DNA of 64,000 nt from positions 11,650,896-11,714,895 of the forward strand of contig JAHRHZ010000079.1 of the NCBI GenBank assembly GCA_024137785.1. Reading direction: 5' to 3'. The notes below the pieces were generated by a model. The model worked only from the letters and a program-made list of their open reading frames with translations. It was not told where the DNA came from and did not search any database. This document shows positions 1 through 64,000 of the stretch, piece after piece. The position numbers and the translations under genes were made by a program. Position 1 is the first letter of the stretch, and the number at the start of each line of letters is the position of its first letter. The DNA comes from Ginglymostoma cirratum (Eukaryota).

Positions 1-147
1 TTCTTCCCCTCCCCAATTTCTGATGAAGGGTTTAGGCCCGAAACGTCAAGTTTTCCTGCTCCTATGATGCTGCTTGACCTGCTGTGTTCATCCAGCCCCA
101 TGCTTGTTATCTCGGATTCTCCAGCATCTGCAGTACCTTTTATCTCT
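1..147 (+). mobile_element. Penelope-like element (PLE) 3' terminal repeat, cut by the window edge
   Basis: Same sequence family (...cctgctcct[a/c]tgatgctgc[t/c]tg[a/g]cctgctgtgt[t/c]catccagc...) as the terminus attached to the GIY-YIG-coding PLE at 60650-61532. Confidence 0.85.
15..52 (+). ncRNA. Minimal type I hammerhead ribozyme motif in PLE terminus
   Basis: CTGATGA (20-26), stem II ggg/ccc (28-30/37-39), GAAAC-GTC (40-47), stem I aattt/aagtt (15-19/48-52). Matches the minimal hammerheads with palindromic stem III known from PLEs. Confidence 0.7.
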
Positions 148-328
148 AACCTTTTGTACCTAATGCTTTATGATTTACAAATTTGACTTTTCTCAGTTAT
201 TGGAATAATTTTTGCCGTCTTCAGGTTCTCTCGTACAATTCCTGGGCTTTAAAATTTGTAAAAACGATTTTCTTGAACCTCTCTTGCTTGTTTGTGGATT
301 ATAAATCTGTCCTTGTTTGACTCACATG

Positions 329-342
329 CTGCCACCTAGTGA
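329..342 (-). promoter_or_regulatory. CTCF-like motif
   Basis: Minus strand reads TCACTAGGTGGCAG, one mismatch from the CCACYAGRKGGCR core. Motif only. Confidence 0.35.
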
Positions 343-739
343 CATCTCTGAACTTTTCTCATGTTTTGGCAATGCTAAAATAATGAGCCTCAGATATCCA
401 CACAGTGTATTTTAACACCGCAGAAACCCATTTAAAATAAATGAATGTCATTGACAGCATTAAAGTACTGTTTATCAGAAAGTCTAGCCAACATTGTTAC
501 TGTGCTGGGCATTTGAAATCCTAACTTAATCTTCCTGATTAGCAGCTTAATAAGGTTTATATTTTAGGAGAAACTGTCTCTTTTGCTCTACAAAATTTAA
601 CATTATTTTTTGGACTATCTTTCATGTCTGTCCAGGGTTATACATTTTTGTCATTTTCTATGACCTGATTGTCTTTGGTTTTATCTTCCTTCCCAACACT
701 CAGATATCTGATAATTCTGGTCTTTTTGCAAACATGATT

Positions 740-880
740 TTTCAGTTGTCTTCGATTCTAAACTTCAGAATTGTCTCCCTAAACCTCTCAACCTGTTTCT
801 CTTTTCTCTCTCTGCCTTTAAGTTGGTCCTTTAAGATTGCCTTTGTGGGCCAAGCTCTTGATCACTTGTTTTCATATCTC
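740..880 (+). mobile_element. L2 LINE 3' fragment
   Basis: Similar to the 3' part of the L2 copy at ~13905-14020 (gaatt..ccctaaa...ccttt...). Confidence 0.55.
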
Positions 881-917
881 AATGGTCCATTTTCCTTTTT
901 CGTTGTTGAAAATGTTC

Positions 918-2700
918 CTGTGATGTGTCAGTGTTTGAACCATCATAGGAGGAGTATATCATTTTCCTCCAGTCCCATATTCCGTGGGTCATATCACACA
1001 TTTAATTTACTTATGCGATTCCCAATATGTTCAATCATATGCTTTCTCTGTATTCGACTCAAAATAAAGGCCTATCAACTAGTTTCCTTTAATAAACACA
1101 AAATTATTGATTTATTATAAGCAAGAATTGTTCAATAATAGTGCAAAACTGGTTAACAAACTTAATTTGCAGTATAAAAATATAAATAATACATAAATAA
1201 ATAAAATATAAATTTACCCCTCGAAATAACCCAAAACATCCACATAAACAAACAAGCATTTACACACCAGCCCAAGGGGAAAAAAAAATCCACCTACAGA
1301 TATTCACTTTGGAAAGAAAACATTTCTGACCAATAAGTCTCAGTTCTTGAAATCAAAAGAATAAGGATTGAGATATTTAGATGGCTGGCATTTTGGCTAA
1401 CAAAAATGGAAATTACCAAACTCGAGCAGATGTTTCCAATAACTTTTCCATTGCATGTTTCTCAGGAACACGACACAGAGGTTTCTTCTGGACATGTTCA
1501 GGGGGAGAATGAGGATTCAGTCTGCACCAGGGTTCCAGGAATCACACTGATTCTCCATCAGTATTCAAATGAGTAATGAACTTAGTTAACTTGCCCATCA
1601 CCATCTTGCCAATATTTATTCTCAAGGGCATGTCCTCTGAGAACTGAGTAGCCAAATCTATAATAACATAGAAATACTGGTAGGCTGCTTTCATGTTTAG
1701 TGAAGCCCCACATACTCTATTCTACACCCAGCTAAATAGTTCATCAAAATCTGATGTGGGAATTCAAGATGCTAGTTTGGTTACTTTTTTTTTTCACCAT
1801 CTGCCATTAATGGTACATATTACAAAGCTGGAAAAATGTTGACATGTTCATGCTTGCATTTCCTGGATTCTGACATGGCCTGCCGTAGCAATTTCATGGG
1901 GTACCTTCAATATCTCTTTACTGTAATTGAGCGGTACCACTGTCTGGTGAACTACAATCCACTCTTTGTTTGCAACACTGTAATAAAATCTCCATTTCCT
2001 TGTCAGAATCCCAATTTTAATGTGGGAGCATTCTGGGGCTCCGTTGGCATCAATGTCCATTTGAGTCACTGTATTAGTTTATTTACCTCTTGCTACGTCT
2101 CAGAGTACACTAATTGAACATTTCCTTCAGATTAATCAAATTCCCAAAGAAAGTTTAAGATAACCAACCTCTAGTGTCAATTTAATGGCTGGCAATTAAT
2201 ATGTTTAGCTATTGCTTGGATCACTTCATCTGAAGGAAACTATTGTAGAACCATTACCCGTAACTGCTCTATTTCTTTGACCTCACTTGCCCTTTCTGGA
2301 AGCATTAGCACTTACACTCCAGTCAAATTGTTCCCGAGGTGTAAATCAACTCCAGCCACAGATAAACAATGGACATCTACAGTTGTTCCTCAAGATATTT
2401 GATCACACTCCAAGTGTGTCCACTACAAAGATACAGTCGAGGTATCTACTCCCCATTAATACTGTCCTTTTAAATATCAGCATCCAATGTGGTCATTGGG
2501 GCAATGTATTTGCCGACAGGTCAGAAACTCAAAACATTATAGGTGTTTTTAGCCCTTACTTCCAAATTTTTTCAAAAAAAGATAGATTGCTACAGAGACA
2601 AAATAAGTCAATGGGGGGAGGGAGGGGGGGCTGGCCACAATTCTTTATGTGACTGATGGAATGCAACACCGAAGGATGTGAAAGAAACCCAACAGACAGG
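918..2700 (-). mobile_element. Degenerate Gypsy (Gmr1-like) LTR retrotransposon remnant: LTR-like part ~918-1700, gag/protease relics ~2200-2700
   Basis: Minus 2353-2318 translates GVDLHLGNNLTG (cf. the GVDLLLGNDLAG motif after the Gmr1-type protease), preceded by LECDQI. Decayed zinc-knuckle-like segment at ~2635-2675. Boundaries approximate. Confidence 0.5.
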
Positions 2701-4777
2701 ACAGTGATCTCTTGTAATTGCTCCCAAGCTGCAGACATTTTGAGTTTCTCTCTTTGAAGGATACAGAAAAACAGGGGTTAAAAAGTTAGCTTCAAACTCT
2801 GCTGGAGTGTCCTAGTGGCACCAAACGTTCTTGAGGGTGCCAGCCTGGGTTCAAGTTCTGGCGTGCCATGAATGCCACAGTTAAAGAGCTGACTTTTTGT
2901 TGGAGGTAAAGACTCTCTTTTGCTTTGAGTGCTAGAAGGCAGTATTAGCAAGCAGGGGGACAAAAGGGAAAGAGCACAGCAAAATTATTATCTCTCAGTC
3001 AAATTCTGATTGTGTCCAAGTATTTCATCTTCAACTGAATTCTCACTAACTCAACTGAATTACTGTCTAGTTTGTCTCATGCTTCTTCCATTTTCAAATA
3101 ATGTCACTTCAAATATGTCTGCTTTATTGGACTCAGCGTTTAATTTTATGTTCAACATATTTCCCCAATTCTAAAAATTTAGCCCTTTTTTTAGCAAATA
3201 ATTCAGGGATGAATCTCCCATCTCCATAAAAGTCTTAGCAAGAGTCAAATCCATTTTGATTTAACAATGTGCAGGAAACCTGGTGTTTTTCTTTTATTTT
3301 CTTTTTGCAATTATCACATTGTATCAAATTTAGATACAAGAGTTTGTGGTAAACAAGCAGTTATCCAAAGATATGTGACTTTGAAGAACTGCATTGTTTT
3401 ATAATGTTCCACTATCCTTTCATTGACCTGTTTAAAAAACTTCCAGGTCGCCCACAATACTTCAATTTGAAGTCCAAAAAAGTATTAAATATGAAGCCAC
3501 TGGAACTCTTGGGACATTAAAGGCACTCAATAAATGCACATTTTTGTTATTGACTTGGGCTGTCTGATGCTATTGATGCCAGACAGCTTCCCATACCTTG
3601 ATCAAGTGTGTCATTTTCATATTTTAAGTCTGGACAACATATTCCTGAATGCAAATTGATCACATCTTAGGTAAGCTCAGTTCATTCTTAACTGACATCT
3701 ATTCCGGCATTTCTTGGCTGATTCATAGGATAACACCATGAAATACTGAGGATACTGAGGACACTGATGACACTTCTATACCTGTCCAGCAAACTCAACA
3801 CAACCTAGAGATTGAGCCGAAGATTTGCCAATTTTATGTACCACATTAGATGCCTCTTAAAACTCCATCCAGCAGAACATTCTGTTTAGTTCTGCTCACT
3901 AATATTCTTCATTTTCAGAAGTGTCCTCTTTATTTAAAGTAATTCTGTTCCACCCTTCTCTGCAAGCAGTTTAAATAGTTGTTTCCCATTTCAAGTTTGT
4001 TATCAAATTAAGCATTATAATCGGTGATTAATGAGGTTTAAGATGGTAAAAGCCTTTAGCAGTTTAAGGAAGTAATTTGCTGTCTGCCTTCTGTGTGATA
4101 GAGAGAGATTGGATAAGAAACCATGCCACATGCTGTAACTGGATAGTGTTGAGATTTCTTTGCAGTTTTGATTTATATAAAGAAGATGTGAGTGGGATGA
4201 ACAAACTTTTGTGTTTATTTCTTACTGGAAATACAGGATTACAAGGGATTTGAACGGGATAGGAAGTATAGAGTCAATTGAGAGCGCAACTTTCATTTAA
4301 ATTGGACCAGAAAGGCAATTTGATATTATCTGAATAGGGATTAAATTTGATAAGTGCTTCAAGATTGTATTGTGCAGTGTGAAAGATATGAGTGCCCTCT
4401 TAAAATGCTTAAGTTATGATGTTCTCACTTTCTGGTGAACCTAGCTATTTGGTAGGAAAAATAATCAACCAGGTTTGCTCCCGCCAAAGCCCAATAAGTA
4501 AACCTGTACAGAAAGCATACACTGTTGTGCGTTAGACCTCAAGAGGATTGGACAGATCCTGCTTGTGCTTCAGATCCAGCCAGATTTGAAGGAAAATGGT
4601 AAATTGTGGAAATGAAGGATGTACTTTTTTTTGCAGTTATCATTTCTAGGCTGCCTTGATTAGCCTAATTAACAGCTGAGTCAGAGAGGCAATAAAATCT
4701 AAAGCCTGATTGCTGTCTGACTTGGCTGAAGAGACCTCACCGAGGGTGCTATCATTGACTGATGGTGCAATCTCTGA

Positions 4778-5096
4778 TTTACTGCAGAAATTCACCAAGG
4801 CTCCTAAGTCAAACATCTTTCAAACCCAGAAACACTGCCATCTAGAAACACAACTGCAGCAGATACATGGGAACATCACTGCCTGCAAGTTCCCCTCCAA
4901 GCCTGAATTGGAAATATGTCACTGTTCCTTCAGTGCCACTGGGTCAAAATCTTGGAATTCCTCCCTCATGGCACTGTGGATAACAATGGTTCTAAAAGGC
5001 AACTCACTACCACCTTCTCATGGGCAACCAGGGATGGGCAATGAATGCTGCCCCAGCCAGTGTCATCCACATCCCAAGAATCAATTAAAATAAAAA
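4778..5096 (+). mobile_element. CR1/L2-group LINE 3' end whose tail is shared with the local SINE
   Basis: Ends ...gggatgggcaatgaatgctgccccagccag...catcccaagaat plus A-rich tail; homologous to 38330-38620 and to the SINE tail at 7068-7125. Confidence 0.75.
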
Positions 5097-6189
5097 TAGA
5101 TTAAAGCTCACAGTCAAGTTTTCTACAGGACTCATTGAAATTAAGGCGATAAGGGTGCTCATGACTCTGCAGTTTAGCACTGAGATATAAATTGCAGAAA
5201 AGTCAAGGAGGGGTAATACGTCATTGGGATGTGTTGAACTTGAATTCGTCTTATTCTATCTACATTCAACTCTACTGACCTTTCAAACATCATGCTACTT
5301 AGAATACTACCAAACCTGATTAATATATGTTTATCGCGTGTATGACCCTGTAACGATCTAGCTAATGTCACTACCAGACAATTCGGATTCCAAACTGAAA
5401 TCTGGCTTGATAGATTATATTTTGTTCGGTTTACTGAGGTGGTCTTTCACTGAAACGCTAACATGTAAAGCTGCAGATTTGGTTTTGACATTGAAACAGA
5501 AGTTCTTTTATGCAGATAAAATAAAAAGACTAATTACTTATAACACAAATCGAAAGATTATGAAACACATGGTAAAATACAGTCCCAACTATCTGAACAC
5601 CACCTGTTTACAATACTCAAAAGCAGAGAGAAATCACCTCTCTTATTGATTTGTCTTAACTGTTGCCTTCAATTCCCAGTCTTGAGAATTTGATAGCCTC
5701 TTTCTTGATCATTCATGTAATCAAACTTTGGTTTTCTCAGCTTCAAATCATCCTGTCAGAGTACAAACCAAACATTTCTAGTCTGCAACTTCCGAACAAA
5801 AACCTTTACATTAAGGTAACCTATTTCTTAGCTGTTCTAAATTAACACATTCCTCCAATGGAAACTGTTGCTTACATCTAACTTCAACTAGGACCTCTGC
5901 AAACTGAAACCGAAAGCTTTACAAACATGTTTTCCCCTAAGCAAAATATAATAATTTCTCATCTTTCTGAACTGAAAGCAAGCAAATAATTTCCACTGTT
6001 TGCTTCATCCAGATGTAAAACTCTCTCAATGCGGGCAAATACAAGCTGTCACTCCAGGAGCTCTCTCTCATACTGGTTTAAAAAATAACATGGCTCCAGA
6101 AATACTGACAAGTTCATTGTAACTCAGAGAAACAAACCAAAGCCTGCCATTAGTTCAAAATTGAAATTCTGAACTAAATGACTTTATCG

Positions 6190-6254
6190 GTGTGTGTGTG
6201 TATGTGTGTGTCTGTGGGTGTGGGTCTGTGTGTGTGGGTGTGTGCGCGCGCGCA
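6190..6254. repeat. Imperfect (TG)n-(CG)n microsatellite
   Basis: Directly visible dinucleotide run ending tgcgcgcgcgcac. Confidence 0.9.
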
Positions 6255-6400
6255 CGGATATAGCACTCCTTACTTCACAACCCTGGCTGTTGCAATGTAA
6301 CATTCCAGATGCTGGTGATACATTGCATTCTAGATGCTGAACAGACTATTTAATTACCAGGCATCCCTGGAAATATGGTGCGCATTTTATAGTGCTAGAC

Positions 6401-6638
6401 AAAATAAAAACCAAAAGAACTGCGGATGCTGTAAATCAGGAACAAAAACAAAGTTGCTGGAAAAGCTCAGCAGGTCTGGCAAAATCTGTGAAGGAAAAAA
6501 CAGAGTTAACATTTCAGGTCTGGTGACCCATGCCCAGAACCTTCTGAGGAAGGGTCACCGGACCCCAAACGTTAACTGTGTTTTTTCTTTCACAGATGCT
6601 GCCAGACCTGTTGAGCTTTTCCAGCAACTTTGTTTTTG
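6401..6638. mobile_element. Fold-back non-autonomous PLE derivative with 14-bp TSD
   Basis: Arms 6441-6539 and 6542-6640 are inverted (87/99 identical); flanking direct repeat ttatagtgctagac at 6387-6400 and 6639-6652; arm sequence matches the PLE terminus at 24090-24190. Confidence 0.85.
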
Positions 6639-6786
6639 TTATAGTGCTAGACGTTTGTATGCCCACATAACATTTTGAGAGAAGAGCGTTATTTTCTGAG
6701 GCACCTTTATTTGGTAAGCAGGAAAGGTTTTCATTGCTATTCCAATTGCTGCAAATGGAAGGGCAATGCTGCTTTAAAACAAGGAA

Positions 6787-7125
6787 GGCGATGGCCTAGC
6801 GGTATTATCATTGGAATGTTAATTCAGAGACCCAGATAACATTCTGGGGACCTGGCTTCAAATCCTGCCACAGTAATTGAATTCAATAAATATCTGGAAT
6901 TAAGAATCTAATGATGACCATGAATCCATTGCCGGTTGTCTGGAAAAACACATCTGGTTCACTAATGTCTTTTAGGGAAGGAAATTGCCATCCTTACCTG
7001 GTCTGGCCTACATGTGACTCCAGACCCCCAGCAATGTGGTTGACTGTTAACTACCTGCTGGGCCATTAGGGATGGGCAATAAATGCTGCCTCGCCAGCGA
7101 CGCTCTAATCCCAAGAATGAATAAA
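6787..7125 (+). mobile_element. tRNA-derived SINE, near full length
   Basis: A-box-like tggcctagcgg, B-box-like ggcttcaaatcc; other copies at 22268-22523 and 57880-58192; LINE-derived 3' tail. Confidence 0.85.
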
Positions 7126-7419
7126 GGGAAAAAAGAAGGCTTGCAGCATTTGAAATTGAAGTGGGATGGAATGTCACCAGATAGCATCTACAGGAAGAAA
7201 AGTCCCCAGAGTTTTAGAAACATTTAGATAGAGAGGAGAAAGATGAAAGAATACCTATCCACCACAAATGGCTAGAATCCCTAGAGAAGAGTTTTAGGGC
7301 AAGCAGTAGGAGGGACGTGGCTGAGCTACTTAGTGCCCCTTCTACCATTCAGTGTGTTGTGCTTGAAAATATTCACTGAACTGGCAGGTTCATGAAGGTA
7401 AATGGCGTCAATGGTATCC

Positions 7420-7545
7420 ATGCTCATCTATACAGAATGTGAGATAAGTGGTTAATCACTAAACCTCCTGCATGCTCACTGTGTTATGAAGATTAGATGA
7501 ATATTAGATATCTACTCCTAAACTCCCCATTCGAAGCACAGTCTT
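7420..7545 (+). mobile_element. Possible relic of a non-LTR ORF2 C-terminal CCHC knuckle
   Basis: Fragments translate AHLYR...PACSLC...NIRYLLLNSP, resembling H-L-x-R...C-x2-C...H-L-L-x-x-C-P. Frameshifted and weak. Confidence 0.3.
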
Positions 7546-8109
7546 GCCCTACTATTCAGCTGTCCTGCATCCCAGTACTGGAGAACAATGTTGGCATTCT
7601 GGAACTGAACAAGGAGAATTGCGTTTTGAAAGCATGCTGTATCTGCAGACACTTGGGTGAAAGTCAAGGTTTCATCAGTAAAGCTGGATCTCAATGGTCC
7701 TTGAAAAGACAAGGCCACTTATGATGAACAGTAAAGAAGCCTCATGAAGAGGAACAGCTCCAATCAATCACATAGTGTGTATGAACAGGAAATCCTTCAA
7801 TTTCTCAGCTGTCAGGGATGGGGAAATTGAGGGAGATGGTAGGAACAGGCTAATGATGGAAGAGTTTGTCTACTGTCTAATGAGATACGTAGAGATTGGC
7901 ATTGGCATTAATAACAAGATTGCAAATCATTGCTATGTTATATACTATATATATATTCCACAGTCAATCTATTATCCACCCAAAGGTGTTTCCCTAGTTA
8001 AGTCACCCCCCATCCCTTCCCCTGCAATATGTGTGCATTGGTGAGAACATTAGCTGGACCATCATAGCCAAAACCATATTTATGGCACCTTGTTTTCTGG
8101 AGCACTGAC

Positions 8110-8370
8110 TCAAGTACACCCCTAGGACGGTGTAATTAGAAAGACAGAGGGGACATCACATAATTTCTTACCAAGTGCTATTGAAAAGAAGGATCTGGGG
8201 GAGAAAGGAAATGAGCCACTTGGGTCTCCCTAAAGTGCGTATTCAGCTGATATGTCCCAATCTTGGGCGCCAGGACTTGAAAGCCGAATAATGAGGGGAC
8301 ATCAGTCTTGCCCACATTCAGTTGAAGAGGTTTCCATGATTTTAGAGATAGTGGAAACGTTTCAGATTTC
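8110..8370 (-). mobile_element. Possible ancient L2-type reverse-transcriptase relic
   Basis: Minus 8327-8301 translates LQLNVGKTD (cf. L-x-L-N-x-x-K-T-E), with VLGVYL further downstream near 8110-8128. Confidence 0.3.
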
Positions 8371-11300
8371 CAGTGTTTGCAACTGCAACACAGTGGAAGG
8401 AGTATGTCAGTTTAAGCTGTTTAGTTTGGGGAAAGCATCCAGTAGATGCCTGTAACAGCCAATATCAAAATGGGGTTCTATTTAAATCATTCCAGAGTGA
8501 TAGCTACAATTGCCTCAGCGGATTTCTTGCAAGACATCCTCAACAGCATCGTAGCTCGGAAATTTCAGAACTTAATCGGGAACTGTGTGGTTAAATCCCA
8601 TCAGTTTGATTCACCTTCGTTCAGCATTAGTAGGTTGCACAGAGTGGTGACAAAAGTTGCTTTTCTTCAGGGTCAAAGGAGGCCTTTCAACAACAGTTAC
8701 AATAAGAAAACTATCACATCAGATGATGGATTCTCGAGGAGAATTATTTCACCCAATGTCTGACACTCTCATCAGACAAAACTTGAGGATGTTGAGGTGG
8801 CAGGAATTAGTTCACTATTTGAGAAAAAAATCTTCAAATAAATTCAAAATTCTGTTGCATTATGAGGAAAAATCAATTTGTAAATGTGTACAACTTGAGT
8901 AGAGAGATTCTCATGTTGACTAAAAGCTCAGGAGCTTTTGAGAATTATATCACTATTGAGCCAATGAAGAAAATCAAAGGGAGGTTTATGAAGTAAGGCT
9001 TCAGTCATTAGACCTCGTTGAGCCTGTTTCATGATAATTGGCGCAACAAAATGCAATTTGTATCCACGTGTTTGTCATGTTTCTTCTGTGTAATTTATTG
9101 AAAATAGTTGATGATGATTAAGCAAGCTTAATTTATCAAGCAAGCTGCTCGATAACTCTTCTTCATCTCTGCAACCTCCTCATTTTCTGGCACTGGAGAA
9201 AATCTCTGGTTCTTCTGCTCTTTGTTGGAATGTATTTGTTTACATAGACTTTTCAGCCTGACTAAGATATTTACATACCACAAGATATGGCAACACTGTT
9301 GTGAAGCCCCACCAGGCATCTTCATCAAGATTAAATTCGACCTCATCATAATTCTTATTGTTTGAAGGGACTAATTAGGGTTATAATAATTTTGGAAGAT
9401 AACGTGAAATGGGTGATAATGAATTAGAATTACAACAGTTTTATGAGAAAAAGCAGGTAATTGTATTTCACTTAGGAATGGAGACTTTAGTCATGAAGCT
9501 GAGACCGGAGTATTAAAAAAAGCAGCCAGGCACTCCAAACCATGTCTGACTGCACAGGACATTCCTGCCTGATGGGGCACCATTATAAGCCCCCATTGCT
9601 GAAACCGGCTTTCTCCTGGAAGAAATCTCTGAATTCCTTGACAAGCCCTAGTACCACTTGTCTGAAAATCCAAAATGTCTGCAAAACTCCTCCCATAAAA
9701 CAACACCAATACTTCCATTAACTCTGTACCAGTAAAAGAAATTCAGACGTGTGTCCCCTGAAAGTGGATTACTCGCCCTTTAAACACGTCAGGGGAGGTT
9801 CTTTGAATAACTGAGAACACTGAGAATAACTGAGAATTATGAGAGGATGTTAATTGGTCTTGTGGAGTTCAAAATGGCAGGTCATGTGCTGGAAACAGGC
9901 AAAATGAGGGGTTGGTGACACCATTCTCCAACACTGACCTGGGTCTGTGTTGTAGACTTCCCAACACAAACATTGGCAAGCGTATGAGGGTGAAGTGGAA
10001 TGTCCGAATATTAGGTTTGAGCTCTGATTACTGCTAGGTCAATGATTAGATCGTTGTGCAGTGAGAAATTCAAAGTTGGTGCAAGATGCCATTTGAAAAT
10101 GTATTCACTGACCTTGACCTCCAGTCATTGAAATTCTTCCAGCGCTGCAGCCAGGTCCTGGGGTCAGTGTCCAGAAACTGTCTGAGCCTCCCTGTTGCCC
10201 CATCATTCTTCTTAGGGTAGGTCTTCAGGACCTCCTCACCTTCTGCAGGACCATGGCATCAATCCTCCCTTTTACCTCCATCATTAATACTCCAGTGTCA
10301 CATCGGAAAAATGGGATACTCACTGTTTGGCCTGTAGCACCATTTGCTGTGCTTTTTCTTCTGGGCAGATCTCCATAGACAGATACAGCAGGGCCTGTTC
10401 CATGAGTGTTGAGCCATTTAGGAGAGCCAGGCTGACTTAAAGGGCTCGGGAGTAGTTGTGCATCAGTCCAGTCATTGCTGAGCTCCCTGAGTAGACAGTC
10501 AGCAGCATGTTTTGCTCTGGCCTGCATACCAGAATAATTTAGATTTAAAAGGTCACACCGCTCAGAAGGAAAGAAATAACTGAAGCGGAATACTTTAAAC
10601 AGTTGCCAACCAGTATGTGAGACCAGTTGGTAATAGTTGAACCTGGTGTTGGGGAAGTTATGGCTTTTGCTTGCTGAAAATAGTTGACACTGATGGTGAC
10701 CAGTCAGGTATAACCAGTTGGAAATGATCGACATTGATTTAACCCAATCAAATGATGTTGTCATTTTTAAAACATTTCAGGTTGAACAAATCTTAAGTAA
10801 AAGAGGATCCACAAACTCATTTCTAATGAATTAAAGCCGTGAGTGTCATGGTGCTTACAATCCTTGAAAGTCCAATTGAGAAACTGAAAGCAATGCTGAC
10901 CCTTAGTGTAGGTTTCAGACTTTTATTGGGAAAACACATTTAAATTCAACATTTCATAAACCAAACAAAAAAGTTTTTCTTTAATTTACACGTAGCCCAA
11001 TTAATTTCAAGGACACATTGCTCCTTCTTGCGATCTTGTGTTAAATGGATAAACGCTTTTTAAAATAAGTTCCAAATTACATTTACTCTCTGTGGGGTTG
11101 GTGGGTGAAGTATCCTGGTGGGTTGTGAGAAGGAAAGAATTAAACAGTCTTCTACTGAATTTGTCCAACAAAGCACTAAACATGTTCCAATATAACTCCT
11201 GAACAATCTCAATTGAGTTTAAGTAAATCAATAAAGCAGTTGCAAATCTGTCTTCTAAATTAACTACTTAATGATCTCTCATTATATTCCTCTACAAATT

Positions 11301-11959
11301 CCTGCAACACAAATAAAAGTAAGTTTTTTTCCCAAGCCAGTGGCTGCATGACTAGAACTTTATAGATTGTTGACTACAGGCTGAATGATACAGGCAATCT
11401 CTGGGTTGCAAGCAGGTTCCATTCCTGAGTCTATTCACAGATTGACTTACACACGTGCAACTTACACGTTGCAAGACAATATAAAGCAGCCATTTGTATA
11501 TACAGGAAACATTCATGTTTCACATGTCTAAAATTACACTCTTGTATGGTTTCATGATTGTAAGTCAGGCATTTATAAATTGGAAACCATCTGTATCTCT
11601 CTGTCTGCACAAGCAACTACACTTTATGGAGCTGGTTTCTTACTTTCATACTCATCAACTCTGCTGAGTGTCATTCACAAAGGGGAATTAGGTCTCCGCT
11701 TCTGGCCAGTCAGCACGCAGCAGGGTCGGGATCTCAATAGGTGGGGCCAGGAGCAGGAACCAAACAAACAGCTAACCAATCAGTTTTTCGGATGGGAACC
11801 AAGGTGAGAAGTTGGGCGAGGGGTGGGGGAGAGGTTTATGCCTCTGTCTCACCAGCAGCAATGACTGAATCAAAAGTGAAAGTTAAAACTCTTAACATAG
11901 GCTGGTACTGCAATTACCAGTCCTGGGCATCCCCTATGCCCAGTCTTTGGTAACCTCAA

Positions 11960-12208
11960 GGAGGAGAAATCTCTTCACCCAGGGAATGGTGATCCAGTGA
12001 AATTCTCTGCCACGGACTGTAGTTGAGACCAAAACATTGAATGTTTTCAAGAAGAATATTGATACAGTTCTTAGGGTTAAAGGGATTAAAGAGTATGGGG
12101 AGAAAGCGGGACAGGGTGCTGAGTTGGATGATAAGCCATGATCTTATTGAACAGCAGAGCGGGTTCAAAGGGCTGAATGACATACCTCTGTTTCTATTTT
12201 CTATGTTT
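11960..12208 (+). mobile_element. CR1 LINE 3' end
   Basis: RRNLFTQ.MV...NSLP-like ORF2 end followed by a CR1-type 3' UTR (gggctgaatga...tttctatgttt). Confidence 0.85.
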
Positions 12209-13149
12209 AACCTTGATCTAGCTCTGGCCAGCTCCCGGTTCTTCCTTGGGCTCTAGCCACCTCTCACCTCTCCTGGTGCTTAGCTGCCCTCTTGCCCTGC
12301 TCCTAAGGCAGACTGTTGGCCCAGCTCCACAAGCTCTCAGTCTATTAACCTTCATTTTCATTTGAAATCACCCTCCACTTTGTTCCATTGCAGATCTTGG
12401 ATAATGTGTAAAATCAAAAAGGTACGGTAGACCCTAAGTTAATGTGTGCATTGCAACTTTATTTATTTTCTCATGATTCGTGTTAAGTACTGTAAAGGTT
12501 TTAGTGAACAATGTGTAGTGCTGCTCAGTTCCTGCTGGTGGCACTGCTGATAACAACCACATATTATAGTTCGAAACTGCCACCTACAGGATTTGTAGAA
12601 ACTAAAACCCAAATTTTTTGTTCCTAAGCAGTGTGAAAGGCTACATAACAAAAATGAAGTTTCTGATGTTGCATTATTTATCTACGCTTAGTTTAACCTT
12701 AGTATTTTATTAATTTTATATCAAATAATTAGAATTTCAACAACTTTGGGTTTGAATTCCTGTATTTACTTTTCTCCTCAAAAAAAGCATTCTTTATGTC
12801 TCTGTCCTCCCAAATTGTTGTCTCATTTCCAATCTCTCTCTTTTCTCCATATTCTTTGGATATGTTTTATCTTCAAAACCCATGCCAATCCTTCCTAGAA
12901 CTCCATATTTGAATCAGATTCCTTTCTCATCTCTGGAACAGGAACAACGTGGCTGCTAACAAAGACTTATGTGACTAATTTCTAGTAAACCAGTCCTCCT
13001 CTTCCTTCTTCCCTCTGGCAGCGTTAACAGGCTGACCATACCATCCACTTCCATAACCTTGCAATTCTCTTTCTGCTGGGTGAGGCTGCTCATGTTTGGT
13101 TCCAATTTTAACCATCTAATTGGACCCCAAGAATCATCTGCAATGACTG

Positions 13150-14111
13150 CTCCCCTCCATTGCCTCTTTGGAAAAACCTACCTCTCCATTTGATCAATGC
13201 TTGACTGCCTCCAGATCTACTTGTTCCTCCAAAAAAACATGTATATGCCTGCTGACAAAATCAAACTCAATATCACCATTTTGCACCACACTCCACTGCT
13301 TCTAAATTGTTGGTTTGCTTCACCCAACATCTAGCCCTGGAAGAACTGCATACTTCCTCCATCTAAAAATTGAGAAATCTAAAGCCATTGTCTTCAGTCA
13401 TTTCCAGAAACTCTCTTCCCTAGCGACTGCCTCCATCCTTCTCCATGGCAGTTCAGTTTAAAGCTGATCTCGACTACTTACAAGCTTGGTGTTGCATTTG
13501 GCCTCAAAGAAAATTTCCACAGCATCACTTTGACCATGTACTGTCACCTGACTTTGCCTCTGTTTCAGCTTATCTACTGCTGAAGACGTCATCCACACCT
13601 TCACCTCAACATGGCCTTGGGTGGTTTTCCATCTTCCATCCTCTGTTAACTTCAAGTTTGTCCAAAACCCTTTTGTCATTTTCCTAATTCACATCAAGCC
13701 TGGTTCACCCCTGTGCTCACTAACCCACATTTGATCCTGTTCAGCAACATTTTGATTTTAAAGTTCTCATCTTTGCTTACAAACTTTCATCTAATCTCTT
13801 CCCTATTTCTGCATTTTCCTCCAGCCCACAATCCGCTTAAATGTCTGTGTTTAGCCAGTTATGGCCTATTGAACATCCCTGAATTTAATTGCTTCACTAT
13901 TGCCAGTTTACTGGGCCCCAAGTTCTGGAATTCTATCCCTAAAATCTGCTGAATCATTTTCCTCCTTTTACGATAATTCTGAAAATCTATCTCTTTGATT
14001 AAACTTATACTCAGCTGCCCTAATATTCTGCTTAGTGTCATATTTTAGCTTACAAAGGCCCTGTGGGACACCGTAGACAATTTAATTACATCAAAGGTAT
14101 ATAAATTGTTG
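13150..14111 (+). mobile_element. Degenerate L2 LINE, RT C-terminus to 3' end
   Basis: Relics of KSKAIVF, LGVAF, FKVLIFAYK and WNS.P motifs; ends tacatcaaaggtatataaattgttg. Confidence 0.7.
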
Positions 14112-15149
14112 AACATTCATAACAAGTGGTTATCTATGATATGACAAAGCTGATGCTTATTCCTGGGGTCCCTGATTTATGAATGTTACAGGGGTCCAAT
14201 TTTAAAGACCCAGCATATGAACGTTTCCTGTACTGACAAATGACTCCTTTACATTGACCTGCATTGTGTTCTGACATGCACACAAATCGACTTAAGAACG
14301 GACTCCAGAGTGGAATGTATCCACAACCCAGGGACTGCATGTATTTGCAAAGTCAATTTTTCTTGTATTTGGACATCTGAGACTCCCGTAAGCTCAGATG
14401 ATCCAGTCCAGGCCCCTTATCTAGTACATTATCAATGTCGAATGGAGACTTGGTGCCCTTCTCCTCTATCAGTCAGTATACTTGGCAACACTCATTTCGT
14501 GAAACTGACCAACTGGATGTAGTTTTTAGTCTATGTTATCAATACCTGCATTCTATAGGTTTCCCAATGTCCATTTCCAATCAGGTGGAGAGACAGGTTT
14601 TGTTTAATGTTGAGCTAGTTTGGGGAAAAAAAAAGGATGATGTAAATCTACTACCACTTCAAACATAACCTAAATAAGACAATTGAGACATTTTAATACC
14701 TAATTAAGTACAATGCCGGAACATTATTGTGGCCTTTGAAATAGTTGAGTGGGTGAAGTGTCCATTTGTGGTTCTCTATGTTTGTATAATTCTACTCTAG
14801 TCATAAATTTGAGAGACGGATTTCAAGCACTAAACTCCCTCTGCTTAAGTGAATGATGAAATGGCATTCTTTGTAATAAATCCTGCTGCAGCCAATACTG
14901 GAGATTCCACTACACTGCTACCACTTCTGGGATGCACTGCTTATACAGTTTAAGCAAGTTTGATGTGTGAGGATCCCCCTTGTTAACACCTCTACAAAGA
15001 AACACATCTGTGTTTGAATCAGTTTGAAAATGTCAGCCTGCCCTATTTAAGTCACAGATAGGCTTTAGCTTACTGAGAAATTCCAAGAGAAGTGAAATTG
15101 ATTCATCCTTGATGTCTCATCCTTGGGATTACAGCTTATACGGTTGGTA

Positions 15150-15680
15150 ACCATTCTCGACGCTATACACTGTTGCATTTAAGCAGGTTTACTGATGGAT
15201 GCCCCTGCATCTGTCATTATTGGGAGCTGTCCTTCGATTTGAGGTTGACACCTTGTAAGTGTTGCATGTTTCTACCACAGGTCTTCATGAGAACGAGCAG
15301 GCCAAGTTTCTATACAGATTTTTGGCCACCTGGGGCACGATGTCCTCTGAGCTGGTGAGTTCCGGAGAACAGGATGTGCTTCCTTTTATTCTTTGATGCC
15401 ACTCCACTTCATCATTGAAGTATTTAGACTTGAAATATGTTGCAGCTTGATGGACAGGTTGTCATCATTTGAACAGTTAGTAGCATGCTCCTCCCAGTCA
15501 TTAACATCAATGCTGTCATGCTTAAGGAAACTTTCGCAACTTTATCACACTTTCTTTGTCCTCCCTCGGAATGTGGCTGTTTGAAAACTGAGCAAACAGC
15601 ACTTGGGAGGGAATATAATTTTCAGCCATTCACACACAGTGCTTCTCTATTCATTGTAGTAGTTTTTCCTAAATGCTTGT
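15150..15680 (-). mobile_element. RTE LINE 3' part, continued at 16795-16998
   Basis: Minus strand shows GGQRK...DVNDWEE-type ORF2 C-terminal relics. Confidence 0.6.
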
Positions 15681-15704
15681 AAATGTGACTTCAAGAAGGA
15701 CACT

Positions 15705-16790
15705 ATATAAGGACTGCGTTGTTTTATTTTGTGTTTTTAAAAACAAGGGGATGAAATGAGAAAGAGAGCTGTGTTAAGAACCAGTGTTTGAAAGGCTGCC
15801 AATGATTTGAAAGCAAGTAATCTAACATCTATTGCAGGCATTGTGTAAATAACTGTTTGAACAAGCTGTCATTGAAGTTTTAGTTACAGATGATTTGGAG
15901 CTAAGGGGATGTACAGAAGCGGTCTTTATTGGCAAAAGGAAGTTGTTTGGTCTGTGGACTAATGACTAGTTATGACAGAGATCTTTTGCCTGGCAAAAAC
16001 AATGTGATTGCTTCTTAGGTAACTAGATAGTTTGGAGATGGGAACAAGCTAGAGGGAAAGAGAAGTGTTCAATTCTTCCCCAGCCAAGGAGTCATTTCTG
16101 TTCGTTTTGCAGTCAAAACTCACTGCCAAGGTTAAAAAAACAAATTTATCTCCCTTGCAACAATTGTTGTAAGCTGTGACTTTTAATTGATGAATGAGAG
16201 ACTTTTATCTTATATAACGGAACTGGCCACATGGTGTCTCTTACCAACTCATGGAAGCTCCAAAGATGACTGAAGTAAAATACTGGCCAGCAGGAAAGTC
16301 AGTTGAATCATTTGAACAACAGAGCCTGGGAACAAAGACGATTGAACTGTCTTTCCACATATTTTCCTCTCTGCGCATAATCTATTTTCCCTGTGTGTCT
16401 GTCTGCATGTGTAAAGGGGTATGTATGAGAGTGTTGGGTTCTAATTAGTACCATTACATGCAGATGCTTTACAACTGCTTACCTATAGCTCGAGTTTACT
16501 TATCATAAATAGTAATTCTTGTTCAGTACATGATCAATGTGATCATATCAGACATAACAACCTGCTACATCTAAGCATAGTGTTAAGTGGAGGAAAAGAA
16601 ATAACAAGGATTTTCTTGGTCATTCCCTTAGTCAATAGAAAAACCTGGTCCATGATTTCTATCAACCTTGTCTGAAAGCCACGTAGTTTGGGGAACTTTG
16701 TGTACTTTGTAAAACCTTGTACTTTTGTGATGCTTCGGCAATAATGGGTCATGATTTCTAGCACGTATGCTTTGATAAGTAATAATTCAC
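15705..16790 (+). mobile_element. Solo LTR-like element inserted into the RTE LINE
   Basis: Separates two collinear RTE fragments; 3' part has ataaa-taattcttgtt...aaacctgg organisation resembling the reverse complement of ~1075-1125. Ends approximate. Confidence 0.45.
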
Positions 16791-16794
16791 CTTT

Positions 16795-16998
16795 GTCCAA
16801 TAGCCCTCCCTGTGAATCCAGGGGTGCAGCAGAGGCTTTGCTGATAGAATTTCTCCAGGCCACTTATGTGTCATTGAAACTCAGTCCAGGTTTTACTGCG
16901 ATACAAGAGTGTGGTGATGGCAACTGCTCTCTGCACTAGCATAGCTATGACTTACTTGTTGTCAAATATTCATTGCTGTAGTTTCTAGCAGGCTGAAC
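16795..16998 (-). mobile_element. RTE LINE fragment, upstream part of the 15150-15680 copy
   Basis: Reverse complement resembles 42405-42540 of the large RTE copy. Confidence 0.55.
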
Positions 16999-16999
16999 A

Positions 17000-17790
17000 G
17001 TGACAGATCTCTGGGAATATCCATCAGTCGTAGAAGAGATGAGACAAGAAGAACAATTACCCACTCCTGCCTTAACACTTAGCCTTATTTTAAACAAATT
17101 CTTTACAAGAGAAAGGCAAATCTCCATGGGAAATTGTGTGATACCGTGGACAAATATGTTGATTTATTAAATGAAATTTTGCAGATCCTGCTAACAAACA
17201 CTGTTAGACTTTAATACAATCAAATCTCTGGTGGAGTCCTTCTCAATGTACTCATGCAAATGAAGGAATCATGAAGCAGTAGTAAGAATCGCAAATTATG
17301 TTATGCAACAAACCTATGTCAAAATTGTGAAAATAAATATCAAGTTTAATAAGAACTGACAATATTTTATGGAATATTATGATAATAAGTCAAGTAAAGT
17401 GCTTACCAGGCAATCTTACAAAGTGGACTTCATGTAAATTAGCTTTTGTGATAAGAGGAACATTCCAAAGAAATTCAACTTGAAACCCATAAATCAAGTT
17501 TCTGAGGAGTTCTTAATTTAATTGCATAAATTTAAATGTCCATCAAGTTTCCTGAACTTGAATAGATAAAATATTAAACAATAGTATTAGGAAGAATGTG
17601 CAGAATCAAGGCAGAATGTAGGAGAGGTGATATTCTCACTTTTAAAATTGGAAGCGCATTTTTATGAGGAAGTTTAATTTGCAAATTTAGAAGAAACTTT
17701 AAATTTAGAAAAATTTACAAAATGTAGTCAAACATTCAAAAGACAGACGGAGATGCAAGTCATTGTTGCCTCATCTATCCAAAGTAAGCT
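17000..17790 (+). pseudogene. Putative fossil hAT transposase, C-terminal dimerisation-domain region
   Basis: Coding-like A-rich stretch with stops and frameshifts; KFPELE (17545-17562), EVIFSLLK (17624-17647) and NLEETLNL (17684-17707) follow the hAT FP-x-L...ER-x-FS...NLE order. Confidence 0.4.
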
Positions 17791-17879
17791 TTGCTTTCTT
17801 AACTTACTTAACAGAAGTTCAAAGCTATTATGAATGTAAGTTTATTTATTTACAATCCTATTACTTCCAGATGGATACA

Positions 17880-18545
17880 GAACTTTAGTTAGGCCACACT
17901 TGGGATATTGCATACAGCCCTGGTTACCATCCTACTAGAAGCATGTAGAGATAGTAGCAACTGTCAATGCTGGAGTCTGAGATAACAAGGAACACAGCGG
18001 GCCAGGCAGCATCAGAGGAGCAGGAAAGCTGATGTTTCGGGTCTGGACTCTTCGTAGGTGCTTCAGTGAGGGTACAGAAAAGATTTACCAGGATGTTGCC
18101 TGGTATGGGGGATCTTAGCCATGAAGAAAGGTTGGATAGACTGAGTTGGTTTTCATTGGAACACAGGAGATTAAAGGGTGACCTGATAGAAGTTTATAAA
18201 ATTGCGAACGTTATAGATAGAGTGGAAAGTATGAGGCTGGAGGAGTCAATTACTGGGGGACACAGGTTCAAGGTGCAGGGTTGGAGGGAATTAGTTTAAA
18301 AGAGATGTGCAAGGCAAGTTTTTTACACAAAGGGTGGTGAGTGCCTGGAGCGCGTTGCCATAGGAGGTGGTGGAAGCAGACACAATAGCAGCATTCACGA
18401 AGCCCTTGAACGAATACATGAAGAGGAAGGGAATGGAGGAAATGAATCCTGTAAGTGAAGACAGTTTGAGAATGGAAGGGCAAAATGTGTTGCACAGGCT
18501 TGGAGGGCCGAAGGACCTGTTCCTGTGCTGTATTGTTCTTTGTTC
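17880..18545 (+). mobile_element. CR1 LINE 3' fragment, interrupted by a PLE piece
   Basis: ORFs 18066-18299 (RVQKRFTRMLPGM...FSLEHRRLKGDLIEVYKI) and 18367 onward (VEADTIAAF...). Confidence 0.92.
17947..18053 (-). mobile_element. PLE terminal fragment nested in CR1
   Basis: Reverse complement of the 61410-61532 terminus with an internal deletion. Confidence 0.8.
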
Positions 18546-19204
18546 ACTAGATAATAATATGAGAATGGTAGGCTTTCAGATGCCTAGCTACATGATACTT
18601 TATCAACCTATTTTTGATGCAACTCTCTTGCATTCACTAAATTCCTTGTATTCAACACTAACGCTCATCGATATGTTTCTTTTGGAACTAATACCATCCA
18701 TTTATTATGATTTCTGTTATTACTGCCCTTTTAACTTGCCCTAAATCTCCGTATTATTGATAACACATTAGCCAGTTTTAAGTAGACTTCTCTTGTGAAG
18801 CATCAAGTAATTCAGCTTCTTTTATGTTTGTCCATGATCTCATCCTTGTCAGCATCTCCTTGAAATTTTTTCACTGACAGTCCTCTTGTTATAAAAGTGG
18901 CAGAACTTCTTTTAATGTTGGATGTTTCCACCTATCCCCATTGTTCCTATCCTCATGTTTGTCTCCTCAACAACTCTAAAATGTTTTACTAAGATAATTT
19001 TACTTATCCTAATCTCCCTCATCTTCCTCTTTTTTCCCCCTTGTATTCACTTCAAATTGTTCCCTTGATCTAATTATAATTGTGTTGAGTCTGAATGTAT
19101 TAATCCCATTTACTCTGCCTAGTTAGCAGTTTGCCTTCAAAGGTGTTAGTCCTCCGGTGCTCTGAAATGACCTGCCCCAGTCAGTTAGCTTTATGTACTT
19201 TCCT

Positions 19205-19345
19205 GCACTGAGAAGAGATCATTTAGCTGAAATTTCCAACTTCTATTTCACTCTCTGCAGACAGTGCCTACTTGCTTGGTATTTCCTGCATCTTCTATTT
19301 TTAATTTAATTTCAGATTTCAAACATATCCACTATTTTCCTCTTA
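19205..19345 (+). mobile_element. Old degenerate PLE terminus
   Basis: Collinear but diverged relative to 63325-63462. Confidence 0.5.
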
Positions 19346-19483
19346 GTTTCAGAGTAGTCTTTAATTTCAGTCGATCTGTTTACTTTGTTGTATTCCAGAT
19401 CACATTGACTTGATCAAAGTAAAACTCAGTTATTGTCAGCCAACTATTGGTTATTGTACAAAATGATTATCACTGACAACGTA

Positions 19484-19693
19484 CAGGTAATTTTGCTAAA
19501 ACGCGTGTTTCGTTAATCCGAATTGGCTGTAACGTGATTGAATAGTGGACGCTGTTTGGATAATGTGAACTTTCTACAGTACAGTATAGCGATTTTCTGT
19601 AGCAATTTCCCTATAATGCGATTTTCTGTGGCAATTTTCTATAGTACGAGGCTGCAGAAGAACGAAACTATCACGTTATAGGAGAACTACCTG
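19484..19693. mobile_element. Tc1/mariner (Tigger-type) MITE, 210 bp
   Basis: TIRs caggtaattttgctaaaacgcg and (rc) caggtagttctcctataacgtg; TA on both sides (19482-19483, 19694-19695); internal gcgattttctgt repeats. Confidence 0.85.
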
Positions 19694-22267
19694 TATGCCA
19701 ACAATTTCTTCAACATGATATCAAGGTCAAGGTTTTGCTGTGATGTATTCTTCAATTCAGAACTTAAGTGTAGTTTGTAATTTACCCTTTGATGCTTTTT
19801 CATTTGACTAACAAATAAACTATAAACTATTCATTGAACCCTGAATATCACATGATTTCCCTACTTTTACTTTCCTGGCATGAGAGTAGTGAGTGATATA
19901 TCACCAGCTCCCCAGTTCTGTTTCTTGTTTGATGTAAAGAAAGGATATTGTATGAAGTAGTTTTTGTTCATCATGGTATTCTTCCTCGTGATCATTTACT
20001 TTACAAACAGTTCAGCATAAACATGAAACGTTCTGATCTTATTTGTGTCACAATTTAACTCTAGAGACTAATATGGTTTTTGGTTATTTTTGTAAAAAGA
20101 ACAAATGTATAACAAATGTGATTGGAAGTCCAGAAACAGCTCCCGACAGACTTGGCTTACTTTATTCACAATGTATAGTCTGATGTTTACTGCATCTAAT
20201 TCATATTAAACTGTTCTCTTTCTAAAGTCACCATTGAGCATCTATTTAATCATTCATTCTGTCTTAATATTTCTTCTAGCCAAACCATTGCCCTGCACAA
20301 ATATTTCCATGATAATATGATCAAAAAAAATGATAACATGAAAGTCTATTGGGCTGTCTCTTGGGCATAATACAAGGCAACAATAAATAAAAAATGGTGC
20401 ATACATATTAAGACTTCGCAAAATCAACGACAAGTTTCTGAGACATTAAAATCATTGTTATGGAAATTGAGAAACCTGAAGAATAATCTAGTGGTGCCAT
20501 TTAAAACTTGTACTAGCAGCAAGACAATAAGAAAAATAAAGTATTCTGTATGCTGTATCAGTAGAGTCATTATTATGACAGCATCAAGCTCTGCCACATT
20601 TTTAATTGTTCAGTGTAAACCATGTGACCCATTGGTTCAAAGACAGAATGGAAGCATTTTTTCAGATATTCCTATTTTGCAATAACTACCATGGCCAAGG
20701 TAATCAGGCAGGAATTCAATTGCAATTTTTCAATTTTTTTTGCTTTAAAACACATTAATTCATGTGTTTAAGAGCAATAGCTTGGTTGATGCAATTTAGT
20801 TTGTAAAATATGACAAAAATACTCATTTAATTAGTGCCTAGTTCACCTTTGAGTAACTTGATTTTAACTGAAAATTGCTTTGGAAACTTTTGGTAGTATT
20901 TACTGTTGTTTTTGTTGAATGTAGTAATCAGTTTGTAAGTAAATAAATTATGTTGAAAAGATTTGAAAACAGGTATGTTAATATCCTTGAACGCTAAAGA
21001 GCAAACTTAATTTTAATATCCTTTCCTAAGGCCTGCAAGTGAGTACAAAAAATTCAACATGAGGGTACAGATTGGTTTCTAGGATATTGTTTTCATGGCA
21101 GAATTGGTTTCCAGCATGATGTTTTTAAATTGGCACAAAAATGTCACAGAAACTCAATTTTCACTGAAAGCAATTTTGTTTAAAATTCCTCAGTCCTTTG
21201 AGCTGATTTCTGGTGAATTTCACTAAAGAAACCAGCATAACTCCAGTATAAGCTGCAGGGCACCATCAGGAAAGTGATAGAGTCCTTAAAACTTTATACA
21301 CAAAGAGGAATATATAAGTACAAAACTATATAAATATAAAATGATGCTATGCATGATAATTACAGATTTACCAGCCCATGATCCTATTAATAAGATTAGG
21401 TAAGGACAAACAAGTCTTCTTAGTGTATTCATGTCAAGGAAAGTAAGACCGTCCAAAGTTCTACTGCAGCGTGGTAGTATGGTTTCATTTTCCCAGCGTG
21501 TTCAACTCTGCCCACACTGTGGTCTTTAGGTCAGTGAAGTGCAGCTCTGTGACACCATCGCAAGGTTGCTCTACAGTCCTCAAGCCCTTACACAACAGGA
21601 GCAATGAAGATATATCTTGGTAATATTGATACTTCTTCTTCAGTTTACTGTCTGAAGGCAGATCCTTAGTGATTGTTCACTAAATCACAGAAAATTCTGG
21701 AATTTCTACTCTGGTTGGGGCAAAGAGGCCATCTCTTCTGCCAGAGCAGGGTTCCAACCCTATGTTGCTAGCGCAAATCTGATCTATTCACTAAGCATCT
21801 AGCCAACAGAGCAAACTGGATATTGGTGGATATAACATGTGAACTAATATTTAACTATTTCTGAGACTTACTTAACCTGCAAATCTTACTGGGCTCAACC
21901 AGCTCTATTTTGATTAGTCACGTTATAATCTGATGCTCTATGTTCACCCAAAATATTTATAATTATGTTATCACTTATAACCTTTCTTTAACTGACTTCC
22001 TTTCTAATGAAAGTTGGTTGTCATTTACCCTTTCTTCTCATGGTAGATTTTATTCTACATTTTAAAGCATCCACTATGGCAAGTTATCCTTTGGTTGAGT
22101 TTCTAAAGCTCGCAATCTGACCGTTTCTCCATGGTTCAGGTTTGAAAATGTCTCTAATAACTGCATCAAAACACCTTACAAGTACTTCCTTTGGTAGTAC
22201 AAATAAAATTGCACCTCCATCAGTCCCGTAGGAAAGTGAAGTTGTATGGGCGAAAAGATGTTGTCTC

Positions 22268-22523
22268 CTTTATTCATTCACAGGCTGAGGGCATCACTGG
22301 CTCGGCCAGCATTTATTGCCCATCCATCATTGCTGTGTGTCTGGAGTCACATATAGGCCAGACCAGGTAAGGATGGCAGTTTCCTTCCCTAAAGGACATT
22401 TGTGAGCCAGTTGGGGTTTTCCAACAATCAGCAATGGATTCACGGTCACCATTAAACTCTTAATCCCAGATATTTATTGAATTCAAATTCCACCATCTGC
22501 TGTGGCAGGATTTGAACCCAAGG
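22268..22523 (-). mobile_element. tRNA-derived SINE, same family as 6787-7125
   Basis: Clear reverse-complement homology; followed by a short PLE-type tail at 22524-22561. Confidence 0.85.
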
Positions 22524-23339
22524 TTTCAGATTTCCAGTATCCACTGTTCTTTGTTTTATTTCAGTATTTTCAATCTTGTGTTTCTTATAGTTGTAAATCT
22601 CTGCTGAAATGACTGGGTATGTAGGAGGATACACACTGCAATTTCCTGTTTAACTGGTACACTTGGTCTCAACTCTCTCACTCAATCAGCCTTTTACTTT
22701 CTATGAATTCCCTGTCTCCACTTGGGATCCCTTAACTCTGCCTCCCTCAACACTCTCTCCCTTAACTCTCTCTGTCTTATTTCTCCAGTCCTGATACATA
22801 CACAGAAATTGTTAACAAAGTTTGGAGTTTCCAGCTTCTAAGGGCAATTAAATGTTCCAACTCAAAATCCCAGGAATTTAGAGAGCAAGGCGAGCCCATG
22901 TTGGGGATACAGCTTCAAAAGTTCAAATTTAGTCTTTCATAAAAATCTTTTTGAGTTGTACTTGGTCTCAAATGTTTAACATCTATATACATTGGCTCCC
23001 AATACCCAATATCACCTAGTGTGATAAGGTATGATAAGGCATGGACAGGGTAAACAGGAATCTGATCAAATTGTAAGTTTGTAATCTGCTGCACAGGACC
23101 ATTATCCGGATCTGCGAAAAGGAGAAAACGGCTTGAGGTTATAAATTTTTGTCCAACACCCAAAAGGTAGATGTGAATGTATAATGCAGTTCTCCCTACT
23201 GGTGCTCTGTCACACATGTCAGTTTACTATTGCAAACAATGGTTTCTGCAGATTTTGAATAAACTTAATGAGGCTCCTGCCCTCACTAAAAGATAACCAG
23301 ATTTTCCTCCTCTGCATAAAAGAAACAGGGGTAAAGAAG

Positions 23340-24220
23340 GAAAGGTCCTCAGCCATGCCTCATCCATTTCCCCCACTTCTACTCTCACACCTTCCCTTCC
23401 ATTCCCTCTCAAAATAATGACAGGTACCCCCGGTCCTCACTTGCCAGCCCACTAGCCTCCACATCCAAAGGACCATAAGCCACTAATTCCACTACCTTCA
23501 ACGGGATGCCACTGCCAGCCACTCATTAACCTCCCCTCCTTTGTCAGTATTCCACAGAGATCGTTCCCACTGAGACATCCTGGTGCTCTCCCCTGGTGAC
23601 TGCTTTGAGGAAAAGCTCTGCTCCGTCAATAAAAATGACTTTGAGTTTCCCTAGTTGCCTGCCACTTCAATACACCTGTGCTCCCATGCCCAAGTTTCTG
23701 CGTCAGGCCTGCTGCAGTTCTCCAGCAAAACCCAAGGAATAGGGTTTCTATTCCTAGCTTGAGGAATAAGACTTCACCTTCTGCCTGAGTATCTTCCAGC
23801 TGTCAAGAATTTCAGAATGTGAAAGCATTCCTTCATGTTTCAGTACCCTCCCCCACAGTCACAGCTCCTTTTCTGGACAGGATGCTCCCAGCACAGTCAA
23901 CTCATGTGCAACTGTTTACAATTCTCATTGGAAGCTTTCAGCATTTATCTTTCCCCGAGTTTATCAACAGCAATCCCTTTGTCACTCTCACTGTCTGGGT
24001 ACGGTGTCCATCTATTCAACTCACTCCTTCCCCAGTTCTCAATCCCATCCCCACCATCAGCATAAATACCACCTATTTCCAGCTGCTTTCAATTCTGATG
24101 AAGGGTCACTGGACTCGAAACGTTAACTCTATTTCTCTCTCTCTCGATGCCGCCAGACCTGCTGAGCTCCTCCAGCACTTTCAATTTTTCTTAGCTCTCC
24201 AGCATCAGCAGTTCTTTGTT
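23340..24220 (+). mobile_element. Degenerate, internally deleted PLE (RT/GIY-YIG relics plus terminal repeat)
   Basis: 23593-23800 is homologous to the GIY-YIG segment on the minus strand at 60970-61180 (GDCF.E.LCSV...VA.HFN); ends in a PLE terminus. Confidence 0.8.
24091..24128 (+). ncRNA. Minimal hammerhead ribozyme motif, intact core
   Basis: CTGATGA (24095-24101), stem II gggtc/gactc around actg, GAAAC-GTT (24117-24124), short stem I. Confidence 0.65.
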
Positions 24221-24787
24221 TTAGAAAATGTTCTGTGTTGCTTTTGAACACCGTTTCATATTATGACCCCCATTTGTTGCTTGAGAGGTGCTAAGACCCC
24301 AGGCCTGTGAGACAGTGGGAATAGGAGGAGAGTTGTGAGAGGGGAGAGCTGATCAATCAACAGGATTTTGAAAGAAAGTACTTTTTTAGCCTCTTTTGGA
24401 TAGTATTCACTCCTACATGATCAAGCAGTTAGGCCTACTCACTATTGAAAAAATCTGCAAGATTTAGAGGGGCCTTATAGCTCTTAGCACTTGGTCGGAG
24501 CTCCACAGCAGGCATGGCTGGTATTGGAGCATATGACCCCAGGGCAACCCCGAAATAGGCCATGGAGAAAACTTGCAGTTGTCTACTTGCAGCAAGTTTT
24601 TATTTTGTACCCTCATAGCTAGGTTCAGCAGGAGCTATCCTAACTAAAAGTCCAAAAGCTATGCATTCAAACACCATACCAGGACATCAGTGTGTAATCT
24701 GGGCAGACATTACAATGAGTGGGAGGGGGAAGAGGAGAAGGGAGCCACCCAGTGGCCACAACGGAATGATTGTGGGAAAGAGTCGGT

Positions 24788-24873
24788 ACAGTGTAGAGCT
24801 GGAGGAACACAGCAGGTTGGGCAGCATCAGAGGAGCAGGAAAGTTGACGTTTGGGTTGAGACCCTTCATCAGG
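24788..24873 (-). mobile_element. PLE terminal fragment with degenerate hammerhead
   Basis: Reverse complement of the family at 1-147; the G of the GAAA box is missing. Confidence 0.8.
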
Positions 24874-25489
24874 ACACAATTGGGAAAGATTTTGGAAGAG
24901 CCCTCTTCATTAAAAGGGTCCACGTTAAAATGTTAAAAATTGATTCCGATTAAGGGAGCTCTCCGAGGTCAGCTCAACACACTCCCCAGTATTAACCCTT
25001 TCAGAACCATTACTTTATACAAGATCAATGGCTGTGTTTGGAAACCGCTAAACCCCCATATGCCACCCTAGAAATTAAAGTACTAGGTTATGACTGGCTC
25101 ACTGTTAAGATGGTGGGTTTCTGGTCGATATTTTTCAGGAACCATGTCACTCGGTAGGCAATCTATAAAGAGCAAAGACTGCAGCAGTCATGAACTGGAA
25201 GGGTTTTCTACAGTTTGATTGGAATGAGTCTCTGGGTGAAAATAAACAAAAAAATGAGAGTTTCTCCTTTATTTGGGAAAAAAATGAAAATAAAAGGAAC
25301 AACTGAAATTTGTGTTTATAAGATTGTAATTGAAAGTAAGTAAAAATAACCATGGATGGATATCAGAAAATTGTTTTACTTGAAATGGATTCAAAATGAT
25401 GTTCAAAATAGACATCCATGTATATGGCAACAATTTCATATCATTGGGTTAGCTCCACTTGTGCAACTTGAGTATAATGTTGGATTTAA

Positions 25490-26170
25490 ACAATTAATTT
25501 CCTCTCCTGCCTCAGTATATCCTGCATTAAAATATAAGGTGGCATCTAATGGAGATAGAACAGCCCCACCTGCTGACTGGAGAACCAGTGAGAGCTCAAA
25601 GATTTTAGGGAAAGCCCTCACCGTTAAGTAGCACGTGGACAGCAGCGAGTCTTCCCACCTACAGAGAGCTGCCAGTTAGTGCAAGGCCTGGAGCACTATC
25701 GACCAGCAGTGGCTCTTGCCCGTAGGACATCTGCCTGGGGATGGGACCAACACTGGATCCCAGACCACAGGTGAGTGGTTGGCCGGAGGCCATTTTGGGG
25801 GATGATTGGCAGCAAGGGTGGGGCCATTAGCTCACAGTAGGCATCCACTGCCTGACACTTGCCAAAGTCAGCCCCCTCAATCAGACAGTGATTGCTTTTG
25901 AACGTGGGACACCTCCTGCCCAAGATCCCACAAATAAAAACACACAGGCTGGCTTATCGAACATGCTTCCCCACACGGTCAGCCCCTGCCTGCCTGACTC
26001 TGGCTTTTACCAGTGGTAATCGGCTAAGGCTCTTGTGGGTTTTAATTGCCCACTTAAGGACCTCAATCGGCAACAGAGCAGGAAAGTCATCTTCAGACTT
26101 AGGTGGAATGCAGGGAGGAAGTCAGTGAATTTCCCAGCCATAACCACACATGATGAAATGCTTCCCTGCT
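25490..26170. repeat. Unclassified GC-richer interspersed repeat, possibly a non-autonomous DNA element
   Basis: Compositional shift relative to flanks; loosely similar blocks at ~28470-29030 and ~30750-31230. No family assigned. Confidence 0.3.
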
Positions 26171-26599
26171 GCCAAAGTAACCCAGGCATGGAGCATTAGA
26201 ACAACCCTCAGAGTCGATTTTGCACAAGTTACAGGCAGAGATTGACAGATTGAAGGAAACTATAGTTGTAATGGCCTTTAATAAAAGTAAAAAGAAATAT
26301 GTATATAAATGTATAATAATGAGTTTTCAGTAACGGCAGTGATTTTTCTGGCCTCTGTATCATCATAAAATTGCAATTACTTTTCTTTTCGAGTTCCCAG
26401 TCCTTTCTGTCACCATATTGTTCATAGGTCTTTTGTGAGAATTGTTTTTCTTTTCATGGCTCCGTAATTTTACTGCATAAAGCTTTCGCAACCTCAAATC
26501 ATACAATAAGGTTCAGGAGCTTTGCATTTGTCTCAAGAATATGAAGCAAAATGTGTCTAATTTATTGATTTATTTCAGGCGTCCCAAAGGGCATATTTT

Positions 26600-26753
26600 T
26601 AAAAGGCACATTTCCATAGGGATTCTCCCGGTTGTCTGCCATAACTTGATGGAAAAGCTGGAAATTAGTACGCTCTCTGTGTCTTCACGGGTTCCTGTAG
26701 TTCGTTGTTAAAGTTATCACAGATCAGGGGAGACATTCATGGAAATTCACCCC
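26600..26753. repeat. Imperfect palindrome, probable MITE relic
   Basis: atttccatagggattctccc...tctgccataactt pairs with aagttatcacaga...ggggaga...atggaaat. Confidence 0.5.
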
Positions 26754-27754
26754 ACTGGATGTTAATCTGAATTTTGGTTATTTGGAATAATTGCTGTTAT
26801 ATATAAATACATCTGAACATTCTATTCAATCAATTTTTTAAACTACCTGTTACAAAAATAAGTTACTTGGTGTCATCCAGTGAACAGAAATGGAAATGTT
26901 CTACTTTCTAAGATATTTCTGTACACTGTTTTTCCACATTGTCTAAAGACAGTAGAATTAACACATTCAGTTTGGGTAATGCTGGTCAATGCAATGGTCC
27001 AGATTTCAATGTCAAAACGATGTTGATTCTACTAGTCATCGTTACTATGGATGAATAGTCCAACAATTTCAACTAAGCTGAACATGTACATTTAAACTCA
27101 ACTATCCAAATGTTGCTATCCATGTTATACCATACTGCCAGTACGTCTGTATAAACAGCATCTGCCTCAATATTGAACTTCTTCAACTGCTCTGAAGTCT
27201 CTGTCTTAAGTAGCAGATGCACATTAAACTTGCCACAGAAAAGTCAAAGGACTTAATTTCCAAACACTGATTTAATGATATTGAATGTTTTAATTACTGA
27301 CTGAATCTTTCTGACACTTTCTGAAAATTAGCTAGTACAAGTGTGAGGTCTTATTCGTGTAGTTCTAATTGTTGTTGGAGATTTTTTAAAAAAAATTATT
27401 TTGAATATGGCTTTAATTTTTCTCTCCCACTCCATTTATTTTCCCTCTGTTTATTTCCCTTGCTGTACAGGCTATGATGTTGAATTCACTCACAAAAAAT
27501 TCTACTTCCTTCTCAGTCTTTGCACTGTTAAACTCATCATACTTCGATCTTCTTGCTTAAAGAAATACATAAAAGCTTGCCTTATTCCCTCAGGTCCCAG
27601 ACATCTGGTTTCCCCAGTTGTACCATTATCAGCTTGCCGTTTTAGCAGTCTGCTGTTAAAAAACATTGGGAAACCTAACTCTCCAAGTGCAAGCCTAATT
27701 AATGGCACAGACCATTTGATGCTCTCCTGCAGGCACTTACACAATAATACAAGA

Positions 27755-28148
27755 CAATGCAATGCAGCATAGGAACAGGCCCTTTGGCCCATCAAGCCTG
27801 CGTCGATTCCTAATCCCTATGTAGACCCGCTTCTGATTGCCCATGTGCAGTTTCTTTCCCTCTATTTACCTCCTGTTCATGTGTCTATCAAGAAACGCCT
27901 TAAACATTACTAACACGCCTGCTTCCACCACCTCCACTGGCAATGCGTTCCAGGCACCCTCCGCCCACTGTGTGAAAAAATTTCCCCACACTTCTCCCCT
28001 AAATCTCCCCCCCACCCCCCACCTTGAACCTGTGCCCTCATGTTGTTGACCTTTCCACCCTGGGGGAAAAGCCATCTGACAATCCACCCTATCTATGCCT
28101 CGCATAATTTTGTAGACCTCTATCAGATCGCCCGTCAGTCTCCATCTT
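27755..28148 (-). mobile_element. CR1 LINE 3' end
   Basis: ORF 27866-28105: MRGIDRVD...GNFFTQ..GAWNALPVEVVEAG..FKAFLDRHM. Confidence 0.92.
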
Positions 28149-31100
28149 TATGGACCAATATTTTTAGTGAATCTTTATTTCTTAACGTCCTAAATATAAA
28201 TTTCCTAAATCTAGCTGCGTTCACGCAGGACCTCATTTACTCTAGAATGTGAGAAAGAATATTTCCAGTGTGAACACACAAAGCAAAAAGTCAATTTTCT
28301 AATTGGGGGAAACAAAGCAAGTACAGGTCTTGTTAGCTTAAAATCAGGAGGGAATTTGTGTAAGTTAATAAGTACAATTTTCATCGCGGTCTTGGTGCAA
28401 TGAAAGCAAGGAAATAAAACTTCAGACATTATACATTGGGTAAGCAATGACTCCACTGACTGAATTTTGGTTTGAGGGTGGAATACAGGAACTGGAACTA
28501 TTTCAAGGTCCTAAAACTGCCTTTGGGGATGGGGGTAGGCAGTCACTGTTTTCATCAAGGTGTCTGTTTAATATGAAGATAGGTTCCTTGTCCTATTCAC
28601 AATGGTGGATAGGCTCTTGAAACTGAACAGCCAATCAGAGGCCTTCCCGCTTCAGATCAACAACCAACTGCAGTAGCTTGAAGGGGCCTTATTCTCAGCA
28701 ATGTTTTGGAGAATTACATTTACAAATTTCTGAAAACAGCAAGGCAACCACTCTGGGGTTGGGGGAATCTCTCTGCAGCATAGTTTTTAGTTGCATCCCA
28801 ATTGAAGCATTAGGGGAGATTGTAGCCTTCCTGGAGCAGGGCTTTGGCCTTCAGCTGGGATGAGTTAATTGAATACCCCACCCTTACCCTTTCCACGGTT
28901 GCTTTTGCTTAACCTTACCAAGGGTCTTAGATATTCTTTCATATGCGTTATTTTTTATTGGTTTATCAGCTGAGATCATCCAGTCAGGAATATCTGCATC
29001 CTGCCTAAAATTGAGGGAAGATTGCAATTTCCTTATCCATTTTGATTTTGGTTGAATTCATAATTGACACAAGAAGCAGTTGACAGCTTTAATGATTTGA
29101 TTGCATTGTGAGCTCAAAATCCTAACATTTTTTAGCAATTTCATGTTGACCACTTACATAGTGAGCTAGATGTTCTGGGAGACTTGACTTGGTGCTGAAC
29201 TCGGTTTAAGGAGATTGATAACAATTGTTGTCGGACTATTGCTGCAGCTTTTGTTCCCTATTTGATTTTTTTTTATGGCTACTACTTTTCTGCATTTATC
29301 TGTTCCTGCTCCCTTTGAACCACAAGCCTGCATTTCTGCTTTTAGAAGGTCCTGGAAGAGGACTAACAGAGATAGGTCAGGCTCTTCCCAGGGTGATTAG
29401 AATTGAAGCACTGGTATACAGCAAGAGGTACAACTATCTCCCACTCACTGCAGGTGTGGTGTTCTGGAGGCTGAGGTGACCAGAGAAACTGTCGCAGAGC
29501 TATTTGGCATGTTGCAAGCAGACTGAGCTGATAACTGTCACAGGAGCTATTGTGAACACTAGACAATTAATTGTGCATAAGCATGAAATAACTCAGATGC
29601 ATTGTTTGCTGAAACGTCGCAGTGCATCTTCTAATTGGACTGTCGGATCAGTATCAGAATTTCAGGAATAAGAAATCACTTTTTTAAAATAATTTCTTTA
29701 ACATGGAGCTGAGTTGCAAATCCATTTTTGTGCCCAGGCAGCCAGTTGAAATCAATGCCAGATGCAGGCAGGAGACCATTCAGAGGAATTAGTTCATTAA
29801 GAGAATTAGATGGAGTAATCCATGTGGTACTTATTCACGAGGCCATTTTCCATCTTGAAAATACGCTCAATGCTTTAGCCCAAAATTCTTACACTTGCAT
29901 ATTTAGCAAGAATGATGCCCATTTCAATGTAATTCACAAATTCCTCATTCGTGCCACTCGATCTAACCTGCTGTTCAACTTTGTGAAACCCTGCAGAAAC
30001 ACAAACTGCAGTAGATAAAGTAGAATAGTGTCTGAACAAATGTTAATGACAATGGACCACTTTATTGTGGGAAAGAGAATATTTCTGTATGACTTTCCAA
30101 AATTAGGCATACTATTATAATTACAATAAATTGGGAATTCAGGCAGAATCTAAAAGAATAATAGACATATATGATATTTACAATAGAAGGACATGGGTAA
30201 AAATTGTATTGAAACATTTGAGAGATAATTAGATATATTTGGTGAAGAAAGAATAGATTCATAGAGAGATACAGTGAGAAGACGATGTTGAGATCAATGA
30301 ACGATAAAGGCAGGATTGTTACGCTGAAATGCCTGCTGTCCCAAAATATCCAAGGTTCCTCAGCCTACTTTGCTCAAGTGGATTTACTTTAATAAATCTA
30401 CGTGTCACCATATTCAATCCTGTTTTGGCACACCATATTTTGTTAGCACAACAGTGCTTCCCCTGTTGATTTTGATGCAGGGTTGTAATTCCTGTTTCTG
30501 TTACTCTTCATCCAAATTTCTGATATTGTAGACACTAAGAGAATTCATGTATTCGTTGTTCTAAAGTGTTTAATATACAGGGTTATTTCCCTGTATAGAA
30601 AAGAATAGAAAAGAAAACTTCAAGGCTAGATCTTTATTCATGAAAGAACAACATAACCTTGAATGTTTGGAACTTGACCAGGATTAGGTGTGGGTTTTTG
30701 TACAATTTTCCAAGGTTATTCCATAATTATAATCAAGTGTGCTTCCTGGAATCGGAGTTTCCACCAAAGCAGAAATTAGTCAGCTGCCAGGAAGGTAGAT
30801 GCACCCAGAAATTGAGTCAATTTTCAGGCAGGACCAATGGGCTGTGGTCATGAGCTAACTCTTCATTAGGGCATCACACTCACCTTGGGCTGGCATAATG
30901 CCAAGTGGTCCATCTGACATCCAAACCTGAAGAAGATTTCTAAGAGAATCCAGTCTCTGTGGAATGGGAAAAAAAGCAGGCAAACCAGTTTTGAAGAATT
31001 AGGAAAATATTCCTGCTCCTTTGGGCCATTCAGATCTCTTTTGGCCCAAGAACCAGCTGATATAGGCCACAGTGAGCACGGTCTGCACTTGGTTCAGTCA

Positions 31101-32089
31101 GGATCCTTTAGATGCCTAAGGACCCTGCTTTAAATGTTTCAAAGACCCCCTTCTACAAGCAGCGAGTAGGCCAGATTGCTATGACAACCCTGCAAAATGG
31201 TGAGAGCAACTATGATACCAGCAATAGGATATTCTAGTGGTCCATTTACCTGTCACAACTGTCTACTTTCTGCTGGTCAGGAGATATGAAAATTCAGTCT
31301 ATGGTATGGATTTGGATGTTTCTGGGCAACATGTTTGTGACTGCGTGGATATCTGCTGGCAAACGTTTGACAAACTTGGCACTGATCCACTGCATGGGAT
31401 GGTTGCAAATTCGGGAGCTACTGCATAACACCATCACCATGGGAGCAACATTACAGTGTGCCAAGTAATATACAGGGAAACACTTGAGGACTTATACTAT
31501 CACTGGTCAAAGACCCTCATGGCAACATACCGGCTTCATAATGGGAGATTAGCAGTAGACTTTAATGCAACAAGTAGTCTATCTCTGTATGTGACTATCT
31601 GTTGATCAGTAATCCTGCAAAACCATTCCTCACAATTATTCTGGCTATTTTGGCTGTTAACACCCTGGTCTGGTGTGATCTTCCTTCGTGCACGCCATTA
31701 AGGCTTAACACATTGGTGCTGCTGAAGATTCATTCAGTCATCACCAATTATTAGCGTGTCAGCAGTTCTCCTGACTTTCTGTAGGATGTGGAGTCTGTGC
31801 ACGCACTAAGCCTCTGCCAATGTGAGGCGTGTGTGTGTATCACATCTCTGTAGCAGCACAAATTAGGCCTCCCTCCCTTTGTCCTCCTCTTCCTTAGTAT
31901 CTATAAATCTGTCGCGGATAATTCTCATTGAGAATCCCATTGATGGCATTAATAGTATTGCAAGAAAAAAGAGAAACTAGCAGCAGGCCTAGAAATAAGA
32001 AAATTGGTCAAACATTTTTGGAATATGAATGCCAAATTCAAAGCCTATCCTTATGTTGGTGTTGGCAAGCTGCTGTCTTGAATTGCTAG

Positions 32090-32930
32090 AGTTTATGTAA
32101 TATAAATACGCCTACAACGCTGTTCAGCAGTTCTAAAATTAAGCCATTGACAGGAAAGGGAAAAGGTAATTGATATATTTCCAGGTGCAGAAAGCTGCAT
32201 GGTCTGGAGTGGAATTGCAGGGATATTTCCACAGGCCCTGCTGGCTTGTCTCTCTATGGGGTAAAAGTCATGGGTTTGCAAGGTGCTTTTGAAGGGCTTT
32301 GTTGAGTTGCTGCAGTGCATTTACACAGTGAATTTAACTACTCATAGGATACGCTACTGTACGGGCCTCTGGATAATAGACAAGAGTGTTAGCCTTCTTG
32401 AACTGAATGGCCAAAGTCAACCTCGATGATTGGTAGGGGTTAATATTGAAAGTCATACAGCTAGTGCCAATCAAATAGTCTACTTTGTCCTGGATGGTGT
32501 TGAGCGTCATTAGTGCAACATTCACTCGGCCAATTGGTAAGTACTCCATTGCACTCTTGACTTCTGCCTTATAGCTGGTGGACAGGGTCTGAGCAGTTTG
32601 GAGTAAGTTAATCATTGCAGTTTCCAGCTTCTCACTTGCTCTGGTCGCTATGATATTTATATGACTGGCCTAGTTCAGTTTTTGGTTAATGGTATTCCCC
32701 AGGATGTTAATGGTGGGGGAAATTAGAGATGGTAATGCATTTGAATACCGAGGCATAATTAGTGGATTCTCTCCTGTTGACATTTTGTTTACCTGAATGT
32801 TACTTGCCACTTATCAAACCAAGACTGAATGTTGTGGAGTTCTTGCTGCAGATAGGCACAGAGTTCTTTAGAATCTGAGTAGTTAGTTGATGCAGAACAT
32901 TGTGCAATCATTAATTAATGTCTGATCTTG
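32090..32930 (-). mobile_element. CR1/L2-group LINE fragment split by a ~95-bp foreign insert
   Basis: ORF 32334-32615 contains LSTSYKAEVKSAMEY...NTIQDK...LIGT; homologous to 36890-37060 and 38065-38620. Confidence 0.75.
32336..32418 (+). repeat. Diverged direct copy of 33985-34067, inserted in a LINE
   Basis: Ungapped hand alignment, 61/83 identical, offset 1649 bp. Confidence 0.9.
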
Positions 32931-33685
32931 CACTGATGTTGCAGAAACTTCTGCAATGACGTCCTTTTCTTTCTTTTGCCCTTCTACAAACTTAGCATAG
33001 AGCTGAAATTCCAGCAACCTTGGACATTAATGCTCACTATTCAGACCACAAGCTTTCTTCCTGCATGCACTATCCCTCTCCAGTATAAATATATCAACCA
33101 AGCTCCTGCCTGGTTCAACCTGAAAATACTCCTGGTGCTGAAACTGGCTGAAGATTAACTGAGGATGGTTCTTCAAACACTTTTCTGATCAGGTTTATCT
33201 GATTTAGATCTGTAAGCCAGGTGAAATCCTTTTATTTTTCTGTAACTCTTTGTGTATCTTAGATCAATGAAAAATCAATGAATAACAGCAAACTACCTTG
33301 TAAATTAGTTTATGCACAGATTGAAATTTGCAATAACAAAGCATGTCTGACTGACCACGATGCACTAAACAGCTTTACAGCATAGCACCAGCTACAATGG
33401 TAGTTGTGTTATCCTTGATTACATGGTTATGGGCGGAACAAAGAATTGCTGTGTAGTGCACTGTGCTATCCTGAATGATAAATCAAGACAAAATTGCTAG
33501 CAACATCTGCAATGAGTTGTATTTCTAAATTTTCTCACCAGGGGTCAGTAGTAGATTGGCCTTTTCTATCTAACATTATATCAAAGAGATTAACGGTTCT
33601 TTATCCCATCTCAGTGTTATTTAACTCTTATAATCATATCTAAATGAAAAGCTGGTTTACACATACCCATGTACATTGTTGTATA

Positions 33686-33770
33686 TTTTTCATTCTTTCA
33701 TGGGATGAGGCCATTACTGGCTGGGCCAACATTTATTGTCCATCCATAGTTACCCTTGAGAAGGTGGAGG
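33686..33770 (-). mobile_element. LINE/SINE 3' tail fragment
   Basis: Reverse complement of the tail at ~5005-5090. Confidence 0.75.
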
Positions 33771-33984
33771 AGTTTATAGGACTGTTTAGGTAGGATTCGT
33801 ACTGTAGTCAGTTAATCTTAGAGTCATTGTTTTTTTTGCCAGATTTTCCTCTTCTGTTCTGTTTCTTCCAGTAATAAAGTTATTTGGGAGTGAGCAGTTC
33901 TTTCAAACATGTAGTCCAGTGGGCATATGTGGGTAGGTTTGCCACTCTTGTAAAGCAGCACTAAAAACCACAACATTCTATTTG

Positions 33985-34067
33985 AACTACATAAAGGACT
34001 TGCTTCTGCAGGCACCTCAGAATAACAGTGAAGAGTATTTCCTTTCTTGAACTGAATGAACAAAGTC
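33985..34067 (+). repeat. Partner (presumed template) of 32336-32418
   Basis: Same alignment; shared 15-mer ttcttgaactgaatg. Confidence 0.9.
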
Positions 34068-34683
34068 TTACTTTGTGCTCGAGATTCGGTGCAGATCAAG
34101 AATTGAGGCTGTGATCATCTGTCTCTGTTTTGTTTTCTGTCCACAGGTCCATGATTTTTATTCACTACTTTGTTGGTAAAACTCATCTGTGTGTTGTTTA
34201 AAAAAAGGTGTTTCCCTGTTGTAATAGAGTTGTGTTGTTCTTAAACATCAAAAGCCAATTCTGATAGAACACATTTCTCTTGGTGCGTTTAAAACATTCA
34301 ATCACAAGCTTCCACTGATATCCATGAAGCAATTTCTTTCCCATCTATGATGTAATTCGATCATATTGATTAAATTATCCGTTTGTAAATCGATGCCAAA
34401 CATTTTCAGCAAAAATGAATGCTGAGTCAAATTTTGTAGATATTCATGTCCACCAACTAAATGCTAATTTGCCCAAATGTTATTCATTGAGGTTATAAGT
34501 TCATGAGCAGAGTTATGCATTCAATTGCAAAATAATTGGAGAAAATGAAATTCCAATACATATACATATTTTCCAGCAATAGACAGGTTAATATTTCATT
34601 AGCCCAACTGTTGTTTGTTTTATCTTGTTTCTTCTGTGCCAGAAATGTTTTAATTGAGGAGATTTCTGGGATGTACTGAATGT

Positions 34684-34796
34684 TTTTAATCAATTTGTTT
34701 AGACGTGTTAAGACATACCCCCTGGTAGTTGGGACTTGAACCCAGGCCTTCTGGTTCAGAGGTAAGGATGCTACTATTCTGTCACAAAGCTCCCTA
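34684..34796 (-). mobile_element. Short tRNA-derived SINE
   Basis: B-box ggttcaagtcc on the minus strand; homologous to 49746-49860. Confidence 0.7.
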
Positions 34797-36712
34797 AAGT
34801 GGAAGAGGATCAGCACCTGCCTTAAGACATGGTAGACCCCCTGGCCAGCCCCCAGACTGAAGCTGTAGCCTTGCCGTTATTAGCAACACACTCTAATCAT
34901 CTGACTGAACCAGCCATCACTGTAAGGTGTTCTTGGTGGAAGAATTTATAAGTCTGTTAGTTGGGAACCTGTGTACAATGTTGTCGCAAATAATGCAAAA
35001 GCAAAAATTTACCCCGAACTAACCACACAATCTTCCCTTTTATCTACCAGACGGTAGCTTCATAGATTTCTGGTATGTAAAAAGCAATTGCTTTTTGTGT
35101 ATTGACAAGTTCTTTATCATTCTCGCATATGGTTTCCCCAGAGTGTTTCTTCATGACACCATACAAGAATATGTGAAAAAATATATAGTTAGATGTCTCC
35201 TGTGCTATATAGTACATTAAACATCCAAATAGGTAGATCTACTTAATATACTCAGATCATCACATGTGTCTATTTATAATGTATACACGGTCCAGAGTAA
35301 TAGATGAAACCACAGAGAACAATTTGTCTTTCCGTTTCAATTTTTTCATTCTATCTGTTCCTTGCCTAGTCACTGGAACAGTACAGAAACTAAATACTGT
35401 CTTTCTCTGTCCTTATCTTCCCAGTCACTGACACTTTGGAAATGCTCGAGTAGGTTAGGAAATGACTGCAATCTAACTCAACGTTGCTTCCATCCTTCTG
35501 AATCTTATTACATCAGTACAATGGTCATTGAATAATGAATTAATAATCAATTGCCCTTGTAACTGAAGAAATTGCAGTGGCTGATTAATGATTTGGCTGA
35601 TGTTTCAAATGAAACATCTTTTACAGCCATGATTCTTTTTTTAGAATTGGAAACATTTTGGAGGTGATGTCATTCACATCATGAAAAGTCAGCGTCTGAA
35701 TTTGGCAAATGGTATTGAAATCTTTAATGGCATGGCAAGAAGCCTAGGCCAAAAGCCAATTAATATGAAATCTGTCTATGGTAGACCGTCCAAGCCTTTG
35801 CATTTTGTTTTGATATAGTTCCCATTTCCCTTTTGCTTTCAAGTGAAAAAGTGCTCATGATAGAATTAAGATGAATTGGAGGTAATTCTTTGGATCATAG
35901 GGTAATAACTTCCCCTGAAGTTCCCAATTTCCCATGAGTGTATGATGTAGGAAACAAGCAGAGGGCGTGTGCATTCTCAGGTGAAAGGTTAAAAGTTGAA
36001 GAGCGAATGATGAGCATCGTGCCAACAAATAACTGAATAATTGAATTAAGACAGTCCCAAGAACTGGCTGGAAGCCCATTTCCTTTATGAAGAAAGTGAG
36101 ACATGGCATGAGGAAGATTTTAAAAGTAACTTATCAAAATGGAAGAACATGAAAGAAAATGACAACCACAATGAATTGGGACATTGACCAGAACTGGTAT
36201 CACTAGAAATAAATACGTGTCAATGTGAAAGGTGGCCTGCTTTTAAATATTTGGCCTGGATTTTGGCTCAGGTAGCAGAGTCAGAAAATTTCCTGCAGGT
36301 GGGGAATAGAAGTGCAACCCAGTTGATGGGATCTTTGCTCCTAAGAGAGCAGAATTGGGATGGAGTTAGGTCTGCTGTCCTTGGATACTGAGCGCCAAGG
36401 CTGGAAATTTAAAAGAAAATAAAAACAAAAATTGCAGGGAAAGACAAGAAACACCTGGCAGAAAGCTTTCCCCAATGCTGATATTAATTTGAATACTAGC
36501 TTTAAACTTAATAAACCATAAAGTTTCCAACCTTGTGCCAGATCATCTTGCTATAAGTGGTACTGCTTAAGGCTGAAGTGGAAAATCCATTTGTAATCTT
36601 AATTTCTGTCAAGTGAACTGTTCCAAGATGTCCCTATCTGATGGAAGCATCAATAAAGGCCAAAAACATAGGGTTTTTTTTGGAAGAGTCCAAACTGTTA
36701 GCATTGAGGTGT

Positions 36713-36797
36713 CTAGGCCCGAAACATCAAGCTTTCCTGCTCCTATGATGCTGCTTGGCCTGCTGTGTTCATCCAGCCCCACACCTTGTTATCTCTA
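36713..36797 (+). mobile_element. 85-bp PLE terminal fragment with 17-bp TSD
   Basis: Near-identical to 33-112; tgttagcattgaggtgt at 36696-36712 and 36798-36814. Confidence 0.9.
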
Positions 36798-36889
36798 TGT
36801 TAGCATTGAGGTGTTCAGCTCCACTTGCAAATCCTCTATGAATGAAGCAGGCCCTGTGAGTATAAAGTAAAACAGGGGGCAAGTTAGGA

Positions 36890-38620
36890 TTGGGCCCATA
36901 GATGGCAAGTAACATTCACTCCACATAAATGCCTGACAGTAACCATCTCCAATAATGGAAAGTATAACCACCTCTTGACATTTAATGGCATTATCATCAC
37001 CAAAACCTACCACCATTAATATCCAAAGCTGTAATCATTGACTAGGAGCTTAAATGGACTTTCTTTCTTTTCAGATACCATGGCCTCAGAAGGTGGTTGT
37101 GATAATTGACTTTGTTATGACTAGATGAGGAGAGGGTATCTGTTCCCTCTTGTTAAACCCCCTCTTGACTGGATGAAACAAATATATTTCTGTTAGTTCA
37201 CAGCTATCACACTTCACTTAAAGCTCAATTAACCAGTTTAAAAAGCAGGGACCAAGTCCAAGCTTTCATTGAGTGAGAAAATGAAAAACTGAATTATCTA
37301 TTAAAACTGAAAAAAAATCATAAAATGTAACATCAAATGCAGAAAATAAGTATAAAAATGAATAGGGATGGGGGAGTAAGTATGTAACAAACAGGCAAAT
37401 AAAAAGTTTAAAGTCCTTCAGTTGAAAGAATGAAACCCAAGTCCACAGCTGTTCAGCTGTTCTCTTATTTCTTCAGCAGTGGCAACATTTGCAGAATTCT
37501 GGAGTTCCTGGTGAATGGTCATTAACCCAAGTTGCTTTTTCATTGGACACATCTTAAGGGAGGTAATAAAGCATAGAGAGAAAGTTCAAACCTTACAGGT
37601 TCTGTGGTTATGAATCAATTCCTCTTTCTCTGCTTTGCCAAGAAAGCTACTGAAATATGGTTTATTTATATATTCCCAAGTCTAACTTCATTGTCCTTTC
37701 AAGCTGGATACTCAGCAGGCAATCTTCTATCTCCCTATTCTTGATCTTGCCGCAGGAGTATGAATTAAACAGGAGATGCAAATTTCTTATTGTTGTCCTA
37801 TTTGTCTGGTTTCACAGTCTTTGGATGAAATGGTCATTTCAGTGCAGTCGGTTCAATGTATCCCACATGGGATCCATTCACTTGTCTCACTCTGTGGTCA
37901 GGTAACCATAGCAGCCAGTTTGGGTCAGTAATTTTCTTTCTAAAAACCCTTTAGTTTGTAAAGGTCTCAGATGCTAAAACCTAATGATGGGAGTTGAATA
38001 TTAATAGTCCATGTTACCATTACATAAAAGCTTTCATGAGCTTGATCCATGATTATCGTTGGTATTTACTTGGAAATGACACATTGGTACTGTGAATGCA
38101 AGACCAGGTAAGAGGCAGCATATTCTGTGCCAAGTAGCTCAGCACCTGGCTCCCTTTCTATTGTTTGCAGGACGTAAGTCTGGAGTCTTACGGAATGTTG
38201 TCCTCTTGCCTGAATGGGTGCAGCTCGAACAATACTTACCGAAATTTGACACCATCCAGAAGAAAGTGGCTTATTAGATTGGCACCTGTCCAGCACTGGT
38301 AGACTGTAACTACAGGACATATCTTCTAAAGATGCTCTGAAGCAAGTTGTTAAGCTGCTTCTCGACCACATCACAAACTGGTGACACCTTCCACCTTGAA
38401 CAGCAATGCAGTTAGCGCATGGCAATGCCACCACCTTCACGTTCCCCTCCAAGATGTACACATCCTGATTTGGAAATTCATTGTTACTGTGTCAAAATTC
38501 TGAAACACCTCTTTACAGTGGAGTGTCTTCACCACATGGACTGTCCTGTCTAAAGAGGTATCTCCCCTCTAACTTTTGAGGGCAATGAATGCTGGTGTTG
38601 TCAGCGATGCAGGCATCCCC
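36890..38620 (+). mobile_element. CR1/L2-group LINE (36890-37060 plus 38065-38620) split by a ~1-kb LTR-like insertion (~37092-38040)
   Basis: WQVTFTPHKC in the first part; KFDTIQKK and the shared 3' tail in the second; the insert begins tgttatga. Confidence 0.65.
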
Positions 38621-38658
38621 TAAGATCATAAGATACAGGATCAGAATTAGGCCGTTTG

Positions 38659-39582
38659 ATTTGGATGAGAATATAGAAGGCATGATTAGTAAGTTTGCAG
38701 ACAACACCACAATTGGTGGTATTGTAGAAAGTGAAGAAGGCTTTCTAAGATTACATCAAATGAGTCAATGGGCTGAAAATGGCATATGGAATTCAATCTG
38801 CATTAACGTGAGGTATTGCACTTTGATGCAACAAACAAGGGTTGTGCTTGTACAATTAATGGTAGGACCTTGGATGGTGTTGTAGAACAGCGGGACCTCG
38901 GGGTGCAGGTACGTAATCCTTTAAAGTTTGAGTCGCATATAGACAGAATGGTTAAAAAGGCATTTGGCATGCTTGTCTTCATTGCGCAGTCCTTTGAGTA
39001 TACGAGTTAGGCAGTTATATTGAGGTTGTATAGGACATTGGTGAGATCTCTTCTGGAATACCGTGTCCAGTTCTAGTCACCCAGTTACTGGAAGGAGAGG
39101 GTTCAGAAGAGATTTACTAGGATGTTGCCAGGTATGGAATGTTTGAGTTATAAAGAAAGGCTGAATAGGCTGGGACTTTTTTCTTTGGAGCACAGAAGGT
39201 TTAGAGGCGACACAATAGCAGTTTATAAAATAATGAGAGGTAGTGATAGAGTTAATGGTAGTTGCCCTTTTCCTAGGATAGGGTTTTCTAGACTAGAAGA
39301 GCAGATTTTTAAGGTGAGAGGAGAGAGATTTAAAAAAGACATCAGAAACAAATTTTTTACACAGAGGGTGGTTTGTGTATGGAATGAACTTCCTGGGGAA
39401 GTGATGGATGCGGGTACAATTACAAAGTTTCAAAGGCATTTTGATAAGTACATGAACGGGAAAGATTTGGAGGGCTATGGGCCAGCAGCAGGCGGGTGGG
39501 ACAAGTATAGTTTGGGATTATGTTCAGTATGGACTGGTTGGACTGAAGGGTCTGTTTCCATGCTGTCTGACTCTAGGATTCT
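38659..39582 (+). mobile_element. CR1 LINE RT and 3' end, nested in an opposite-strand CR1
   Basis: ISKFADNT, EQRDLGVQV, MLPGMECLSYKERLNRLGLFSLEHRR, FFTQRVVCVWNELP in ORFs 38589, 38816 and 39122. Confidence 0.95.
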
Positions 39583-39983
39583 AAGTCTGCACCGCCATTT
39601 GACCATGGCTGACATGTTTCGCTGCCTCATTTTCCTGGCTTTCTCCCCGTAACCCTTGATCCCTTTACTAACCAAGAATCAATCTAACTCTGTCTTAAAT
39701 ACACTCAATGACTTGGCCTCTACAGCCTTCTGTGGCAATGAGTTCCACAGATTCACCACCATGTAGCTGAAGAAACTCCTCCTCACCTCAGATCTAAAAT
39801 GTCGTTCCTTCATTCTGAGGATGTGCCCTTGGGTTCCAGTCTCTCCTCCCTAGTGGAAACGTCCTCTCCATTTCTACTCTATCCAGACCTCTCGGTATGC
39901 TGTAAATTTCAATGAGATTTCCCCCCCGCCATCGTACTAAAATACATCCCAGAGTCCTTACCTACTCCTCAGATGACAATCCC
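39583..39983 (-). mobile_element. CR1 LINE 3' fragment; its extreme 3' end is at 38621-38658
   Basis: Collinear with the uninterrupted copy at 46226-46356. Confidence 0.85.
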
Positions 39984-40614
39984 ATGATTGACAGAAGAAA
40001 AGGTTTGTATAATCCCATCCAACAGGAGACACATTAATTTCTATGATGTAACCCTCACTCTAAGTACGGTGGAAGACCACCTTATATTCTAGCATTACTT
40101 TCTATTGCTGCTGCATAATTGTGTTTCCACAGTTTTTATTTGATACAAATTTAACTGATTTTTATTCTTCAGAAAGCACTAACTACACTAAGTAAGGGTA
40201 CAGGGGCCACATGTAAATCAAAATGTGCTTTTGTGATCTTCATCAGCCTTTCTTCACCACCTACTCTGCCCAGTCCAAGAGAAACAGATTGTTCTTTACT
40301 TTCAGTTCCGAAGTCTCACTGATGGCAGATAAGGTTCAGTTAAAAAATTGCTCTATTCTGGAATTCTTTGACTAGTTTCCTCTGCTTTACAAGCCCCCTC
40401 CTTTGCTAACACTGTTGCAGGTACATGATTTTATGAAATCACAAAACGGGGTTTCAGTCATTAGTTGTGTGCCCAATGTCTTTAACTAGAAAATAGCAGC
40501 TAGATCGATCAGCAAAACTGTGGCTCTCTTAGTTCAATAGTCATGGCAAATGGATAAAACCATTAGTACATGCAGCTAAAAATCCAAGTAGTATCTTTAG
40601 TGAGTGCAGATTTT

Positions 40615-42540
40615 CAACATACATTGGTACCAGCTTGACTACATCGTTGTTCATGCGAGGAACCACACAGATGTTCATTTCACCCACACCATGACAGGTT
40701 TTGAAGATGGCTAGCCTGACCACCACCTAACTTGGTCTTCTATCTTCATTAGCCTGGCCCAACAAACAGCAGTGGCATCAAAAGCACTGTCCCAGGAAAT
40801 TCAAAGTTGATGGATGCAAGGACTCTGCAATGAAAGACCAACTGTATCAGTGCCTTACTGACAAACTAGCAATACTCAACAAACAGGAAGCACAGAGTAT
40901 CCACACACCTAGTTTTTCCATAAATTCAACATGAACGCCACCTGTGAAGTGACTCTAGGTTTATCTTCCAGGGAACTTCAAGACTGTCCAATAGTTCAGG
41001 AGCTACTAAGCACAAGCACAAACCATTCCTGAATTAGCATTGCCACCAAAGTGCAAAGGGAAGAAAACAGATCAACAGCCAAATGAAGACGGAGGTCCAA
41101 TAGAAATGAAGTGATGTAAAGAACAGATGATGGTTACAAAGAGTTCAGGAAATACAGCAAATTGTAGACAGCTGTGACACATGGATTCTTCAGTCCAATA
41201 ATGCCATCGGCGGCCCAAGTACCCAATGATCTACTGCTCTAACGACGGAGTGGTGCTCATCAAGTACAGAAAGGCAGTTAATGCACATTGGAAGGAACAC
41301 TTTCAGGTTCTTGTTAACTGAGACTCTGTCATCAAAATGGGTGCACTCAATCTCATCCCAAAGCAAGCTACTCATCTCCACTTCAGCACACTGCCAGCCC
41401 AACAGGTGGTCTGAAAGCTGAGGACCAACAAGGCTGTCGGCTCAGATGGAATTCCCACTGGAATATTGAAATATGGCACGGAAACTTTGCTGGCTCTTAT
41501 ATGCAACCTCATCTGAAAAGAGAAGAATGTACCAGCACATCCCTGAGATGCCATAATTGTGACCATCCACAAGTAAAAGGTCAAGCCCAATGTAATAATA
41601 CAGAGGCATCTCCCTCCTGTCCACCAGAGGGAAGATACAATTCTCCTCAATCAGCTATTCCCAGTACAGGATTGCTCCTACTAGAATCACAATGTGGATT
41701 AATTCAGCCAAGAGACTTCACAGTAAAAACTTAGCCAAGAAAAATACAGTGAGAATTAACAGCCTTTTGTACATGGTCATCTTTGAAATCACAAAGACCT
41801 TTGACTCAGTCAACCACAAAGACTTATAGAATGTTACCCTTAAATTTGGCCAACTGCAGAAATTCATCACCAATCTCCACCTGCTGCACAACAATGTACA
41901 AGTCTTAATCCATCACCAATCCAAACAGACCCTGTATGTGCACAATCTGGGGTCAAGGAAATATATATCATCACACCAACACGTCTCCATTTTCCTCACC
42001 ACAACACAATGTGTAATTTTCAAGAAGTTTCCCACTGGAGTGGAACTTCTCTCCAGGATTATTGAGAAGCTGTTCAATGTGCATCGCCTCCAGTGCTGAA
42101 ACAACATGACTTCAAACCTGGTCATTGAGCTGTACTACACAGGTGATTGTCACACATGCACACGATGGGGGCATTCGTGGAAGCATATGGCAGAATGGGC
42201 CTCAGGTTAAACTTCTGGAAGACAAAGATCCCTGACCAGCTTGCTCCTGTCGCACGACACTGCCCCTGGAATTCAACACCTGTAGCAACCTGTTGGATAA
42301 CTTTGATCAATTCCCATACCATTGGAGCCTCCTTTCAGTGAGAGCAGACGTTGATGATAATCACCTCCAGTGCTCTGTAGCAGATTTCAGCTATCAGGGG
42401 ACCAGATTATTTGATGACAAAGAGTTCAAACCCATCACCAAGCTCGTGGTGTACAGAGTAGAGCTGTTAGATCACCTCCTGTATGCATTGGACATGGGGA
42501 CGATATAGAAAAGACATTTCAAGCCCCTAGAGAACATACA
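40615..42540 (+). mobile_element. RTE-clade LINE ORF2 pseudo-copy, endonuclease end through RT
   Basis: HWYQLDYIVVHAR, KAVGSDGIP, YRGISLLS, ESQCG, ITKTFDSVNH, AFVEAYGRMGLRLNFWKTK; many stops and frameshifts. Confidence 0.9.
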
Positions 42541-42542
42541 AT

Positions 42543-42777
42543 CTTGGAGCAGAAGTAGGCCATTTGGCCCCCAAGTCTGGTCCACCATTCAAGATGATCA
42601 TGACTGATCTATGTTTCAGATTCCGCATTAGCCTAACCAATTTTTGATTCACCTGCCTAACAATAACTCATGTGCCTTAATTTACAAATCTTCAATGGTC
42701 CTGTTTCCAATGCCTTTCGAAGAAGAGTTCCAAAGTCACAGAATCCTCCGAGAGAAAAAAATATTCTCCTCATCTCT
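42543..42777 (-). mobile_element. CR1 LINE 3' end
   Basis: Homologous to 46226-46356 and 39583-39790. Confidence 0.75.
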
Positions 42778-42779
42778 AA

Positions 42780-43205
42780 TATAACAAGGTGTAGAGCTGG
42801 ATGAACACAGCAGGCCAGGCAGCGTCAGAGGAGCAGGAAAGCTGACATTTCAGTTCTAAACACTTCTTCAGAAATGGGGGAGGGGAAGGGGATTCTGAAA
42901 TAAATAGGGAGAGAGGGGGAGGCAGATAGAAGATGGACAAAGGAGAAGGTAGGTGGAGAGGAGACAGACAGGTCAAAGAGGCGGGGTTGGAGCCAGTAAA
43001 GGTGAGTGTAGATGGGGAGGTAGGGAGGGGATAGGTCAGTCCAGGGAGGATGGTCAGGTCAAGGAGGTGGGATGAGGCTAGTAGGTAGGAGATGGGGGTG
43101 GGACTTGAGGTGGGAGGAGTGGATAGGTGGGAGGACAGGTTATGGAGGCAGGGACAAGATGGGCTGGTTTTGGGGTGCGGTTGGGGGAGGGGAGATTTTG
43201 TGAAG
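42780..43205 (-). mobile_element. PLE 3' region and terminus
   Basis: Collinear with 60650-60975 and with the reverse complement of 61260-61500. Confidence 0.9.
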
Positions 43206-46200
43206 TTCTAATGTGCAAGTTGCTACATGTGTGAAGGCATTATTTATTGTTTGGTAAAATGGAATATGGAAGTCTATTTGGGTGTGGTGGAATTTTTCTA
43301 ATATAGTTCTCCAAGTACACAACAGAAAGCTATTGTTACATTCATCTTGTCATTATTTTAATCTGCTCATCAGCTAGGTATGAATAAGAAACAGAGACTT
43401 GGTTTGAGCTCTCGCCTACTATTAATGTTGCAATAAAGCCAATATTGTTGCAACAATCGAAAAGATCTGGGAACTGACTTAAGAAATAACCTTCATTTGG
43501 AAGAAATAAAACAGTGCCAAGGCATTTCAAAGAAAAGTACGTTTTTATTTCATGTTGTTTAGACGCTTTGCAGTGTGTACTTTCTGACTATGTGCAAAGG
43601 TTACAAATAGTTTGTGATGAGTAATAAACAGATGCAGAAAGTGAATCTGGTTCTAGGTGAAATTTAGTTTGAGAGTTTGTTGGATCCATGGGCCTGAACA
43701 AGTGGTTATTTCGAGCAAAGTATTTCCAGTACTATCTGCACCCTGGCAAAATCACAATAAAGCCGCAGCAGATTCCACTATCTGAAAATGCATATTGTCT
43801 CTAGACCATCCAGCTATGAAACTTCAAACTCTCAAATAAATTAATGCACTGATGATCATCACCATGGAAACCCATTCCCCTGTTTAAATGACCTTTTGGT
43901 GCAATGTCCGATGAATAATTAGACTTTCTGAGCAGAGAGAGAAAAATAAAAGATTTTAACCTTCATCTCATTTCAGAAAAGGTGGAAATGAAGGTTGTTG
44001 TAGTCTTTGTTCTGTGAGCACGTTATCTGCTCGAATGAGCAGCAGACACGTGTATCGCGGATAGGTAATAGCTTCTGTTAATTGTTAGTCTCAACTTGTC
44101 AGGCTGCATCACACTAGTACTGGATAAAGTGTTCTTGTATGGAAGATAATTGAATATCAAAAAGAGACTTTGTTAATTTGATTATGCAGAGCTAGGCCTG
44201 AATTGTTCTTCATCAAAGAAAATTTAATTTTGACATGCAATTAAATTATGCTGCCATATCATTGTCCAACTTTTCACGTTGATGAAACCAAGGCTGTAGA
44301 GTAGTTATGTAGCACTCAGTAATAAAATATAGACTATGTGGGTGAGAAATTATCTTCATGCATACATAATTAGGTCAACCGTGGTGCTTCCTATCCTCAG
44401 TTGTGTTGTGCTGAGCAGGTAAGCTGAGGTGGCATCTGGATCACCTTTGAAGTCCCAAAGAGAAGTTCAACCACAGAAACAGTGAAACCTTCATGATATC
44501 AGTTTAGTGTCATTTAAGAATGAAAAAGATGACCTTAAAAGTTACAGCATCCCTTTTTCAAATGCCACATGGTCTACAGGGAACAGAGTTAAAACCGTTC
44601 AAACTCATTACTTATTTCATTTAGGAGCACGAGCAGCTATTAGAGACAGGAGGCTTTCATCTTCTCTACCTTGATTTTTGTGTTATCCCTGTCTCCAATC
44701 AGAGAGGTGTAACCTTTATTTCCAACTCTGCATGATACATTCAAGCTTAGGTCACAGAGTAAACGGAGCAGCCGAGTTGTGCAGTGTGATTAAAGTCCCT
44801 GAGCTAGACATAGAGCAAGGCTTGAGAGTTAGTAGAAGAGTTTACTTTTTGCATCTGAATTCATATTTATAATTAACATGGACAATTATACAAAACTAAA
44901 AACTAATCTTCCTACTGATACTGGAACGTAGTAGAACTTCAACATGCAAACGACGGTATCATTTGCTTCAAGCGTACTAGTATTTTTGGGAATGGATGGA
45001 AGGCAAGTCCTGGAGCCAATCCTTGAATGTTTTGTATGATCTCCTTTCATTTTGCTAACTATTTATCATTGATGCGATTTTCTTCAACATTTTGTTTTCA
45101 TAAAGCAATCAGCTGTTAGGGTAGCGTGATTAATGTAGCACAACAACTGTAATCTCTACTGTACCATCATAAGGAAGGCAAACATAATAAACAGTGATTG
45201 TGGAGCATATAATATTGTAATTAGTGCAGCCTCACCAACAACACCCCCCCACCCCAGTCCAGCACAAACGGTTCTGATGCCGTCAAAAAAGGGGCTCTTA
45301 CGAGATAATTCCTTTTTCTTTGAGTCTGAGATAAGGGACAGACAATAGCATGCTTCGCTGACTAGTCTTATTTTTTAACTGAGATGAGAGCATTATATAA
45401 TTATAATGAGTTACAGTAATTAGACCTGTGCTTGTTTATTTGTGCTGAATGCACACTTTATGTTTCAGTTGGTTGGCATTTTGTGTTTCCTTGATTAAAC
45501 ACAACTTTGAATTAGATATCCTTTTCCTACATTGAAATCAATAAATATTTTTGTTCTATCTTGTGTGCAAGTCATTAGCCTCATTTCTTTCCTGTAGAGG
45601 AGGAGTCAGTGCTGTTAATAATTGTTTCTAAGGCAAAGTGCGAAGGAAGACAGGAACAGTCTTAAAAATGGAGGGAAAAGTTGTACACTAGAAATCAAGA
45701 TGAGGTTAAATTTAGATTTCAAATTCTAGGCATGGGGAGGTCCAAAGTATAAACTTGCTGACTCCGATGATGAATTAATTAAACCCTGTTCAGGGAACTT
45801 GAGGTACTTAATGTCAAACTGCCATTCTCAGGCCCAGGCAATTCAGCTGTTGTAGCAATGACATCTAATTTCTATTTGTGTATCATTAGATTTGGAAGAT
45901 GGGCAAAATTATGTTCTGTTCTTCAGTTAGTGAGTAGAATGTAAGTCCGCATACCAAAATATTTGAGTCTTATCAATAATTGAATTTTGAAAGCTAACCA
46001 AGATCTTGATATAAACTCTGGTCCCAAGGCTCCATAGCTCCTAATGTGGCTCTTCAAAGCTTGTCTCCATCTGAGCCAGTTGGTATTTGTGAGGTGCAGT
46101 GGAGAAGTTTGTAAGACTGCTTTCATTTTAGGACACTTTTGCATCATTTGTCCTGAAGTCTTAATGCTGCCCAAAAACTTCAGTCCCCAAATCAGTGTCT

Positions 46201-46225
46201 GCAAGGCTGAGACTATGTTTCAGAT

Positions 46226-46356
46226 ACCATAAGACCACAAGACATAGGGGCAGAAATTAGGCCATTCAGCCCATCGAGTCTGCTCTGCCATTCAATCATG
46301 GCTGATAAGTTCCTCAACCCCATTCTCCCGCTTTCTCCCTGTAACCCTTGATCCCC
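46226..46356 (-). mobile_element. CR1 LINE 3' end
   Basis: accataagaccacaagacatagg tail repeats plus CR1 3' UTR. Confidence 0.85.
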
Positions 46357-46410
46357 CTGTTATGAAGCACCACATTGGCACCAATCGCAAGGCTGCAGGA
46401 AAATCTGAAA

Positions 46411-46950
46411 TTTAAAAGTTGGGACGTCATGTTGAAGTTATACAGGACTTTGGTGAGGCCTCTTGTGGAGTACTGTGTGCAGTTCTGTACACCCTGTTAC
46501 AAGAAGGGTAACATTAAATTGGAAAGGTTTCAGAAAAGATTCACCAGGATTTTGCTGGGAATGGAGGGTTTGAGTTATAAAAATAGGCTGGATAGGCCTG
46601 GAGTGTAGGAGGTTGAGGGGTGACCATATAGAGGTTTATAAAATGATGATGGGCATAGATAAGGTGAGTTGCAAGCGTCTTTTCACTAGAGTGGAGGAAT
46701 TCAAAACTATGGGGCATATTTTTAAGATGAGAGGAGGAAGTTTTAAAAAGGACTTTTTTTACACAGAGGGTGGTTCATGTGTGGAATGAACTGCCAGAGG
46801 AAGTGGTAGATGGAAGTACAGTTACAACATTTAAAAGATATTTGGATAAGTACATGAATAGGAGGGAAATGCGCCAAATGCAGGCAATTGGGACTAGTTT
46901 AGTTTGGGAACATGGTCAGCATGACTAGTTGGATGGAGGGATCTCTTTTG
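46411..46950 (+). mobile_element. CR1 LINE 3' fragment
   Basis: ORF 46375: KSWDVMLKLYRTLVRPLVEYCVQF...LERFQKRFTR. Confidence 0.92.
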
Positions 46951-46962
46951 AACAGATTCCAA

Positions 46963-47396
46963 TGCCAGTATATCCTTTCTTAAATACAGAGACTGAAACT
47001 GTACACTCCACCGAGGTGCAGCTTCACAAGCCCCCTGTACTGTTGTAACTAGAATTCCCTGTTTTTTTCAGTCTTCATCCTCCTGACAATAAAAGAACAA
47101 AATTATATTTGCATTCTTGATTACTGGCTGCAACTGCATGCTAATCTTTTTTGTTTCATGCACTAGAAGACCCAGATCGCTTTGAGTTGCATTTTCATGG
47201 AAGTTCTTTCCATTTAAATCATTGTCTGCTTTTTGATCCTTCTAACCTAAGTGCAGGAGCTCACACTTACCCTACATTAAGCTCATTTGCTGAGCTTTTG
47301 GTCACTCATTCAACCTATCAATATCCCCTTCCAGGTTTGTTATGTTTCTTTACACTCTACAAATTTGTCTTCCACGTTACCCTTGCTCATCTGATT
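46963..47396 (-). mobile_element. Older CR1 RT fragment
   Basis: Reverse complement is collinear with 38690-39100 (DLGL.VH and QFQS-type relics). The 194-aa plus-strand ORF at 47151 is its antisense. Confidence 0.7.
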
Positions 47397-49745
47397 TGTG
47401 CAGTCAATAAACAGATTAAAATCACCCATAGAATTTATAGCGCCCTATTGACATGGCTCCATTATTTCTTAACTTATACTTTGTCCTCCAGTGATGCCAT
47501 GTTTTGGATGCTTGGAGACAACTCTCACGTGACAGCTTTCATTTTTTATACTTTACTTCCATGCAAAGTGATTCTACATCACAATCTATTGAACAGTATC
47601 GCTACTCAACTCATCATTTCAAAGAATGGAATTCCTCACTTTTCAGATATTCTACTGCAAAAGCTTCAACTTTCATTTTTACCCCACTATCAAAGTACGG
47701 AGCATGAGGCACCAGAAGAGATGCCACCATGTTGACTCAAAATATTGTACTTGGGGACGCAAGAATTTCCCAATGGTCTTGATTCAGCTTCAGGCTGTCA
47801 GATGCCAGGCCAGCTCTGTAGATGCAAAAATGAATGAGTCCAAAAGATTATGACACCAGCAGTCACTATTTACAACTAGTTACAAGCTAGATGCACTTTT
47901 GCCTGGCACTAGAAACACCTCATTTATTTTACTTAAACTTATTCATTTGAGAATTTCCTCACAATTTGCATATGCTATAATGAACAGCGGGGTATAAAAG
48001 GGCCTCAGGCTGACTGGAAACAGTACCACACCATTATGGGGCTAAAACCATACACACATTGAACTCCAATTTGTAGACCACACAAAATGAAAACGTAATT
48101 CCAAGAGCAGTAATGTTCTGGATGTCGGAATGAAAAGGGCTTGTATGAGCCAATCATGAGAAACATGAAATCAGTCATCGAAGGCAAAAATGTCAAACAG
48201 CTTTTCCGGAAGTACTTGTTCCTGAACATTGACACCTAGCATTTTTGATGTAATTGAAAATCTTTACAATATAACCTCTTTACAATATTTTCTCCTGTAG
48301 TCATTGAGTGTGCTGTAGTCATCAATGAGTGTGAACAGAAATTAAATTTTTCTTATCCTTTTAAATTTAAACTAATTTAGATTCGGTCTTTGGATTTGGT
48401 GTTAATTTCCTGCTTATGGAATGTCTTTGTGCCCACTTTAGGACAAAATGCACAAAGTGAGTTGGGTGAATAGCGATGTGAGTGTGGTGTTTGTAGCTTA
48501 AGTGGTCTAAACAAAATGCTGAGTTTTATTTCAAGCCAATTGATTGTATCTAAAGGCAATCTTAGGAATGCTATGCTAAGAAAGCATTTTAAGAGTGACT
48601 CACTGCTTCTGAATGGTGTATTTATGATGGTGTGCTTTAGCTTGGCTGATTCAGGGGATTTACAGGACACTGCCAGAAGTGAATGAATCTGGCATCAACA
48701 TCACAGCTGTAATTGAATCATACAGATACATTCACAACATTTCACTAATAGCCTGACATAAAGTGATTTTAAAAATTTCAACGTTCACCACTGTTACTTT
48801 AGAAGGGAAGTGTCAGCTGGCTGTAATGGTGCTGGAGTAGCGGAACGCAGATGCTGTTTTCAGATTTATCCATTCGTCAACAAGCAATTGTCCACATATT
48901 TTGACGGAATTTCCAGAATTACCAAAGTATTTAACACTAAAGTATTTGCCATCCATCAAGTAAATGTTCTACAGTGCCACACTTAGAGAGAACAGAAATT
49001 CACTTTTGGTAATTTTACAAGAACATCAAACCAGGAAAATAAAGAAATCATCCAGAAATATTAACTTTGAGTACAAAACTGCCAGTTGATTTATAGGAAA
49101 TTAAAACCAGAGACCTGGATGATTAGTGCAAGTCACATTAACAAGATCGGTTTTCAATTCTTGACCTTTTATGACATGGTCCCTCAACTTAACGAAAGAG
49201 CAAGTAAAACCATCTGAGACCAGCAAATAGTGGAGCATAAGTGTTTTGTACTGGAGTAAGAGAATGAAGAACAAGCTATAAGATGACGGAGCAATAAAGA
49301 ACTGTCTGTTTGAGTGACAATATAAAAGTTATTAAGCAGACGAAACACACCAATGGAAAAAGAAAGGGAGAAAATGAAATTTACTCTGAGGTAATTAGCG
49401 AGTTATTTAAGTCAGTTGTACAATTAGAATAACTCGCTGAACACTGCAGGTTGCCTTAACTGTGGCATTGATTCTACTATGACAATATTTCCAGCAAACT
49501 ACAGCAAGTTATATTCATTTATTAGGGCCAGTTGGCTCTCCTGAAGAGGAAAACAGAGGAGATTTTAACCTTACCTACACAGTGGGACTGCTGGGGTCAG
49601 ATACATGCGTTGCTCAATTAAACTTCCTGTTGTCTTCAATCAAATTGTAATTGGATGGCGTAAGATAAGGCCGGTCAGTCCTTTCCCATTCGTTCACTGC
49701 AGATGGATTCAGTCAAAATTTGCCCCTAAGGCAGCACATGATGGG

Positions 49746-49860
49746 GGGCCCTCTTGAGATGCAGTGATAGTGTCTTTACCCTTGAACCAAGAGGCCCAGG
49801 TTCAAGTCCCACCTGCTCCAGAGGCATGTAATAACATTTCTAAACAGGTTGATTTGAAAA
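49746..49860 (+). mobile_element. Short tRNA-derived SINE
   Basis: B-box ggttcaagtcc; homologous to 34684-34796. Confidence 0.7.
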
Positions 49861-50394
49861 TTAGGTTAATTTTTTTTTTAAAAGCACTTGAGCCAAACCA
49901 GAACTACATCTGTGCTTGTGGCATACTGATACCAATCGCATCTGAGTTTTGGCTGTGTTTTGTACTTGGGTAGCATGTTTTACACTTTACAAGTGAAGCT
50001 GAGTACCAGCTTCTGTACTCTATAATTGTAATTCAACATAATGAATAAATATAACCAATGAAAAGCATGGTTTGGATTGAGCAGATGAATGTCAATGAAG
50101 AACAAGCTTTGAAAATATTATTTTAAAAATCCAGAGTGCTCTCCCACTTTAATTAATTAACTGTGATTTAATTGATTATTGTGCAAATGATTGATTTTAT
50201 TTATTGGAAAATGCTACATGCTAGTTTTAAATCCAGTGCACCAGTACAGATCACACAAAAAAATGGAACGTATGCATTTCCAAAATGACAGATCTGTGAT
50301 CTTTACATTTCACAAAGGAATAGTACTTAGAGGAGGGGAAATGATGGTGATAAGCTATTGATTCCACCTTCTCTTTAAATGGAACAAATGCCTC

Positions 50395-50480
50395 AGTGGA
50401 GACCGCTGCATTGATAAAAAGAAAATCGGGGTCCCCTTCAGGTGGGATGTTAATCTGAGGTCCTCTCTGCTCACGTGACA
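50395..50480 (+). mobile_element. Possible ancient Deu-domain/LF-SINE-like fragment
   Basis: cttcaggtgggatgttaatctgaggtcctctctgctc resembles the recalled core cttcggatgagacgt[t/a]aaaccgagg[t/c]cc.gtctgc. Short, and matched from memory. Confidence 0.4.
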
Positions 50481-50781
50481 AGACAAGGATTACTGGTTCT
50501 GCAGCACTTTTCAAAGTGCAGGGCTTTTAAAGTGGCTGACAAAGGCAACTAGCACCATGTAGAAATTTGGTCATGTACAAGAGACAACATTTACTAGGCT
50601 GACCTGCCACCCCAGCGACGTTCATCTTGCAGTTTGTGTGATCTTGTGTTTTTGCAAAATGGTTGCAGTGTTTAATTACATAATTGTCACTTCTCTTCGA
50701 TTGCAATTAATTGCAAAGCAATTTGAAACTGTTCAACATTTAAAATGTTGTATAAAATAAGAGTAAAGTTACGGTACTTCT

Positions 50782-50982
50782 ACAGGGCCCTAGGGCTGCT
50801 CTCTCATTCGACAGAGATAACTGGTGATGGTTTAACTTGAGGGTCATGATGCCTCTGGTGAGGGGAGAGGTTGAGACGGAGAGTGCTTCATGGTAACCTC
50901 AGCTGATGCGGGAATTGAAACTATGCTGTTGTCAACACTCTGTGTCACAAACTGGCTGCCCAGCCACCTGAACTAACTGGCC
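50782..50982 (-). mobile_element. tRNA-derived SINE, third family
   Basis: Minus strand starts ggccagttagttcaggtggctgg (A-box) and has gtttcaattcc (B-box); related heads at ~21735-21820 and ~34840-34915. Confidence 0.65.
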
Positions 50983-53900
50983 TTCTGTTATGTAAATGCA
51001 ACTCTTTTCAATGAACAGTCATTTTCTGTTCCACTATTTTCACTGTTCCATGCAAAAAAGTTTACTTATTTTGCCTGGAATACCTGGCTGTATATTTTAA
51101 AAAATAGTAAATGTTGGTAGTCATTCTAAAACTCAAACAGAATGTCATCACTACAATTAAATGATGATCTGATTGTACCCACTTGGCAATTGTCTGTGAA
51201 AAGTTTGATTGTAGATTCCACATTGTCCATTTCAAATGCATTGAATGCAACGCAGTGCCACTCTTTGTAAGGTTACATGCCTCTAGCTAAGATTCCGAAC
51301 TGCAACATTCAAACATCTGCCAGATGTAATCATTTTCCAAAAGGTATATTTATTACAAGAGGAAACAGATCTGTTCACACTACAGCATGAGTATGAGTGA
51401 AAGCCAGATGGGTAGTCTTTCAGGAAATTCATGAAAGCAACAGCCCATAATCCTGAAGCATATCTTATCAGATGCCAGTATCATTCCATCTACAAAAGAT
51501 GATACAAAAACAGCAAACAATCCATTTCAAATCCTCTGCCTCCATATGGCACACCCAGTAATTAATGAAGGGGCAAGTCATTGGAAGGTGTAGTGTGTGC
51601 CTCACCTGAAATTATCAAATGTCACAGTGGGATGTTGTTTTTTGTATTAGCATCTGTAGCTAAGACCACTGAGTTGGTGCACACTAGCACACAGGAGGTG
51701 ATACAAGTTCCCTCCGTCATCAGCTGGTAACTTTTGGGTAGCATGATCAAAGGTAGGGCTTTCCTATCATGTTTACAGGATCCTTGAAGTGGACCTTTGG
51801 GCATCCTACTGGACATCTGTTTCTGGTTACTTCACCTTGCAGACAGTCTCAGGATGCACAATTATCTTCCATCTTGCAGATATACATTTGTTTGAAGGCA
51901 TCTCTGTTTGATTAATGTGAACAAATTTGTGAGCTCTGCCTTTGAAGGGTATATTACGTTTGTAATTTCAGCATGCCAGGATGTACAGATTTTCATTACT
52001 GACGACAGTATTGCTTCTCTCAGTCTGGAGATTACTCTCAAACTGTTTTATGCTGTCTCTTATCTTTTCACCATTCGTTAAATGTTGCTGTTTCTTTTCA
52101 GGATACATCCTCTGAGTTTAAGTCCATTCTTGAAAGGAAGGTGCCAACCAGCTTGTCGAATGTCCATTTGTGCCTTCATTTCAATAATTTTGAAAAAAAC
52201 TGTGATTTGTAATTGCTTGACACCTTCCCCAAATGACAGTGAAAGATGTCTGTTAAAGTGTTTTAACAATTAGAGGCAAAGAGCTAATTTCGTAATGAGC
52301 AGGCGAATGAGACACCTCATTTTTTTCTATCACTGTATCAGAGAGATGATGATGATGAATGATGCAGAGTAATATGATGAAAGGGCTGAAGTTAGAGAAA
52401 CGGCAGTGATAACAGTGCTAACATTAGTAGCAATGAGTTGCAAGCGCAGTAGGAACAGTAACCCTTTATTGTGGTGTGTCTGATGCAAATGTTCATTTGA
52501 CAGATTTTTTAAAATCATTTTTAATCCTTCCACCAATTGTTGCTTTTTTTGTGTGATTCTTCATATCCCAAGTCCTCCTTTCTCAGATCATTTGAAAAAT
52601 TAGTTGCAGTTCCCACATAAGTCCTTTTGGGAGTACAGCCTTCATTCTGGTCTTGATGATTTAGATGCATGGCAGCATCATTGTGATGGTTTCGAGTAAA
52701 AAGTCATCACGCTGTTTGAGCAATAGGTCGAAACTTTAGATACCATTTGAACTTATAGTAGGTAAGTGAATTCAGCTGCAGAACAGGATTTCCAACCAAA
52801 TGACAGATTTTCTTACAGAAAATAATTATGAACAGATTGCATTGCGTCATCTGGGCAGGGCTCTTTGTATGAAGAGTGCTTAACCCCATTCTGTTTCTTA
52901 CTTTTATCAAAACTGTCATTATTTTGATGATAACACCTTGTAATGAATGGCTAACTCTTTCAATGTAGGACAAATGGCAAGCAAATTGCTGCAGGCAAAT
53001 ATAAATAGAATTGAACAAATAACAGCAAGTGTGGAATCGTCCATCCTGAGAAGAGCAAGTCATTCCTTTTTGACTGTGATATTGATTGCGTTGCTTTCTA
53101 ATCACCTGTATTCTATATGGTCAGCAAATTCTATTGCAATGCAATTGTCAGTTTCTTGGCTTAGCATTTCTACACTTGATCTATACTGTGGTAAACGTGA
53201 TGAAGGTACTTGATTCACCCAAACTGAGGAGCAGGAATCTTGCAGCACTTTGACACCACTCATTATTATCGGTAACTTCAGTGCTCCACAATGGCTGTAC
53301 CCACCTGTTTACTTTTTATGCACTGCTTTGCAGTCCGCAGGAAAAGAATAGCTTTTATATTTCAAATCAGTGCAGACCAGTGAATGTGATGATGGTAAGC
53401 TATCTCACTTGTAAATGCAACCACCCTTCTCAGACTGCAGAGATATTAGTCGGATCTGTTTCATAACTATGAAATTATAACTTCAGTACTATCCGACAAG
53501 TTGCCAGGGCTTATAACAGGCTTTCATAATATTTATAACAAGTTGAACATCAATTCTGACAGCTCAGAAATTTTGTTTGGCATTTCATGGCAGATGCTGC
53601 AAACAGTCATCTGGATTTCTCTCTTCAAAACAACCAAGCATCAGCCAGTATTTTGTCACATAGCTGAGGTACCTCTTTGCCAGTTTTTTTTCTCATCACT
53701 AGATTTTCCAATGAAATCCCCTTTCTAAGCCTGGTCATAACAAGGGTCACATATTGGGAAAGGATGACAGATCTGAAGCTGTAAGAAATGTGTTCTACCA
53801 CCTCCCCACATCCGCGGACAGTTGTGAAAATACCTTTTGTTGACAGGCAATTAGTGGCGGGTAGAGGTTTCTCTCACTAAAGGAAATTGTGATGTGGACC

Positions 53901-54879
53901 TTTTGTGGGAAACATTCACAATCAAAAGATGACGTGTTTAATAGCTCTGGACAAAGAAAGCAAAGGCAAAGTGCTTAATAGCTAGTTCCGCGTGCTAAAC
54001 TGTACCTGAAAAGGTACTACTAACCTGAGCTGGCAAACCTATGTGGAAATGGCCACAGGACAATGTCTCCTCAGGGTCAACAAAGAAGCAGATGGAGGGA
54101 GTAAGATTGCATCCACTGCAAGGTTACCTGCACCTACCATACAACATGGGGCTGACATAGCCAGTGACAGTAATGGTCAACTATGGCCTGAATCTGCCTT
54201 GAAGATCTGGTGCAATACTGAACTGTGGAGATGGCACTATGGAATGGGAGACGAAGGTAACCTTCCTCTTAGGCGGCTCTTGTAACATCAGTTTTAGTCG
54301 TCATTAAGTTGTTTGGAAAATGGAGGGATTCTGGTTGGTAGGGGAGCTCAATCCCATGCCCCTTCAATCTTAACAGATTATATTGATGTGTTGATGTAAA
54401 ATCTCTCGTAAAATGCAGGAATTCTACCCTTTTATGGTGACATGTCCCCTTTAAATTTAAATTTAAATTTCCCACGTTGCCGCTCCAACTATTAGTTTGC
54501 ACTTTCGACATATCCAAATGTACACTTGAAGCCACACTGGTGAACTAGCCAAGTTGTTATCCACCAAGCAGTGAATTTGAAGGAGGTATTGGATGTGATG
54601 GAGCTAAATTGTGTGAAGATATTTGACACTGACAAGGGATAAATGACAAAGTATTCTGCATTGCTGAAAAATGAGCAGCAAAGTGTGTTGGAGAATGGGA
54701 AGGTGCCAGAAGGGAAACCTGTTGCAAATAGCGTCCCACAGAAATTCCTGTTGGGGCTGCTGCTGTTAATTTTCCAGCACATAATTTAGTGAGTGGAATA
54801 TTGTCCAATATGTTCAGGTTTGCCTTTAACACCAGACTGAATGCGGTAGCCAGATGTAGCAAACAAGTTGTGAAAATTT

Positions 54880-55345
54880 GATGTCTGGATCAGTGGGCAA
54901 AGAGGTGGCAGATGGTGTTCAATACCGATAAGTGCTGTCATGAGATTAGGTAGTAAAGTAAGAATGAGAAAAACTTATTAAAGGATAAAATGTTTGAGGT
55001 TACAGCACAAAATCAATCTTGTATTTGGTTGAGTGCTTCCAAGATTGAAGGAAGCAAATAAAAGGTATAGATGTATAGTTGTAGATTGTGACTTTTAATC
55101 CAAAGGGGTGGTGTTGAATATCCTTCCTTTGTGAGGATGCATTTTCAATGTTCAATTTTAATCTCCTTTATTGCCGGAGAGATGCAATGTTGTTGGCAAG
55201 AGCACAGAACAGGAAAGTTAGGCTGATTTCTAGACTTAGAGGCCTGAACTAGAAGGAAAGGATTCTATATCTTGGCCTTCAGTTTTGGAGAAAAGGAGGT
55301 CAAGGGAGATTTATTCAAGTTTTCAACTTTGACAGATATGAAGAA
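54880..55345 (+). mobile_element. Ancient CR1 RT fragment
   Basis: QWAKRWQMVFNTDKC and LEKRRSRGDL-like relics. Confidence 0.7.
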
Positions 55346-56822
55346 TTTGGAACCAAAAGTTTATCCATGAGGAACAGGATTCAAGGACAGGAGGTAGAGT
55401 TAACATTAGGGGTATGTAGGATTTTTCAGTCACTGGGATCCAATTGAATCAGTTTATTTCTTAATGAATTACAAAAATGCACAAGTTTCAATACTTTGAT
55501 TTCTGTCTTTAAAATACACATTGAAATTGAAATTCTTTTATTGGAAGACATACCTCCTGAGAGCATAATATGAGTTTGCAGATGAAATTGAGAAAATATC
55601 TAATTTCATGATGCATATGTTTTAGGAATATAGCTTTCAACAGGGAATATTGAATTTTTAAACATATTATAATGGAATCACCTGGTGTGGAAGGTTGCTA
55701 AACAGACTTAATAATTGCAATTTAGGGGATGATCTGTGTTTTTGAAATAAGATTTGAGTCAGAAGTGGGAAAATATGAAAGAATTAATGACCCATTTCTC
55801 AGAATCTTGATGGTGATTAAATGTGTGCATCTTTTCAAGGGATTTAAATTATTTGTGTGATTCCCCAGATCAAAAAAAATTGCAAAGCAACTGGTGAAGG
55901 AGGAAGGTCTGAAAGTATATGTACTTTCAAGTCAAAGGACAGTTTTGCAAGGTGAAATTAGTTTAAAATCACCACCTGGGCATCCCAAAATTTGCCATGG
56001 TGGTAGTTTGCTGAGATCAATACTTTTGTTTTGGGTTTTTTCATGTGATTTTTTTCCCCCCCAGAAATCAGGCAGGTTCCATCTAAAGCTGGAACATCTT
56101 GGAAATGGGCAGAGTACAAAATGTGCCAGGGGCTACAGACTAGAAGCCAGAAGACTTTGAAGCCCATACTTAAGCTGGATTGTCCACAATCATGAGGAGC
56201 ACAAGAGGAGTTAGAGGGTTGCCTGGCCAAATGTTAGTGGAAGGACCACAAGATATCTCATTCCTCTGAAAATATCAGGAATATTGAAGTGAATTCCTGA
56301 GACCTGTGGCATGCCCTGGTTTAGTCCCTGAAGAATTAAAGGAACTCTCAAGTTCCTGTAATGAGTTGGGGAACTGTTGGATGAAAATATAAGTACAATG
56401 TGAGAGCAACTCATGAGGTTTTTGGGCTTAAAGAATAAGGATGAAATAATAGCTCTTGCTTTCTTTAATTTTTACTCAATAAAAGCTGTTGTATAAAACA
56501 TGAAACATTTATCTTTCAGTTAACATCTGGGAATCCATTTTTCTTTCTACAATGTAATGGTGATCCCTTGAGATCATTACACCAATGAATATGTGCAAAG
56601 TGACTTCCATTTTTCCTAATTCTGCTTACTTTCAAATTTTTTCAAACATATCTTTGCAAGATCAAAAACATGATAACATGCCACATAGAATGACTGAATC
56701 GTAAAGCAGTCATTGACCCCCATATCATCAGATAATAAAGGAGATTTGTGTCAAACAGATTTCCCAAACACTGCACATTTTCTCTGAGGCAAAACCAAAG
56801 CCTTACTGCCTATGCCATTACA

Positions 56823-56898
56823 GAGGATTCACTAGACTGTAGTTACCTTCAGTTAAACATTTTTAAATTTCTGCAGTGATTTCAGAAATGCTGTCATC
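56823..56898 (+). repeat. Partner (presumed template) of the inverted copy at 57408-57483
   Basis: Ungapped hand alignment with the reverse complement, 64/76 identical. Confidence 0.92.
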
Positions 56899-57169
56899 TC
56901 TCTTCCACTCCGTCAGCATTCTATCCTGACTCCTCTTCACAGCTGATGCATGCTCTGACAATACATTATTAATCTGAATATTTTTGATTCAGGTTGTTCA
57001 GTGTACACTTTGGAAAGTAAAGACCCTTCTCTGATATCATTCCTCACCCAAAGGTAACTCTTGAGACTAAATGCCTCTTTCAAATAAATCTTTGCACTGA
57101 GAAATAAGAATTGTTTGAAAATAGTAAGTGTTATCAGTTGTGTTGTCCTTACAGTCATTTTTTGACATG

Positions 57170-57840
57170 TTGGTAGTGGTGAGCTGTCATCTTGAAAACA
57201 AACTGCAGCCCATGCTGTGCATGAACAATGCTGTTAGAAAGGGACTTGCTAGATCTGTTTGAAATCTATCCCATTCAGCACGACCACACAACACAATGGA
57301 GGGTTTCCTTGATATGAAGATGGGATTTTTGTCTCAACCAGAACTGTGCAGTGGCCCCTTTTATTGATAATGTCATGGAAAGATACATCTACAACAGAAA
57401 GATGGGTGATGAAAACATTTCTGAAATCACAGCAGAAATTTAAATCTGTTTAACTGAAGATAACTATAGTGAAGCGATTCGTCCAGGAGGAGGTAAAGTA
57501 CATATTTCCCTTTGTTGTTCCCTCCCATCTATTGTGGACCCAGTCTACCAATCTTTAGATCTCAGTCACTAGTGGTGCTACCAAGATATTTTTGGTATAG
57601 ACATTCACTGAAATCATCCAGAGTACATTCTGTGCCCTTTCCACTCTCATTGCATCCTCCAGATAGAGGAGAACTCCTTCATCAGTTGAGAGGAGAGGTG
57701 AGTGGCAGTAGATGGTACTATGCAAGAGGTATTTTTTGCCCATATTTGACCTGATTTTATGAGACCTCATGAGGTCCAGAGTCAATATTGAAATCTCTCA
57801 GGTCAACTCACTGCCCACAATATGCCACTGTACCACCCTG
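57170..57840 (-). mobile_element. CR1/L2-group LINE, deleted copy (3' tail joined to endonuclease region), split by a 76-bp insert
   Basis: 57172-57247 is tail-like; ORF 57555 shows RVERAQNVLW (cf. AQNVLWVGDFN). Confidence 0.65.
57408..57483 (-). repeat. Diverged inverted copy of 56823-56898, inserted in a LINE
   Basis: Ungapped, 64/76 identical; shared blocks cttcagttaaaca, tttaaatttctgc, gtgatttcagaaatg. Confidence 0.92.
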
Positions 57841-57879
57841 CAATAGACTTTGCATTGTGCATTCCTTTTAGCAGGTTTT

Positions 57880-58192
57880 GTAGCAGCTTGATACAACTGA
57901 GTGGCTTGCTGGGCTAGTTCAGATGGCATGTAAGAGTTGCATGTAGCCCAGACCGGGTGAAGCGGGCAAATTATCTTTCCCTAAGGGACATTCTTGAACT
58001 AATTAGATTTTTACAACAATTAACATTGGCCCCATTCTTTACCAGTACAGTAGCTTTTAATTTCAGATTTATTAATTGAATTCATGGTTCTCCAGTTAGC
58101 TGTGTTGGGATTTAATTCCATTTCCCCAGACGATTGGCCTGGGTCTCTGGATTAGTAGTCCCATGGCATTACAAGTGTGTTGCCACCTCCCC
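57880..58192 (-). mobile_element. tRNA-derived SINE, older copy of the 6787-7125 family
   Basis: Reverse-complement homology including the tRNA head. Confidence 0.75.
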
Positions 58193-59108
58193 TTAAACGG
58201 ATAACTGGTACTTCCAGATTAAGCCCACACGAGTATACATCCTGAGAAATGACAATTTCACTTACCAAACGGTGAATAAGAGGGCAGAATAAAAGCTCCT
58301 AAAGTTTAATGGTCGAACACAGATGCAAAAGAAGACAGGGTGTGAAGCGTGTAGTAATTGAAAGAAACGGAATCTATTCCAAAGACAAGTTCAAATGGTC
58401 TTGTTTAATTTATTTCTGCCCTGTTTGCCTGTTGTCAAAAAAGTTCACAAATAGACAGGTTAAAAAAAAACCTCAGATAACTGACAAAACATGAGCTTGA
58501 GTCGTTTTTAGTATTGTTGCACAATTAAATATACAGGTCCCAAAACAAATCTTTGTGTATCCAACCCCTGTGGAAACATTACCCTAATTGGTTGTCACAT
58601 TTTATGTTAATGATTCAGAAGAAAGTAAAACTGGTAGGCTGTGTAATTTTTTTTAACAACGAAATATTATCTTCGTGCATCTGATTATCAGGAGGTGGTA
58701 GCATAGAAAATCATGGCATGCTTTCCAAAATTATTGTGAATTCCCATTTATGGAGATAGAAGACTCTCAATTCCAAGATCATAATCAGAAGACTGTTGAG
58801 TAGTATGGGAGAGTAGACTAGATGTACCAAAACATTACCATGTTACCATGCTTCCAAGCTACATTTGTGTAGGTGCCTGTCAGTGTGCATTTGGCCTATC
58901 TCAAGCATCTTTCTTCTGAATTTATAATTGCTTTAACATTGCTGATAAAATATATATAAAAATAATAGTTTTCATCTTGCTAGCCTGATCATTTATCATA
59001 ACCTGTGAAGGACGATTTACAGGATTCTGTTACTTTGTCTTGCATTTGCAGTATTTGCTTACTGTTGCAGTTGATCTCTACCTACATTCCAATTAGTAAA
59101 CAACGGGA

Positions 59109-59122
59109 CCACTAGAGGGCAG
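59109..59122 (+). promoter_or_regulatory. Consensus CTCF binding motif
   Basis: CCACTAGAGGGCAG matches the vertebrate CTCF core, in non-repeat sequence. Motif only. Confidence 0.55.
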
Positions 59123-60649
59123 AAGAAATGCATGTTCACTTAGTCAGGGGGACATTTACAAATACATACGGGCTTCGACTTTTTTTTAAGTGAGAAAGTT
59201 CCAATACATGCCCTATCCATGATCAATACAGAATACGCACCAGGGACTGGGGCTTTATGTAAAATTAAACACTTGAGATTTGAGGTATTGGACACATAAC
59301 TCATGGATGGCATGAGTGGTTGTTTTAACTGAGTGAAAATAAACACAGACAAACGCACACACACACGTACATATAACTTTTGGCCTGCCTTTTCAAACGT
59401 GGAGCAAACCTATAGGCATGAATGTGGTTAGAGCTCAAAAGCACAACACTGACTGTAATCATGTAGTGTGATCCTGCGTTATCAGAGGAGGGGCTTGAAA
59501 AGAATAAGCATTTCTGACATGTACTCTATATGTAGCTTCTGCAAAATAGTATAAGTGACAAGGAAGCCAGAACATGCCAATTAACAATATAAATCTAAAA
59601 TCAAACAAACAAGGATCACGCTGTAATATTTAGTATAAGTTTATGGTGTGAACATTAAGCTATATATTTTTGTTTCCTTTTTAAGTACTTCTAAACATGT
59701 AGTAAATTGCTATTGTTCACTGTTTCTGTTTCAGCACTTAATTTTAGCTTTCATCTGGACATTTTTGCGTTATGTGTTCAAGGCTGATAAGCTACAATCA
59801 GCACATAGCCCAGGGCGCATATTGCAGAACGTTTAAACCCACTAAAATATGATTAAAATTTATACTTTGCCTATTGTTTAAATTTTAATACCTTGCTTCA
59901 GCTCTCAGAATGACCTTCATGCGTAGCCTTTACTAAAATAAGATGTCACATGGGTGTTTAGTTTTAAATTATCCTGGTCTAGTAAAAGTTATCACAGTGT
60001 AAAACAAGAATAAAAGATCAGAATAGAACTTAGAAAGAGATGGAAAAATGATGGGCCTTGCACCATAAATAAAGTATTATACATATTTTCCTAATACTGC
60101 CTTTATATCTTAGAAGTTGTTGCTAACTGAGTATCTTTGGTGTAAAATTTGCCATGGCACAGCAACAAATAGCACTTTGCTCTAAAATAAATCTTGCTCA
60201 TTTGATATCGGCAATATGGGATAGACCAATGGCCTGAGGAGTGACAGATGGAAGTTAATTTACATAAATGTAGGGTACTGCATTTTGGAAAGACAAATCA
60301 GGGCAGGACTTACAAATTGATGGCAAGGGCCTTGGGAGTGTTTGTGAACAAAGAGACCTGGAAATGCACGTTCAGAATTTCTTGAAAGTGGAGTCACAGG
60401 TAGATAGGATGGTGAAGAAGGCATTAGGTAATGCTTTCCTTTATTGGGCAGTGCATTGAGTATAGGAGCTGAGAAGGCATATTGTGGCTGTACAGGACAT
60501 TGGTTAGGCCACTTTTGGAATACTGTGTGTAATTCTCGTCTCCCTGTTATAGGAAGGATGTTGTGAAATTTGGAAAGGTTCAGAAAAGATTACAATGATG
60601 TTGCCAGGGTTGGAGGGTTTGAGCTATATGGACAGGCTAAATAGGCTGG

Positions 60650-61532
60650 ACAGCATCAGAGGAGCAGGAAAGCTAATGTTTTGGGTCTGGACCCTTTTTC
60701 AGAAAAGGGGGAGGAGAAGGAGGTTCTGAAGTAAATAGAGAGAGGGGGAGGTGGTGATAGAAGATGGATAGTAGAGCAGAAAGGTGGAGAAAAGGCAGAC
60801 AGGTCAAGGAGACGGGGATGAAGCTAGTAAAGGTGAGTGTAGGTAGGTAGTGGTGGGGATTGGTCAGTGAGGTGGGAGGAGCGGATAGGTGGGAGAGAAG
60901 ACGGACTGGTCAAGGAGGCGGGGATGAGAGGGAGATCTGGTCTTGGGATGAGTCGGGGGTGGGGAGATTTTGAAGCTCGTAAAGTCCATATTGAGACCAT
61001 TGGGTTGTAGGGTTCCAAGGCGGAATATGAGGCGCTGTTCCTCCAGCTTCCAGGTGGCATCGTTGTGACACTGGAGGAGGCCCAGGAGTGGGAGGGGGAG
61101 TTGAAGTGGCTCGCGACTGGGAGGTGTAGTCGTTTGTCGCGAACTGAGCATAGGTTCTCCACAAAGCAGTCTCCAAGCCTCTCGTCCCCACCTCCTTGTC
61201 CTGTCCATCTTCTCTTCCACCTATCCACTCTCCCCACCTCACTGACCAACCCCCAACCCAACTTCCTATCTACACTCACCTTACTGGCTTCATCCCCTCC
61301 TCCTTGATGTGTCTGTCTTCTCTCCACCTATCTGCTCCTCTATCCACCTTCTATCACCACCTCCTTCTCTCTCTATTTATTTCAGAGCCCCCTTCCCCTC
61401 CCCCATTTCTGAAGAAGGGTCCAGACCTGAAACGTCAGCTTTCCTGCTCCTCTGATGCTGCCTGGCCTGCTGTGTCCATCCAGCTCCACGCCTTGTTATC
61501 TCAGACTCCAGCACTGACAGTTCCTACTATCT
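60650..61532 (-). mobile_element. 5'-truncated Penelope-like element with GIY-YIG C-terminus and inverted terminal repeat; 13-bp TSD
   Basis: Minus ORFs give RLGDCFVENLCSV...PVASHFNSPSHS and LGLLQCHNDATWKLEEQRLIFRLGTLQPNGLNMDF; ~61180-61480 is an inverted copy of ~60650-60965; ctaaataggctgg at 60637-60649 and 61533-61545. Confidence 0.92.
61405..61440 (+). ncRNA. Minimal hammerhead ribozyme motif, intact core and weak stem I
   Basis: CTGAAGA (61409-61415), stem II gggt/acct, GAAAC-GTC (61429-61436). Confidence 0.6.
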
Positions 61533-62639
61533 CTAAATAGGCTGGGGTTGTTTTCCCTGGAGTGTTGGAGGCTGAGGTGTGACCTTGTAGAAGTTTATAA
61601 AATCATGAGGAGCATGGATAGGGTAATTAAAGAAGGTGTTTTCCCTGGGGTGAGGGAGTCCAAAACTAGAGGGCATATGTTTAAGGTGAGAGGAGAAAGA
61701 TTTAAGCGGGGCCTAAGGGGCAACTTTTTCACACAGATGGTGGTGCGTGTATGGAATGAGCTGCCAGAGGAAGTGATGGAGCCTCATACAATTACAACAT
61801 TTAAAAGGCATCTGGATGGTTAGGTGAATAGGAAGGATTTAGAGGGATATGGACCAAATGCTGGCAAATGGGACCAGATTAATTTCGGATATGGGTTGGA
61901 TGGAAGGATCTGTTTCCATGCTGTACGTCTCTATGACTCTCTGAATCCAATATTTTGCCGTGAAAGTTGACAGAGTGGGATGTGAAAATGGGTAAGAGAT
62001 CCGTGGAAACAGAAGAAGCAATGGTGTATTTTCCTAGTTAATCACATCACAGTACCTGAAATTAACATTGTATAGATTGAGAAGGAACAGCAAATTAAGA
62101 GTGGGTCAATTCAAAGTCATATTGGTTACACAAAGAGAAAGAACAAGAAAGAAGGAAGAATTAGACCAAGTGAGGGTGAAAAGAGTAACTAGTAAGAAAA
62201 ATGTAAAGAAAATCTCCAGCAATGGTTAAAACTTTGAGGACTGAGGTTAAAATGTGATGGCAGAGAGACTGACTGATGGTAACTAACACAGATTACAAAA
62301 ATCAGCTAGATTTTAACACTCTTAAATTAATGTAATGTAGCGAGAGTACTTTATATTGATCAAATACAAGACATTTTTCACTAACTCCTTGCATTTGAAT
62401 TGAACCAAGATGAAGTGTGATTTTGAAAACTAATGGTGCAGTAGATATTTTTCATTTTTGTATTTAATTGTGCTACCATCTGAAATTGCTGCAGCATTTG
62501 TGTTAAAATAATGGTAAGCTCTACAGGAGACATTATAGCTCTGGCGTACCCAAATTCCTGTGTGGCTAATGCAAGAACTATAAAGTAACATTTCAGAAAG
62601 CACTAGTTGGCAATAGGGATACAAAACCAAATCCAATTT

Positions 62640-63220
62640 GAGCAGGGAGTCAGGCAGGCCAATCTTCTCTCACCCATGCAGGCTTATGCTAAGTGAGAGT
62701 AGACCATGAGGATGATGTAAGTAGAGTTAACCGAGAGATGTGGCTGCGTCACAGGAAGATATAGCATGTGAAATAAAACAACACACTCATAGTCAGAACA
62801 AAGAAATTGCTCAAGACTGTGGAAGGCCTGGTCAAAAGAAAGAGAGAATATTTTTGGAGTGGAACATAAATGAGGCAAGGATCAAAGTTATGGCCCAAAA
62901 TGGCAATGGAAAAATCAACATTAGAAGTACTAAGATAGAGGCAGTAAACAAAAGCATGTATTTGGTTTCAACGATAAATACAAAAGTTGCATCCAAAAAT
63001 GAAATCCAGGTTAGAAGTAACAAGAAGCATGACCAGTGACTTAAGATCCTTAAAGAGAAACCATCTCATACAATTACTAGTGTGCAATGTGGCACTCAAT
63101 GGATGCAAGAGTTGGATTCTAAAGAAACAGGATGAGAGGAGGGTACCAGCTTTTGAAATATGAGCCTGGCAAAGGATGGTCAGGATCCGTTGGATGGGCA
63201 GAAACAGAAATAAGTGGAAA
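62640..63220 (+). mobile_element. RTE-clade LINE RT relic, second subfamily
   Basis: GVRQANLLSP; ORF 62740 NINEARIKVM...IEAVNKSMYLVSTI...EIQVR; GCKSWILKKQDERRVPAFEI. Confidence 0.8.
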
Positions 63221-63225
63221 CGCAC

Positions 63226-63462
63226 AAAAACAGAAATTGCTGGAGAAACTCAATAGGTCTGGCAGCATCTGTGGAGAGAAAACAGAGTTAATGTTTCAAG
63301 TCAAATGACCATTGTTCGGAACCCTTATGACAAAGGGTCACTGGATCAAAAAGTTAACTCTGCTTTCTCTCCACAGATGCTGCCAGATCTGCTCAGTTTC
63401 CTGAGCAATTTCTGCTTTTGTATGTTTCAGATCACCAGCATCTGCAGTTCTTCGTTTTGTTA
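63226..63462. mobile_element. Fold-back non-autonomous PLE derivative, older than 6401-6638
   Basis: Arms ~63226-63320 and ~63325-63420 are inverted copies of the PLE terminus. Confidence 0.8.
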
Positions 63463-64000
63463 TAGAAAAATATGGGGGTAAGATCAAGAGTGGAAGTCTT
63501 GCAAGCAAAAGATTTGCTAAATACAGTTAGAGACAGACAGATGTTTAAGTATTAACATTGGAAACAAAGACCTGAAAACCTTGTCTTGACAAACAATTGG
63601 GGAAGAAATTGGAGATAAAATAAAGGAATATTCAATATGTGGATTGCATTGAGATTTGGGCTGAGTGAGATTTTTTAAAAACTAGCGAAGAAATAAGACA
63701 ATGCCCACTGCCACACTAAGGCTAGAATGATACTGAATGAACAAATAATGAACACAATTAGCCTGATATTTTGAAAATAAATTTGGGGGTATTGGACTTG
63801 ACTGTCTGAAGGCAGTGTTTCTCTCCTCCTCCTCTAAGAGCTTGCAATTCTTTCTGTTATTTACAAAATTATACAAGATGATTGTTTCTTTGCCTTCTCA
63901 TGTGGGACTTGTCACTTTTGTGCAAGCTGTCAAAGGCTCTGGATTGACCCTTAAATCTCTGGAGCCCAACCTTTTTAATAGATGGACTCTCAGCATTCTC

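Follow-up and report, generated by a model that had tools for sequence, protein, structure and literature searches.

A decayed LINE copy in Ginglymostoma cirratum is interrupted by a diverged 86-nt copy of nearby DNA, and the two copies most probably (at a rough probability of 0.78) represent a repair-mediated duplication followed by long neutral decay. The pair lies in a stretch of 64,000 nt of contig JAHRHZ010000079.1 (GCA_024137785.1), hereafter the window, whose own numbering is used throughout. The inserted copy, or acceptor (32333-32418, plus strand), matches its presumed original, or donor (33982-34067, plus strand, same orientation), at 63 of 86 positions (73.3%; E 1e-6 in a self-BLAST within the window), with 1563 nt between them and an offset of 1649. 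An earlier sequence-only reading had aligned 32336-32418 with 33985-34067 without gaps at 61/83 identities, and had sorted the differences into 10 transitions, 11 A<->T/C<->G changes and one other transversion; recomputation returned the same figures, and the 86-nt version adds one transversion (10, 11 and 2 among 23 differences). The ungapped alignment was also favoured by a pair-HMM with realistic gap rates (posterior 0.76-0.94). That the absence of gaps is exceptional could not be upheld: the probability of no gap is about 0.11, and 13 of 23 other ungapped segments of at least 75 nt in local repeats, which are not mutually independent, are at most 78% identical. The differences are spread over the codon phases (7/7/9) and are unclustered (7 adjacent, 6.1 expected).

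Within the window, the match appears to be confined to these two copies. The acceptor was the sole HSP over 33800-34250 when the window was compared with itself, and the donor overlaps no other window repeat; thus, its description as unique holds inside the 64-kb window, and genome-wide it would presumably be single copy as well. A profile built from both copies gave no convincing evidence of a third within the window; its best remaining match (7570-7610) covers 41 nt of the right half of the pair (E 0.012, 11.7 bits). This score was equalled in 1 of 40 shuffled windows and the corresponding diagonals hold only 37-39/86 identities, so the similarity is probably due to chance. No tandem repeat was found over either copy.

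The acceptor lies within a LINE on the minus strand. The 111-codon stop-free frame that ends in the acceptor matched three proteins (P0001-P0003), which tblastn placed on the minus strand from 32750 to 32047, flanking the insert on both sides; in agreement with the sequence-only reading, LINE homology is thus collinear and in the same orientation on either side. The part upstream of the insert (32419-32829, minus strand), corresponding to the C-terminal region of ORF2, is matched by P0001 at 32750-32457 (48% identity, E 3e-23) and, in nhmmer, by the copies at 38287-38099 and 37087-36884. The downstream part (32017-32332, minus strand), comprising the ORF2 end and 3' region, is matched by P0002 and P0003 as far as 32047 and, in nhmmer, by the copy at 5079-4773. 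Both parts are heavily decayed. The named relatives are predicted Heterodontus francisci proteins that contain stretches of host LINE sequence, and an Atlas cluster (cosine 0.95) bears the name 'RNA-directed DNA polymerase from mobile element jockey-like'. Collectively, the two-sided tblastn homology, the Heterodontus francisci relatives and the cluster name identify the host as a dead LINE, presumably of the CR1/L2 type. In the annotated horn-shark proteins P0004-P0006 (isoforms of JMJD8, the prostacyclin receptor and cationic amino acid transporter 4), such stretches are either exonised fragments or annotation errors.

The surrounding DNA is vertebrate-like (GC 0.40, CpG observed/expected 0.24) and rich in decayed repeats. 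It contains no tRNA and no long intact gene, the longest stop-free frame in the window being 196 aa, and the window may lie within an intron. In a crude splice-site scan, 21 rows were obtained, but neither copy of the pair carries any of them; the best-scoring candidate exon (30884-30956, minus strand, 73 nt) has strong splice acceptor and splice donor sites. The repeats include a large inverted arrangement of LINE-end fragments at 60614-61493, with arms 85-86% complementary.

Neither end of the acceptor bears a TSD, a poly(A) tail or a TIR, as the sequence-only reading had stated. No 5-mer is common to the two ends, the terminal 4-11 nt hold at most one complementary match, and the longest A or T run in the acceptor is 3. 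A retroposed insert (TPRT, class 1 TSIP) was rejected on the lack of a TSD of at least 5 bp and of a poly(A) tail, and a DNA transposon or MITE on the lack of terminal inverted repeats and a TSD. Between the protein anchors, the window holds 121 nt, compared with 17 codons (51 nt) in two homologues; these 121 nt are made up of 86 nt matched to the donor and 35 nt of LINE remnant, with 16 LINE nt missing overall. About 7 LINE bases may have been lost where the insert entered, plus about 10 at another position a few bases off, an estimate that derives from back-translation of two homologous proteins rather than from a DNA consensus and is good to a few bases. The window LINE copy at 38099-38458 was discarded as an empty-site control, being over-decayed and shorter at the junction.

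At the right junction, the LINE flank (32422-32434, plus strand) resembles the right flank of the donor (34078-34090, plus strand) in 12 of 14 columns, a similarity matched by 0.8% of 3000 random 30-mers with gap costs picked post hoc; the left flanks show no similarity. The resemblance may mark the microhomology that primed copying, or the duplication may continue here with gaps. Additionally, a perfect 7-bp inverted repeat with a 3-nt loop, identified by folding and sequence, spans the right boundary of the donor (34060-34076). The acceptor match stops inside the loop of this hairpin and the second arm is missing from the acceptor, which could reflect a later template switch in the donor or the end point of copying.

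The divergence of the two copies can be set against that of the host. The acceptor-donor distance (K2P 0.33 +/- 0.07) corresponds to about 0.17 substitutions per site per copy. The host LINE shares 49-55% amino-acid identity with three of four homologues and 39% with the fourth, values that in simulation imply roughly 0.3-0.4 substitutions per site or more, and at the DNA level it shares 58-72% identity with other window copies. The insert therefore postdates the host LINE, and the greater age of the host means that the 27% divergence can be explained without error-prone copying. The sequence-only reading had proposed a template/variant pair made by error-prone templated copying: the copying of nearby DNA into the LINE stands, the error-prone step is dispensable, and a likeness to DGRs fails on the lack of a single-base bias, a target gene and an intact reverse transcriptase. 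With the pedigree mutation rate of 7e-10 per generation given in PMC10587355, the pair and the older LINE copies would be implausibly old; hence, only relative ages are used here.

These features agree with a class of duplications described by Pace, Sen, Batzer and Feschotte in 2009 (PMC2671141). In their 824 human cases, the donor lies within 5 kb (on average 1.2 kb off), inserts measure 50-619 bp, no poly(A) is present and, in primates, divergence is near the neutral rate; the junctions carry 1-15 nt deletions, filler or 2-9 nt microhomology. Cases were also found in mouse, rat, dog, cow, chicken and zebrafish, and were attributed to SDSA repair. The survey called for the same TE in the same orientation on both sides, with consensus positions within +/-30 bp, an insert of at least 50 bp and a donor match of at least 50% identity, and further for a donor more than 50 bp but less than 5 kb off, no poly(A/T) tail of 5 or more, an insert found at one other genomic place and an empty outgroup site (PMC2671141). 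Here, minus-strand LINE sequence stands on both sides, with 35 of 51 nt left between anchors that were defined by protein homologues rather than a DNA consensus. The insert measures 86 nt at 73% identity, 1563 nt separate the copies, and no A or T run exceeds 3. The junction has a deletion of about 7 nt by back-translation, a length inside the published 1-15 nt range, and flank similarity on the right side only, in sequence too decayed for exact breakpoints. Judged by sequence, all that the window allows to be compared thus appears to be matched or compatible.

Under this reading, a double-strand break would have occurred in the germline inside an already dead LINE copy, one broken end would have invaded DNA about 1.6 kb away, possibly primed at the right flank, and about 86 nt would have been copied. 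The copied strand would then have returned and joined the other end, through either an SDSA-like process or a polymerase-theta-type templated insertion, with the loss of about 7 LINE bases at the junction. Both copies would subsequently have mutated independently, and presumably neutrally, to a difference of 27%, the insert having no function. Insertions of the polymerase-theta or SD-MMEJ type copy flanking DNA into a break, primed by microhomology and accompanied by a small deletion; their inserts are mostly shorter, and their templates closer, than in this pair.

The pair can be compared with several known systems. As in the duplications of Pace et al. (PMC2671141), a TE is interrupted by a copy of presumed single-copy DNA from less than 5 kb away, within the size range, with a small junction deletion, possible microhomology, no poly(A) and, presumably, neutral divergence thereafter; unlike them, this pair is older (27%) than the tabulated primate cases, is rich in A<->T/C<->G changes, is known as two copies within the window only, and comes from a shark genome, no cartilaginous fish appearing in Table 3 of that paper. 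The 'doublets' of Thomas et al., as cited in PMC2671141, are likewise short local two-copy duplications proposed to derive from imperfect break repair, but those surveys took identical or near-identical copies below 100 bp, whereas the present copies are 73% identical. Class 2 TSIPs (PMC5110952) share the lack of a TSD or poly(A), the junction microdeletion and microhomology and the role of a break patch; in contrast, they are described with a distant template and a proposed RNA intermediate, whereas here the template lies 1.6 kb off and the event looks ancient.

A second pair in the window was found in a search for local two-copy matches. Its inserted copy, at about 57410-57483, repeats 56823-56896 in inverted orientation over 74 nt without gaps, at a distance of about 0.5 kb, and the two differ at 12 of 74 positions (84% identity). 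The flanks of the 57.4-kb copy translate as one continuous reading if one base is shared, and we take them to resemble the end of a LINE endonuclease domain; support for a host repeat there comes from weak tblastn matches only (57173-57289, E 0.006-0.02). This copy appears to interrupt a decayed LINE cleanly, making the pair a candidate repair-mediated duplication. Its similar anatomy was counted in favour of a repair origin for the focal pair, and suggests that the duplication process is common in this DNA. Elsewhere, an inverted two-copy match between 11388-11546 and 14187-14344 (65% identical, 39 of 55 differences being transitions) was not counted as a repair duplication; its ends resemble what we presume to be a remnant of a Tc1/mariner-type DNA transposon.

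Alternatively, both copies could be remnants of an old interspersed repeat that lacks annotation, with one remnant having inserted into the LINE and lying near the other by chance. An identity of 73% is typical of old TE pairs in the window, and the weak match at 7570-7610 could be taken as a third member. However, that match is within reach of shuffled sequence, as described above, and the acceptor has neither TSD, TIR nor poly(A). Local duplication would predict just this, namely only two copies in 64 kb, separated by 1.6 kb, and the longest frame of the donor (96 aa) had no protein relative among the proteins of 52-168 aa searched. An interspersed repeat is thus improbable as the source of the pair.

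The repair capture could also have been strongly mutagenic. In this scenario, the same base would have been placed opposite the template base (A opposite A, G opposite G), so that the acceptor would have been divergent from the start and marked by A<->T/C<->G changes. The sequence-only reading had contrasted the differences with transition-dominated decay, and comparison with local repeats bore this out in part. The A<->T/C<->G share was indeed in excess (11/23, compared with 19-21% in 54 local TE alignments; 45% was reached by none of the 43 alignments with at least 10 differences). The low share of transitions, on the other hand, proved unremarkable, since the probability of 10 or fewer is 0.06-0.15 relative to local TE pairs, though 0.02 relative to inverted-repeat arms, both nulls consisting of repeats and not of unique shark DNA. 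Among the sources of such arms are two palindromic elements of about 200 nt (6441-6640 and 63217-63428; arms 88% and 84% complementary), which consist of head-to-head copies of a short repeat and served only as a substitution null. The nominal P for the focal excess is 0.001-0.015 for a statistic chosen post hoc. Three explanations for it were rejected: sequence context or CpG effects (context-matched expectation 4.2, 11 observed), micro-inversions (best gain 2 matches in 4 nt), and hidden compensating indels (with pair-HMM sampling, the expectation falls from 11 to just 10.6-10.9).

The second pair, found after the hypothesis was set, partly repeats this pattern. Its A<->T/C<->G changes make up 6 of 12 differences (P 0.006-0.05 alone), giving 17/35 in the two pairs pooled when about 6-7 would be expected; under a generous null, P is 0.015 for the focal pair, 0.05 for the second and 0.0015 for both. 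Additionally, the inserted copies of both pairs carry 2 CpG and both donors none, and in each pair the differences lean away from the presumed priming end (P 0.08 each). The 17/35 share and the restriction of CpG to the inserted copies were counted against neutral decay. However, 4 of the 6 A<->T/C<->G changes in the second pair fall in its first 17 columns, where an alternative reading has one 5-nt gap and without which the count is 2/6, and clustered changes are not independent events. The split of transversions in both pairs (17:4) does not differ from that in local inverted-repeat arms (13:5; Fisher P 0.71). The CpG count of the acceptor (2, with none in its partner), correctly reported by the sequence-only reading, is not remarkable either: 134 of 744 tiles of 86 nt hold at least two. 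Age alone covers the total divergence. No eukaryotic repair polymerase is known to err at 10-25% per base. Donor and acceptor in the cases of Pace et al. also diverge near the neutral rate in primates (PMC2671141). Each pair further contains one tandem difference, GC/AA or GA/TT, with the product of the polymerase-zeta type (pattern described in PMC7253413) in the donor; in the focal pair (GC/AA), this one case weakly suggests that the donor, too, changed after duplication. A strongly mutagenic copying step is therefore decidedly improbable, and the A<->T/C<->G excess is best described as a weak unexplained residue, partly replicated in the second pair.

Nearby sequence that had been copied, mutated and inserted here in silico, or through misassembly, would likewise lack gaps and could show a flat spectrum and undecayed CpGs in the insert, as expected of random in-silico mutation and as seen in the second pair too. 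Against this, the junction appears to lack about 7 LINE bases, with no overwriting of the LINE, the right flanks are similar, and the tandem change is of a germline type (PMC7253413), while misassembly would give near-identical copies, not copies at 73%. No match to phage or plasmid sequences was obtained for the acceptor, the plasmid collection having been searched with the acceptor only, and an exact 22-base motif was absent from 185,579 prokaryote genomes. The donor gave 9 partial matches at E 0.4, and a prokaryotic or phage origin was rejected. Altogether, an artefact or engineered insertion is very improbable.

DGRs alter template adenines only and combine a target gene with a reverse transcriptase (PMC3521204). 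The present pair resembles them in consisting of two nearby, ungapped, diverged repeats of about 100 nt, close to the roughly 120 bp of DGR repeats, and in that the acceptor ends a long stop-free frame. Unlike DGRs, it lies in vertebrate DNA and shows no adenine-specific changes, target ORF or intact reverse transcriptase. The sequence-only reading was right that the changes are not adenine-specific: in each copy, the differing sites include all four bases (7T/6C/6G/4A and 8A/7T/5C/3G), a base-specificity test that refutes the DGR-like alternative. The 111-codon frame consists of decayed LINE ORF2 that reads on into the insert, not of a target gene with a variable repeat, and no intact reverse transcriptase was found nearby. 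No Pfam family was detected at E 0.01 in the 49 distinct frames scanned, which represent part of the 95 frames of at least 80 aa. Coding or exon duplication was rejected, as neither the codon phases nor the synonymous changes are biased; whichever of the six frames is read, 16-18 codons are changed and 2-3 of the changes are synonymous. A structured RNA or riboswitch-like pair was likewise rejected, with no Rfam match at gathering score (three chance-level matches in 32000-34500), no fold more stable than shuffles (z -0.6 to 1.8), and compensatory pairs numbering 0/13 and 1/10. Diversification of a target protein, or conservation as a functional RNA or exon pair, thus has a negligible probability.

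Repair-mediated duplication with subsequent neutral decay is therefore the preferred reading of the focal pair, and its setting may be compared with other vertebrates. Among the literature matches listed, which leave most subscription journals outside their scope, none dealt with repair-mediated duplications in sharks or with a complement-type signature of repair synthesis. Two candidate duplications occur here in 64 kb, and Pace et al. give densities of 0.08-0.65 per Mb of TE DNA for other vertebrates (PMC2671141). A bolder generalization would be that break repair in the shark germline copies nearby DNA with a bias toward same-base mispairs, leaving patches that are born mutated, with A<->T/C<->G changes and fresh CpGs, and that are far denser than in other vertebrates; we regard this as quite unlikely. 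Were the excess to recur in many pairs and be assigned to the acceptor branch, it would point to an undescribed mutagenic signature of germline repair synthesis. Taken by itself, the pair matters little, adding a further scar of repair to a class already described from ten vertebrates, now extended to a shark and to greater age. However, two candidates in 64 kb suggest that shark genomes may keep many old repair-mediated duplications, which could provide neutral clocks outside TE families.

Follow-up and report, generated by a model that had tools for sequence, protein, structure and literature searches.

We analysed a 64-kb stretch of Ginglymostoma cirratum DNA (the window) and found that a 76-nt segment lying inside a decayed LINE is a full-length, inverted copy of a segment about 510 bp away, to which it is 84% identical. 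This arrangement is very probably the product of a repair-mediated duplication into a LINE that was already dead, followed by neutral divergence. Under this model, a germline double-strand break would have opened a CR1/L2-type LINE, and one 3' end, probably the one on the 57408 side, where slight microhomology is seen, would have primed on oppositely oriented DNA about 0.5 kb away. After 76 nt had been copied, the end would have been released and joined to the other break end with no LINE sequence visibly lost, by a pathway that may have been SDSA-like or a polymerase-theta-type templated insertion. Donor and copy would then have drifted neutrally to a difference of 16%.

A 76-nt inverted pair far above chance

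Read as its reverse complement, 57408-57483 agrees with 56823-56898 in 64 of 76 bases and needs no gap, as an earlier note on this DNA had reported. The 12 differences comprise four transitions, four A<->T changes, two C<->G changes and two other transversions; our recount agrees with the 4 transitions and 8 transversions, 6 of complement type (A<->T or C<->G), given in that note. Divergence is 16% (JC 0.18). The match is far above chance: blastn aligned the two units with an E value of 1.8e-16, and their ungapped score of 46 compares with best scores within 3 kb of 15-19.5 in all eight 64-kb windows simulated with an order-3 Markov model. An exhaustive ungapped scan of every diagonal within 4 kb returned 15 segments, in which the 76-nt pair scored 46 and a pair at 32333/33982 scored 28.5.

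We infer that 56822..56898 (plus strand) is the donor, since the other copy is the one that splits the LINE. This putative template is non-coding and AT-rich, has no repeat match elsewhere in the window and shows no target-site duplication. The acceptor, placed at 57409..57484 (minus strand) by an excision profile and by its junction sequences, carries the 12 differences over 57408-57483 plus a terminal base, 57484, that is unmatched in the donor. Half of the differences (6/12) fall within 17 nt of its right end, and the window offers no second source for this divergent 18-nt end (the best match is 13/18).

The window is repeat-rich, and each unit could in principle be a separate copy of some short dispersed repeat, or both could derive from a third source elsewhere. 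We consider this improbable. An nhmmer search started from the pair returned just these two copies in the 64 kb, the next match having E 0.68, which also counts against the multi-copy family that the earlier note had named as a threat to its reading. Moreover, homology stops at the LINE breakpoints, the junction sequences contain neither a poly(A/T) tail nor a target-site duplication, and the donor and acceptor lie within 1.7 kb of each other both here and in the companion pair described below. An assembly or processing artefact, with which an ungapped, substitution-only difference would be compatible, is less probable still: misassembly would be expected to produce near-identical copies, and the LINE resumes cleanly on either side of the insert in a window that contains no N.

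Excision of the insert restores the host LINE

The earlier note had proposed that the insert splits a LINE, and this was borne out when removal of 57409-57484 restored an endonuclease-region alignment across the site. A frameshift-aware profile built from three full-length EN+RT proteins (P0007, P0011 and P0012; Pfam PF14529 plus PF00078) scored 62.7 across the site with these 76 nt excised, and 40.7 with them in place; none of 29 control tiles exceeded 38.7. Among excision lengths of 64-91 nt, the score peaked at 76 (62.7), with 55.7 as the next best value. Allowing a free long gap in the profile alignment put the edge at 57483, but the aligner then split the gap. Under stricter settings the upstream piece alone aligned (37.6, with controls reaching 27.7). 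The scores above were obtained with relaxed penalties and with P0017 left out of the profile because it diverges ahead of the junction; the controls were rerun with identical settings. The insert is best placed at 57409-57484, or shifted by one base through 1-bp microhomology, which corrects the earlier placement at 57408-57483. Alignment of the LINE to its consensus had been suggested as the way to fix the breakpoints; the edges could be fixed, with distant protein relatives rather than a DNA consensus. A second copy of the EN region is absent from the window, so there is no DNA-level empty site there; the empty site made in silico by removing the 76 nt fits the LINE family profile.

The upstream piece of the host (57485..57635, minus strand) is a decayed APE-endonuclease region that aligns to the profile up to the junction, and the downstream piece (57284..57408, minus strand) is colinear with it once the 76 nt are removed. 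At profile resolution, no LINE codon is lost at this junction. The host carries two stops and four frameshifts in about 100 aligned codons, and this visible decay implies enough time for the pair to have diverged. The candidate priming end, 57401..57408 (plus strand), shares with the donor flank 56898-56905 one exact base pair of microhomology and an imperfect match of 5/8, while the opposite junction has one unmatched base. Microhomology at the junctions is minimal, and age blurs junction signs.

The family was identified through the piece adjoining the companion insert, which retrieved three proteins in a protein search. Among the relatives of one of these are proteins named for Cetorhinus maximus (80%) and for Chiloscyllium plagiosum (71%, in a short alignment), one Branchiostoma protein, and full-length proteins with PF14529 and PF00078. 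The names of these relatives, together with their endonuclease and RT domains, suggest a probable CR1/L2-type LINE in what is probably a cartilaginous-fish genome. With the decayed pieces from the window, word-based protein searches gave no match, Pfam recognised none of the LINE pieces and an Atlas search gave only leads below 0.9; the EN region went unnoticed in a plain tblastn with the distant full-length proteins and was detected only with the frameshift-aware profile. This LINE family has left more decayed fragments at 4777-5090, 36891-37007 and 38053-38640.

Transposon ends, RNA and coding origins

The inverted orientation and the 'ca' at both outer edges would also suit the terminal inverted repeats (TIRs) of one 661-bp DNA transposon, and a stem that folds in silico would suit a selected RNA structure or a pair of paralogous ncRNAs. 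We give these readings the lowest probability of all, a very slight one. Removing the whole 661 nt scores 40.7-42.3, compared with 62.7 for the 76-nt excision, and does not restore the LINE; a TIR pair, which the earlier note had set out as a refutation of its own proposal, is ruled out because the LINE continues inside the 661-nt interval. That note had also suggested that the pair, if transcribed, could form a dsRNA stem of about 76 bp. An interrupted stem of 64-68 bp does fold in silico, but nothing shows transcription. The stem mismatches are without G-U bias (G-U in 1/12 on the plus strand and 3/12 on the minus strand), and the single units fold no better than shuffled sequences (z -0.8 to 1.5). 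Rfam matched nothing in the whole window at gathering score and gave three chance matches only in 56600-57700 at E values up to 5, and ARAGORN found no tRNA in the window.

Coding origin was considered and rejected: although seven of the 12 differences share a codon position, the frame in question contains a stop in each copy, and codon periodicity is absent from the companion pair. None of the 246 window ORFs of 62 aa or more matches Pfam, although short exons or a large intron may have escaped this search. The window has a CpG observed/expected ratio of 0.24 and contains no Pfam-recognisable host gene. No function is indicated for the pair.

A companion pair in a similar LINE

The pair at 32.3/34.0 kb consists of an 86-nt direct copy (32333..32418, plus strand) in the C-terminal part of the RT of another, similar decayed LINE and a donor 1649 bp away (33982..34067, plus strand), which match at 63/86 positions without gaps. 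Their differences are 10 transitions, 11 complement-type changes and 2 other transversions. LINE sequence of the family was found by tblastn on either side of the insert. The host here is 49% identical to P0001, whose own closest relatives are 77-91% identical to it, and loosely gapped alignments of same-family copies with this host give about 66-68%. By nhmmer the two pairs are unrelated in sequence, as had been claimed, and a family shared by both is thereby ruled out. Our results support two parts of the earlier proposal: that the LINE received a copy made from a local template, and that the companion pair records the same kind of event. The companion insert lengthens the LINE reading frame, giving a 111-aa stop-free stretch (32337-32669, minus strand), and LINE codons have apparently been lost at or near its junction, unlike the clean junction at 57.4 kb.

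Most of the differences probably reflect ordinary ageing

The same repair event could have made many of the differences at or soon after copying, for example by translesion synthesis over damaged single-stranded DNA. The earlier note had argued for such mutagenic copying from an excess of complement-type changes, which it gave as 17 of 20 transversions across both pairs; the correct figure is 17/21, because the companion contributes 2 other transversions beside its 11 of complement type. Abasic sites lead to A>T changes under the A-rule, and the translesion variant would produce these together with C>G changes through REV1, worsening away from the priming end. C>G change near meiotic breaks is described as a REV1 signature in the available text of one study (PMC7615360).

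Taken alone, the 76-nt pair does not support mutagenic copying. We compared it with 54 repeat-versus-repeat alignments in the window (14 of them non-overlapping), which are GC-richer than the pairs and partly ex-coding; their mismatches are about 60% transitions, 20% complement-type and 19% other. An unadjusted Fisher test on the spectrum gives P=0.025, but after adjustment for base composition the 6/12 complement-type changes give P=0.06-0.17, and their share among transversions P=0.30-0.53. The pair is therefore at best a marginal replicate, if the signature is defined on the first pair. Three ordinary local non-coding inverted repeats, picked as controls after the ungapped-scan results had been seen, contain 54 transitions, 18 complement-type and 8 other changes; the complement-type share among their transversions (18/26) resembles that in the two pairs (17/21; Fisher P 0.50). 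One control is likewise gap-free, with 12 differences over 99 columns, and the absence of gaps has P=0.30 for the 76-nt pair alone and P 0.03 for both pairs.

Pooling the two pairs is what favours mutation at copying. Complement-type changes make up 17/35 differences, against about 23-27% expected (P 0.0008-0.008, post hoc, n=2; Fisher 0.008 against the local inverted controls), and the share of transitions is low (14/35). No background block of 12 mismatches contained at least 6 complement-type changes (0/92), and no block of 23 contained at least 11 (0/34). The differences cluster at the end opposite the microhomology (P 0.04 and 0.025 for clustering at one end, post hoc), and there are no gaps. 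As the earlier note had observed, the insert has two CpGs and its partner none; across both pairs the acceptors have four and the donors none, with about 0.7 expected per 76 bp. These spectrum tests were all devised after the fact for two events, and the window had been singled out for exactly this pattern.

Known error rates argue against mutation at copying. For Pol theta, the available text of a biochemical report (PMC2441791) gives 2.4e-3 substitutions per base and a still higher frequency of single-base indels. The substitution rate predicts 0.18 substitutions in 76 nt, and the 12 present are therefore beyond copy error at known rates; mutation at copying would need about 65 times the Pol theta rate. 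Human-specific repair duplications average 0.89% divergence, several of them at 0%, in the portion of the human survey available (PMC2671141). Furthermore, the sample is two events and the signature was picked after looking. In the accessible text of a shark pedigree study, four de novo mutations are listed, all transitions, too few to serve as a null (PMC10587355). We therefore regard copy-time mutation as unlikely. Under repair followed by neutral divergence, the differences in the 76-nt pair would have arisen after copying, and they look mostly like ordinary ageing; the low transition share and pooled complement-type excess remain as an unexplained residue.

Other repeats in the window

Several further repeats were seen. 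A gapped inverted repeat of about 155 bp (11388-11560 / 14170-14343, 2.95 kb apart) has 105 matches, 34 transitions, 12 complement-type and 4 other changes, and its outer ends read TA then CA.GCA.TC, a motif by which it resembles the long terminal repeats of an ancient DNA transposon of the Tigger/pogo type. The segment at 11464/14217, considered as a third case, was rejected as part of this longer gapped repeat. Related head-to-head palindromic repeats of about 200 bp at 6441-6640 and 63217-63428, with arms 87% and 77% identical, are like MITE or paired SINE copies. At 36696-36712 and 36798-36814, a perfect 17-bp direct repeat surrounds a repeat copy of about 85 bp and has the look of a target-site duplication left by a more recent insertion. 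A dispersed repeat is present in two oppositely oriented copies, 60643-60931 and 61178-61468, which are 85% identical and separated by about 250 bp; their spectrum is ordinary and transition-rich (30 transitions, 7 complement-type, 2 other).

Density and significance

Two repair-type duplications occur in these 64 kb; the surveyed vertebrates have 0.08-0.65 per Mb of TE DNA in the available part of the published survey (PMC2671141). This may reflect a high density of repair duplications in this genome, and window selection and detection depth may explain the apparent density. That proximal repair duplications are far denser in this lineage is possible, if doubtful; that, in addition, copying brings polarised, substitution-only A<->T and C<->G hypermutation is much less likely, and the mutator half is the weaker of the two. 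Such a mutator, acting in germline templated repair, would if real differ from every polymerase measured so far. Because a duplication that interrupts a TE shows by itself which copy is donor and which is acceptor, a genome-wide collection would be a direct test of whether germline repair synthesis is hypermutagenic; it would also show how often a slow-evolving lineage repairs breaks by templated insertion, which one pair cannot. Searches by title and abstract opening, with most subscription papers outside their scope, returned no shark survey of such duplications and no paper on their substitution spectra.

Comparison with known systems

In the template/variable repeat of a diversity-generating retroelement (DGR), an ungapped, diverged copy lies near its template and the substitutions are adenine-specific. 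The 76-nt pair resembles this arrangement in being an ungapped, diverged copy near its template and beside RT-related sequence. Unlike in a DGR, the differences hit all four bases and the RT belongs to the dead LINE that the copy interrupts; we rejected a DGR on the mismatch table.

Doublets are reportedly mostly same-strand. They are short local duplications, ascribed to imperfect break repair (Thomas et al. 2004, as summarised in the available text of PMC2671141). The pair is likewise short and local, but doublet surveys, as summarised there, took identical or near-identical pairs, and the present pair is 16% diverged. Inverted templated insertions of MMBIR type occur as germline variants, in a search that, as its available text describes it, was limited to templates within 100 bp (PMC8421209). 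Like these and Pol theta templated insertions, the pair is an inverted copy of a nearby template; unlike in the MMBIR-type set, its units are about 510 bp apart.

The closest likeness is to the repair-mediated duplications of Pace et al. (2009, PMC2671141), in which a TE is interrupted by a copy of DNA less than 5 kb away, without poly(A). As reported in the available parts of that paper, the donor lay within 5 kb in 824 of 1,136 human cases, ten vertebrates had 6-834 proximal cases per genome with divergence that tracks age, and junctions showed microhomology, filler or deletion. One of the cases discussed there is inverted, and the Table S1 header has no orientation column. In Table S1, inserts of 66-107 bp that diverge from their donors by 14-16.5% occur in L2 and Alu hosts; one of them, of 107 bp in an L2 host, has its donor 563 bp away at 14% divergence. 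Divergence of 14-16% is thus seen among published human duplications and is attributed there to age. These parts of the paper include no shark and report no substitution spectra.

Judged by the definition used there, the TE pieces have the same orientation, lie at least 50 bp apart and have consensus positions within 30 bp on distant protein relatives; the donor is more than 50 bp and less than 5 kb away and matches the insert over its full length at 84%, above the required 80% coverage and 50% identity; the junctions show no poly(A/T), and neither they nor the lack of other copies in the window indicate a nested TE or retrocopy; and a single other copy exists within the 64-kb window. The pair differs from the cases in the available text in its length (76 versus a mean of 162 bp), its donor distance (about 0.5 versus a peak of 1.2 kb) and its exact microhomology (1 bp versus 2-9 nt in their Table 1). 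It shares with them a TE interrupted by an at least 50-bp copy of a single donor less than 5 kb away, the lack of poly(A), an inverted precedent and, in Table S1, divergence up to about 16%. The pair is one more fossil repair scar of a known class, in a lineage that Pace et al. did not survey.
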